From a virus (taxonomy: Duplodnaviria > Caudoviricetes): a DNA stretch of 42,148 nt. The stretch covers positions 1 to 42,148 of the IMG/VR virus record IMGVR_UViG_3300032257_000037; one strand, written 5' to 3'. Shown piece by piece: positions 1 to 42,148 of this stretch. Every line of letters begins with the position of its first letter. Position 1 is the first letter of the stretch. The notes under the pieces are model-generated. The model did not search any database, was not told where the DNA came from, and saw only the letters and a program-made list of their open reading frames with translations. A program made the translations under genes and the position numbers.

Positions 1-127
1 TGGTTGCTGACTCATTCATAAGGAAAGCCGCCGCAATATCACGTTTTAACTCAGCCTTAGTATCCATAGAGAATTGGAAATCATAGTTTTTACCTAATTG
101 AAAGACTCCAATATCATCCTCTTTACC
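1..127. repeat. 127-nt terminal duplication (identical to 42022-42148); circular assembly overlap
   Basis: Positions 1-127 (tggttgctga...ctttacc) recur exactly at 42022-42148. The portal reading frame continues across the join. Confidence 0.95.
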
Positions 128-1069
128 AATCACAACATCAAGGTTATCAGATTCATCAATATCTTTAGCAAAAGTTCTACCATTTCTCTCATCAACTAAG
201 ATTAATGTTTTAGCCGCCGCAATAGAACCATCAGTAATTGAATGTGATAAGCTACTAAACTGTCTTAAGTCCTCGTAATAATCATCAACATAAGGTCTGT
301 GGTAAGCATCACCAACCATATAATTCCAACCAGTATACTTAAAAGGGAGTTTATCAGTAGTGTAGGTAATAGTTTTAGGCAATATGAAATCATCTATCTG
401 CTGTGTTACTTCCCATTTTTCTTCTCCATTAACTTTTTTAATCATAGTATAGAGTTCATATTCTTCTGTCTTATCATCTTCTAAAGACTCAAATCCAACT
501 GGAAGTTCATATAGTGTTTCAACAATACACATACATAAGGCTCTACCACGATTATCAAGCTTAACAACAAAAGAATCTAATGGGTGATAACGAACACCAT
601 CACCTTTTACTTTCTCTACAATAACACTACCAACAACTAACTCTTGAGCAATAACCTCAAACATAGTATCTCTAATAGACTGTGAATCAATCTCTTTATT
701 AATACTGCCAGTAGCCCTACTGATTGTTGAGTATATTGCGGCTCTAGCATCATCTTCTGCAACTTCTTCCTCAGATGCTACTTGTATATCTATTCCAGCC
801 GCTTCTAATTGTTCTGCTGTAGGGTCTAGCCTAAATGATGAACTTGCTGGTGGGAATAAAGCCATACCAATCTTAGCTTTCAAGCTATTAACAGCTCTAC
901 CACCGAATGATTGTCCGTACTTATCTTTCATAGCATCCGTACCAGTACCATTATCTCTAATTAAATATGGCAGGGTTAACTCAGCGTTTCTAATAGCTCT
1001 ATCAATAAATGGCTGTCTATCAGTAATACCATTATTGTAAAACTCTTTTGGTTCTAGTTCTTTTGCCAT
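1..1069 (-). CDS. Portal (head-tail connector), T7 gp8-like, 5' part; continues at 42021-41555 (about 511 aa in total)
   Basis: Not in the ORF track because it is split. ATG at 1069 has a TAATG overlap. It reads MAKELEPKEFYNNGITDRQPFIDRA...LTLPYL...QSFGGRAVNSLKAKIGMALFPPASSSFRL, a typical T7-like connector N-terminus, and is in frame with ORF 41555-42088. Confidence 0.92.
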   Translation of the reverse strand, partial: MAKELEPKEFYNNGITDRQPFIDRAIRNAELTLPYLIRDNGTGTDAMKDKYGQSFGGRAVNSLKAKIGMALFPPASSSFRLDPTAEQLEAAGIDIQVASEEEVAEDDARAAIYSTISRATGSINKEIDSQSIRDTMFEVIAQELVVGSVIVEKVKGDGVRYHPLDSFVVKLDNRGRALCMCIVETLYELPVGFESLEDDKTEEYELYTMIKKVNGEEKWEVTQQIDDFILPKTITYTTDKLPFKYTGWNYMVGDAYHRPYVDDYYEDLRQFSSLSHSITDGSIAAAKTLILVDERNGRTFAKDIDESDNLDVVIGKEDDIGVFQLGKNYDFQFSMDTKAELKRDIAAAFLMNESAT

Positions 1070-1308
1070 TATGTAATCCTTAGTGGGTTTAGAAATTCAT
1101 TAGCAGATGTTGGGGTTCTATCTTCTCTTTGTACACCAGCTTGAAACTTAGCACCAGCTTCTTCAACTCTAATATCTTCTCTTTGTTTTCTAGCTTCTTC
1201 TGCCGCTCTAGCCGCCTTACGTTCTTGCTCTTCTGCCGCATCTTTGGCTTCCTTACTAGCATATAATGTACTAGCAATACCTAATACTGCCGTTATAGCT
1301 CCAAGCAT
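1069..1308 (-). CDS. Small virion-associated protein (positional analogue of T7 gp7.3)
   Basis: 79 aa with a Gly/Ala hydrophobic N-terminus and a charged helix, immediately upstream of the portal; GAGGA RBS. Confidence 0.6.
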   Translation of the reverse strand: MLGAITAVLGIASTLYASKEAKDAAEEQERKAARAAEEARKQREDIRVEEAGAKFQAGVQREDRTPTSANEFLNPLRIT

Positions 1309-1470
1309 CTAATTATCCTCCCCAAGTTTCCTAAGCAATAAATTAGCTAGTGTCTGCTCACCAATCATCTTCACTCTGTCAAACTCTGGCATATCTTCAA
1401 GCACCATCTTATTGTTATAGTTTTTCTTTAGGTAGTCAGCAATTTCTTCTAGTGATTGAAACTTATCCAT
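1309..1470 (-). CDS. Hypothetical protein, 53 aa (MDKFQSLEEIADYLKKNY...), first gene of the late operon
   Basis: Translated manually. AAAAAGGT RBS, TGCTATAAT promoter upstream, and its stop abuts the next ATG. Confidence 0.7.
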   Translation of the reverse strand: MDKFQSLEEIADYLKKNYNNKMVLEDMPEFDRVKMIGEQTLANLLLRKLGEDN

Positions 1471-1488
1471 AACGATACCTTTTTATTT

Positions 1489-1504
1489 TGCTACAATTAT
1501 AGCA
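1489..1504. promoter_or_regulatory. Overlapping divergent extended -10 promoters (TGCTATAAT on minus, TGCTACAAT on plus)
   Basis: The near-palindrome TGCTACAATTATAGCA lies between the divergent genes 1470(-) and 1504(+). Confidence 0.65.
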
Positions 1505-1959
1505 TGAAAAAAGATTATTATAAACATAAGCCACCAAATTCAAAAGAATTGCAATCAATGTTCTATAGAGTAACTACTGTAGACAAGCAGACTGTAGAAG
1601 CTTTAAAGCATATATTCCTAGATGGTAATAGCAATAATGTAAGAGATGTTATGCTCAAACACACACAGTATTACCGCATTTGTTCTATGGCTAAACCAGC
1701 AATCGCTCTCTATGGCTATCACATCAACAATCCTCATAGGCACGAACACGATACAGACTATATAGTTGCTTGGATGTTGAGATATGCTAGGAATGTACTG
1801 CTAGATTATGATAATTACAACCAAAATCAAGATGAATATTACCACTTACCTAACAAATTTGTAACAAGACACAAGGAATATCTACTAACAGCACTAGAAA
1901 GAGATGCTAGGATAGTTGCTAGAAAGGCAAACGACATTGAAAGCCAAAGGAAACACTAA
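1504..1959 (+). CDS. Hypothetical protein (151 aa from ATG 1504), possibly leaderless; weak resemblance to a helical DNA-binding regulator
   Basis: ORF track gives 1456..1959, but the TTG start overlaps the opposite gene, so ATG 1504 is preferred. No SD before it. Confidence 0.6.
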   Translation: MKKDYYKHKPPNSKELQSMFYRVTTVDKQTVEALKHIFLDGNSNNVRDVMLKHTQYYRICSMAKPAIALYGYHINNPHRHEHDTDYIVAWMLRYARNVLLDYDNYNQNQDEYYHLPNKFVTRHKEYLLTALERDARIVARKANDIESQRKH

Positions 1960-2003
1960 GCTTACTAGGATTATACTTAGGCAGAGAGAGAAAAGGATGA
2001 AAA

Positions 2004-2408
2004 ATGAGAGTCTTACTATCCGCTATACTAATTTCAGCTACATTGTTTTCTGGTTGTAACAACAGACCATTTCAATTACCAGAGGGTCACGACCACCATA
2101 GAGATGATGCGTTCAGCTATGATGTTAAACACCCTATATTAAAACTATTCCTAAAGTATCCATTCATTGAGGCATATAATTCATTTGGTTCTAATGGTAT
2201 TAAGTACCTAGAGTTTGAATCATTATTTATAGCCAATATGGTAGATGATGAATTTAAAAGAATAAATGGGCATTTTACTGCTAGCTATACTGATGCTAGA
2301 GAGTTGGCTATAGAACTATTAAAACACTACCACTGTAAAGAAGAAAAGAAGAAATTGGCTAAAGGTTTACCTATTTACAAATATTCATACAAAGAATGTA
2401 AATTATAG
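2004..2408 (+). CDS. Lipoprotein, unknown function
   Basis: MRVLLSAILISATLFSGC lipobox; AAGGA RBS; TATACT at 1972-1977. Confidence 0.75.
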   Translation: MRVLLSAILISATLFSGCNNRPFQLPEGHDHHRDDAFSYDVKHPILKLFLKYPFIEAYNSFGSNGIKYLEFESLFIANMVDDEFKRINGHFTASYTDARELAIELLKHYHCKEEKKKLAKGLPIYKYSYKECKL

Positions 2409-2490
2409 GCTATAATGTTAATGCCCTCCGTGGGTACTCTCACTTTTTTCTCATTGTGGTAGGTTTCTCTCATTCCTGCCACATCTCCCT
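2408..2490 (+). ncRNA. Candidate small RNA or structured leader with CU-rich loops
   Basis: GGCTATAAT promoter at 2408-2416. Hairpins tgccc/gggta and tgtggtagg/cctgccaca with loop tttctctcatt. Confidence 0.4.
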
Positions 2491-2511
2491 AATAAAACTC
2501 AGGACAATACA

Positions 2512-2796
2512 ATGAAATACTTAGATGAAATAACCTATCAATTAGATACTATTCCTCACATGAACGGCTATGTATATTATGCTTTCCAAGCTATGCTATT
2601 TGATATACTTGAAAATGAAAATGTTAAAGTAGATGTAGATGATGTTGTTACCAATATAGTTGCACCAGCTATCAAAACTAAGTATGGGCAAACTATTGGT
2701 GATATAACTAAGTTAGTAGATTTCAGATATAACCAACCATTTATCCCTCATGAGATGGGCGATAAGATGATAATTACTTTTAGAGTAGGGGAATAA
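2512..2796 (+). CDS. Hypothetical protein
   Basis: 94 aa ORF with AGGA RBS. Confidence 0.7.
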   Translation: MKYLDEITYQLDTIPHMNGYVYYAFQAMLFDILENENVKVDVDDVVTNIVAPAIKTKYGQTIGDITKLVDFRYNQPFIPHEMGDKMIITFRVGE

Positions 2797-2797
2797 G

Positions 2798-2986
2798 ATG
2801 GATGATTTTCCTAACAAAATAGTTTGCAAGAGTATTAACATTGATTTTTCAGCCAAGTATCTTCATGTTTTTACTAACACTGATACCAAAGAATATATCT
2901 CCTTTAAATCAGAAGAGAGTTCTCCTAATAGAATGATGGTTAATAATGCTGTTATTGCTTTGAGTTCTAATAAGGTGGAACGTTAG
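2798..2986 (+). CDS. Hypothetical protein
   Basis: 62 aa ORF coupled to the upstream gene; GGGG RBS. Confidence 0.6.
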   Translation: MDDFPNKIVCKSINIDFSAKYLHVFTNTDTKEYISFKSEESSPNRMMVNNAVIALSSNKVER

Positions 2987-3640
2987 TGCATCATGTTGTT
3001 TGTATTGTTGTAAGGCTTGTTTAAGTAGTTTGAAATTGGGTGAGATATTCGAGTAGTGGTTTCAGCTAGAGGAAGGTTGTGTAATACACTTCATATGTGA
3101 GTGTTCCACGTTGTTAGTTTTAGATTTTAGTTAAGATTATTTTAAGTAGTTTGGATTTGCATGGGATATTCGGAGATAGGCTTCTGGCACACTTCACAAT
3201 TCCTATTTCCCCCGTATCCCCTCTCAAATACACTTTTTTCCATACCTAATTTCACTTTTCACACCACCACCACACTATATTTATTTATTTATTATCTAAG
3301 TTCATGCCCTCTAAATGTATTGAATGGTTAAATGGGTATGGTATTAATGTTATATGTGTGTAATGTGATGCTTAGTGTATGTTATGTGTGTTTAATGGCC
3401 TATTATGTGTGTGTTTAGTGTGTAATTTATATTTAGTATCTACCCAACAAAATCAACCCCCAAAAACCCTATATATATACTATAGTGTAAATCAAACTTC
3501 AAACAACAAAACAATACACTACTAAAACAAACAATTATCAAAAAGCTCAAACAACAAAACAATATACTACTAAAAAGAATTCAAACAATAACACAATATT
3601 CATACAACACTTAAGCAAATTCTAAGTTAACTATAGCTAT
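2987..3640. other. Long non-coding region with alternating strand skew and short repeats; candidate physical genome end or packaging region
   Basis: No credible ORF. GT-rich and AC-rich blocks with direct repeats lie just upstream of the early promoter. Confidence 0.5.
3499..3609 (+). repeat. 29-bp direct repeat tcaaacaacaaaacaata(c/t)actactaaaa, two copies plus a degenerate third
   Basis: Copies at 3499-3527 and 3547-3575 (1 mismatch) and a degenerate copy at 3581-3609. Confidence 0.85.
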
Positions 3641-3643
3641 ACT
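3611..3643 (+). promoter_or_regulatory. Early sigma70-type promoter (TTAAG...CTAAG...GCTATACT)
   Basis: TATACT at 3638-3643 with periodic TAAG elements upstream, followed by a hairpin-rich leader and the first early gene. Confidence 0.55.
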
Positions 3644-3829
3644 TTAACAGTTAGAAAGTTAGAACATCAACTTACTAGCAACCAACACAATGAGAGGCTA
3701 CCTCACTAAAGCAGTTGATTATCTCACTATAAAGATAACTAGGTTTAAGAAGCCGTTAAAACACTTATGAATTATTAGTTCATGGTATCTTGTTAGCAAG
3801 GTAACTAAACTAATAAAAAAGGGTAAAAA

Positions 3830-4159
3830 ATGAAATATGAAGATATTAAAAAAGAAATAGAGCTTGAAAATTTACAAGATGATAATATTATGTTAAAAGT
3901 CCTAAATGATATTTTTAGAGTGTATGAATTTGATAATAGTACATATTCAAACAATACAATAATAAGAGCAGTATTACAAGGCGAAAAAGAAACAAAATAC
4001 TTTATTATTTCAAACAATAATCTACTTCAAATAAAGAAAATAGGGAAGTATTTCGATTATCAAATAAATGGAAATACGGGCAAAAATACTAAATTTATTA
4101 AAGAGCTAGAGTTACCATTTGCTAGAAATAGTACAACTAAAATACTTGAAAGAATTTAG
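3830..4159 (+). CDS. Hypothetical early protein
   Basis: 109 aa; AAAAGGGT RBS. Confidence 0.75.
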   Translation: MKYEDIKKEIELENLQDDNIMLKVLNDIFRVYEFDNSTYSNNTIIRAVLQGEKETKYFIISNNNLLQIKKIGKYFDYQINGNTGKNTKFIKELELPFARNSTTKILERI

Positions 4160-4231
4160 CCTCTTAAGTGAGGGTATTAAATCATAATGTATCTTTAGGG
4201 GTATATTAAATTTAATAAAAAAGGGTACAAA

Positions 4232-4348
4232 ATGAACATTTACGAAATGATAGCTTACAAATTATCTAACGGAATGTATTTAGATGCTTACTGGCTAAGT
4301 GAGATACTATTTAACCACTTTCTTGCTACTGGCAATATATTATTATAA
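4232..4348 (+). CDS. Small hypothetical protein, 38 aa (MNIYEMIAYKLSNG...)
   Basis: Translated manually; preceded by the conserved aaatttaataaaaaagggta leader. Confidence 0.6.
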   Translation: MNIYEMIAYKLSNGMYLDAYWLSEILFNHFLATGNILL

Positions 4349-4358
4349 AGGGTATAAA

Positions 4359-4490
4359 ATGAGAGATTACATACTAATTCTACTGGGAACTATCACTATA
4401 TTAGTTCTAATACTTAATAATGAAACTGGCACGATTACAGATGAAAAAGAAAGAATAGCTAAGAAATATAATATTACATTATCAATATAA
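4359..4490 (+). CDS. Small single-pass membrane protein (43 aa)
   Basis: AAGGGT RBS before ATG 4359; hydrophobic YILILLGTITILVLIL. Confidence 0.65.
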   Translation: MRDYILILLGTITILVLILNNETGTITDEKERIAKKYNITLSI

Positions 4491-4564
4491 ATCTATAGAG
4501 CCTTATTCATAGGGTTCTAATAGGTCTATTATAGGCTGAAAATTTAATTTAAAAGGGTATAAAA
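4491..4564 (+). repeat. Early intergenic hairpin + AT-rich RBS cassette, copy 1
   Basis: Stem atctatagagcctt / agggttct-a-ataggt, then aaaatttaatttaaaagggta; similar to 5524-5598. Confidence 0.75.
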
Positions 4565-5233
4565 ATGAGATACGTTACTTTAAAATATGGTGAAGATTCT
4601 GAGGGTATGCTAGGGCTAAATGTTGTAGGTATGCCAATGATTAGTTATCCAATGGCGGCTGGAGAGGGTTTATTAATAGCTCACGATATTTTAGAGCACC
4701 AAAATGGAATTAGTTCTATTGGTAGTATAGGAGATGAATTAGAAGCACTAGGTGGTGTTTGGTATATTAGAGGGGAATTTAATGACCTTAGACGTGATAA
4801 TAGAGGCTCTATGTATTCACCAATTGAAAACCTAGCATCAGATATCGCAAACATGGCGGTTATGTATAATAGAGGTGTACCAATGAGAGTTAAAGTGCCT
4901 AACACTAGAGAACATGAGCAAGATTATGATTTTAAAGAGATGATTAAAATTGCTAAAAGAACAGCCACTCAAGAGATTAAAGGTATGGACGATAAAATAG
5001 ATTACAAGCTCTATGTTGAATATTTTGAGAGTGCATTACACTTGCTTAGAATGGGATATATGAAAGCTAAAAGACGCTTTAAATCTCAAACAAAAGCCAA
5101 TATAATGTTTTGGAATATTGCCGAAGCAGTAGATGAAATACTAAAATATGCAGAGTATGATGGTCAAGAATTTAGACTTGGATATGATGGTAATAATGTT
5201 GTGTATAATGAAATTTATGAGTGGGTAGCTTAA
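4565..5233 (+). CDS. Phage protein with HDxxEH...DELEALG putative metal-binding motif
   Basis: 222 aa; AHDILEH and GDELEALGG motifs; strong RBS. Confidence 0.7.
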   Translation: MRYVTLKYGEDSEGMLGLNVVGMPMISYPMAAGEGLLIAHDILEHQNGISSIGSIGDELEALGGVWYIRGEFNDLRRDNRGSMYSPIENLASDIANMAVMYNRGVPMRVKVPNTREHEQDYDFKEMIKIAKRTATQEIKGMDDKIDYKLYVEYFESALHLLRMGYMKAKRRFKSQTKANIMFWNIAEAVDEILKYAEYDGQEFRLGYDGNNVVYNEIYEWVA

Positions 5234-5234
5234 T

Positions 5235-5462
5235 ATGAAAACTTATGAGAAGATAGAACAATTAGTAAATACACGTATTAATGGTAACTCAATCAAGGGT
5301 AATAAAACATATGAGAATATGCTCAAGAGCGTAAAAGTTGTTGATATTGTAAACTATGGCTTAGATATGGGAGTAAATATAAATTATGAACCGAGCTATA
5401 AACCATCTAAATTATATTTAATAAACTACATAAAAGATATTTTAACTGGAGATTTTTTATAA
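5235..5462 (+). CDS. Hypothetical protein
   Basis: 75 aa ORF coupled to the upstream gene. Confidence 0.65.
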   Translation: MKTYEKIEQLVNTRINGNSIKGNKTYENMLKSVKVVDIVNYGLDMGVNINYEPSYKPSKLYLINYIKDILTGDFL

Positions 5463-5523
5463 TGCTCTATGATAAATATATGGCTAAATTACTTAGAATA
5501 GTGCTTAAACAGAACAAACAAAA

Positions 5524-5598
5524 TAAGCTTATAGAGTCCTAATTATAGGGCTTTATTAAGTCTATATGGCTTTAAAATTTAATAAAAAAGGGGTAATT
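5524..5598 (+). repeat. Early intergenic hairpin + AT-rich RBS cassette, copy 2
   Basis: Stem agcttatagagtcct / agggcttta-t-taagtct, then aaaatttaataaaaaaggggta. Confidence 0.75.
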
Positions 5599-5877
5599 TT
5601 GAAACGTGAATTAGGTAAATATTGTGGTGAGGTGAGATACTTTAGTGCAAAAGTAAAGAGTTTAGATAAATTCAAGCTCAACATATTACTTACTGATGTA
5701 TCAACTGTAACTGGCACGACTAATGATGCTCATGTATGGATTAAGTACACAAGCAAGCTAGAGGATGCAATAGGGAAAGTGATTACATTTAGGGCTGAGG
5801 TAGTCGAATATGATAGGTTAAGTGATGATACGACTGACTATACTTTAGATAAAGTAAGAGATTTAAAAATTATATAA
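5599..5877 (+). CDS. Hypothetical beta-rich protein (probable TTG start at 5599)
   Basis: ORF track gives 5566..5877; the conserved RBS motif precedes TTG 5599. Confidence 0.65.
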   Translation: MKRELGKYCGEVRYFSAKVKSLDKFKLNILLTDVSTVTGTTNDAHVWIKYTSKLEDAIGKVITFRAEVVEYDRLSDDTTDYTLDKVRDLKII

Positions 5878-5886
5878 GGGGATAAG

Positions 5887-6057
5887 ATGAAATTATGTAA
5901 ATGTGGATGCTTTATAACAAAACATAGCATCTCTAAAACATTGTGTGATGGGTGTTACTATAAATACCATAGAGCCAGAGATGAACACACAGAAACATAT
6001 CACGCTTTAAGATATAAGAAGATGGATAGAATGGCGACTATGAAAAAGGTGGATTGA
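5887..6057 (+). CDS. Small Cys-rich protein, 56 aa (MKLCKCGC...LCDGC)
   Basis: Translated manually; AAGGGG RBS; CxC and CxxC pairs. Confidence 0.6.
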   Translation: MKLCKCGCFITKHSISKTLCDGCYYKYHRARDEHTETYHALRYKKMDRMATMKKVD

Positions 6058-6058
6058 A

Positions 6059-6484
6059 ATGAGAGAGATTAAATTTAGAGGTATGGGTAAAGATGGTAAA
6101 TTTCATTATGGAAGCTTAGTTATTACTAATATATTCCTTAAGCACAAGCCTAAACAGCATACTAAAACATGGTTAGTTGAATCATCTTTTGGAAATGGTG
6201 GATGGTTTAACATAATGAAAAGAACATATATAATGCCTAATACCGTAGGGCAATACACTGGCTTAAAAGATAAAAATGGTGTTGAAATTTATGAGGGTGA
6301 TATAGTTGTAGTAAGGCGAGATGATTTAGTTTCTCCAGTTAGAGGTGCTATTCAATGGGATAATGATGGAGCTGACTATAACGTTAACACAAAAGATGGT
6401 TATTGCATTGTCGGATTTGGAGTATTAGATGATGAATATAAAGTAATCGGCAACATATACGAAAACCATGAGCTATTAGAATGA
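6059..6484 (+). CDS. YopX family protein
   Basis: MREIKFRG...TVGQYTGLKDKNGVEIYEGDIV...VIGNIYENHELL signature. Confidence 0.9.
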   Translation: MREIKFRGMGKDGKFHYGSLVITNIFLKHKPKQHTKTWLVESSFGNGGWFNIMKRTYIMPNTVGQYTGLKDKNGVEIYEGDIVVVRRDDLVSPVRGAIQWDNDGADYNVNTKDGYCIVGFGVLDDEYKVIGNIYENHELLE

Positions 6485-7251
6485 AGTATATAGCATGGTT
6501 TGTTATTATAGGCTCTATGATTATCATGCAATCTCACTCCATACCATTTTGGGAGAAAGTAACTAGCTCAACATGGAACGGATGGTTAAGTTCTATTATG
6601 GTTGAATCAGTAGCGTTATTATTTTGGTATCAAGGTTATAAAATACTAGCACCTCTAGCTACTTCTGTAGTTGTTGGCACTATTATATTTCAAATATCCG
6701 CACCAAATATAGATTTAATCATGGCTATAAGTGAGAACAAAAAGATTGATAATCAGATGCAAACAGTTGTAAGCGTACTTGATAATATTAAGGGTAAAGC
6801 TTATCCAATAACGATACAAAAGACACTCAAAACTTTAGAAGCATTGAGCGAAAAATCTAATAAAAAAGAGGTGAAATCTACAACGGAAATTCAAGTTTTA
6901 ATTATAATTGTTGAGGGAATAATGATATTTTTACTCCTATTTGCACAAATTAAAATGGTAGTGTTACTAGCTAAGAAAGAAAGTGTTACGAGTGTTACAG
7001 ATACGAGTGTTACGACCACACGTTACGAGCATACAACTACTTCTATTAACGATTTAGCTAGTGAGGTGTTACGAGAGTGTTACGAGTTTGGAGAGGTGAA
7101 TAAGTTACACTCGGAACGGGCAATTAGACTAAAACTTGATTTGAACCCTCCTGATTTTGAGAGATTAAAAAAAGTTATAAAAGATGGTGTTGGCATGAGT
7201 GAAAACAAGATGCTAGAGATAAGAGAAAAGATTAAAAATTATAAGGATTAG
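6481..7251 (+). CDS. Multi-pass membrane protein with C-terminal XRE-like HTH domain
   Basis: About 3 N-terminal hydrophobic segments, a helical linker, a 4th TM (IQVLIIIVEGIMIFLLLFAQI), an S/T linker, then SERAIRLKLDLNPPDFERLKK...MSENKMLEI resembling an HTH. Confidence 0.65.
   Translation: MKYIAWFVIIGSMIIMQSHSIPFWEKVTSSTWNGWLSSIMVESVALLFWYQGYKILAPLATSVVVGTIIFQISAPNIDLIMAISENKKIDNQMQTVVSVLDNIKGKAYPITIQKTLKTLEALSEKSNKKEVKSTTEIQVLIIIVEGIMIFLLLFAQIKMVVLLAKKESVTSVTDTSVTTTRYEHTTTSINDLASEVLRECYEFGEVNKLHSERAIRLKLDLNPPDFERLKKVIKDGVGMSENKMLEIREKIKNYKD
6961..7110 (+). repeat. Cluster of GTGTTAC(GAG) direct repeats inside the coding sequence
   Basis: Copies start at 6961, 6983, 6992, 7007, 7066 and 7077, with variants at 7020 (acgttacgag) and 7102 (aagttacac). 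Confidence 0.85.
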
Positions 7252-7253
7252 TT

Positions 7254-7430
7254 ATGAAAGTCAAAGAAGATATGATGCGAAAAAAAGAAAAAGAACCTAC
7301 CCTTTTTGAACAGATAGGACAAGACGTTAAAGAGTGTAATGAATTCATGCTAGGGTATGGCAGCAATGAAATCAAGCAAATTAAAGATGTATTAAAAATA
7401 CTAGAAGAGCAAGATAAAATAAAGGATTAA
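7254..7430 (+). CDS. Hypothetical protein, 58 aa
   Basis: Translated manually (MKVKEDMMRKKEKEPTLFEQIG...); AAGGA RBS. Confidence 0.6.
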   Translation: MKVKEDMMRKKEKEPTLFEQIGQDVKECNEFMLGYGSNEIKQIKDVLKILEEQDKIKD

Positions 7431-7497
7431 TTATGAGTTACGAACAAATGATAAATGAGAAGATGAAAGACATTACAAAAAAAGTAAAGGGTAAATA

Positions 7498-8211
7498 ATG
7501 ACAGAATTAAGACCATCAAGTGTACGTTCATTTTTTGAAACACCTAATATTTGGTATAAAACCCATATTCTAGGTGAGGATAAGTTTGAGGGTAACACAA
7601 ACACGTATTTAGGAACAGTTGTGCATAAATTTGCAGAAACTTATTACACTTTAGAGCCATTTAATCCGCATGAGATTTTAGAACTAGCTCCTGAATGTGT
7701 AGATAAGACTGAGGTATTAGCATTATATCCAGCCATGTGTAAGGAGTTGGAAGAAAAGTATCTTAACAAACACTCTAAACCAGAACTGATTGAACACTTT
7801 ATGAAAACAAGTATTACGGATGATATTATCATGCAAGGTACATGTGATGCTTATGACAATGGAGTGATGATTGATTATAAAACTGCTGGCAAGTCAACTA
7901 AAAAGATTGATGATTACACGCAACAGTTAAACATCTATGCTTATTTGCTTTCACTATCAGACAGACCAGTGCACACTTTGAGAGTTGTTAGTGTCGTTAA
8001 GGCTACTAAGACACTTAAGCCTAGAATTAATATCCTAGAGTGTAAGGCTGACATAGCTGAGGGTAAGCGTTTAATTACTCTTATGGCTAACAAAACTAAA
8101 ATGGCTTTAGATAATCCTGAGTTTTTAGAGTTGATATTTTGTGAAAACAAGTACAGCTTTTTAAGTGATGGGTTTGGAATTGAAACAACATTTAAAGAAC
8201 TTACAGATTGA
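7498..8211 (+). CDS. PD-(D/E)xK exonuclease (RecB/Cas4-like phage exonuclease)
   Basis: LRPSS, GTVVHKFAE, QGTCD...IDYKT and QQLNIYAYL motifs. Confidence 0.85.
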   Translation: MTELRPSSVRSFFETPNIWYKTHILGEDKFEGNTNTYLGTVVHKFAETYYTLEPFNPHEILELAPECVDKTEVLALYPAMCKELEEKYLNKHSKPELIEHFMKTSITDDIIMQGTCDAYDNGVMIDYKTAGKSTKKIDDYTQQLNIYAYLLSLSDRPVHTLRVVSVVKATKTLKPRINILECKADIAEGKRLITLMANKTKMALDNPEFLELIFCENKYSFLSDGFGIETTFKELTD

Positions 8212-8235
8212 TTTCTGTGGGTTTTATGCTATAAT
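8208..8235 (+). promoter_or_regulatory. Promoter of the replication operon (TTGATT-16-TATAAT, extended -10)
   Basis: TTGATT at 8208-8213; TGCTATAAT at 8227-8235. Confidence 0.7.
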
Positions 8236-8242
8236 ATTAACG

Positions 8243-8340
8243 AACTTTATGTCCAGCACCACTGGGCTTACTAACTCAACACTAGCATTTATTTGTTGGT
8301 GTTGGACATAGGGTTTAACGAGTTGTAAGCTTGGTGGTGC
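8243..8340 (+). ncRNA. Structured 5' leader with two mutually exclusive long helices
   Basis: 8243-8261 pairs with 8297-8315. Alternatively 8256-8277 pairs with 8320-8340, enclosing 8277-8287/8294-8304. Confidence 0.6.
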
Positions 8341-8387
8341 ATCCTTACACACTCCCCTAAATTAACTATACACTGAAAGAACAAGAA

Positions 8388-9062
8388 ATGGCTTGTAATG
8401 TCAATATAAAAGACAATTTCACCATAATTCCAAATGCTTTGTTAGGAATAGAATTATCAGATAGGGCTTTTAAGCTAGCTGTGTATATGTATTCTACTCC
8501 AAAAGATTGGGAATATCATAATGGTGTTATCTGTAAGCTACTAAACACATCAGAGAAAAGTTTAGCTAAAAGCTGGAAAGAGTTATTAGACCAAAACATT
8601 GTTACACGCACTAGGAGAGTGGTTAATGGTGTTCCAAATGGCGGTTATGATTATATAGTTCATGATGTATCACCCAAAAGTAGCGATTTACCTGACCGCC
8701 CAAAAGGTGTATCACCCAAAAGTAGCGAGACAATTAATAATACTAACCTTATAACAAAGACTGACTATACTATGGCAACTCAAAAAACCAACTATGATAA
8801 ATTATTAGATGATTGGAATGATATTGCTAAAACATTAGGGTTACAAACTATGCTTAAAATTACTAAGCCTAGACAAGATAAGTTAAAAGCTAGATTGAAA
8901 GATGATAGTAAATTCTTAGATAATTTAAATCAAGTTATCGAAGTAATTTCAGAAACTCCTTTTTTAACTGGCAGGAATAAAAATAATTGGAAAGTTGATT
9001 TTGATTGGTTGATAGCTAACTCAAACAACTATGTAAAAATATTAGAGGGGAAATATTCATGA
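8388..9062 (+). CDS. Replication initiator (lambda O/DnaD-like; N-terminal wHTH)
   Basis: NFTIIPNALL...LSDRAFKLAVYMYS..DW N-terminus and FLTGRNKNNWKVDFDWLI..NNYVKILEGKY C-terminus, typical of phage replisome organisers. Confidence 0.85.
   Translation: MACNVNIKDNFTIIPNALLGIELSDRAFKLAVYMYSTPKDWEYHNGVICKLLNTSEKSLAKSWKELLDQNIVTRTRRVVNGVPNGGYDYIVHDVSPKSSDLPDRPKGVSPKSSETINNTNLITKTDYTMATQKTNYDKLLDDWNDIAKTLGLQTMLKITKPRQDKLKARLKDDSKFLDNLNQVIEVISETPFLTGRNKNNWKVDFDWLIANSNNYVKILEGKYS
8666..8770 (+). other. Putative replication origin: two 21-bp iterons (tgtatcacccaaaagtagcga) plus an AT-rich tract
   Basis: Exact copies at 8666-8686 and 8708-8728 (42-bp period), a partial cccaaaag between them, and AT-rich sequence after. 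All lie inside the initiator gene, as in lambdoid phages. Confidence 0.75.
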
Positions 9063-10093
9063 GTACATTAAAAGAGAATCTAGGTGAGTTTAAAAGCCTC
9101 ATGGATATTATCAGCCAGCGATTAACAGTTGGTAATGTTATGGGTATGGATAATGACTATCTTAGAGAAACAGATAAGTTAATCAAGCAAAAGAAATCAT
9201 TACTGGCTAGTATCAATAAGCACTATGAGGAAATTAGAACTGGCAGAGTTGGTATGCACGAAACATTATCTGAGTATATGGAGCGTATGGAAAATACACT
9301 TGAAGTTGATGATGCTGGTCAAGTAATTATTACCAAGTATAAACTAGGTATATCAGTTATTGATGATGAGTTCCTAAATGGTCAAGGCGTTACAGACAAT
9401 GCTTTGATTGTTTTAGGTGCTGATAGTGGTGTTGGTAAGACTTCACTAGCATTTATGATTATCTCAAGCATGATTAAACAAGAACTTCCAACTCACTTTA
9501 TTTCATTAGAGATGGGTGATAAGCAGTTATATAACGAGATTAGTCCTAGTGAGAAAAACAAGCTCAAACATATTTTGAATAGTGAACACGCTGATTTATT
9601 GACTATTGATTTTTATTCAAGAGAGATAGCCGAGTTAGAAACAACTATTCAAATCATGGCTAGTAATGGAACTAAGGTTTTTGTTATCGATAGCTATATG
9701 AATGTATTTGTTGGTGAAGCTGAATATCAGAAGATGGAAATGTTATCTGATATGTTAGAAACACTAAAACGTGAACTAGGTGTGTTATTCATTCTTATCG
9801 CACAGATATCTAAATCAGATAGTGTTAATGAAGTGTATGAGTTTAAAGGCGGTACTCAATTAAAGTATCGTTGTGATTTAGCTTTATTTATTCAAAAGCT
9901 AGATGGTGAAGAAGAATCTACTAAGCGACATATCCATTGTGATAAGAATAGAATCTTTGAAGAAAAAGTAGGTTATGGGATTGTGACAGACTATGATAGG
10001 GTTGAGCATAAGATAGTTAAATTATCTAAGTTCAAGGATTACAATGGTCTAGGTCATGATAAGAAACCACTTAGAAAACTAAGTTTTGGATAA
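9059..10093 (+). CDS. DnaB-like (SF4/RecA-fold) replicative helicase
   Basis: Walker A GADSGVGKT, FISLEM, VIDSY, LIAQISK, KGGTQL and DKNR motifs. Confidence 0.85.
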   Translation: MSTLKENLGEFKSLMDIISQRLTVGNVMGMDNDYLRETDKLIKQKKSLLASINKHYEEIRTGRVGMHETLSEYMERMENTLEVDDAGQVIITKYKLGISVIDDEFLNGQGVTDNALIVLGADSGVGKTSLAFMIISSMIKQELPTHFISLEMGDKQLYNEISPSEKNKLKHILNSEHADLLTIDFYSREIAELETTIQIMASNGTKVFVIDSYMNVFVGEAEYQKMEMLSDMLETLKRELGVLFILIAQISKSDSVNEVYEFKGGTQLKYRCDLALFIQKLDGEEESTKRHIHCDKNRIFEEKVGYGIVTDYDRVEHKIVKLSKFKDYNGLGHDKKPLRKLSFG

Positions 10094-10953
10094 TGTATTT
10101 CACAGTAGCAGACCACAATAAGGCTAAGAACCCTAGCGACTTTATCCATTACAAGGATTTAGAATTTAGTGATATTCCTGAAATGGTAATGGCTGGTTAT
10201 GCTTATAGTGCTTGTAAATTTGTAGACAATTATAGGCTAGATGATAACTATGATGGGCATGAAGATGTTTTAATATTAGATATTGATGATGGTGCGACAG
10301 TTCAAAATGCTAAAGATATATTCAATAAATATGAGTATTTCATCATTACAACTAAGTCACATCAAAAAGAGAAAAATGGTATTGTATGCGATAGATACAG
10401 AATCTTTCTAAAGTTGGAAACAACAATACATGATGCTAATTTAAGAGAAGTATTTGTAAATAATATTATGAGTACCTACCCTTTTGTTGATACATCATGC
10501 AGAAACAGAAGTAGATTTTATTTCTCATCACCAGACAATGCAGAAGTAATATATAACAATGGGATACCGATTAAAGTATCATGTTTTAAGATGCCTAGCA
10601 TGAACGTAGAGGACAAAACAGACGTTAACCTACCCTCTGGTATTAGTGATGATATTTTTTGCTTTAACGAGCTTACAGAGAGATGGGAAAATAAGAATGG
10701 TTTTCAACTAGAACAATCTAGTGGGGAGAATGGTGTTGAGTCAAAATTAAAAGGTGCGGAAACTGTACTTGATAATGAGTTTCATGCTGGCAACAGAAAT
10801 CATACTATTTTTAAGGTAGCTTGTATGTTATTAAAAGATGGTCTTAATCAAGATGATGTTGCAAATTATTTAATAAAGGAGAATGATAAGCGAGATGGTA
10901 TTAAGATGAATGAGTTGATGGCTTGTATAAAATCGGCTATTAGAACAATATAA
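10093..10953 (+). CDS. AEP-type primase/polymerase with PriCT-like C-terminal domain
   Basis: LILDIDDG, TTKSH, RYRIFL, D.SC...SRFYF and C-terminal GNRNHTIFKVAC. Confidence 0.75.
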   Translation: MYFTVADHNKAKNPSDFIHYKDLEFSDIPEMVMAGYAYSACKFVDNYRLDDNYDGHEDVLILDIDDGATVQNAKDIFNKYEYFIITTKSHQKEKNGIVCDRYRIFLKLETTIHDANLREVFVNNIMSTYPFVDTSCRNRSRFYFSSPDNAEVIYNNGIPIKVSCFKMPSMNVEDKTDVNLPSGISDDIFCFNELTERWENKNGFQLEQSSGENGVESKLKGAETVLDNEFHAGNRNHTIFKVACMLLKDGLNQDDVANYLIKENDKRDGIKMNELMACIKSAIRTI

Positions 10954-10965
10954 AAGGAGAAAAAA

Positions 10966-11406
10966 GTGAATTTAAGTATACAAAGTGGAGAACTAATCAC
11001 AGCATTAGCACAAGCACAATCGGAGTTTCCAGTTCTTAATCAAGATAAAGCTGGTTATAACTATAGTTATTTAACATTAGCAAATATTTTAAATGAGTTG
11101 CGACCAATTCTAGGTAAAAATGGGGTAGTGTTTACACAAGGCTCAAAACTAGATGTTAGAGATGGTATGCCGTTTGTTGTTGTAGATAGTTTACTTATGC
11201 ACAAAGCTGAGTGGATGTCTACTGAAATAGCTTACCCCTTAGGAGATATACCAAAAGGTATGACTGAAATCCAGTGGGTAGGAAGTATTATTTCATATTT
11301 AAGGAGATACGGAGCGTTAGGTATTTTAGGAATTGCTGGTGCTGAAAAAGAGATTGAGGATATTCAATCTGACATTAAAGCCGAAAATATTAAATTAAAA
11401 GGATAA
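10966..11406 (+). CDS. ERF family single-strand annealing protein
   Basis: ALAQAQSEF...GYNYSYLTL...Q.VGSIISYLRRY...GILGIA signature. Confidence 0.85.
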   Translation: MNLSIQSGELITALAQAQSEFPVLNQDKAGYNYSYLTLANILNELRPILGKNGVVFTQGSKLDVRDGMPFVVVDSLLMHKAEWMSTEIAYPLGDIPKGMTEIQWVGSIISYLRRYGALGILGIAGAEKEIEDIQSDIKAENIKLKG

Positions 11407-11409
11407 CAA

Positions 11410-11583
11410 ATGGAACACTATCAAGAATTAATGCTAAAAGTAACATATTTAACAGATGAAGATGCGGCTGGTAAAACAACTAAGGCTTCAAATGCACGTA
11501 AGCGTAAGTATATCAATGAGATTCAAAAGTTGGCTGTAGAAGCTAAGAGAGATTTAATTAAACAAGATAAAGGTGGTAAATAA
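11410..11583 (+). CDS. Small basic protein resembling the Hc1/histone-H1-like family (57 aa)
   Basis: Translated manually: ...GKTTKASNARKRKYINEIQKLAVEAKRDL; AAGGA RBS. Confidence 0.6.
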   Translation: MEHYQELMLKVTYLTDEDAAGKTTKASNARKRKYINEIQKLAVEAKRDLIKQDKGGK

Positions 11584-11585
11584 TT

Positions 11586-12284
11586 ATGGCATGGATTAAA
11601 CAAGAAGCAAATGTAGAAGTAGCGGCAGAACTGGATTACGAGAATGATGGTATTCAAAAAACAAACGCTTACAAGGCTGAGATTACAGAATGTAGACTAG
11701 CTGAATCTCAAGATGAAAAGTCAAAATCAATGAGTTTAGTTGTTGGTATTAAAACAGAAGACGGTGAAACTGCTAAAACTTATTTCACTATCATGGGTAG
11801 AGATGGTAACACTTACTTTGAATCAACGTATAAAGGAAAGACAGTTAAGAAGCAACACTTTGGTCTTTCTATTGCTAACACGTTGTTTGAGATTGCTTTA
11901 GGTAAAGAGATTTTTGATTGTGAACCAGAAGATGTTGAGTTTGAGCGTTGGGATAAAGAAGAAAAAGAGATGGTTAAGGATAATGGTCAAGGCTTTCCAG
12001 AGATGATTGGTAAAGTTGTTGGTGTTTGTGTACAGATGCACAGAGAAATTTCTGGTACTGATAGTAAAGAGTTTAGTAAAATTGAACACTTTTTTGATGA
12101 TGCTACTGGATTATTTTCTGGGGAAGAAGCTGGAACTACTAAAACTAAACTTGACAAATGGTTAGGCTCAATGAAAGAGTTTAAAGTTACTGAGAAAGAA
12201 GCTCAAAATAAATCATCTTTTGGTGGTGCTAAAAAAGAAGCTACTGATGGTGAAGAGCCAGTTAAAAGTAGATGGGGTAAATAG
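11586..12284 (+). CDS. Single-stranded DNA-binding protein (N4-like/DUF669-like)
   Basis: Acidic OB-type pattern with a flexible C-terminal tail, located after ERF. Confidence 0.6.
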   Translation: MAWIKQEANVEVAAELDYENDGIQKTNAYKAEITECRLAESQDEKSKSMSLVVGIKTEDGETAKTYFTIMGRDGNTYFESTYKGKTVKKQHFGLSIANTLFEIALGKEIFDCEPEDVEFERWDKEEKEMVKDNGQGFPEMIGKVVGVCVQMHREISGTDSKEFSKIEHFFDDATGLFSGEEAGTTKTKLDKWLGSMKEFKVTEKEAQNKSSFGGAKKEATDGEEPVKSRWGK

Positions 12285-12529
12285 TGCTTGAAGATAATAT
12301 TGCTACCTATGGTGTAGGTAGTAATAATAATAGTGAGGATTTTAAATATCACATATTTGTTATAAGCAAGAGTGGTATTAAGCTTTTCTATACAGCAGAC
12401 AGCACATGGAGTCAAGACATAAATAAGAGAGTTGAAACAAGTGATTTTATTTTTGTATATGAAGAACTAGGTACTTTATTAAATACCCCAGAAGTGCGAG
12501 ATTTAATAGATACAAGCTTTTTATTTTAA
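12284..12529 (+). CDS. Hypothetical protein
   Basis: 81 aa with a GTG start overlapping the upstream stop. Confidence 0.6.
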   Translation: MLEDNIATYGVGSNNNSEDFKYHIFVISKSGIKLFYTADSTWSQDINKRVETSDFIFVYEELGTLLNTPEVRDLIDTSFLF

Positions 12530-12538
12530 GGAGAGGTA

Positions 12539-14164
12539 ATGAAAAAACTAAGTGAGTATGTAGAGCATTTTGACAAGCTAGATAAAGTTGATTTAGCTAA
12601 CACAAAAAATGTTCTAACCCCAGACCAATCTTTTATATTTAAAGATGTTTTGGAAAAATATAATACAAAAGAGAGGTATGCAGTTTTAGATGCTAGAAGT
12701 GGTAGCGGTAAAACAACACTAATTAGAGCATTGATTAAATATGCACAAACAAAAGATATTAAGATTGCAGTAACAGCCAGCACTGGTAAAGCTTCCTCAG
12801 CATTGGGCGGTAAAACAATTCATTCCTATCTAGGCTTGAAGATGATACAAAATGATGATGCGGAAACTAAAGATGATGCACTTAGAATTTCGTCTAATAC
12901 TGAGGAAGTTGAAGAATGTGACATTTTAATTATTGATGAAGCAAGTATGATAGGTCAAAAGGTATTTTCATCTATTGACAATGAACGATTTAACTTTGTT
13001 CTTTTTGTTATGGATAGTTCACAGCTACCACCAGTTAAAGAGAAAAAAGTAGATTGGAAAATGATTACAGATTTACAATATACACTCCATAAAACATTAA
13101 GAGCTAAAGACCCTAAATTAACAAAACTATTTGAGGATTTTAGAGATTATAAAAATGGTGTTATTGAAGATTTAAACCTTATGGATTATGTTAATGGTGA
13201 AAATATTGTAACTATTGACTATGAAGATATGGATAAGATACCAGCGAATAGTGATTGTTGTTCGGTAGCATACAGAAATAAGCTGGTTGAGTTCTTAGTT
13301 GGCAACATCACAGAAGATAATCACATCATGTATAATCTTAATTCTGGTGTAAGTGTTACTAGAATGGTTGCTCAAAGTGATATTCATGATGGTAATGGAT
13401 ACTTCAAAAGAGAGTTTGTTGAGCAACAGTTATTCTATAATGGTGAAGATGTGAAAATCGAAAAACTACATAAGGAAACTCAACTTATTGTTCAGAATGG
13501 GTATTGTTATCATAATGGGTACAAGCTAACTATGAATAAAAAGAAAACTGGCATCATGATTAGTGCTAACCAGAGTGAAACTATCCCTTATGGAGCTAAA
13601 GAACCTCATGCAGACAAACACTACTTGACATTTCCACCAGATAAGATTGTTGAGAAGTGTACTCTAGCTTGTATAGATGATAAGAATTATATCTTACTAT
13701 GGGATGGTAGCGAGGATGAATACAATGAGGTATTAGATGAGTTTTTTATGGCATTAAGACCTCATTTAAAAGTTGTTCAAACAATCAAGAAATACAGAAA
13801 AGATGTTACTGAGGATATTAGTAATCTTCCTTATGATATTAAAGATAAATTGAAGAATTCTACACGAACTGAGTTTGATGAATGGTTTTCCGAAACAGAC
13901 GAAACATTTAGAAGAAAAGCAAGATGGAGAGATTTTCTATCAGCTAAATCAGTAGCTAGTGCTAGATATACAACATCAAGAACTATTCATAAAAGTCAAG
14001 GCATCTCAATCCCAGCAGTTATTGTTACAGACCACTCATTTTATGGTGCAAGCAAGGATGCTCAATATGTAGCAATAACACGTATGAAGCATGGATTGAT
14101 TTTAGTAATTAACACACCTGATACATGGAAAGGTAAAGATGATGAAGATGAGGTATTTGTATGA
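12539..14164 (+). CDS. SF1B helicase (Dda/RecD-like)
   Basis: ARSGSGKTT, TASTGKAS, KTIHSYLGL, IIDEASM, QLPPV, TIHKSQG and YVAITR motifs. Confidence 0.9.
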   Translation: MKKLSEYVEHFDKLDKVDLANTKNVLTPDQSFIFKDVLEKYNTKERYAVLDARSGSGKTTLIRALIKYAQTKDIKIAVTASTGKASSALGGKTIHSYLGLKMIQNDDAETKDDALRISSNTEEVEECDILIIDEASMIGQKVFSSIDNERFNFVLFVMDSSQLPPVKEKKVDWKMITDLQYTLHKTLRAKDPKLTKLFEDFRDYKNGVIEDLNLMDYVNGENIVTIDYEDMDKIPANSDCCSVAYRNKLVEFLVGNITEDNHIMYNLNSGVSVTRMVAQSDIHDGNGYFKREFVEQQLFYNGEDVKIEKLHKETQLIVQNGYCYHNGYKLTMNKKKTGIMISANQSETIPYGAKEPHADKHYLTFPPDKIVEKCTLACIDDKNYILLWDGSEDEYNEVLDEFFMALRPHLKVVQTIKKYRKDVTEDISNLPYDIKDKLKNSTRTEFDEWFSETDETFRRKARWRDFLSAKSVASARYTTSRTIHKSQGISIPAVIVTDHSFYGASKDAQYVAITRMKHGLILVINTPDTWKGKDDEDEVFV

Positions 14165-14568
14165 AAACATGGATAGCTAATGGTGAACCAGTTTACACAA
14201 GAGATGATATGCCAGATTATGCTATTGGTTTTATCTATGAGATAACTTATACTAATGGTAAAAAATACATAGGTAAAAAGGACTTATTTAGCTATAAGAC
14301 TTTACCTCCATTAGTAGGTCAAAAAAGAAAAAGAAAAGTTAAGATTGAATCAAAATGGAAAACATACTCTGGCTCAACAAAACTTTCAAAAGGTCTGGTT
14401 ATTCAAAGTAGAGAGATAATCTTTTATGCAGAAACAAAAAGAGCATTGACATACTTAGAAGTTAGAGAATTGTTTAGGAGAGATGTTATCTTCAATGGTA
14501 AGTATCTCAATGAAAACATAGGCGGTAAATATTTTAATAACGTCTTTGATAAATTAAAGGAAAAGTAA
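14161..14568 (+). CDS. GIY-YIG endonuclease (T4 EndoII/Seg-like)
   Basis: GFIYEITY.NGKKYIGKK...ESKWKTYSGS...YLNENI. Confidence 0.85.
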   Translation: MKTWIANGEPVYTRDDMPDYAIGFIYEITYTNGKKYIGKKDLFSYKTLPPLVGQKRKRKVKIESKWKTYSGSTKLSKGLVIQSREIIFYAETKRALTYLEVRELFRRDVIFNGKYLNENIGGKYFNNVFDKLKEK

Positions 14569-14759
14569 TGAATGATGGATATTTTGGATTTATAACAAAT
14601 GAAGATGATATTTTAACATACGACACACTAGAAAAAGCTAGAGATATGAAAGCAGATTATAATAACAATAATCATGTATATTGTAGTACGATTATGTACA
14701 GACCAGAACTAGAGGAACTTCTAGTAATATTAAAGGCGAACAATGGCAAGAGAAACTAA
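14568..14759 (+). CDS. Hypothetical protein
   Basis: 63 aa with TAATG coupling. Confidence 0.6.
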   Translation: MNDGYFGFITNEDDILTYDTLEKARDMKADYNNNNHVYCSTIMYRPELEELLVILKANNGKRN

Positions 14760-14883
14760 GAGATTTTGGATTGAGATTGATGTTGAGTTAGATAAGAAGT
14801 TAAGTGAGATAGCTAAGGCTGAAGGTAGAAGTAAGAACGCTCAAGTATCTCAGATTATCAAAGAAAGTTTAAAGGATAAATAA
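14743..14883 (+). CDS. Ribbon-helix-helix (Arc/CopG-like) DNA-binding protein, 46 aa
   Basis: Translated manually: MARETKRFWIEIDVELDKKLSEIAKAEGRSKNAQVSQIIKESL; the A..EGRS.N pattern is Arc-like. Confidence 0.8.
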   Translation: MARETKRFWIEIDVELDKKLSEIAKAEGRSKNAQVSQIIKESLKDK

Positions 14884-15089
14884 TGATGAAGAAAAAAGAA
14901 TGTACAGACGATAAATGGGATGAAGCAGAAGAAGAAATCATCTCAGAAAAACTATTAGAGGGTGAGGTTGGTTATGAGCCTACAGATGAGGAGATATGGG
15001 AGCGACTACATAAGTGGAATAATGATGCTTATGATGATTATGCTGACCAATGTATGGAGCTTGAAAGAGAGGAGAGAGATAATGGATAA
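14883..15089 (+). CDS. Small highly acidic protein
   Basis: 68 aa, very rich in D/E; AAGGA RBS. Confidence 0.65.
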   Translation: MMKKKECTDDKWDEAEEEIISEKLLEGEVGYEPTDEEIWERLHKWNNDAYDDYADQCMELEREERDNG

Positions 15090-15303
15090 AACAGATGAAC
15101 TAAAACCACTACACTATAAAAAAGGTGAGGATACATTTGCTTGGGCTGAAAAGCGTTTTAATGATGAACAGCTACAAGCTATTGCAGAATTTAATATCCA
15201 TAAGTACCTATCAAGAAATAAAGATCAAGACGTAAGCGACTTTGGAAAGATAGCTGTATATGCTTTATGGATTAAGGGTATTTTAGAAAAGGAGCAACTA
15301 TGA
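15082..15303 (+). CDS. DUF3310-like (T7 gp1.7/SaV-related) protein
   Basis: PLHYKKG...NIHKYLSR.K....D..KI..Y pattern; GGAG RBS before ATG 15082. Confidence 0.65.
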   Translation: MDKTDELKPLHYKKGEDTFAWAEKRFNDEQLQAIAEFNIHKYLSRNKDQDVSDFGKIAVYALWIKGILEKEQL

Positions 15304-16241
15304 AAGAAAGAGCTAAACGATTAGATAATGGTGAGTTAATACATGGTCATGTTTTCGAGATGCTAGACTCAACATATATGTATCCTATTCAGGGTGGTTG
15401 GGATTACTTTGAAATCGACCCTGAAACAATACAGTACGAAATCAATGGTAACTATTATACAGAAGAAGAACTTGAAGCACTTGTTAAACCTAAGAGCTGT
15501 GAGAGTTGTAAATTTGGTACTAAATCTACTTTGTCGAAACAGATAAGACACTGCATATATTTGGATGAAAAGTTCCAATTAGATTTTTACTGTAAGCATT
15601 ATGAAGTAAAGGAAACAACAATGAATAATCAAGTAGGTATCCAACTACACCCACTACAAGTAGAAGCTATCCGAGATAACAAGGCTAAGGCTTTTATTAG
15701 TTTGGTGGATATGAATAGCTATGTACGACCCAAAATAACGACAGGGGAGTATGACAGATATGTATGTGAACACTGTGGACACATTGCAAACCCTTTTAAA
15801 GATGAACTAATATGCGTAGGTTGTTTTAATGAGTTAATATTAGAACTATCACCACTACAAGCAGGTGATAGATGGTTTCATCAAGAGAAGTTTATAGAGG
15901 GCTACGAAGATATTGATAATATTGAAGAAGAATGTACTAAGGTGTGGTACAAAATAGATGATGAAATACAAGAATGGTACTACAATGAAGATGATTGTGT
16001 TGAAGTGCCTTGGCTCGATGCCTCAGAAATGACCTACGAACAATCACGACTAAAAGGCACTACTGAAAGTGTAGAGGTTAAGAAAGTGCAAGAGTTAGTT
16101 TATGCTGAATTAAAAAAGATTTTAGGTGATGTGATGCTTAAAAATAGTTTTAATATTGAAGATTGGTTAGACTCAATCTATGGAGAGGGTACATTCGTTG
16201 ACAACCCATATGTTTTACTGTATACTACATCATCTAACTAA
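15300..16241 (+). CDS. Composite protein: YopX-like/Cys-rich N-part fused to an ASCH-like C-part (internal start at 15621)
   Basis: AKRLDNGELIHG and KSCESCKF in the N-part; internal AAGGA+ATG; C-terminal EVKKVQEL...NPYVLLY resembling ASCH-type phage proteins. Confidence 0.55.
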   Translation: MKERAKRLDNGELIHGHVFEMLDSTYMYPIQGGWDYFEIDPETIQYEINGNYYTEEELEALVKPKSCESCKFGTKSTLSKQIRHCIYLDEKFQLDFYCKHYEVKETTMNNQVGIQLHPLQVEAIRDNKAKAFISLVDMNSYVRPKITTGEYDRYVCEHCGHIANPFKDELICVGCFNELILELSPLQAGDRWFHQEKFIEGYEDIDNIEEECTKVWYKIDDEIQEWYYNEDDCVEVPWLDASEMTYEQSRLKGTTESVEVKKVQELVYAELKKILGDVMLKNSFNIEDWLDSIYGEGTFVDNPYVLLYTTSSN

Positions 16242-16250
16242 GGAGATACC

Positions 16251-16853
16251 ATGACTAAGATGTGTACTAAGTGTAATGAAGATAAACCACTGTCTGAATA
16301 TTGCGTAAGAAAAGAAAGGGCTAGTGGTTATGCTTCACTATGTCGGGAGTGTGTAAGAAAGCTAGGCAAGGAGTATAGAAAAACAAAATCAGGTTTACTG
16401 AAAACACTTTACCATATGCAAGTTAGAAATAGTAAAGCAAGAGGACACGATAAGCCTTTGTATTCATCATCTGAATTTGTAAAAAAGTTTATAGATGACG
16501 ATATTTTTAATGAGCTTTATTCTAATTGGGTTGATTCTGATTATGATGTTTATTGTAGACCATCAGCAGATAGAATAGATAATGATAAAGGATATAGTTT
16601 TCAAAACATAAATATGGTTACTTGGGCTGAAAACAAGAATAATGGTTATGCAGACAAGAGAAGTGGAAAGATTCAAGATAAACATAAAGAAGTCGAGCAG
16701 TTAAGCTTAGATGGAAAGCTTATAGCTACATTTATTAGTATCAGAGAAGCTTGGAGGGTTACTGGAATTAGCCATAAGAACATATCTGCAGTTTGCAATA
16801 ACTATAAGAATAGAAAGATTGCAGGAGGCTTCAAATGGAAACACGCAAAATAA
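16251..16853 (+). CDS. HNH-type homing endonuclease with C-terminal NUMOD1-like domain
   Basis: CTKC...CREC; PSADRIDNDKGYSFQNINMVTWAEN; VEQLSLDGKLIATFISIREA...AGGFKWK. Confidence 0.85.
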   Translation: MTKMCTKCNEDKPLSEYCVRKERASGYASLCRECVRKLGKEYRKTKSGLLKTLYHMQVRNSKARGHDKPLYSSSEFVKKFIDDDIFNELYSNWVDSDYDVYCRPSADRIDNDKGYSFQNINMVTWAENKNNGYADKRSGKIQDKHKEVEQLSLDGKLIATFISIREAWRVTGISHKNISAVCNNYKNRKIAGGFKWKHAK

Positions 16854-16893
16854 GTAACCCTTATATCTTATTAGTACACATAAAGGAGATAGT

Positions 16894-17241
16894 ATGATTT
16901 TACCAAGTAAAGATTTGCTTAGTGAGGTGTTAGAATTCGAGGTAAGGGATGTTAAGCATCATGGTACTTCTATATTACATTTAAACCCATCTCAAAGAAG
17001 AGATAAACCATCCTCTTGTGTTGTATCGAAGCAGTACAACATCTACGAACTAATGCACCTAATGAAAGAATGGGCTGATGATTTATATGATAATTACAAA
17101 CTGATATCTTATCGTAACAACTTAAAAATTTGGATATGTGAAGATATTAGCGGTCAAACGGATACTATTTTTGAAGCTGATACAGAATTTGAAGCAGTAA
17201 CTAAAGCTTGTGAATTGGTTTTAGTACACAGTAAAGGATAG
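16894..17241 (+). CDS. Hypothetical phage protein
   Basis: 115 aa; AAGGAG RBS. Confidence 0.75.
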   Translation: MILPSKDLLSEVLEFEVRDVKHHGTSILHLNPSQRRDKPSSCVVSKQYNIYELMHLMKEWADDLYDNYKLISYRNNLKIWICEDISGQTDTIFEADTEFEAVTKACELVLVHSKG

Positions 17242-17244
17242 GTT

Positions 17245-17646
17245 ATGAGAGAGATTAAATTTAGAGCGTGGGAAACAATAGCAAAGTTTATGGCAACACA
17301 TGAAGACTTTATTGAAACAAAAATACCGTACTATCAAATGATACAAGCTGAGTCTTATATTCTAATGCAATATACAGGACTTTCAGATAAAGAAGGTGTA
17401 GAGATTTATGAGGGTGATATTTTAGCTTTATCAAACACCCCACCAAATAGGATGATTGTATCAGTTGTATTTGAAGATGCTTGTTTTGTTCTTAATGGAA
17501 CACAGACAGATTTTTATGGGAAAACGTGTTTAAATAAAGTTGCTCATGAAGATGAAGCTTATGAAGCATCGCATTACTGTGAAGTAATCGGTAACATGTA
17601 CGAAAACCCTGAGCTACTAAATGAAAACATTAAACAAGAGAGGTAA
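17245..17646 (+). CDS. YopX family protein (second copy)
   Basis: MREIKFRAW...LMQYTGLSDKEGVEIYEGDIL...VIGNMYENPELL. Confidence 0.9.
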   Translation: MREIKFRAWETIAKFMATHEDFIETKIPYYQMIQAESYILMQYTGLSDKEGVEIYEGDILALSNTPPNRMIVSVVFEDACFVLNGTQTDFYGKTCLNKVAHEDEAYEASHYCEVIGNMYENPELLNENIKQER

Positions 17647-17651
17647 CTAAG

Positions 17652-17957
17652 ATGGAACGAATTACAAGAGAATATTTATATACTGCATTAGCTGAATGTT
17701 CTACTAATACACTACACTATAAAAGTCATGGCATAAATAAAGTAACTGAAAGTCTTATCGACTACACAGAAAGCCTTGAAGCTAAAGTAAAAGAGCTAGA
17801 AGCCAAGTTGCAGTCAGTTAACTGTAGCACACTAAACATTGAGCTAACTCAAAAAGTAAAAGAGCTTGAAGCCGAACTAAGCAAAGCTAAAACTAATGTA
17901 GAATATTGGAAATTATCATTTAATAAGTTGAATACTATAAGAAAAGTAAAGGAGTAA
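17652..17957 (+). CDS. Coiled-coil hypothetical protein
   Basis: Repeated KVKELEA heptads. Confidence 0.7.
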   Translation: MERITREYLYTALAECSTNTLHYKSHGINKVTESLIDYTESLEAKVKELEAKLQSVNCSTLNIELTQKVKELEAELSKAKTNVEYWKLSFNKLNTIRKVKE

Positions 17958-17959
17958 CA

Positions 17960-18085
17960 ATGAAAACAGATACAAAAATATTTTTAATCTTATCAACAGC
18001 CTATGTATCTTTTATGGGTTTAGTAGTAGCGATTAGTGGGTGTTTAGCTTACTATGTGGCTAGAGGAGGATTTTTATGTCAGTAG
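17960..18085 (+). CDS. Small membrane protein, 41 aa
   Basis: Translated manually; AAGGAG RBS; hydrophobic core. Confidence 0.55.
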   Translation: MKTDTKIFLILSTAYVSFMGLVVAISGCLAYYVARGGFLCQ

Positions 18086-18222
18086 GCTCATATATAGCTA
18101 TAACAATAGGTGCTTATATTGTATTGCTAGTTTTTTCTTATCACTTAAAACGCAAGAGAGCAAAAAAGCGACATAAAGATAATGAGCATACCATAGACTT
18201 TAGTGGAGGGAGATTTTGGTAA
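18076..18222 (+). CDS. Small membrane protein with basic tail, 48 aa
   Basis: Translated manually; GGAGGA RBS; TM followed by KRKRAKKRHK. Confidence 0.55.
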   Translation: MSVGSYIAITIGAYIVLLVFSYHLKRKRAKKRHKDNEHTIDFSGGRFW

Positions 18223-18785
18223 CAGACAGAAGGAAGAAATTCTGTATTGAGTGTGAATCATACAGAGCCTACAACGCTTTCAGTGGCTCAAGTAATACTT
18301 GCAGAAGATGTGAGACAATTAAAATTGTAGAGTTATGGACTGAGCATGGTATTAAAACCATGAAAAAGTGTGTATCATGTCCTAAAGTTTTAAACATATG
18401 TACTGGATTTTATCGACAAGACAATGGGAATTACACAGCTAAATGTAAATCATGTATTAATGATGCAAACAAGGCTAGGCACAGAAAAAACAAAAACATC
18501 ATGAGATGTAATCGTGGTTTCGTGTTTAATGGTGAACGTATATGTAGAACTTGCGATAAAATAGCTACAGTAAAGCACTTTAGAGATACACGCATAGATT
18601 GTAGAGAGTGCCTAGGGTTACCTTATGTGGCTCTTACTAGGGCTAAAAAGAGAACAAAATATTTTTCATCAGAAAGAGTTGAGTTGCGTAGAGCCAATAG
18701 GGTTTCTAGAAAAATAAGACGTAGAACTGCTTTTTTAGATAGTTGGAATAAATATAAAAAAGGGATAGAAGATGACAAGATTTAA
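18216..18785 (+). CDS. Multi-CxxC zinc-finger basic protein
   Basis: Three repeats of paired CxxC motifs; Arg/Lys-rich C-terminus. Confidence 0.7.
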   Translation: MVTDRRKKFCIECESYRAYNAFSGSSNTCRRCETIKIVELWTEHGIKTMKKCVSCPKVLNICTGFYRQDNGNYTAKCKSCINDANKARHRKNKNIMRCNRGFVFNGERICRTCDKIATVKHFRDTRIDCRECLGLPYVALTRAKKRTKYFSSERVELRRANRVSRKIRRRTAFLDSWNKYKKGIEDDKI

Positions 18786-18933
18786 AAAGATACAGCACTG
18801 GAATATGGCAAGAGGTTTACTCGCTAAAGGGTTATTTGATGTTGATTATAGGATGAGATATGACAAGAGAGTTAATGATGCTCTGGATGCTATAAAGTGG
18901 AATGAGAAAATATTATATGAAAATGAATTTTAA
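18772..18933 (+). CDS. Hypothetical protein, 53 aa
   Basis: Translated manually (MTRFKKIQHWNMARGLL...); AAGGGA RBS. Confidence 0.5.
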   Translation: MTRFKKIQHWNMARGLLAKGLFDVDYRMRYDKRVNDALDAIKWNEKILYENEF

Positions 18934-18942
18934 GGAGAGTTA

Positions 18943-19497
18943 ATGTTTAAAAGCGTAAATGGTGGGAAACTACCAACTAGAGGAAGCAAGTATTCAGCCT
19001 GTGTTGATGTTTATGCGAATGAAGATGTAGTTGTAGGTGCAGGTGAAACAAAGCTTGTTAAATTGGGTATTGCTATTGATTTAGACTTTATTAAGCCTGA
19101 TTATATTTCTGAAATATTTTGTGATGATGGTGATGGGAACATGATATTTAGTGGGTATAATGAAGAAAGATATATAGATTTCCTATCATCTCACTATCTA
19201 CAGCTAATGCTAAGAAGCTCACTAGGCAAAGCAGGTCTTATCATGCCAAGTGGTGTCGGTGTAATTGATATGGATTATGCTGGTGAGATTATGATGCCTA
19301 TTCATAATCCAGTTACGGGAACGAAAGGCATAATTAATCCTGAAAACCTCATTGATGTAGTAGGAAATACTGAACATCACATAAAAAAAGGCGACCGCAT
19401 AGGTCAAATAACATTACTAGAACACAAAGCATATTTATTTGGTATTGACACAGAAGATAGGCGTACTGGTGGATTTGGTAGCACTGGAGATAAGTAA
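18943..19497 (+). CDS. dut: Trimeric dUTPase with two insertions
   Basis: SACVDVYA, LRSSLG, GVIDMDYAGEI, KGDRIGQ and RTGGFGSTG (motifs I-V). Confidence 0.92.
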   Translation: MFKSVNGGKLPTRGSKYSACVDVYANEDVVVGAGETKLVKLGIAIDLDFIKPDYISEIFCDDGDGNMIFSGYNEERYIDFLSSHYLQLMLRSSLGKAGLIMPSGVGVIDMDYAGEIMMPIHNPVTGTKGIINPENLIDVVGNTEHHIKKGDRIGQITLLEHKAYLFGIDTEDRRTGGFGSTGDK

Positions 19498-19570
19498 TGT
19501 GTACTTGTCATAATTGCGGAACTATGCAAACATCACAAGTAAATTTTTGGATGTGCAAAAAGGAGATAAA

Positions 19571-19768
19571 ATGAAAAATGAAATGCTATTTGGAAAAAAC
19601 TTTGAAGAAATATCAAATATTATTTCTATAATGGATGAGTATGATTTAGCTAATGACAGTGATTTGGCTGGAGCATTAGGAGATGAAACACCAGCTCTCG
19701 AATGGAAACATAGGGCTGAAAGAGCAGAGCTGAAATTAAGAAAAATAGAAAAGGAAGCTAAGTTATGA
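19571..19768 (+). CDS. Hypothetical protein (start 19571)
   Basis: AAGGAG RBS before ATG 19571, within ORF 19514..19768. Confidence 0.6.
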   Translation: MKNEMLFGKNFEEISNIISIMDEYDLANDSDLAGALGDETPALEWKHRAERAELKLRKIEKEAKL

Positions 19769-19833
19769 CAGCAACTAAACGTAAGAAGTTAAGAGAAAAA
19801 AGACGAAGAAGAAAGGAGATGTACGAACAATGA
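19765..19833 (+). CDS. 22-aa Arg/Lys-rich peptide
   Basis: MTATKRKKLREKRRRRKEMYEQ, with ATGA overlaps at both ends and an AAGGA RBS. Confidence 0.45.
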   Translation: MTATKRKKLREKRRRRKEMYEQ

Positions 19834-20117
19834 ATCAGTTACTTGCATCAGTTATATTATTATTAGTATTATTCTCAATTAGTGGAGCGTTATATGCAAA
19901 AGATAAGAGAGCATTTACTTACAATCAAAAAAATGCACTATGGATAAAGAGTAAAGGGAAGTGTGAAAAGTGTAAAGTTAATCTAGTTCCCTTTAAAGGT
20001 GAGCATAATTCTTTTGAGGCAGACCATAAACGACCATATAGTAAAGGTGGAAAGACTACCTTAAAAAATGGTCAAGCATTATGTAGAAGATGTAATAGGC
20101 GAAAGAGTAATAAGTAG
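19830..20117 (+). CDS. HNH endonuclease with N-terminal signal peptide or TM segment
   Basis: CEKC...EADHKRPYSKGGKTTLKNGQALCRRCNRRKS; N-terminus MNQLLASVILLLVLFSISGALYA. Confidence 0.85.
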   Translation: MNQLLASVILLLVLFSISGALYAKDKRAFTYNQKNALWIKSKGKCEKCKVNLVPFKGEHNSFEADHKRPYSKGGKTTLKNGQALCRRCNRRKSNK

Positions 20118-21848
20118 TTAAAACCTAGAGGAATAACTATATCCTCTATGGTATCCAAGTTCGCCAGTTAATTGATTATATACATCTTCTAAGTCTTTCT
20201 CTGATTCCCTCTCTAATATCTCATCTGCTAACACATTAAAACTCTCAACTAAAAACTCACACAATAATGCAAAAGCATCTAACCTATCATCATGTACTAA
20301 TGATTGTCTATCAGTTGTAATATGAGATAGTTGATAAGTAAAAGAATAGTTAATACCATTATTTCCATCACGCTCAAGCACAGATTTATCAAGTATAATC
20401 TTATGCTGGTTAAGTAGTGGCTCTATAGTGTTAATTATTCTTACTTCTTTTTGCCCTTTAGCTCTAACCTCATCCAACCCTATACCTAACTTCCTACTAT
20501 CCATTAAAGGCTCTAGAATCTGCGAGAACGCACCATCTCCAAAGTTGGACTCTATTACTATAGTTTGCACGTTATTGGCTTCTGCTATATCCAAAAGCTT
20601 ATTAATGGTGTCTTTATCGTATCCACCTTTTAAACCACCAACATCTCTTACAAATAACCTACCTAATGAAGTGAATCCAATAGCATAACCAAGTTCATCA
20701 GCACCCCTACCTTTAGGGTCAATCATCATAACTCTACGCTCATACTTTCTTGTTTCCTCAGAACGATATGATGGTTGAAACAACTTATCTTGCTTGAATC
20801 CATTATGCTTAATATATAAATGTTGGTCTGGCATAGATGAATAAGATATTTTATTTGGTGCTGTATCAATATCAATATTATCAATAATAAAATCAGCTAG
20901 TTTTAGGGGATATTTTAAATCATCACTAAGAGATGTATCAAGTAGGTACTGTAATCTATATTGTGATTTACCAATCCTTAGCTTCTTAGACTCTAATACC
21001 TCTTTAGGGAAACGCTCATCAACAGCAAGACCAGCAAGCGAGGGCATATCTCTAAGTTGTTTCTTTAAATATGGAGCAAGCATATCCCCATAGTATTCAT
21101 AAGTATCTGGATATTCTGCTGGTATAAGAAATGGTTTATGTCCTTTTTCAATCCATTCCATATAAATAGAATCCTGAGAGTGAGGTGTACATAGTGTAAT
21201 AGACTCATCTCTGTCTGCCATAAGTAAGTTAGCCGCCTCAGAAGCGTAATGGTCTATCTTCTCACGTTGTACAGCACTAGAGGCAGACTGAGCAGACTCA
21301 ATATCATCATATATAACTAGAGTAGCACGAAAACCAGCAATAGCATTCTCAACACCAACAGCATATACAGAGGGGGAATCAGAGATAATAGCACCAAGTA
21401 CATCAAATGAACGTGTAGAAGTTCTTTCTTTATTGTGTCTAGGTGTCATAGGTCTTAATACTGGTAGTGTTCTAATTAGCTTCTGACAAAATGCAGTAAA
21501 GTTTTCAGCACGTTTACCAGTAGCAGACATAACAAGGATATGCTCATCTAAATCATTTAATAATCTCCAAGTAACATATATCTGAGAGGTTAGCGATTTA
21601 GACATACCACGTAAACACATTAACATTCTGTGAGGATTTCTGGTGTCTGATACAAACTGAGCCATTTCAAGCTGGGCTCTGGATGGTGCTGGTAAACCTA
21701 GCCAAGCAAAAGCATATACATAAAATACTAGAAAGTTATCCATAAGCAGGGCATCATCCCAATACTTATCATCTGGTATTACATCACCCCACTCTTGTCT
21801 TGATACGAAATATTCTAAGTCATATTTACTTTTTGTTTCTACGTTCAT
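20118..21848 (-). CDS. terL: Terminase large subunit (T7 gp19-like)
   Basis: LGLPAPSRAQ, CLRGMSKS, DDIE, LCTPHSQDSIY, IDPKGRGADE, ESNFGDG and HDDRLDA motifs. Confidence 0.95.
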   Translation of the reverse strand: MNVETKSKYDLEYFVSRQEWGDVIPDDKYWDDALLMDNFLVFYVYAFAWLGLPAPSRAQLEMAQFVSDTRNPHRMLMCLRGMSKSLTSQIYVTWRLLNDLDEHILVMSATGKRAENFTAFCQKLIRTLPVLRPMTPRHNKERTSTRSFDVLGAIISDSPSVYAVGVENAIAGFRATLVIYDDIESAQSASSAVQREKIDHYASEAANLLMADRDESITLCTPHSQDSIYMEWIEKGHKPFLIPAEYPDTYEYYGDMLAPYLKKQLRDMPSLAGLAVDERFPKEVLESKKLRIGKSQYRLQYLLDTSLSDDLKYPLKLADFIIDNIDIDTAPNKISYSSMPDQHLYIKHNGFKQDKLFQPSYRSEETRKYERRVMMIDPKGRGADELGYAIGFTSLGRLFVRDVGGLKGGYDKDTINKLLDIAEANNVQTIVIESNFGDGAFSQILEPLMDSRKLGIGLDEVRAKGQKEVRIINTIEPLLNQHKIILDKSVLERDGNNGINYSFTYQLSHITTDRQSLVHDDRLDAFALLCEFLVESFNVLADEILERESEKDLEDVYNQLTGELGYHRGYSYSSRF

Positions 21849-22044
21849 TGGCTTCTCTCACTCTTTTTTTATTAGCATCTTCTTCTGTATCTTTTTCTCT
21901 CTCTAATACTTCTTCATTAGCTTTAACATACTGTATGGCTGTATTCATCATAGGTAGCAATTCAAAGGCTTCATTTTCAACAGCATTAAGCATAGCATCT
22001 AAAAGACTTTCATCTAGCTTTTTTACTTTTTCTCTTTTAGTCAC
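21826..22044 (-). CDS. Probable terminase small subunit
   Basis: 72 aa helical protein directly upstream of TerL; MNTAIQYVKAN resembles T7 gp18-type proteins. Confidence 0.6.
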   Translation of the reverse strand: MTKREKVKKLDESLLDAMLNAVENEAFELLPMMNTAIQYVKANEEVLEREKDTEEDANKKRVREANERRNKK

Positions 22045-25000
22045 CTAATACCCCCTCGGAATCAAACGAAGTCATTAATCCAGTTATATTATCAACCATT
22101 CCACCAACAGCATTATTAACTACTGTGTCACCAGTAATAAGACTTTTACCAACACCGATACCACCGAAGATAGGCATACTTGATATTGCTCTCATAGCGT
22201 GTTCTCTAGGCTCTACATCTTTTCCAGACAATTCAGCACGTAAAACAGAAGCTACATATCCACCAGCAAACCAAGCCATTTGTGATGTTAACCCAGCTAG
22301 GTCTTTATCTAACATAAGTCTAGTATCTGTTATGGCATGATTCTTTACAGCAGTTAGAGGAAATCCAAGCAGTGAGCCAATACTATTAGCAAAAGCAGAT
22401 TTTTTACTCCATAATTGGCTCATTCCTAATGCCGCTTCTTGAGCATATCTTTGTTGCATAGAGAACATAACGTGCTTGAATTCATCCTGAGCGTCCAAAT
22501 CCCATTTAGAATTGTCAAAATCCTTAACATTTCCATCTTTCGTTTTCTCTAATTTTCCCTTTAATAATTTAAAAGTTCTATCAGTAATACCAAACCTTTG
22601 TTTCATAACTGGCTTCAATGATTTTTCACCATCTAGTATCTGTCTTAATACATCTACGTTAGCGGTCATGTTAACTTGAGCAATCCAATCTGATACTCTA
22701 GGTAGTTGGAACGTCTTAAATGCAATATCTCTTAGTGTCCTAGTGCCAGCAACAAAAGAGCTTTTACTTCCCTCCATAGGGTTATTATCCATCATGAATC
22801 TACCAGTTTCATTGTGACGCTTCATAGATGTAGCAAATCCCATTGTTTTACTCATCTGCTTATATAAGAATGATTCCTTATCTTTACCAAATATAGAAGC
22901 TATAGAATTTAATGCCTCTTGTCTGGCTGTATTATTTACTGCAATTCTAGCTACAGTTTTTAATATCTCTGGTGCCATAGCTACACTAACTAAAGGCATA
23001 GCTGGTATCATAGCTAGATTTTTAGCACTTTCAATCATCTTTTCAGCAATAGTATTTCCATTATAAAGACTTCCACCAAACAATAATTTTACAACATTGT
23101 CTGCTTCATCTTTTAGTAATTCTGCATTTTTACCAGTTATACTATCAATACTAGCACGTACAGATGATAGGTTTTTATGCCCTGCAACTGCTAATCCAGA
23201 GTTTCCAGCCATTACTTTTATATACTTATCTGTAATAGATGATAAATCTCTCTCATATAAATCAGATAGTCCAAACTCTACATCTTTTCCATCTATCGTA
23301 AAGTGTAGATTCTCTCCCCATGCTTTCATATCCATAGATAATCTATCTTTTACCCTACTACTTTTAGCACCAAATTTATCTATGAAGTCATTTATTGAAT
23401 TTCTACTAACAGATTGTGCATCCATAGCATTAGCTAGAGCAGATATAGGGTCATCATCATCTATATATCTTGATGGTTTTCCATGCTCTATACCACTAAT
23501 ATATTCTTTGGCTGTCTTTAATGAATCTTCATAGCTAATTGGCTTTTCACGTACACCTTTTTGAATCATTACTGCAAGCTTTTCAGTTATATCATCAACA
23601 ACATCAGTCATATTATTATTTCTAAGACCAGCAAGTGTATCTCTAAACCCATGATTGATTGATTTCATAACATAATTATCTATCTTCTTTTCTGTTTTAA
23701 ACCCAGTAACACCTCTATCAATTAATAAATCAAACAGACTATCATTGATTTCTTTTACTTCTTTAGCGTAGGCGATAACTGCTGGCGAGTCACTAAGTTT
23801 CCCCTCCATATGCTCAGTTGCTTCAAAGTTAAATTTCTCTCTAAGGCTATTCTTCTCCATAGCATTACTATTAGCTCTGGCTTTGTGCATACCTTTTTCT
23901 TTCGCATATGCTAACCAGTTTTTATTTTCAGCCTGAGTTAGTTTGCTTGAATTTGAGAAAACAAGAGTATGAACTTCAACATCTGCTGTTAGTCCATCTG
24001 GTTTACTGGAATCAAATAACATTTTTTTCATGAATGAATCTGCGGTTGGATTACTTTTAAATACAGAACTAGCATCAGTCCAAGCCATGTTAGCCTCTCT
24101 TAATACATCTTCTGAGTGTTCGGCAATAGTTGTAGTTTCTGTCTTTCTTCTTGATACTGAAACTAATCCTACTGCTTTTCTTGAGAAACTTGATAGTGCC
24201 TCTTTAGCAGAACCATCTCTAACTTTAGGCATACCAAGCTTGTAACCACCAGCAAGTAAAGCCATAGCGAGGATAACATCTCTAACTGTATGCTCATCTC
24301 CATCAGAGTCAGTGAGTCCACCAGCCATAGCAAAAGTAGGTAGAATAGCTAACGCAAGTCCAAGAGGTATTATTTTATTATTTAACTTATGCTTCTTCCC
24401 CTCTTTATCAATAACTGATAATACCGCACCAGTTCCATCCTCTGTCCTGCTTATAGTAATTGGTGGCTCTCCAATAAACCTACCATTGTTATCTATTTTA
24501 AATTCAATATCATCTAGCTTTTTAATAAGGCTTTCTTCTATACCAATACCAGCCATACGTTTTTTTGCATATTTACTACCTACTTCAAATACAGATTTTA
24601 TTTCTGCCTTTAGCGTATCTCTATAATACTTTGGTAGCTTTACCCCAGCCTCAGATAACTCAGCCATATTTTTAATATCAGTTTTTAACTTGCTTATGTA
24701 ACCACTAACATTCTCTGAAATATCTTTCCAAATCATTAGAGATTTTTGTCTATTCATTAATTCTTTTTGCTTAATAAAATTAGGTCTAGTCTTATCCGCT
24801 TTAGCTTTCAGTTCCATAAAATCTTTCTCAGCACTTGCTTGTTTTCTTATTACTAATTCAACTTCCTCTTTGACTATCCTAGCATCTTTATCTTTTCTTA
24901 ATTGCTTAATAGTATCTTCTTTATCTCTTATGGCAGTCATTATTTCTGCTCTATTATCTTTTGTTTGTGTAGACTTTAGAGCATCAATATCATTTCTTTC

Positions 25001-25909
25001 TTTCGTTATCATGGTATCAAAATCAATAAGTTGTTCTTCTGTGCTACGTGTGATTATTTCTGGGTCTAACTTATCACCTATAGCTTTTCTAGTGATTACA
25101 GAACCATCAGTTATATTTAATCCAAATTCTTCATCTAAGGCATTAGTTATACCACTACTATCAGCTATCTCATCAACATTATCAGTAAACTTATTTGCTT
25201 GATGTTGTCCGTATTTAAAAGCACCAAAGTTAAGAATAGAACTTAATGCGATAACTGGCAATGATTCAACCAAGTCACGCTCTCTATCGAAAATAGTATC
25301 AGATACTTCTTCTGCGGCTATAACTCCAACATCAACACCTAATAATACTGCCGCACTTTTTTGTTGCATAGAGGCTAATCTACCTAGCACTAATCCAGCA
25401 CCTAGAGCAGGGGTAGCAACTTGACCAATCATACCAGATGCAAACTGTCCAGTTTCACCAAGTATTTTATTTACTTCTTTTGATTTGTTATTTTGCTCTT
25501 TAAACATCTGAGCTACATTGGTAAACTCTTTTAAATTTTTAGATTTACCTAATTCTATCCTCTGAGTAGGGTCTGTAATTTCATATATATTAAGTAGCTC
25601 GTTGAAGTGTTCTTTATTTGAGCGTATATTCTCCTTGAAAGAATCATCCTCATCACCATTTCCAACATCATATTCAAGGTAGTCTGCCGCTCTACTTATT
25701 ATATTATTGTTTACAATATTATTCCAAAAAGCTACTGTCTTATCTACAACACCAGCATCATCTCTAGTTTTATTTATGCTTGCTTTCGATACTACATCTT
25801 CATCTATAGAGTCGGAGGTTTTAATCCCAAAGCCTAAATCTGTTTCTAATCCGCCAGAGTCAACACTACTAATTACATCATCATATGCTAACTTCTCAAA
25901 CTGGCTCAT
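22037..25909 (-). CDS. Large internal virion (ejection) protein, gp16-like position
   Basis: 1290 aa, helical, with hydrophobic segments; third of three genes of increasing size. Confidence 0.7.
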   Translation of the reverse strand: MSQFEKLAYDDVISSVDSGGLETDLGFGIKTSDSIDEDVVSKASINKTRDDAGVVDKTVAFWNNIVNNNIISRAADYLEYDVGNGDEDDSFKENIRSNKEHFNELLNIYEITDPTQRIELGKSKNLKEFTNVAQMFKEQNNKSKEVNKILGETGQFASGMIGQVATPALGAGLVLGRLASMQQKSAAVLLGVDVGVIAAEEVSDTIFDRERDLVESLPVIALSSILNFGAFKYGQHQANKFTDNVDEIADSSGITNALDEEFGLNITDGSVITRKAIGDKLDPEIITRSTEEQLIDFDTMITKERNDIDALKSTQTKDNRAEIMTAIRDKEDTIKQLRKDKDARIVKEEVELVIRKQASAEKDFMELKAKADKTRPNFIKQKELMNRQKSLMIWKDISENVSGYISKLKTDIKNMAELSEAGVKLPKYYRDTLKAEIKSVFEVGSKYAKKRMAGIGIEESLIKKLDDIEFKIDNNGRFIGEPPITISRTEDGTGAVLSVIDKEGKKHKLNNKIIPLGLALAILPTFAMAGGLTDSDGDEHTVRDVILAMALLAGGYKLGMPKVRDGSAKEALSSFSRKAVGLVSVSRRKTETTTIAEHSEDVLREANMAWTDASSVFKSNPTADSFMKKMLFDSSKPDGLTADVEVHTLVFSNSSKLTQAENKNWLAYAKEKGMHKARANSNAMEKNSLREKFNFEATEHMEGKLSDSPAVIAYAKEVKEINDSLFDLLIDRGVTGFKTEKKIDNYVMKSINHGFRDTLAGLRNNNMTDVVDDITEKLAVMIQKGVREKPISYEDSLKTAKEYISGIEHGKPSRYIDDDDPISALANAMDAQSVSRNSINDFIDKFGAKSSRVKDRLSMDMKAWGENLHFTIDGKDVEFGLSDLYERDLSSITDKYIKVMAGNSGLAVAGHKNLSSVRASIDSITGKNAELLKDEADNVVKLLFGGSLYNGNTIAEKMIESAKNLAMIPAMPLVSVAMAPEILKTVARIAVNNTARQEALNSIASIFGKDKESFLYKQMSKTMGFATSMKRHNETGRFMMDNNPMEGSKSSFVAGTRTLRDIAFKTFQLPRVSDWIAQVNMTANVDVLRQILDGEKSLKPVMKQRFGITDRTFKLLKGKLEKTKDGNVKDFDNSKWDLDAQDEFKHVMFSMQQRYAQEAALGMSQLWSKKSAFANSIGSLLGFPLTAVKNHAITDTRLMLDKDLAGLTSQMAWFAGGYVASVLRAELSGKDVEPREHAMRAISSMPIFGGIGVGKSLITGDTVVNNAVGGMVDNITGLMTSFDSEGVLGD

Positions 25910-25918
25910 AAGATACCT

Positions 25919-27991
25919 TTATTTATTTATTTCTATTAATTCTGATACAGATTTGTCTATTAATGCACCAGTATTAACGCTGTTGCTCATTATATCACTA
26001 ACATTATAGTATCTTTCTTTATCCCCAAAACTTGCTTTTATAACAAACTTTCCATCAGCAGAATATTCAACTATTGTGTGATATTCTCCACTATTAATCT
26101 CTACACCTTTATTCCACTCATTAGCCATATTTGCTTTTATTATATTGTGCATATATTCTACTTGAGGAACATTGTACTGCTTTCCACTTTTGCTATCTAT
26201 AGGGAATATAGATACTTCACTATCATCTCCAAATAGTCCGAATGGTGTGCTTTCTGTTGAGTTTGTTATCGTTTCTACAAGCTTATTTATTTTCTCTTGG
26301 TCAACCATTTCCCCATCATCTAGCTTTTGATTAACTATAAAGTTAGATATTGATTTCATAACAGATGGTCTGTTAACTGGAGAAACTGTACCATCAGACA
26401 ATGTAAATCTATCCTCTAATGCTTTAGAAATTATATTATCTTTTGTATTCATTAAGTGCATTAGCTTTTTATGAGTAACTAAATCTGGTGAATTTTTATA
26501 GCTAGTCATATATGCTTGCACTCTCTCTAAATAGTTCTTTTCTGCTGTATCAACTTCCATTCCACCATCTATATCTTTTTGCATAGTAGCTAGATATTTC
26601 CCTCTGGCTGTTTTTACTGAGTTAATAAATTTAGGGTTAGACATTAAATCAGTAGGGCTAACATTACCTTTAGATATTTTATATTCAGCAAGCAATAGTG
26701 AGTTGTTTAATTCATTAACGCTACTAAACTTGGCAGTATCGCCACTATTATTTATTATGCTCATTGTCTTAGTGAATCCCTCTGTAGCATATGTAGCATC
26801 AGATAGTCTAAGTAGACTGGATAGGGCTTCATTTTTTTCTTCATCATTCATATTTGAAAGACCATTAAATAGAGCATCAAATTCTCTAGTTGCAATCAAC
26901 TTAGTTGTTGCATTAACATTCTCTTTTGCTGTTAAATCTATATTTTTATTATGAACAGCATTTTGAGCTTTTGTTAAAACTAAATCATTTTTTGCTATCT
27001 TAACTTTCAATGTACTAAGTTTAGCTGAATCTTTAGTTGATAAATTGTCAACAGAATCAAGCTCTCTTGCTATCTGAATCATTTCATTTTGTCTGTCTAT
27101 ATCCATAGCTCTACCATCACTAAGATTAGTAGATTGATTTCTCTCCAAAGCGGTAAGTGTTGAAATCATATTAGTATTTCGTGATTCCATACTATTAATG
27201 CTTTTAGATATATCAGACTTAAACTTTTCAAATTCATTTAAAATTATACCCTTAGAGTCCTCAGTTACATATTCTGGTGCTTCAACATAATTATCACCTT
27301 TTTTATACTTGATACCATTTTTGTCTACACCATCTTTAGTTCTAGTTGATATTTTATATACTGGATTTTCACCAACCGCAAGCATATCGTTAAAAGATTC
27401 ATTGATGTTTTTAGAACCACTAATAACTTCATTGATTATTTCACTATTATTTAAAGCAGATTCATTACTTATCTTTTTTGCAGTAGACTTTGCATGAGAT
27501 ATTATTAAATCTTTTTTATCCTTCTCATCATTGAATTTATTATTAATAACATCTGATAATTCTGTTTGACTCATCATTCCACCATTTGAATCAAACTGTG
27601 CTTTTTTACCATCAATATATTCAGACTTTCTAAACTTATAATCTTTAGTTAGCCAATTTGCAGAATAAGAATCTCTAGTATTTTCCATTCCAGCTATTGC
27701 AGATTTTGCTCTCTCATAGCCATCTGAGCCCTCTGGATATTTGTTTTCTAAAATTTTTATATTCTTGCTTACACTATCAGATAATGTTGCAGAAGCACCA
27801 CTCCAATATCCAGAAGCATTAACTCCAACACCATTTAGGTTTGAGTCATTTACATTTTTTGCTATAGATGAAGTCATTGAATTAATTTCAGCGGCTTGTA
27901 TGCGTTCATCAGCGGCATACTTCTCTTGAGCTATACCAGCACCAGCACTAATTATTGATAGTAAGTCTTGAGTTAGGTTTGATTGTGCCAT
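25919..27991 (-). CDS. Internal virion protein, gp15-like position
   Basis: 690 aa helical protein; synteny. Confidence 0.65.
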   Translation of the reverse strand: MAQSNLTQDLLSIISAGAGIAQEKYAADERIQAAEINSMTSSIAKNVNDSNLNGVGVNASGYWSGASATLSDSVSKNIKILENKYPEGSDGYERAKSAIAGMENTRDSYSANWLTKDYKFRKSEYIDGKKAQFDSNGGMMSQTELSDVINNKFNDEKDKKDLIISHAKSTAKKISNESALNNSEIINEVISGSKNINESFNDMLAVGENPVYKISTRTKDGVDKNGIKYKKGDNYVEAPEYVTEDSKGIILNEFEKFKSDISKSINSMESRNTNMISTLTALERNQSTNLSDGRAMDIDRQNEMIQIARELDSVDNLSTKDSAKLSTLKVKIAKNDLVLTKAQNAVHNKNIDLTAKENVNATTKLIATREFDALFNGLSNMNDEEKNEALSSLLRLSDATYATEGFTKTMSIINNSGDTAKFSSVNELNNSLLLAEYKISKGNVSPTDLMSNPKFINSVKTARGKYLATMQKDIDGGMEVDTAEKNYLERVQAYMTSYKNSPDLVTHKKLMHLMNTKDNIISKALEDRFTLSDGTVSPVNRPSVMKSISNFIVNQKLDDGEMVDQEKINKLVETITNSTESTPFGLFGDDSEVSIFPIDSKSGKQYNVPQVEYMHNIIKANMANEWNKGVEINSGEYHTIVEYSADGKFVIKASFGDKERYYNVSDIMSNSVNTGALIDKSVSELIEINK

Positions 27992-27992
27992 A

Positions 27993-28559
27993 TTAGCCTC
28001 CTAGTACATTTGTTTTTTGTTGAGTAGACAATAAGCCTAGAGAGCTTTTAAATGCAGACAATCCAGCACCAAAAGTTCCTAGACCAGCTTGAGTACCAGT
28101 TAATGCAGATTCAGATAATGCTGTCATTGTACTTCTAAATTTCATTTCATCAGCAACTATCTTATTTAATAATTGAGTTTGTTGTTGTCTACCTTTTCCT
28201 ACAATTTCAACATCACGTTCTCTTTTTGCAGTAGTAGCTTGAGCAATATTTTCTTTAGTAATATTTCCAGATAAACCAGTATTTGCAGACATAGCTATAA
28301 GTGTGCCCTCATCTTTAAGTGCTTGAATTTCACTCTTAGATAATATGTTTGATAACTCTCTATCTATTGCGGCAACTTCTTCTATTGTCATATTTTGATT
28401 ATATAGGAAATCTTCTTTAACTAAGTCCATCTTGCGTGATAGTGCTTCACTATTCTTTTTTTGGTCGTAAAGGCTTGTTCCAATAGCTAGTGCTGTAAGA
28501 CCGACAGTTGTTACACCACCATATCCAGTAGATGTGTTGGGCTTTACTAATGCAGGCAT
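27993..28559 (-). CDS. Internal virion protein, gp14-like
   Basis: 188 aa with Gly-rich hydrophobic ends and A...GLSGN motif. Confidence 0.7.
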   Translation of the reverse strand: MPALVKPNTSTGYGGVTTVGLTALAIGTSLYDQKKNSEALSRKMDLVKEDFLYNQNMTIEEVAAIDRELSNILSKSEIQALKDEGTLIAMSANTGLSGNITKENIAQATTAKRERDVEIVGKGRQQQTQLLNKIVADEMKFRSTMTALSESALTGTQAGLGTFGAGLSAFKSSLGLLSTQQKTNVLGG

Positions 28560-28569
28560 AATATATCCT

Positions 28570-29625
28570 TTATATAATATTTACAGACTGAATATCAAAA
28601 GAGATAAAGTCCATAGTTACGTCCATATCAACACTTGATTTAACTCTTATCTTGTATATATCACCAATAGTACCAACAATAGGTAAACTAAAGCTAAGTG
28701 CATCAGTCGTAGCATCTCTAGGAATATTCTTAGTAAATGGAACAATTACAGATGCAGTAGTTTGATTATACAATTCAAAAGTAACTGAGCGTGTACTTGT
28801 TGCAGATACAAAACTAATATCAGCCGTTAAGTGCATACGATACCCACCATTATTTGAAAGCGTGATAGTACCATTCAGTAAGTCATTTACCATAACAATA
28901 CTGCTATCAGTAACATATCCATTAATATCTTGTGCTACAGCAGTTGTTGAGTATATAGGTGTAGTTTGTCCTTGCATCCCAGCAAATACATTAGGTAAGC
29001 TAAGATTGTTGATTATGTATACGATAAGTTGCCCATTAACAGCATCACTAACAGATACGCCGCCTACTCTCGATACAATATCTGGTGGTGTTTCAGTTAA
29101 TGTACCAGCAACAATATCACTAAGATATAGAGGTACGCCAGCTGTAAATCCAGAAGTATTTAACCCAGATATTTCACCTATAGTAACTGCCGCACTCTCA
29201 GCTCCATCTGCTATATCTTCTTGAGCAACACCAAATACTCTAGCATTATCAAACGTATCGGCTAAGGCTTTAACAACCTTTACTTTTCCACCAACAGATA
29301 CTCCATCATGCCTAAGCACAGAACCTTTTTCAATTAAAAGACCAGTTTGATTAATAACATGCAAGTGGTTCATGTGTCCTAAGCTAACTTCAACACCATT
29401 ATAAGCACCTTGAACTCTTAGTGTTCCAGATGGTGCATCATAATATACTTTACCCTCTACATGAGTTGGTGGTGTAGCTTGAGGTGTATATGTTAAATCG
29501 TCAACAGCAACTTTAGTTTCTTCTGCTGTTAGTCTAGTTTCTAAGTCTTGAAAGTTAGCATCAATAGCATCTGCTACTGCTTGACCGCTATCTCCATCTG
29601 TTATTGTTGGTAATGTTACTGGCAT
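28570..29625 (-). CDS. Virion structural protein (second fibre or head-decoration-like)
   Basis: 351 aa, beta-rich; EGKVYYD and GVPLYLS...GTLT motifs typical of fibre or cement modules. Confidence 0.55.
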   Translation of the reverse strand: MPVTLPTITDGDSGQAVADAIDANFQDLETRLTAEETKVAVDDLTYTPQATPPTHVEGKVYYDAPSGTLRVQGAYNGVEVSLGHMNHLHVINQTGLLIEKGSVLRHDGVSVGGKVKVVKALADTFDNARVFGVAQEDIADGAESAAVTIGEISGLNTSGFTAGVPLYLSDIVAGTLTETPPDIVSRVGGVSVSDAVNGQLIVYIINNLSLPNVFAGMQGQTTPIYSTTAVAQDINGYVTDSSIVMVNDLLNGTITLSNNGGYRMHLTADISFVSATSTRSVTFELYNQTTASVIVPFTKNIPRDATTDALSFSLPIVGTIGDIYKIRVKSSVDMDVTMDFISFDIQSVNII

Positions 29626-29657
29626 AGTGAATCCTTAATGTGTTATTATATCTAAAA

Positions 29658-30068
29658 TCAACCTACGCTCATACGTTTTGATGCTTGAAAGGCTCTATTT
29701 GGAGTTTGTTTAGCCCATTTTGAGTCAATCATTTCTCTTGATGCCGTATCGAAATCAAACTTTTCAATAGCTAACCACATCTTTTTAAACTTTAAAACTC
29801 CTCTAACACCAAGTTGATAAGCCATTTCTATCAAAACATCTTGCCTTTCTTGTGATAGGTCAATGATAATACTTTTCTCATCCATGAGTTCTTTTGCAAA
29901 CCTCTTTAATCTTATCACCAAAAGAGCATGGGCTTCTTCTCTAGTAATACCATTTTCAATAAGTGTACCAAACCCTATTGTTAAAAAACCTAAATGGTCT
30001 TTATATGGTTTAGCGACAAACCCCTCATGCTCTTTTATTGATATGATTAAATCTTCACTTAATGTCAT
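29658..30068 (-). CDS. Endolysin, T4-lysozyme-like (GH24) muramidase
   Basis: IKEHEGF..KPYKDHLGFLTIGFG...EMAYQLGV.G..KFKKM...EMIDSKWAKQTPNRA. Confidence 0.93.
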   Translation of the reverse strand: MTLSEDLIISIKEHEGFVAKPYKDHLGFLTIGFGTLIENGITREEAHALLVIRLKRFAKELMDEKSIIIDLSQERQDVLIEMAYQLGVRGVLKFKKMWLAIEKFDFDTASREMIDSKWAKQTPNRAFQASKRMSVG

Positions 30069-30436
30069 TTATGTTCCTTTTTATACTTCATGAAGTTCTT
30101 ATAAGTAGCTTTCTGTTTCCAAGTAACTTCTGATATATTATAATTAAGGATTAATATAGCTATTGCAGATACTAGGATATTTCCAATAAGTAAAACAGAT
30201 AGTATCTTAACTTTTCTACTTGCTGATTCTTCTGAGTTATTTAGGCTTGTTTCTACTTTTACTAAGGAATTATTTACCCTATTGCTAATATTATTCATAT
30301 ACGAGCTAGTGCTAGTTGATAAGTGTGCTAGTTGCAACATGAGTTCATTGTATTTAGCGTTCATTTCTTTTTCTATTGAATCATTGACTATCTCATGAGT
30401 CTGTGGCATTTTTCTTATCCTTTTTAATAACATCAC
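30065..30436 (-). CDS. Membrane protein in the lysis cassette
   Basis: Coiled coil followed by one TM; adjacent to the endolysin. Confidence 0.6.
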   Translation of the reverse strand: MMLLKRIRKMPQTHEIVNDSIEKEMNAKYNELMLQLAHLSTSTSSYMNNISNRVNNSLVKVETSLNNSEESASRKVKILSVLLIGNILVSAIAILILNYNISEVTWKQKATYKNFMKYKKEHK

Positions 30437-30866
30437 GATTTATAGCTTTTTCTGATGAGGATTTTATATTTGCAGTATGTTTCAATTTTAATATCTCATT
30501 TGTGCTCCATAAAATAAAACTAAAAGCACCTAAGAGGGAAGCACCAATAAGTATTCTGCTTCCCCAAGCTAATACCTTTCCAGCACCACGCAACTCCGCT
30601 AGTTCTAATAATATCTTGTCTGTTTTTTTATCTGCCTCTATATTTCTTAATAGTACAGCATCAAAATTTTTCACTAATGTTCCCAATGCTTCTGATACAA
30701 CCCCTAACTGTTTACTCATGTTAATAACTCCGTTGTGAGCAGATTCAGCTTTTGGTGCATTTACCTCACAAGCTACATCATGTTTATCCACTAAGTGAGT
30801 TATTTTTTCAAGGACTTTATCTATATTATCTAGTCTTGCTTCCAGTGTTGCTACTCTTTCTTGCAT
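30393..30866 (-). CDS. Coiled-coil + C-terminal TM protein (holin/XhlA-like architecture)
   Basis: MQERVATLEARLDNI...; TM ILIGASLLGAFSFILW. Confidence 0.6.
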   Translation of the reverse strand: MQERVATLEARLDNIDKVLEKITHLVDKHDVACEVNAPKAESAHNGVINMSKQLGVVSEALGTLVKNFDAVLLRNIEADKKTDKILLELAELRGAGKVLAWGSRILIGASLLGAFSFILWSTNEILKLKHTANIKSSSEKAINRDVIKKDKKNATDS

Positions 30867-30890
30867 GACAAACCTTGATTTATTTTTAGT

Positions 30891-30899
30891 ATTGTAACA
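30891..30899 (-). promoter_or_regulatory. Extended -10 promoter (TGTTACAAT) upstream of the endolysin sub-operon
   Basis: Lies in the 35-bp gap before ATG 30866. Confidence 0.45.
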
Positions 30900-30901
30900 T
30901 A

Positions 30902-31297
30902 TTACTCTATTGTTTTTTTACTATTTTTATTATCTAGTGCTTTCTTGGCTTCTTTATCTCTAACTCTCTGATTGTGTTCTTCTACTTTAGTAATAAGAGA
31001 ACCTAAATATTCATAAATTTCATATATCAAATTATTATCCATAATTGAAGCATTTTTATAAGAATGACTACCTAAATTTGTTTTGCTTAAATCCCTATAT
31101 AGTATAGCACTTGATATATTTTTATCTATAACATCAACCATGCCTATAGGCTCTAGCTTCCATTCACTCATTTGTAATAACTCTATAGGTTCAAATTCTT
31201 CACACCCATACATCTCAGGTATAGCATGATGTTTAACGCACCCCGATAGGGAGAGTAATGATACCACTATTAGGATTATTAAGCTTATCTTTTGCAT
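30902..31297 (-). CDS. Lipoprotein, probable o-spanin
   Basis: MQKISLIILIVVSLLSLSGC lipobox; overlaps the 3' end of the upstream TM gene. Confidence 0.65.
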   Translation of the reverse strand: MQKISLIILIVVSLLSLSGCVKHHAIPEMYGCEEFEPIELLQMSEWKLEPIGMVDVIDKNISSAILYRDLSKTNLGSHSYKNASIMDNNLIYEIYEYLGSLITKVEEHNQRVRDKEAKKALDNKNSKKTIE

Positions 31298-31517
31298 ATT
31301 GTAAGTCCTTTTGTCTTTTAACTTCTTTATCAATCTTTGTCTGACAACCAGTTTTTTCTAGTTCGTATAAATATTTCCAGTTATCAGCTTGCTTATCTAC
31401 GCTTTCTTTTTGTAACTTTAGAACTATATATTCATCATAGATTGAGTAAACTTTATACATTGATAGCAAAAGGATAGTAGTAATGATTAAAACTAGTATA
31501 GCTATTACTGTTTTCAC
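31233..31517 (-). CDS. Probable i-spanin
   Basis: N-terminal TM plus coiled coil, overlapping the lipoprotein gene. Confidence 0.65.
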   Translation of the reverse strand: MKTVIAILVLIITTILLLSMYKVYSIYDEYIVLKLQKESVDKQADNWKYLYELEKTGCQTKIDKEVKRQKDLQYAKDKLNNPNSGIITLPIGVR

Positions 31518-31684
31518 TTCTCATCCTTAGTAGTCAGTTCTATCTTAGTATCCCCATGAGATGCTTTAATTTTAATATCACCAAAGAACATATAGAAAGA
31601 TAATGATATTAATAAAAACCCGACACCGAATTTCATAGGTTTTGTTTTGAAGCTAGTCCAAAATGCTGTTATTGTTTTATTCAT
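31514..31684 (-). CDS. Small membrane protein, 56 aa (holin candidate)
   Basis: Translated manually: MNKTITAFWTSFKTKPMKFGVGFLLISLSFYMFFGD...; overlaps both neighbours. Confidence 0.6.
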   Translation of the reverse strand: MNKTITAFWTSFKTKPMKFGVGFLLISLSFYMFFGDIKIKASHGDTKIELTTKDEK

Positions 31685-31929
31685 CAAAGTACCTTTTTAA
31701 TCATTAGTAATGGATATCTTACCATACAGCCTATTAACCCACCAAGTGTAATAAGTAAACCGCCTACTGCTTTATTCTCTCTTAGGCACTTATTGAACTT
31801 AGTTGTACTGCAATTCTCATCATGTATCTTACAACATAAATCACCAATAGGGAATAACTCCCACTTGTACCACTTTACCCACTTAGCCCATCTCTCAGGA
31901 AACCAAGTGCAATGATTGTTTTTGCTCAT
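31684..31929 (-). CDS. Small protein with phospholipase-A2-like CCxxHD motif
   Basis: CTWFPE...DLCCKIHDENC...F.KCL; C-terminal hydrophobic helix. Confidence 0.55.
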   Translation of the reverse strand: MSKNNHCTWFPERWAKWVKWYKWELFPIGDLCCKIHDENCSTTKFNKCLRENKAVGGLLITLGGLIGCMVRYPLLMIKKVL

Positions 31930-32384
31930 TATAACGCTCTGATAGTAGTTTTATAATCAGTCCAAACTGCTTTACCTTGTGCGATACCTGCAATTAGTAT
32001 CTCTTGTAGTTCAGCAATAGTAGTTAATCTGATAGTGTTATCAGCTAGTACCCACTCCTCACTAACTCCACCATCAATAGTTATTTGAAAGTTTGCTAGG
32101 TCTTGTGGTCTTACTTGATACTCGCTACCATCTGCTAAAGAATAAGTGCTTGATTGTAAAGCTGTATCTCTATCCTCTTTAGCTTTAATGCGTAAGAGTT
32201 CATTATCTACAGCCCACGTACCATCTGCTTGTGCTACCATAGTGGCATCATTGTTATCTGATACCATTTCAATACTACCACTTGCTAACTCATCTGCTAT
32301 TCCGTCTACATCTGAAGCGCCTACTATAGTTACTTCAGATTTACCAATTTTACAAAAATATTTTCGTGCCATTTTATTTTCCAC
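31929..32384 (-). CDS. Tail fibre assembly/chaperone protein (DUF4376-like)
   Basis: Directly downstream of the tail fibre; AKEDRD...EWVLADNTIRLTT..EL pattern. Confidence 0.7.
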   Translation of the reverse strand: MENKMARKYFCKIGKSEVTIVGASDVDGIADELASGSIEMVSDNNDATMVAQADGTWAVDNELLRIKAKEDRDTALQSSTYSLADGSEYQVRPQDLANFQITIDGGVSEEWVLADNTIRLTTIAELQEILIAGIAQGKAVWTDYKTTIRAL

Positions 32385-35300
32385 CTATTCTTACTAATTT
32401 AACCCTACAAGGGGTAGCAGTTGTGCCAAGTGTTGCAACATCATAAGTTCCACCATTATAAGAAGGATTACCATTAAAATTGGCTTCTAAAGCAGTTTTG
32501 ACTATAATCCCTTTAGTCGTAGCACCTGCCTTAACTCCATAAGATTGTGCTATAGTAGTATGAGTAGCCCAACTTACCATGTGCCATTCACCATTAATAA
32601 GCAACTGAGCTTCTGCGGTACAGTTTTCAGCGTTCCACCCATTAGGATACTTTAGTTTATATCGCTTATTAGGGATAATCAAATCAGGCAGAGCTTCGTC
32701 ATTTTGTGGTGTAATAAAATATACATTAGCCTTTAAATCAACAACACCATGAGCAGTAAACCCATTACTATGAGCTTCATTAATAGGATACTCTACTAAG
32801 CTGTGTAGGCTCTCTGTACCATCAACTAATACATGACCTAGCATTACTCTGTTTTCTTGTAGGTCTGAGCTGTCTAAGACTTTGTTCTCTTGTACGTTTA
32901 TGTATGGTGCATCTGATACTGCGAAAGTATACTTTATTTGACCAAAAGCAACCCAAACTGTTGCTGAACCTGCAAGAACATAAGAATCAACAACAAGCCT
33001 AACCCCTTGATATTTTGTTGTATTTGCTAAGTCTAGTTCACCAGTTGAAGCACCTTGTGTTAAAGTTATACCACTAAACAATTCAATTAGAGTCCACGTT
33101 TGACCATCATCATTTGTGCCATAAATTGATACTGCATCTGCATAATTGTATTCTGTAAAATCTTTAGCCCAATATTCTAGAGTCTTTATAACTCTAGGTT
33201 CTGAAAACATATATGTTATATGCTCTCCTACTGTTTTATTTAATCCAAAGGCAAAGTGATTGACAGATGTACCTAAAACTTTATCAAAAGCATGATAAGC
33301 ACGTATAGTTGAACTATACTCACTACTAGCACTAATAAACCCAGTTTCACTCTCAGGGCTTCCATGTCTAGCAGTTGTCTTATGAGTAACAGTTCCACTT
33401 GCATCTACAACATCAACACCCCATGTATCTGCTTTAGCTCTGTCTGTTCCTGAGTTGATAGGAAATTCAGAAGCCGATTGTACACCAGTTTTAGCATCTA
33501 CGAATAAGTATTGCTTTGTATTTGCATTACCAGTACCAACATCTAAAAGTGCTGATGCAACAGTAGTTAGGTTTGCAGTTCTTAAAGCGTTGTCTACTTT
33601 ACCATCTGCTCCGACTACTGAGATACCGCTATTGAATGTTAGCTCTTTACCGCCAGTTGGTTGAGCGTAGTAAGGAGTTGATGCTATACCAATGTGAAGT
33701 GCATTTAGTTCATTAATATCTCCATTACTACCACCATGAATAGTGAACCCATCAGTTTCAAAAGATACATTAAAAGTTGTTGTGTTTTCTACACTAGCAA
33801 GGTTTAAAAATACTGCTGTTGTACCACCTCTAACATTACTTATACAAACCCAACTACCTACGTTCTCATCTTTAAGAATAACACTAGAACCTAGAATAGT
33901 CATGTCCATTCCAGTTAATACTTTAACATCACCTGCGACACCTTGGTAACTTACTAATTTTCTATTAGCTGTTTCAGCATATCCGTATGTTATGTATTGG
34001 ACTGCATTTGTATTGACAATCCCACCCGTACCAAAAGTAAGTGTATTTTCTGTAGGTTCGGTATCGTTCCAAACCAAAATGTCATCAGTAGATGCTATTG
34101 TCGTATTTAGGTTTTGATACTTAGTTGCACCATCATAACTATTATATGTAGCCCAATTCTGAGCAACACCAGTTAAGGCTTTACGCTCTGCAAAGTCATA
34201 CTTAACACCAGTAGTAATATGTCTACCTGCTAAACCATTACCAGTATCAAGTACAATCTCATTACCTTGTACTGGATTATAGTGTCTGATTTGTGGATTA
34301 CCAGCACTATCCTTTTCAAGTAAATCTGTACCAGTATTAAGCTTACTATTTTGGATAACCCCTGCATCTGTACGATACCCTGCTGTTTTCCTAGTTGTTT
34401 GCTCTACTGTTAGAACGTAATCCACTAAGTTCGCATTAACTCTCGTACTAACTCCTACTAGAATACTGAAAGTGTTAATTTCTGTAACTTCTCCACTAAA
34501 ATTACTCTCAATAGCTGTTGAGTCAGAAGATATAAAATTAAGCTCCCTACGGATACTATCTGTAATCGAATGAGAAGTTGCACCAGTTCTAGCTTTAATG
34601 CTTAATTTACACCCAAACTGATTATTAGCTAATTTCCAATTAGTAGTATCTAATACTGGCGAAACAATACCACTTGTATTTACTATACACTCATAAGCTC
34701 TAGCATCACCAGTTGTACTATTATCATATACAATGTTACCGATTACATAGGCTGTAGCACTTACCCAGTCAATAGCCAGAGTTGTTCCATCTCCGTTATC
34801 GTTTGCTACCTGAGCTGTAGTTAATATAGAATTTACAGTACCATTACCCGTATATAAAATCTCTGTACCACCTATCTTTTGAACAGATGCTAGGTTCATA
34901 TTGTTTATGGTTGTTGATGAGTTTACTATGAATGATGAACGATTTGACATTATATTAGTGTCAACTGCCAATTCGCTAGCTTTAGCATTTGCTTCTGCTA
35001 ATTCAGCTCCAGCTTGAGCAGTTTCAGATAATCCTTGAGCCACTACTGAGGCATCTCTAGCCGCCTCTGATAATCCTTGTGCTGTTTCACTTGCTGTTTG
35101 AGCTGTTTGAGCATCTATAGCACTTTGAGCCGCATTAGCCGCTTGAACATCAGCATCTAGAATCTCAGCTAGGTTATTATTAATGTTTTGAATACCAGCA
35201 GAATTATCAGATACTACTTGAACCTGAGATGATATACCCGCAACAATTTGAATCTCACTTGATATACCAGCAACAATAGAAATATCAGCTGGTGATTGGA

Positions 35301-35544
35301 TTAACTCATCCTCAGTATCAGCAACCCTAACCTCAAGTGTCGAATAGATTGTATCATCAGCCGCAACATCAAGTACAGCATAGTTATTAATTAAATCATA
35401 CTCACCAAAAGGCAGTTGGACATATGTATCATCTAATATTTTCTTCAACCATACAGCCATATGTTGTTTAGTTGCTATATGTTTTGTTGAACCATATTTT
35501 CTTGTTGTACCATCTAAGGGGTAAAATGAACTCTGAATTGGCAT
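32374..35544 (-). CDS. Tail fibre / receptor-binding protein
   Basis: gp17-like N-terminal anchor, Ala-rich coiled coil, WVSATAYVIGNIVY CBM-like motif, YTGNG repeats and a discoidin-like SASSEYS...AFD domain. Confidence 0.85.
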   Translation of the reverse strand: MPIQSSFYPLDGTTRKYGSTKHIATKQHMAVWLKKILDDTYVQLPFGEYDLINNYAVLDVAADDTIYSTLEVRVADTEDELIQSPADISIVAGISSEIQIVAGISSQVQVVSDNSAGIQNINNNLAEILDADVQAANAAQSAIDAQTAQTASETAQGLSEAARDASVVAQGLSETAQAGAELAEANAKASELAVDTNIMSNRSSFIVNSSTTINNMNLASVQKIGGTEILYTGNGTVNSILTTAQVANDNGDGTTLAIDWVSATAYVIGNIVYDNSTTGDARAYECIVNTSGIVSPVLDTTNWKLANNQFGCKLSIKARTGATSHSITDSIRRELNFISSDSTAIESNFSGEVTEINTFSILVGVSTRVNANLVDYVLTVEQTTRKTAGYRTDAGVIQNSKLNTGTDLLEKDSAGNPQIRHYNPVQGNEIVLDTGNGLAGRHITTGVKYDFAERKALTGVAQNWATYNSYDGATKYQNLNTTIASTDDILVWNDTEPTENTLTFGTGGIVNTNAVQYITYGYAETANRKLVSYQGVAGDVKVLTGMDMTILGSSVILKDENVGSWVCISNVRGGTTAVFLNLASVENTTTFNVSFETDGFTIHGGSNGDINELNALHIGIASTPYYAQPTGGKELTFNSGISVVGADGKVDNALRTANLTTVASALLDVGTGNANTKQYLFVDAKTGVQSASEFPINSGTDRAKADTWGVDVVDASGTVTHKTTARHGSPESETGFISASSEYSSTIRAYHAFDKVLGTSVNHFAFGLNKTVGEHITYMFSEPRVIKTLEYWAKDFTEYNYADAVSIYGTNDDGQTWTLIELFSGITLTQGASTGELDLANTTKYQGVRLVVDSYVLAGSATVWVAFGQIKYTFAVSDAPYINVQENKVLDSSDLQENRVMLGHVLVDGTESLHSLVEYPINEAHSNGFTAHGVVDLKANVYFITPQNDEALPDLIIPNKRYKLKYPNGWNAENCTAEAQLLINGEWHMVSWATHTTIAQSYGVKAGATTKGIIVKTALEANFNGNPSYNGGTYDVATLGTTATPCRVKLVRIGGK

Positions 35545-38276
35545 TAACTTCTCCTACTTCTAATATTAAAGTTACCCTCTAGGGATACGTTGTTTATCTT
35601 GAATCCAAAGTGACTATCACTAACTATAGATAGTCTTATATCTTTAGAGTTTCCATGAACCATTGGCTTTCTATCATTTGTATATTTACTGTTTATAATT
35701 CTAACTGAATTACGCTTTATATTCTCTACGTGTAAGTCAAATACACTGTAATCTTCTGCTTCTATTTGAATAGTTTTTAATTGTAGATGCCCTCTTGATT
35801 CTTTAGCACCATCTTTACCATAAACCCATTCGCCAATATCAACAGTAGATGTATAATTATTTACCTCATTATCTAAATAAACTTGGTCGCCTAAGTTATT
35901 AAATATCTCTATACTTTGGACTTTAGATGTTTTAGCAATAGTATCACTAGACATTCTCCACTTATCTGTATGATGCCAGAATCCACTATTGTTCCATGTT
36001 CCATTAGCTAGAACCCAATCATCACTATCTGGTGCATCATAAGTAGCAGTAAGCATATATAATTTATCTTCAAAAGCAAATGCCTTAAAAATATCAGCTT
36101 GGAACTTCCACTTGAACCATGAGGATTGAACAACCTCTTGTCCTAATTTAACCATCTTATATACATATACAGTATCAAGTTCATCTAATGTAGTTATAAA
36201 CAACATATCATTAACTGGTGAGTGAGTGAAAGATGAAACATTATTACTTATATATCTAGGAACTTGAATAGTAACATCTTCACCTATAATATTTTTACCA
36301 GCTTGCTCAGATAATCGATACTTCATGACCTGAGTGTATAAGCCTCTATTGACACAAAAGAATATTTCATTATTCATAAATAAAGGTCTTACTGAAACAT
36401 TAACACTATAAGCACTAGCCTGAGATACTTTAACAGTCTTTGGAGATAATACATCACCAGAAGTTACCCTAAATTGTACATTGTCAGCAAACAATACCAG
36501 TATATCTTCAAGGTTACTAGCATATTCAAGTCTTATGGCTTTAGTTGTATCGACAACACCATCAATCCTATCGTTATCAAGCAAGCTAACGACAGATGTT
36601 CTCCAGAAATTACCATAAGTACCACTTTCAGACATAACTAAACTTTTATCAGTAATAAATCCTAGTCTGTTTTTAAAGAAGAATATATCTTTAATTTTAA
36701 CTTCTGGGTTTTCTTCTGTACCGATAAAGCTAGGTATGCCATTCGTTTCATTATCACCAATCAATCTTTCATTCCATTTATCATATTGCTTGAAAGTAAA
36801 AGTATCATCTTCATTTCTAACAAGAATATGAGGCATTGTTGAAGCATCAATATATCTATCTATCTCTGGGTCATAATGCTCAGTCCATAAATCTTCAATC
36901 TTCTTAACCCAATAATCATTATTCTCATCTGTATCAAAACCAGTTACTTTTACAATAGTGTGCTTGTATGGAAAGTTATTAGGTAAATCATCAATACTAC
37001 TTATAGTATGACTCCATCCAGACATAGCTAGTCCACCATCAGTATCAGAACAATCTACATCTAAGACTTCATATCCAGAATCAGCAGATATTTTAACAAT
37101 GCTACCCCAAGATTCAGCCGCAACTCCAACCAATGCAGTAATAGCAGTAGCTAAAGCACCAGCCGCACCCTCAGTGGTGGCATTAGCAACAGATACCTCA
37201 CTTAGCACAGTTTCTGCTTCTGTGGTTTTATTCTTTATTGTTATTCTTGTTCTATATGTGTAATATGGTGTTACTGGGTTACTTCTCCTTATCCATATAT
37301 ATCCAAATTCTTTATAGGATAATTCTAACTCTCTAAGGTTTACTATAATAGACCATGCTCTTGTCTGAGAGTAGTGCGTTGCATTTGAGGCTGAAACAAT
37401 TTTGCCATAGACTGATGGGTTCGGGTTTGCAACATCAGAGATTAATACTGTAACATCTGTTGCATTTAATGAAACTAATGGGTCTAAGCTATCAATTCTT
37501 ATTGGCAATAGAGATAAATATTGACCATCAGCATTTCTTCTCGTAACTTTATATTGAGTGCCTAGTGCATTTTGAATTTTATCTACAAGTGTATTTAAAT
37601 ACCCATCCATCGGAGCACCATATACATAATCTGTATAATGAGTAAATTTGTCTCCACCATGATTTATCGTGATGCCTTTTATCGTGATGCTAGTGTGTGC
37701 TTTATAGGCTCTATGACCACCCTCGTCTGGCTTGAACACTGTGGCTGGTTCTTTTCCATTTGCTATCGTCTTGAATTCTAATGTTACGTAATCTCTATTT
37801 TCAGTAACTAATCCCTCTGGGTCATCCTTAATTGGTATAATTTTAGGAGTTATAGTTTTGTTTGCAATAAAAGTTGTATCTTTAATTGTTGTTCCAGCAT
37901 ATCCATTTATTCCAGAAAAATTAGTAAGATATTCCTCTGCTGAATCTGATTCGTAAGTTAATCCACTACCTTTAGTGTAAACTTTTCCAGTAGATAGATT
38001 TACAACTTTAGCTTCATCTTTGTTTACTTGTAGAGAGTATCTTTCTTTTGAACCTACTGCCGCATATCCTCTATCATATTCATAACTATACGTTTCGCTT
38101 GTCAAGCTTAAAGCATCTGCATTTACATCTACCATTGGATTGCGTTTTAATAATCCACTATCAACAGTAGGCACACAGTTAATCATTTCTTCTACTTGAT
38201 GAGAGCGTCTATCTACGGCTGGTTGTTGTGATACTCCACCGAATAGATTACCTAATGAGTTATGAATTAAAGCCAT
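35544..38276 (-). CDS. Tail tubular protein B (nozzle), T7 gp12-like
   Basis: NLFGGVSQQP...GLLKR, TMPHILVR, W.ERLIGDNETN.IPSFIG and IFFFKNRLGF motifs. Confidence 0.93.
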   Translation of the reverse strand: MALIHNSLGNLFGGVSQQPAVDRRSHQVEEMINCVPTVDSGLLKRNPMVDVNADALSLTSETYSYEYDRGYAAVGSKERYSLQVNKDEAKVVNLSTGKVYTKGSGLTYESDSAEEYLTNFSGINGYAGTTIKDTTFIANKTITPKIIPIKDDPEGLVTENRDYVTLEFKTIANGKEPATVFKPDEGGHRAYKAHTSITIKGITINHGGDKFTHYTDYVYGAPMDGYLNTLVDKIQNALGTQYKVTRRNADGQYLSLLPIRIDSLDPLVSLNATDVTVLISDVANPNPSVYGKIVSASNATHYSQTRAWSIIVNLRELELSYKEFGYIWIRRSNPVTPYYTYRTRITIKNKTTEAETVLSEVSVANATTEGAAGALATAITALVGVAAESWGSIVKISADSGYEVLDVDCSDTDGGLAMSGWSHTISSIDDLPNNFPYKHTIVKVTGFDTDENNDYWVKKIEDLWTEHYDPEIDRYIDASTMPHILVRNEDDTFTFKQYDKWNERLIGDNETNGIPSFIGTEENPEVKIKDIFFFKNRLGFITDKSLVMSESGTYGNFWRTSVVSLLDNDRIDGVVDTTKAIRLEYASNLEDILVLFADNVQFRVTSGDVLSPKTVKVSQASAYSVNVSVRPLFMNNEIFFCVNRGLYTQVMKYRLSEQAGKNIIGEDVTIQVPRYISNNVSSFTHSPVNDMLFITTLDELDTVYVYKMVKLGQEVVQSSWFKWKFQADIFKAFAFEDKLYMLTATYDAPDSDDWVLANGTWNNSGFWHHTDKWRMSSDTIAKTSKVQSIEIFNNLGDQVYLDNEVNNYTSTVDIGEWVYGKDGAKESRGHLQLKTIQIEAEDYSVFDLHVENIKRNSVRIINSKYTNDRKPMVHGNSKDIRLSIVSDSHFGFKINNVSLEGNFNIRSRRS

Positions 38277-38863
38277 TAGTTTGTTCTCCTAAAGTTGATA
38301 CCATAACTACCATTTTTGAGAGAGTGCTTGCCAGTAAAATGTTGGCTTCTTCTAGCATCCAAGTAAGCATCATCAACATCAGCTACAGAAAATTGATATT
38401 GTTTCTCATCACCAATCATTCTATATTGGAATGTTCTACTTGCTCTTAATGTAATGTAATATCTAATAGGGTGTGTAAGTGCATTGAAATCTAAATCCCA
38501 AATTACATCACACTTTACTACATCTGTAAAATTAAATGATTGTTCTTTTTTATCATATAACTTCCAGTCACGCATATAGTATCTACCTTGTGCATCTGAA
38601 ATATCAAGTATGTTTGCTTGTATTGCGATATTACCATCAATATCTGGTTGAAAAGCCCAATCAACATCAGAGTTAATATCCCAGCCAGAGGACAGCACTT
38701 TCTTTTTAGTTTCTTCAAGTACAGAAGCGGCTATCTGAGCTTCAAGTAAATCAACAATCTCAGTATCATCAGTAATAGGAGATTCATTAATTGATTGAAG
38801 TAAGATGTTAATTGCTTGTAAAGAGAATTTTAGTGAGTCGTTTTCAAATGGTAATGTAGCCAT
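38276..38863 (-). CDS. Tail tubular protein A (adaptor), T7 gp11-like
   Basis: LQAINILLQSINESPI...VLSSGWDIN...YITLRASRTFQ. Confidence 0.92.
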   Translation of the reverse strand: MATLPFENDSLKFSLQAINILLQSINESPITDDTEIVDLLEAQIAASVLEETKKKVLSSGWDINSDVDWAFQPDIDGNIAIQANILDISDAQGRYYMRDWKLYDKKEQSFNFTDVVKCDVIWDLDFNALTHPIRYYITLRASRTFQYRMIGDEKQYQFSVADVDDAYLDARRSQHFTGKHSLKNGSYGINFRRTN

Positions 38864-38881
38864 ATTTATTCCTTTTAATAA

Positions 38882-38900
38882 TAACCCTCGAAAGGGTCAC
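38882..38900 (-). terminator. UUCG hairpin after the capsid genes (T-phi-like position, weak U tail)
   Basis: Minus strand GUGACCCU-UUCG-AGGGUUAU. Confidence 0.65.
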
Positions 38901-38908
38901 TTTAATAG

Positions 38909-39127
38909 TTATGAAATAAGCACATTTTGTAGTGCTGTAGATGTTATTCCAGTACAAGCACCAGATACAGAGATTGTTTCCTTAGCCGCCATAGTGATAG
39001 ATTTATCACCAGTAGCATAATGAAAGGTAACAGCACCAGCATCTATAGCTTGAACTAAACCTCTATCTCCAGTAGGAGTATTTACAGCTACACCTTTAAA
39101 TGTAGCCGCATGAACCTCAAAGAACAT
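38909..39127 (-). CDS. Small beta-rich protein, probable capsid decoration
   Basis: 72 aa, TAATG-coupled to the MCP and upstream of the terminator. Confidence 0.55.
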   Translation of the reverse strand: MFFEVHAATFKGVAVNTPTGDRGLVQAIDAGAVTFHYATGDKSITMAAKETISVSGACTGITSTALQNVLIS

Positions 39128-40056
39128 TATACGTTCTTAATAGACACAGCACATTGAGGACGTAAAGCCGCAACACCATTAGAGAAGTAAGCAGTAAGTA
39201 ACTTAGCATCTAAAAATTCTTGTTGTTCTTTAATCTTCGTTTCAATATCCCAAAGTTTAACCATACCGGCCGCTTCCATAGTCCAAGCAAGACCAATAAG
39301 ACCAGCAGTTGCAGGAACATTGTTAGACATAACAACCTTAACACCACCTACCATAGCAACAGCACCAGTATCAAGACCGCCATTACCAGAAGTAATATCC
39401 TTGTCAATGATTAAAAGTGATTGTGGTAAGTAAGAAAAGTTAGTTGGATTTAAAGCAACATATACTTCGCCAGATGTATCAACATCATTGTTTTCCATAG
39501 CCGCTTTAGCCGCATAAACAGACTCGATAATCGCCTTACCATGTGCTTCTGCTGTAGTTCCAGCCGCTAACCCACCAGGCAATGCAGTGTTAACAATAAC
39601 AGTACCATTACCATTACCAACAAGACCAGTAGCTAAACTTGAAGCTTCAATAGCCGCCGCAACTTTTCGGTCAACAACATTAGCTAGTTTAGCACCAACT
39701 TGACGAACATCTTTTGCTACAACATCATAGTTAGCAGTAGCTTCTTCAAAGCGGTCAATACGACGAGCTTGATATTGTGGGCGGTCAAGATTAATGACAA
39801 TCTCATCTTGAGTACCATCTGTTACATCAACTTGTGTACCAGCTGTATATGCTACAACACCAGTATCAGTTGTGTCCTCTTTACCCTCGATAGTAAACTG
39901 AGCACCAGTACCACCAGTTAAAGAACGTGTATCAATCTTATCTGCAAAAACTGTTTTACGTTTGAAAGCCTCTACGACTCCGACATGAATATCTCTTGAA
40001 AGTGTTGCGGCTGAATCTGAACCGACATTTGGGGTAGTTGAACCTGGGTAAGCCAT
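39127..40056 (-). CDS. Major capsid protein (T7 gp10-like)
   Basis: V.EAFKRKTVF...RSLTGGTGAQF, VGGVKVVMSNNVP and GVAALRPQCAV motifs; located after the scaffold. Confidence 0.92.
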   Translation of the reverse strand: MAYPGSTTPNVGSDSAATLSRDIHVGVVEAFKRKTVFADKIDTRSLTGGTGAQFTIEGKEDTTDTGVVAYTAGTQVDVTDGTQDEIVINLDRPQYQARRIDRFEEATANYDVVAKDVRQVGAKLANVVDRKVAAAIEASSLATGLVGNGNGTVIVNTALPGGLAAGTTAEAHGKAIIESVYAAKAAMENNDVDTSGEVYVALNPTNFSYLPQSLLIIDKDITSGNGGLDTGAVAMVGGVKVVMSNNVPATAGLIGLAWTMEAAGMVKLWDIETKIKEQQEFLDAKLLTAYFSNGVAALRPQCAVSIKNV

Positions 40057-40058
40057 TT

Positions 40059-40136
40059 TGTATCCTTTGATTATTTTGTTTTAGTTTTGTTCTTTTGGGA
40101 AACTCAACATCATGCAAAACTTTTTTAAAGGATACA
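40059..40136 (-). promoter_or_regulatory. Capsid 5'UTR stem sequestering the Shine-Dalgarno sequence
   Basis: Perfect 10-bp inverted repeat tgtatccttt (40059-40068) / aaaggataca (40127-40136), plus inner agttttg/caaaact. Confidence 0.65.
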
Positions 40137-40216
40137 TTGCTCAAAAGTGAGGAAAATATCTTAGTAGTAGTAATGGCTAAGGCAAGTTGAGATTTACCTC
40201 AACGAACTTAACAGAT

Positions 40217-40246
40217 ATTTTAGCAGATTATATTTGTAATTGTCAA
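40217..40246 (-). promoter_or_regulatory. Host sigma70-type promoter for the capsid gene (TTGACA-18-TAAAAT, extended -10)
   Basis: Minus strand TTGACA attacaaatataatcTGc TAAAAT. Confidence 0.7.
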
Positions 40247-40247
40247 G

Positions 40248-41027
40248 CTATCTATTGAAAATAACTTTATCTGGTGTCATTGCCATACGTTTTTGGTGCA
40301 TTTCTGGGTTAGTATTCTTTCCAGTAATCACTTCATCCATAGAAGAATATGGCTTAATGCCAACACTAGCATTAGAACCAACAATACGCTCAGTAGTATT
40401 TTCTTGTGGTGCTTGTGGATTCTCAGATTGTTCTTTATATTGAGCGTGAAGCCCTTGAATATATATCTGAGCAGACTTACCAGTTAAATTCTTATCAAAA
40501 TCTTCTCTAACATCTTCTGGTAATACTTCTTTAGCCCAACTAGCCATAGCTTCATATTCCTCTTTACCACCTACAGACTCATAGACACGATTAATCATAT
40601 CTCTGCTCTTGTATGCGTTGAGTTCTAATTGCTCTTGACTAATATCATTCTCGGCTAGTTTAGCTTTGATATCGTCGTTAATATCCATACCATTAGAGAT
40701 AAGTTCAGAGGCTAGAGAATTCATAATTTCATCTTTCTTATTCTGAATCTCTCTATCAGTCTGTACTTGCTCAACTTCTTCTTTAGATGCTTTTTCACCA
40801 TCCTTAACTTCTCTTACAAAGTTAGCGTGTTTTGCTCTAAGTTTATTATGTTCAGATACTAAGTCCTCAATAGAATCAAATCTATCTAGTAACTTATCAT
40901 TCTTGAAGTGTTTTTCTCTGAAATCCTCAGTTACTTCCCACTTGCTAGTATCAAAAGAAGCTGGTTCAACTTCTTCAACATTCTCTACAACCTCTGGTTC
41001 GCCAGTATTCTCAATAGTTTCAGCCAT
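40248..41027 (-). CDS. Capsid assembly scaffolding protein (T7 gp9-like)
   Basis: Acidic; VYESVGGKEEYEAMASWAKE motif. Confidence 0.88.
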   Translation of the reverse strand: MAETIENTGEPEVVENVEEVEPASFDTSKWEVTEDFREKHFKNDKLLDRFDSIEDLVSEHNKLRAKHANFVREVKDGEKASKEEVEQVQTDREIQNKKDEIMNSLASELISNGMDINDDIKAKLAENDISQEQLELNAYKSRDMINRVYESVGGKEEYEAMASWAKEVLPEDVREDFDKNLTGKSAQIYIQGLHAQYKEQSENPQAPQENTTERIVGSNASVGIKPYSSMDEVITGKNTNPEMHQKRMAMTPDKVIFNR

Positions 41028-41437
41028 TATCTAACCTTTTGGAATCCATGTTCATTAAACGTAATAGGATTTTTCCCACGCAATTCTTCCATTGATAAAA
41101 CATTAATAACGCTTTGAAGTTCATTCTCATCAATACCATGCTTGTCCATAATCTCTCTAGGACTCCATTTAGAATTGATTAAAACTCTAAGTTCTTGAGA
41201 TGATAATTTTGTTTTCTCACCATCTTTTCTACCCATAGTTCTTCCATTAGCTTTTGAATACTCTGCATACTCAGTCGTTGAGAATGTTCTTAATGTACCT
41301 ACTGCTTGCACTTCTGTCTTTTCACTCATTTTACTTTCTCCGTTTACCAATTCTCTTAATTTATCCATAGGGATATTATTTGGAAACTCAATACCTTTTG
41401 ATTGAGCCTCAGCCTTTAGTTCATCTCGCTCAGACAT
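41027..41437 (-). CDS. Hypothetical protein between portal and scaffold
   Basis: 136 aa; N-terminal ELKAEAQSKGIEF...KLRELV resembles HeH/LEM-like helices. Confidence 0.65.
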   Translation of the reverse strand: MSERDELKAEAQSKGIEFPNNIPMDKLRELVNGESKMSEKTEVQAVGTLRTFSTTEYAEYSKANGRTMGRKDGEKTKLSSQELRVLINSKWSPREIMDKHGIDENELQSVINVLSMEELRGKNPITFNEHGFQKVR

Positions 41438-41541
41438 TATTTAACTGCCTTAACTACTTTACATCTACCCATCATGTACTCACCTTTTTTTAAAGCTTTC
41501 TTTTCTGGTTTTTTAGTTTCTGTTTTCTTTTCTGTTGCCAT
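41437..41541 (-). CDS. Small basic protein, 34 aa
   Basis: Translated manually (MATEKKTETKKPEKK...); AAGGA RBS; TAATG coupling. Confidence 0.55.
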   Translation of the reverse strand: MATEKKTETKKPEKKALKKGEYMMGRCKVVKAVK

Positions 41542-41554
41542 AATTTATCCTTTA

Positions 41555-42148
41555 TTATTGTTGTTGAGCATTAGCCACTACTGCTTTACCAGCTTCTTGC
41601 CCAGCCGACTTAGCACCCTCTTCACCTAACATAGCTTCTTGTTGCTGTGCTTGCTGTGCTTGTTGTTCTTTAGCAATCTGTGTATTAGTTTTAAGTAATC
41701 CAGTTGTATCAATTCCATAGAAACTTGCATATCTATTTGTTAATTCATCTGAGTTAAGTCTGTTGCCAGCACCTACACCTACGATTGTTTGAACGAAAGC
41801 ATCTAATCCTCTAGCTTCGTTAGAACGACCTAACGCATCTAATCCAACTACAATCTTAACTCCTAATTCTTTAAAAGTCAATCCCATCTCATTCATAACT
41901 TGATGAATATTCCATTTTACTAAGCTTTCTGATAATTTAGAATAAGTACCAGCTAGTGAAGTTGTTTCTAACTCTTGTGCTAGAAATTGAATCTCTGCGG
42001 CTGTTACACGTTCTGCCTCTCTGGTTGCTGACTCATTCATAAGGAAAGCCGCCGCAATATCACGTTTTAACTCAGCCTTAGTATCCATAGAGAATTGGAA
42101 ATCATAGTTTTTACCTAATTGAAAGACTCCAATATCATCCTCTTTACC
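41555..42148 (-). CDS. Portal (head-tail connector), 3' part
   Basis: REAERVTAAEIQFLAQELE...LAGTYSKLS and GLDALGR are hallmark T7 gp8 C-terminal motifs; Q-rich tail. Confidence 0.92.
   Translation of the reverse strand, partial: GKEDDIGVFQLGKNYDFQFSMDTKAELKRDIAAAFLMNESATREAERVTAAEIQFLAQELETTSLAGTYSKLSESLVKWNIHQVMNEMGLTFKELGVKIVVGLDALGRSNEARGLDAFVQTIVGVGAGNRLNSDELTNRYASFYGIDTTGLLKTNTQIAKEQQAQQAQQQEAMLGEEGAKSAGQEAGKAVVANAQQQ
42022..42148. repeat. Second copy of the 127-nt terminal duplication
   Basis: Exact match to 1-127. Confidence 0.95.

Follow-up and report, generated by a model that had tools for sequence, protein, structure and literature searches.

A single gene in the early region of a phage genome combines a predicted inner-membrane anchor, a C-terminal helix-turn-helix (HTH) domain and, within its own coding sequence, an array of short DNA repeats. 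Judged from the sequences of the gene and its relatives, the comparative case for a self-targeting membrane DNA binder is strong, and the HTH domain probably binds the array of its own gene. Through this array the product may tether the phage genome to the inner membrane at its own locus, a role for and against which we regard the evidence as evenly balanced.

Genome, protein and family

The window, meaning the whole stretch of DNA analysed, is an entire virus record of 42,148 bp with terminal repeats, and the phage is podovirus-like. Terminase, capsid, tail tube and nozzle genes on the minus strand are T7-like, the terminase being 35–38% identical to T7-like and Lau218 terminases, and the plus strand carries a lambda-like rep, DnaB, ERF and SSB module; a T7-like head/tail module is joined to a lambda-like rep/DnaB/ERF replication module in one genome. 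The gene under study lies in the plus-strand early region with a YopX gene on one side and a PD-(D/E)XK exonuclease gene on the other, and on the same strand downstream follow exonuclease, rep, DnaB, primase-like, ERF and SSB genes. Among the window ORFs scanned we found neither an RNA polymerase nor an integrase or repressor peptidase. The Pfam scan covered 57 ORFs, leaving out a portal gene fragment at 1–1068; among the 57 it found no integrase and, in this general rather than family-specific search, no ParM or TubZ. ParA, resolvase and S24 peptidase had no match in the window record or nine related records, and PF13614 (ParA-type NTPase) was detected in none of the 10 phage records and in all 14 controls. 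Mid replication initiator gene (8388–9062) lies a perfect 21-bp direct repeat (8666–8686 and 8708–8728) with a partial copy between, which is iteron-like and recalls the iterons of lambda O. These scans agree with the original description of a genome with an iteron origin and without integrase or ParA. Elsewhere, a non-coding gap at 3350–3600, near the GC-skew switch, contains two copies of a 17-nt repeat (3500 and 3548) as well as a TG-rich stretch, and is possibly a genome end or packaging region.

AlphaFold modelled the full protein with a pLDDT of 91 and a pTM of 0.57, placing helices at residues 2–28, 31–51, 56–103, 109–127 and 135–168, disorder at 173–185 and a four-helix domain at the C-terminus (Table 1). 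Over 54 rows of the family, the hydropathy profile and the charge pattern (acidic in loop 1, basic in loop 2 and just after TM4) lead us to infer four membrane-spanning helices, cytoplasmic N- and C-termini and a periplasmic hairpin; conservation is lower in the hairpin (0.31) than in the membrane helices (0.46). A profile of 20 C-terminal domains matches DBP48, a designed HTH protein (E=7e-8), an immunity repressor (E=1.8e-6) and many XRE/Cro chains, while comparison of the HTH model with Stl, 2o38, PezA and HicB3 gives moderate Z-scores of 5.4–6.1 with rmsd of 2.2–2.8. Pfam HTH matches are weak and occur in 3 of 29 family members, and two Halomonas plasmid homologues are named HTH regulators by NCBI. 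The assignment of the C-terminal domain to the XRE/Cro/lambda-repressor type is thus supported, in line with the HTH proposed from the sequence at the outset. Searches with the window protein in Pfam, NCBIfam and PADLOC gave no match, and in PHROG none below E=0.01; full-length fold searches returned generic helical matches and nothing specific, Foldseek with the HTH alone had no match at E≤0.001, and the ESM Atlas held unnamed viral look-alike clusters at 0.83–0.86, a lead at most.

Table 1. Features of the gene and its array, in window coordinates
Feature	Position	Strand	Basis
Gene for a 256-residue predicted four-helix membrane protein with C-terminal XRE/Cro-type HTH	6481..7251	+	ORF, homologues
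Predicted TM1–TM3, residues 1–75, the most conserved part of the family (Q17, W24, G34)	6481..6705	+	AlphaFold helices, hydropathy 1.2–1.5, positive-inside pattern over 54 rows, conservation; topology deduced
Helical hairpin, residues 76–134, predicted periplasmic	6706..6882	+	Membrane side deduced from helix count and charge
Predicted TM4, residues 135–160	6883..6960	+	Hydropathy up to 2.8, AlphaFold helix, basic residues after it
Disordered, poorly conserved linker, residues 163–188, with four of the eight copies	6967..7044	+	pLDDT<50 at residues 173–185; lowest conservation, 0.23
XRE/Cro/lambda-repressor-type HTH, residues 187–256, predicted recognition helix at residues 225–235	7039..7248	+	Model pLDDT 95.7, profile, fold matches
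Array of eight GTTAC cores, consensus GTGTTACGAG	6961..7111	+	Putative binding sites of the gene's own HTH

An exhaustive search found 32 homologues of the window protein at E≤0.001, to which profile searches added 10 and 18. A word-indexed search with the single protein matched only itself, a single-protein scan of viral contigs found no match, and annotated phages held no match for P0001 or P0030. The family, which is unannotated, spans phages and other mobile elements, its carriers being unrelated phages, prophage-like regions and plasmids. No conserved partner gene occurs among 141 flanking ORFs of 17 loci, TraB/FtsK had no match among the flanking ORFs scanned with PHROGs, and neighbours across loci include ERF, RecT, SSB, DNA polymerase, primase, methyltransferase, rep or integrase genes, those downstream varying from phage to phage. 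With varied neighbours and no conserved partner, the gene thus acts as a mobile, self-sufficient unit of early/replication regions. A tyrosine integrase was found in one of ten related phage records (G010, a complete phage with an array and two tyrosine integrases), and the array carrier L008 adjoins a phage DNA polymerase gene. PADLOC found no family in more than one of the 54 rows, with three unrelated single-row matches. Six Halomonas/Vreelandella copies (L025–L027, L029–L031) have a reading frame broken early, which suggests decay in a plasmid group that is also without the array.

The repeat array in the gene and its relatives

About eight copies of GTGTTAC within 150 bp had been described in the window gene, lying between the last membrane helix and the HTH. 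We count eight cores at 6961–7108; six are exact (6961, 6983, 6992, 7007, 7066 and 7077), and the two at 7020 and 7102 are degenerate, retaining the GTTAC core alone. The location also holds in part: four cores fall in the linker, one falls where TM4 ends, and the remaining three are in the first helix of the HTH and the following turn. The cores are spaced 22, 9, 15, 13, 46, 11 and 25 nt apart, with no helical phasing apparent from the spacings alone; the window has one 12-nt near-tandem pair. Their reading frames run 2, 0, 0, 0, 1, 2, 1 and 2, and synonymous recoding of the same peptide yields 3.1 expected copies against the 8 seen (p=0.0003). The repeat is conserved as a DNA-level feature, as the original prediction held; its description of a CG-rich repeat in a CG-poor genome also stands. 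The window contains 13 copies of GTGTTAC where 4.5 are expected, the excess being the linker cluster; when no motif is preset, pentamers cluster nowhere in the 42-kb genome more strongly than in the linker, none of 1388 other windows being as extreme. The linker likewise ranks top for CpG (10 CG in 177 nt, 2.0 expected; whole-genome CpG o/e 0.40). GTTAC is the reverse complement of GTAAC and thus belongs to the G(T/A)AAC (GWAAC) class defined below. A contig from a second assembler, possibly of the same sample, covers the stretch with zero differences, and we reject an assembly artefact. We likewise reject the protein as a genome-wide coater, since the motif class occurs 180 times in the genome against 175 expected.

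We retrieved DNA for 36 loci and analysed the 21 that were distinct and intact; left out were duplicates (L009, L032–L034), the window's own record (L035), near copies of Halomonas loci (L016, L019, L020, L022) and the six copies with the broken frame. Homologues had been expected to carry their own co-varying repeats. This holds for 10 of the 21 loci, each with an array of its own at the same place and of a class that follows the HTH; the other 11 (L006, L037 and nine bacterial-genome loci, including the Halomonas plasmid group, where a linker array was looked for and none found) are without a GWAAC or RGAAC linker array, and the array is therefore not a defining feature of the whole family. 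Two motif classes, GWAAC and (A/G)GAAC (RGAAC), both chosen after inspecting the linkers, describe the arrays. For GWAAC the linker beats all other windows of the locus in L002, L003, L005, L007, L008, L011, L012 and L036; for RGAAC it ranks first in L004 and second in L010. Synonymous recoding is exceeded at p<0.05 in nine of the ten array loci (L007, p=0.065), and just 4 of 388 control coding windows hold at least four copies. Copies lie on both strands in all ten loci, mostly in two or three frames, with spacings of 5 to 69 nt, mixed orientation and unrelated flanks. With no preset motif, 8 of the 21 loci place their linker within the top 1.3% of windows, which L002, L003 and L011, with copies split between two pentamers, do not. 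In nine phage genomes read nearly whole, the linker ranks first (six), tied first (one) or second (two) for its own class and is never prominent for the other.

The arrays also leave a footprint in the linker peptides, found for GWAAC in 25 of 54 rows and for RGAAC in 5, never for both, with 0–5 and 2–3 in three control regions. Among the 34 protein-only rows, which had no part in the choice of classes, 16 carry the GWAAC and 2 the RGAAC footprint, some of them being close to chosen rows; that of the window protein itself is not significant (p=0.15).

Repeats occur beyond the linker of the gene itself. G005 has a second array, of its own RGAAC class, 2.3 kb away from the TM-HTH gene, in the linker encoded by a phrog_674 gene (L048:10257–11225, equivalent to L010:3982–4953), with 12 copies against 4.6 expected (p=0.0005) in three frames and on both strands. 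Secondary GWAAC clusters lie in structural genes of G004 and G006. Directly before the start codon at L013:7965–8000 and L014:7960–8000 stand three operator-like GAAAC/GTTTC copies, kept between the two homologues. GGCGCC occurs five times in the linker at L028:8600–8765 and a GGAAGC-like motif on both strands at L023:4250–4330; these clusters, weaker and found post hoc, are possible further specificity classes. The top cluster of the L014 locus is CCATGG(A), five times at 9160–9420, within a small ORF that follows the homologue and beyond its end; we take this ORF to be of HGGxSTG type.

The class of the array appears to track the HTH tree and not the membrane-domain tree. On trees of 26 of the 54 rows (the AT-rich subfamily), motif labels change 6 times along the HTH tree (8.4 when shuffled; 2 of 200 shuffles as low), poorly resolved as that tree is with 3 of 23 branches starred and just four RGAAC rows, and 8 times along the membrane-domain tree (8.5 when shuffled; 80 of 200 as low). 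The membrane domain rejects a single clade of the four RGAAC rows (p-AU 0.0001); the HTH does not (0.21). L004 and L002 share 71% identity over the membrane part and 21% over the HTH, and differ in motif class; P0011 and P0015 (57% and 15%) show the same contrast, on classes that rest, as for P0017, P0018 and P0022, on the peptide footprint, two scans for the DNA of these five proteins having yielded no match. In the predicted recognition helix, 11 of 12 F-x-R rows are GWAAC and 4 of 4 Y/P-S/T-K rows RGAAC, the classes being post hoc and the rows not independent. HTH and array thus seem to swap as one cassette. As the linker adjoins the HTH-coding DNA, linkage alone yields some co-variation and accounts for part of what is seen; it leaves unexplained the single-class copies kept in several frames and on both strands in linkers that cannot be aligned, as well as the second array of G005 in another gene.

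Proposed membrane tethering and its alternatives

We propose that a predicted four-helix inner-membrane anchor with a C-terminal XRE-type HTH grips the array inside its own gene. Sites of 5–7 bp, in either orientation and irregularly spaced in relatives, suggest that the array would be read by avidity, by multiple HTH domains whose flexible linkers tie them to anchors clustered in the membrane plane; specificity would be supplied by the cluster of sites, and the protein would presumably oligomerise. The sites would be placed where the protein sequence is free, beside the HTH-coding DNA, and one crossover after TM4 could exchange reader and target together. Newly made protein would meet its own gene first, and any binding to the array would place the locus at the membrane. 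The likely purpose would be to hold early or replicating phage DNA there, as p16.7 does for phi29, and the tether could also help inheritance in a non-integrated carrier state. In its fullest form, which we advance tentatively and rate somewhat below even likelihood, the proposal is of a one-gene DNA-membrane attachment system with anchor, reader and target array in 770 bp, in which reader and target would fit as lock and key, be exchanged as one cassette and give each phage a membrane address of its own.

Within the tether proposal, the range of lifestyles among carriers is better matched by an anchor for early or replicating DNA than by partition of a plasmid prophage, a weakly supported reading that we consider unlikely. 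As a general role, partition is at odds with the 11 of 21 loci without an array, and it sits poorly with an array carrier that has two tyrosine integrases (G010), another that adjoins a phage DNA polymerase gene (L008), the lack of a conserved partner or linked NTPase gene, and irregular, mixed-orientation arrays in relatives that are unlike phased iterons.

Against a tether, XRE domains are mostly transcription regulators, and the GAAAC copies of L013 and L014 stand at the start codon, where an operator would be. The protein might instead be a membrane-bound one-component regulator, for which ToxR, CadC and BcrR are models: the HTH on the intragenic array would act as a roadblock or looped operator for the gene itself and the downstream replication genes, the hairpin would sense an envelope signal such as superinfection, and tethering would be a side effect. 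The XRE fold, the start-codon sites, the position upstream of the exonuclease, rep, DnaB, primase-like, ERF and SSB genes on one strand, and the two arrays of G005, which flank a divergent intergenic region, all speak for this account, to which we attach a low yet appreciable likelihood. Yet the window sites lie 480–630 nt inside the gene and not at a promoter, the promoter signal near the array is at chance level (33 against 34.6), the downstream genes differ between phages, and the putative sensor is less conserved than the membrane helices. XRE operators, too, are unlike irregularly spaced sites of mixed orientation.

More distant is an exclusion or abortive device gated by DNA, in which the membrane protein would catch incoming DNA with a cognate array and exclude members of the same group, or its helices would form a channel gated by the HTH-DNA state, cassette swaps making new exclusion groups. 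Stand-alone mobility among unrelated phages, prophage-like regions and plasmids, the repeated swaps of HTH and array, and the pores formed by SpdB2, a four-helix DNA-binding membrane protein in the accessible part of its description (PMC4447253), are consistent with such a device. We nonetheless find it improbable: no PADLOC family recurs among the 54 rows, an incoming phage could cheaply shed an array and yet arrays persist, and most carriers have no detected integrase or repressor peptidase, and hence no lysogen to protect.

Two further accounts leave the gene's own HTH out. Short cores of this kind are common regulator half-sites, GTTAC resembling those of the OmpR/PhoB family and GAAC that of LexA, and the array could be read by a host or other phage factor, as the one 11-nt pair in the window (7066, 7077) might hint. 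Such a reader seems quite improbable when the class switches with the HTH between close genes (L002/L003 against L004), spacing and orientation are irregular, and the cluster always lies beside HTH-coding DNA. Alternatively, the copies could be a neutral by-product of slippage or micro-duplication in a free linker, carried along by linkage to the HTH; the linker is indeed the least constrained part, the window has its near-tandem pair, and 11 of 21 loci do without an array. However, slippage yields tandem copies in frame and on the same strand, whereas here they occupy all frames and, in relatives, both strands with unrelated flanks; copies run on into the HTH helix, which is conserved, and proteins just 20–40% identical share the same cores. 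Neutral origin is already disfavoured and to our minds very improbable.

If the tethering proposal is true, the gene would be a natural minimal version of the membrane attachment in the replicon model, one that places, inherits or distinguishes phage genomes without NTPase or partner. It has long been asked whether a replicon can be positioned or segregated simply by DNA-membrane attachment; simulations, in the accessible text of one study, call for a gradient of tethering sites (PMC3792344). The family provides one portable gene with natural variants in specificity (L002 against L004); its anchor, reader and site can be removed or swapped separately, which makes the question directly testable. 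The protein-coding linkers would be shaped by selection at the DNA level, with a peptide footprint of VT, ET, RN and KQ as against EQ, EH and RT, from which the target of an HTH could be predicted given just the protein sequence, and the family could supply orthogonal membrane tethers for plasmids.

Comparison with known systems

Our search of the openly accessible literature yielded no paper describing this family, or any integral membrane HTH protein whose swappable array lies inside its own gene. The nearest precedents are SpdA2/sps, SpdB2, RocS and p16.7 of phi29. ToxR, CadC and BcrR have a DNA-binding domain fixed to the inner membrane, as the phage protein has by prediction, and BcrR is composed of an XRE domain plus four helices. 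In these regulators, however, the DNA-binding domain is N-terminal and the operators lie at promoters, whereas in the phage gene the HTH is C-terminal and the sites are intragenic. No motif cluster precedes the window gene, and L013 and L014 have their three copies at the start codon. Compared with ParABS, ParMRC and TubZRC, no linked NTPase was found, by PF13614 in the 10 phage records and by Pfam across the 57 window ORFs, and the repeat cluster is present but irregular and intragenic. Replication iterons are phased direct repeats of 17–22 bp that go with a Rep initiator, while the array cores are short and unphased; the 21-bp iteron-like repeats of the genome have another sequence and lie in the rep gene. 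The anti-phage defence models of PADLOC leave the window protein unmatched.

Phage phi29 p16.7 and the AlpA/alpS/AlpC system of CGP3 bring replicating phage DNA to the membrane, alpS being a short degenerate repeat concentrated at its own operon; according to the accessible parts of these reports, p16.7 differs in binding terminal protein and single-stranded DNA, and AlpA in needing an actin-like NTPase and binding promoter repeats, whereas here anchor, reader and sites are one gene (PMC4974454, PMC4446434). NTPase-free segregation by RocS, StbA and pSK1 Par combines a DNA-binding domain with an oligomerising part, and RocS, like the proposed tether, binds the membrane and needs multivalency; as far as the available text describes them, these proteins differ in having N-terminal DNA-binding domains, RocS in using an amphipathic rather than integral helices, and stbS in being a separate centromere-like sequence (PMC11500499, 10.1101/2022.04.29.490116).

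In the accessible portion of its description, SpdB2 of pSVH1, which has homologues in actinophages, has four predicted membrane helices and an N-terminal coiled coil, binds double-stranded DNA non-specifically, forms pores and works with TraB; the four predicted helices, the DNA binding and the occurrence on mobile elements, phages included, are shared (PMC4447253). No sequence link to SpdB2 was found, nor is a TraB-like partner conserved at the phage loci, and no SpdB2/DUF2637-like Pfam family is among the 25 listed of 29 weak Pfam matches. Gp25 of phiC31, presumably an SpdB2 homologue, is a weak fold match (E=0.34, TM 0.24).

SpdA/SpdA2 of Streptomyces plasmids binds sps sites within its own coding sequence, and its loss affects segregational stability; the protein has 117–163 residues with an N-terminal DNA-binding region, and sps is a conserved 12-bp palindrome in 2–3 copies (PMC4170104, in its accessible part). 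Binding sites inside the cognate gene are a likeness, and in some plasmids the sites shift to the start codon or upstream of it, as the repeats do in L013 and L014 (PMC4170104, likewise). The accessible text describes no membrane domain for SpdA, whereas the phage protein is a predicted membrane protein with a C-terminal XRE domain (PMC4170104). The phage arrays consist of 4–11 pentamer cores, 5–7 bp long and of other sequence, that vary with the HTH; they have neither the 12-bp palindrome nor an SpdA N-terminal domain beside them. By the features tested, the system is a member of none of the families compared; in its working it resembles SpdA2/sps combined with a membrane anchor.
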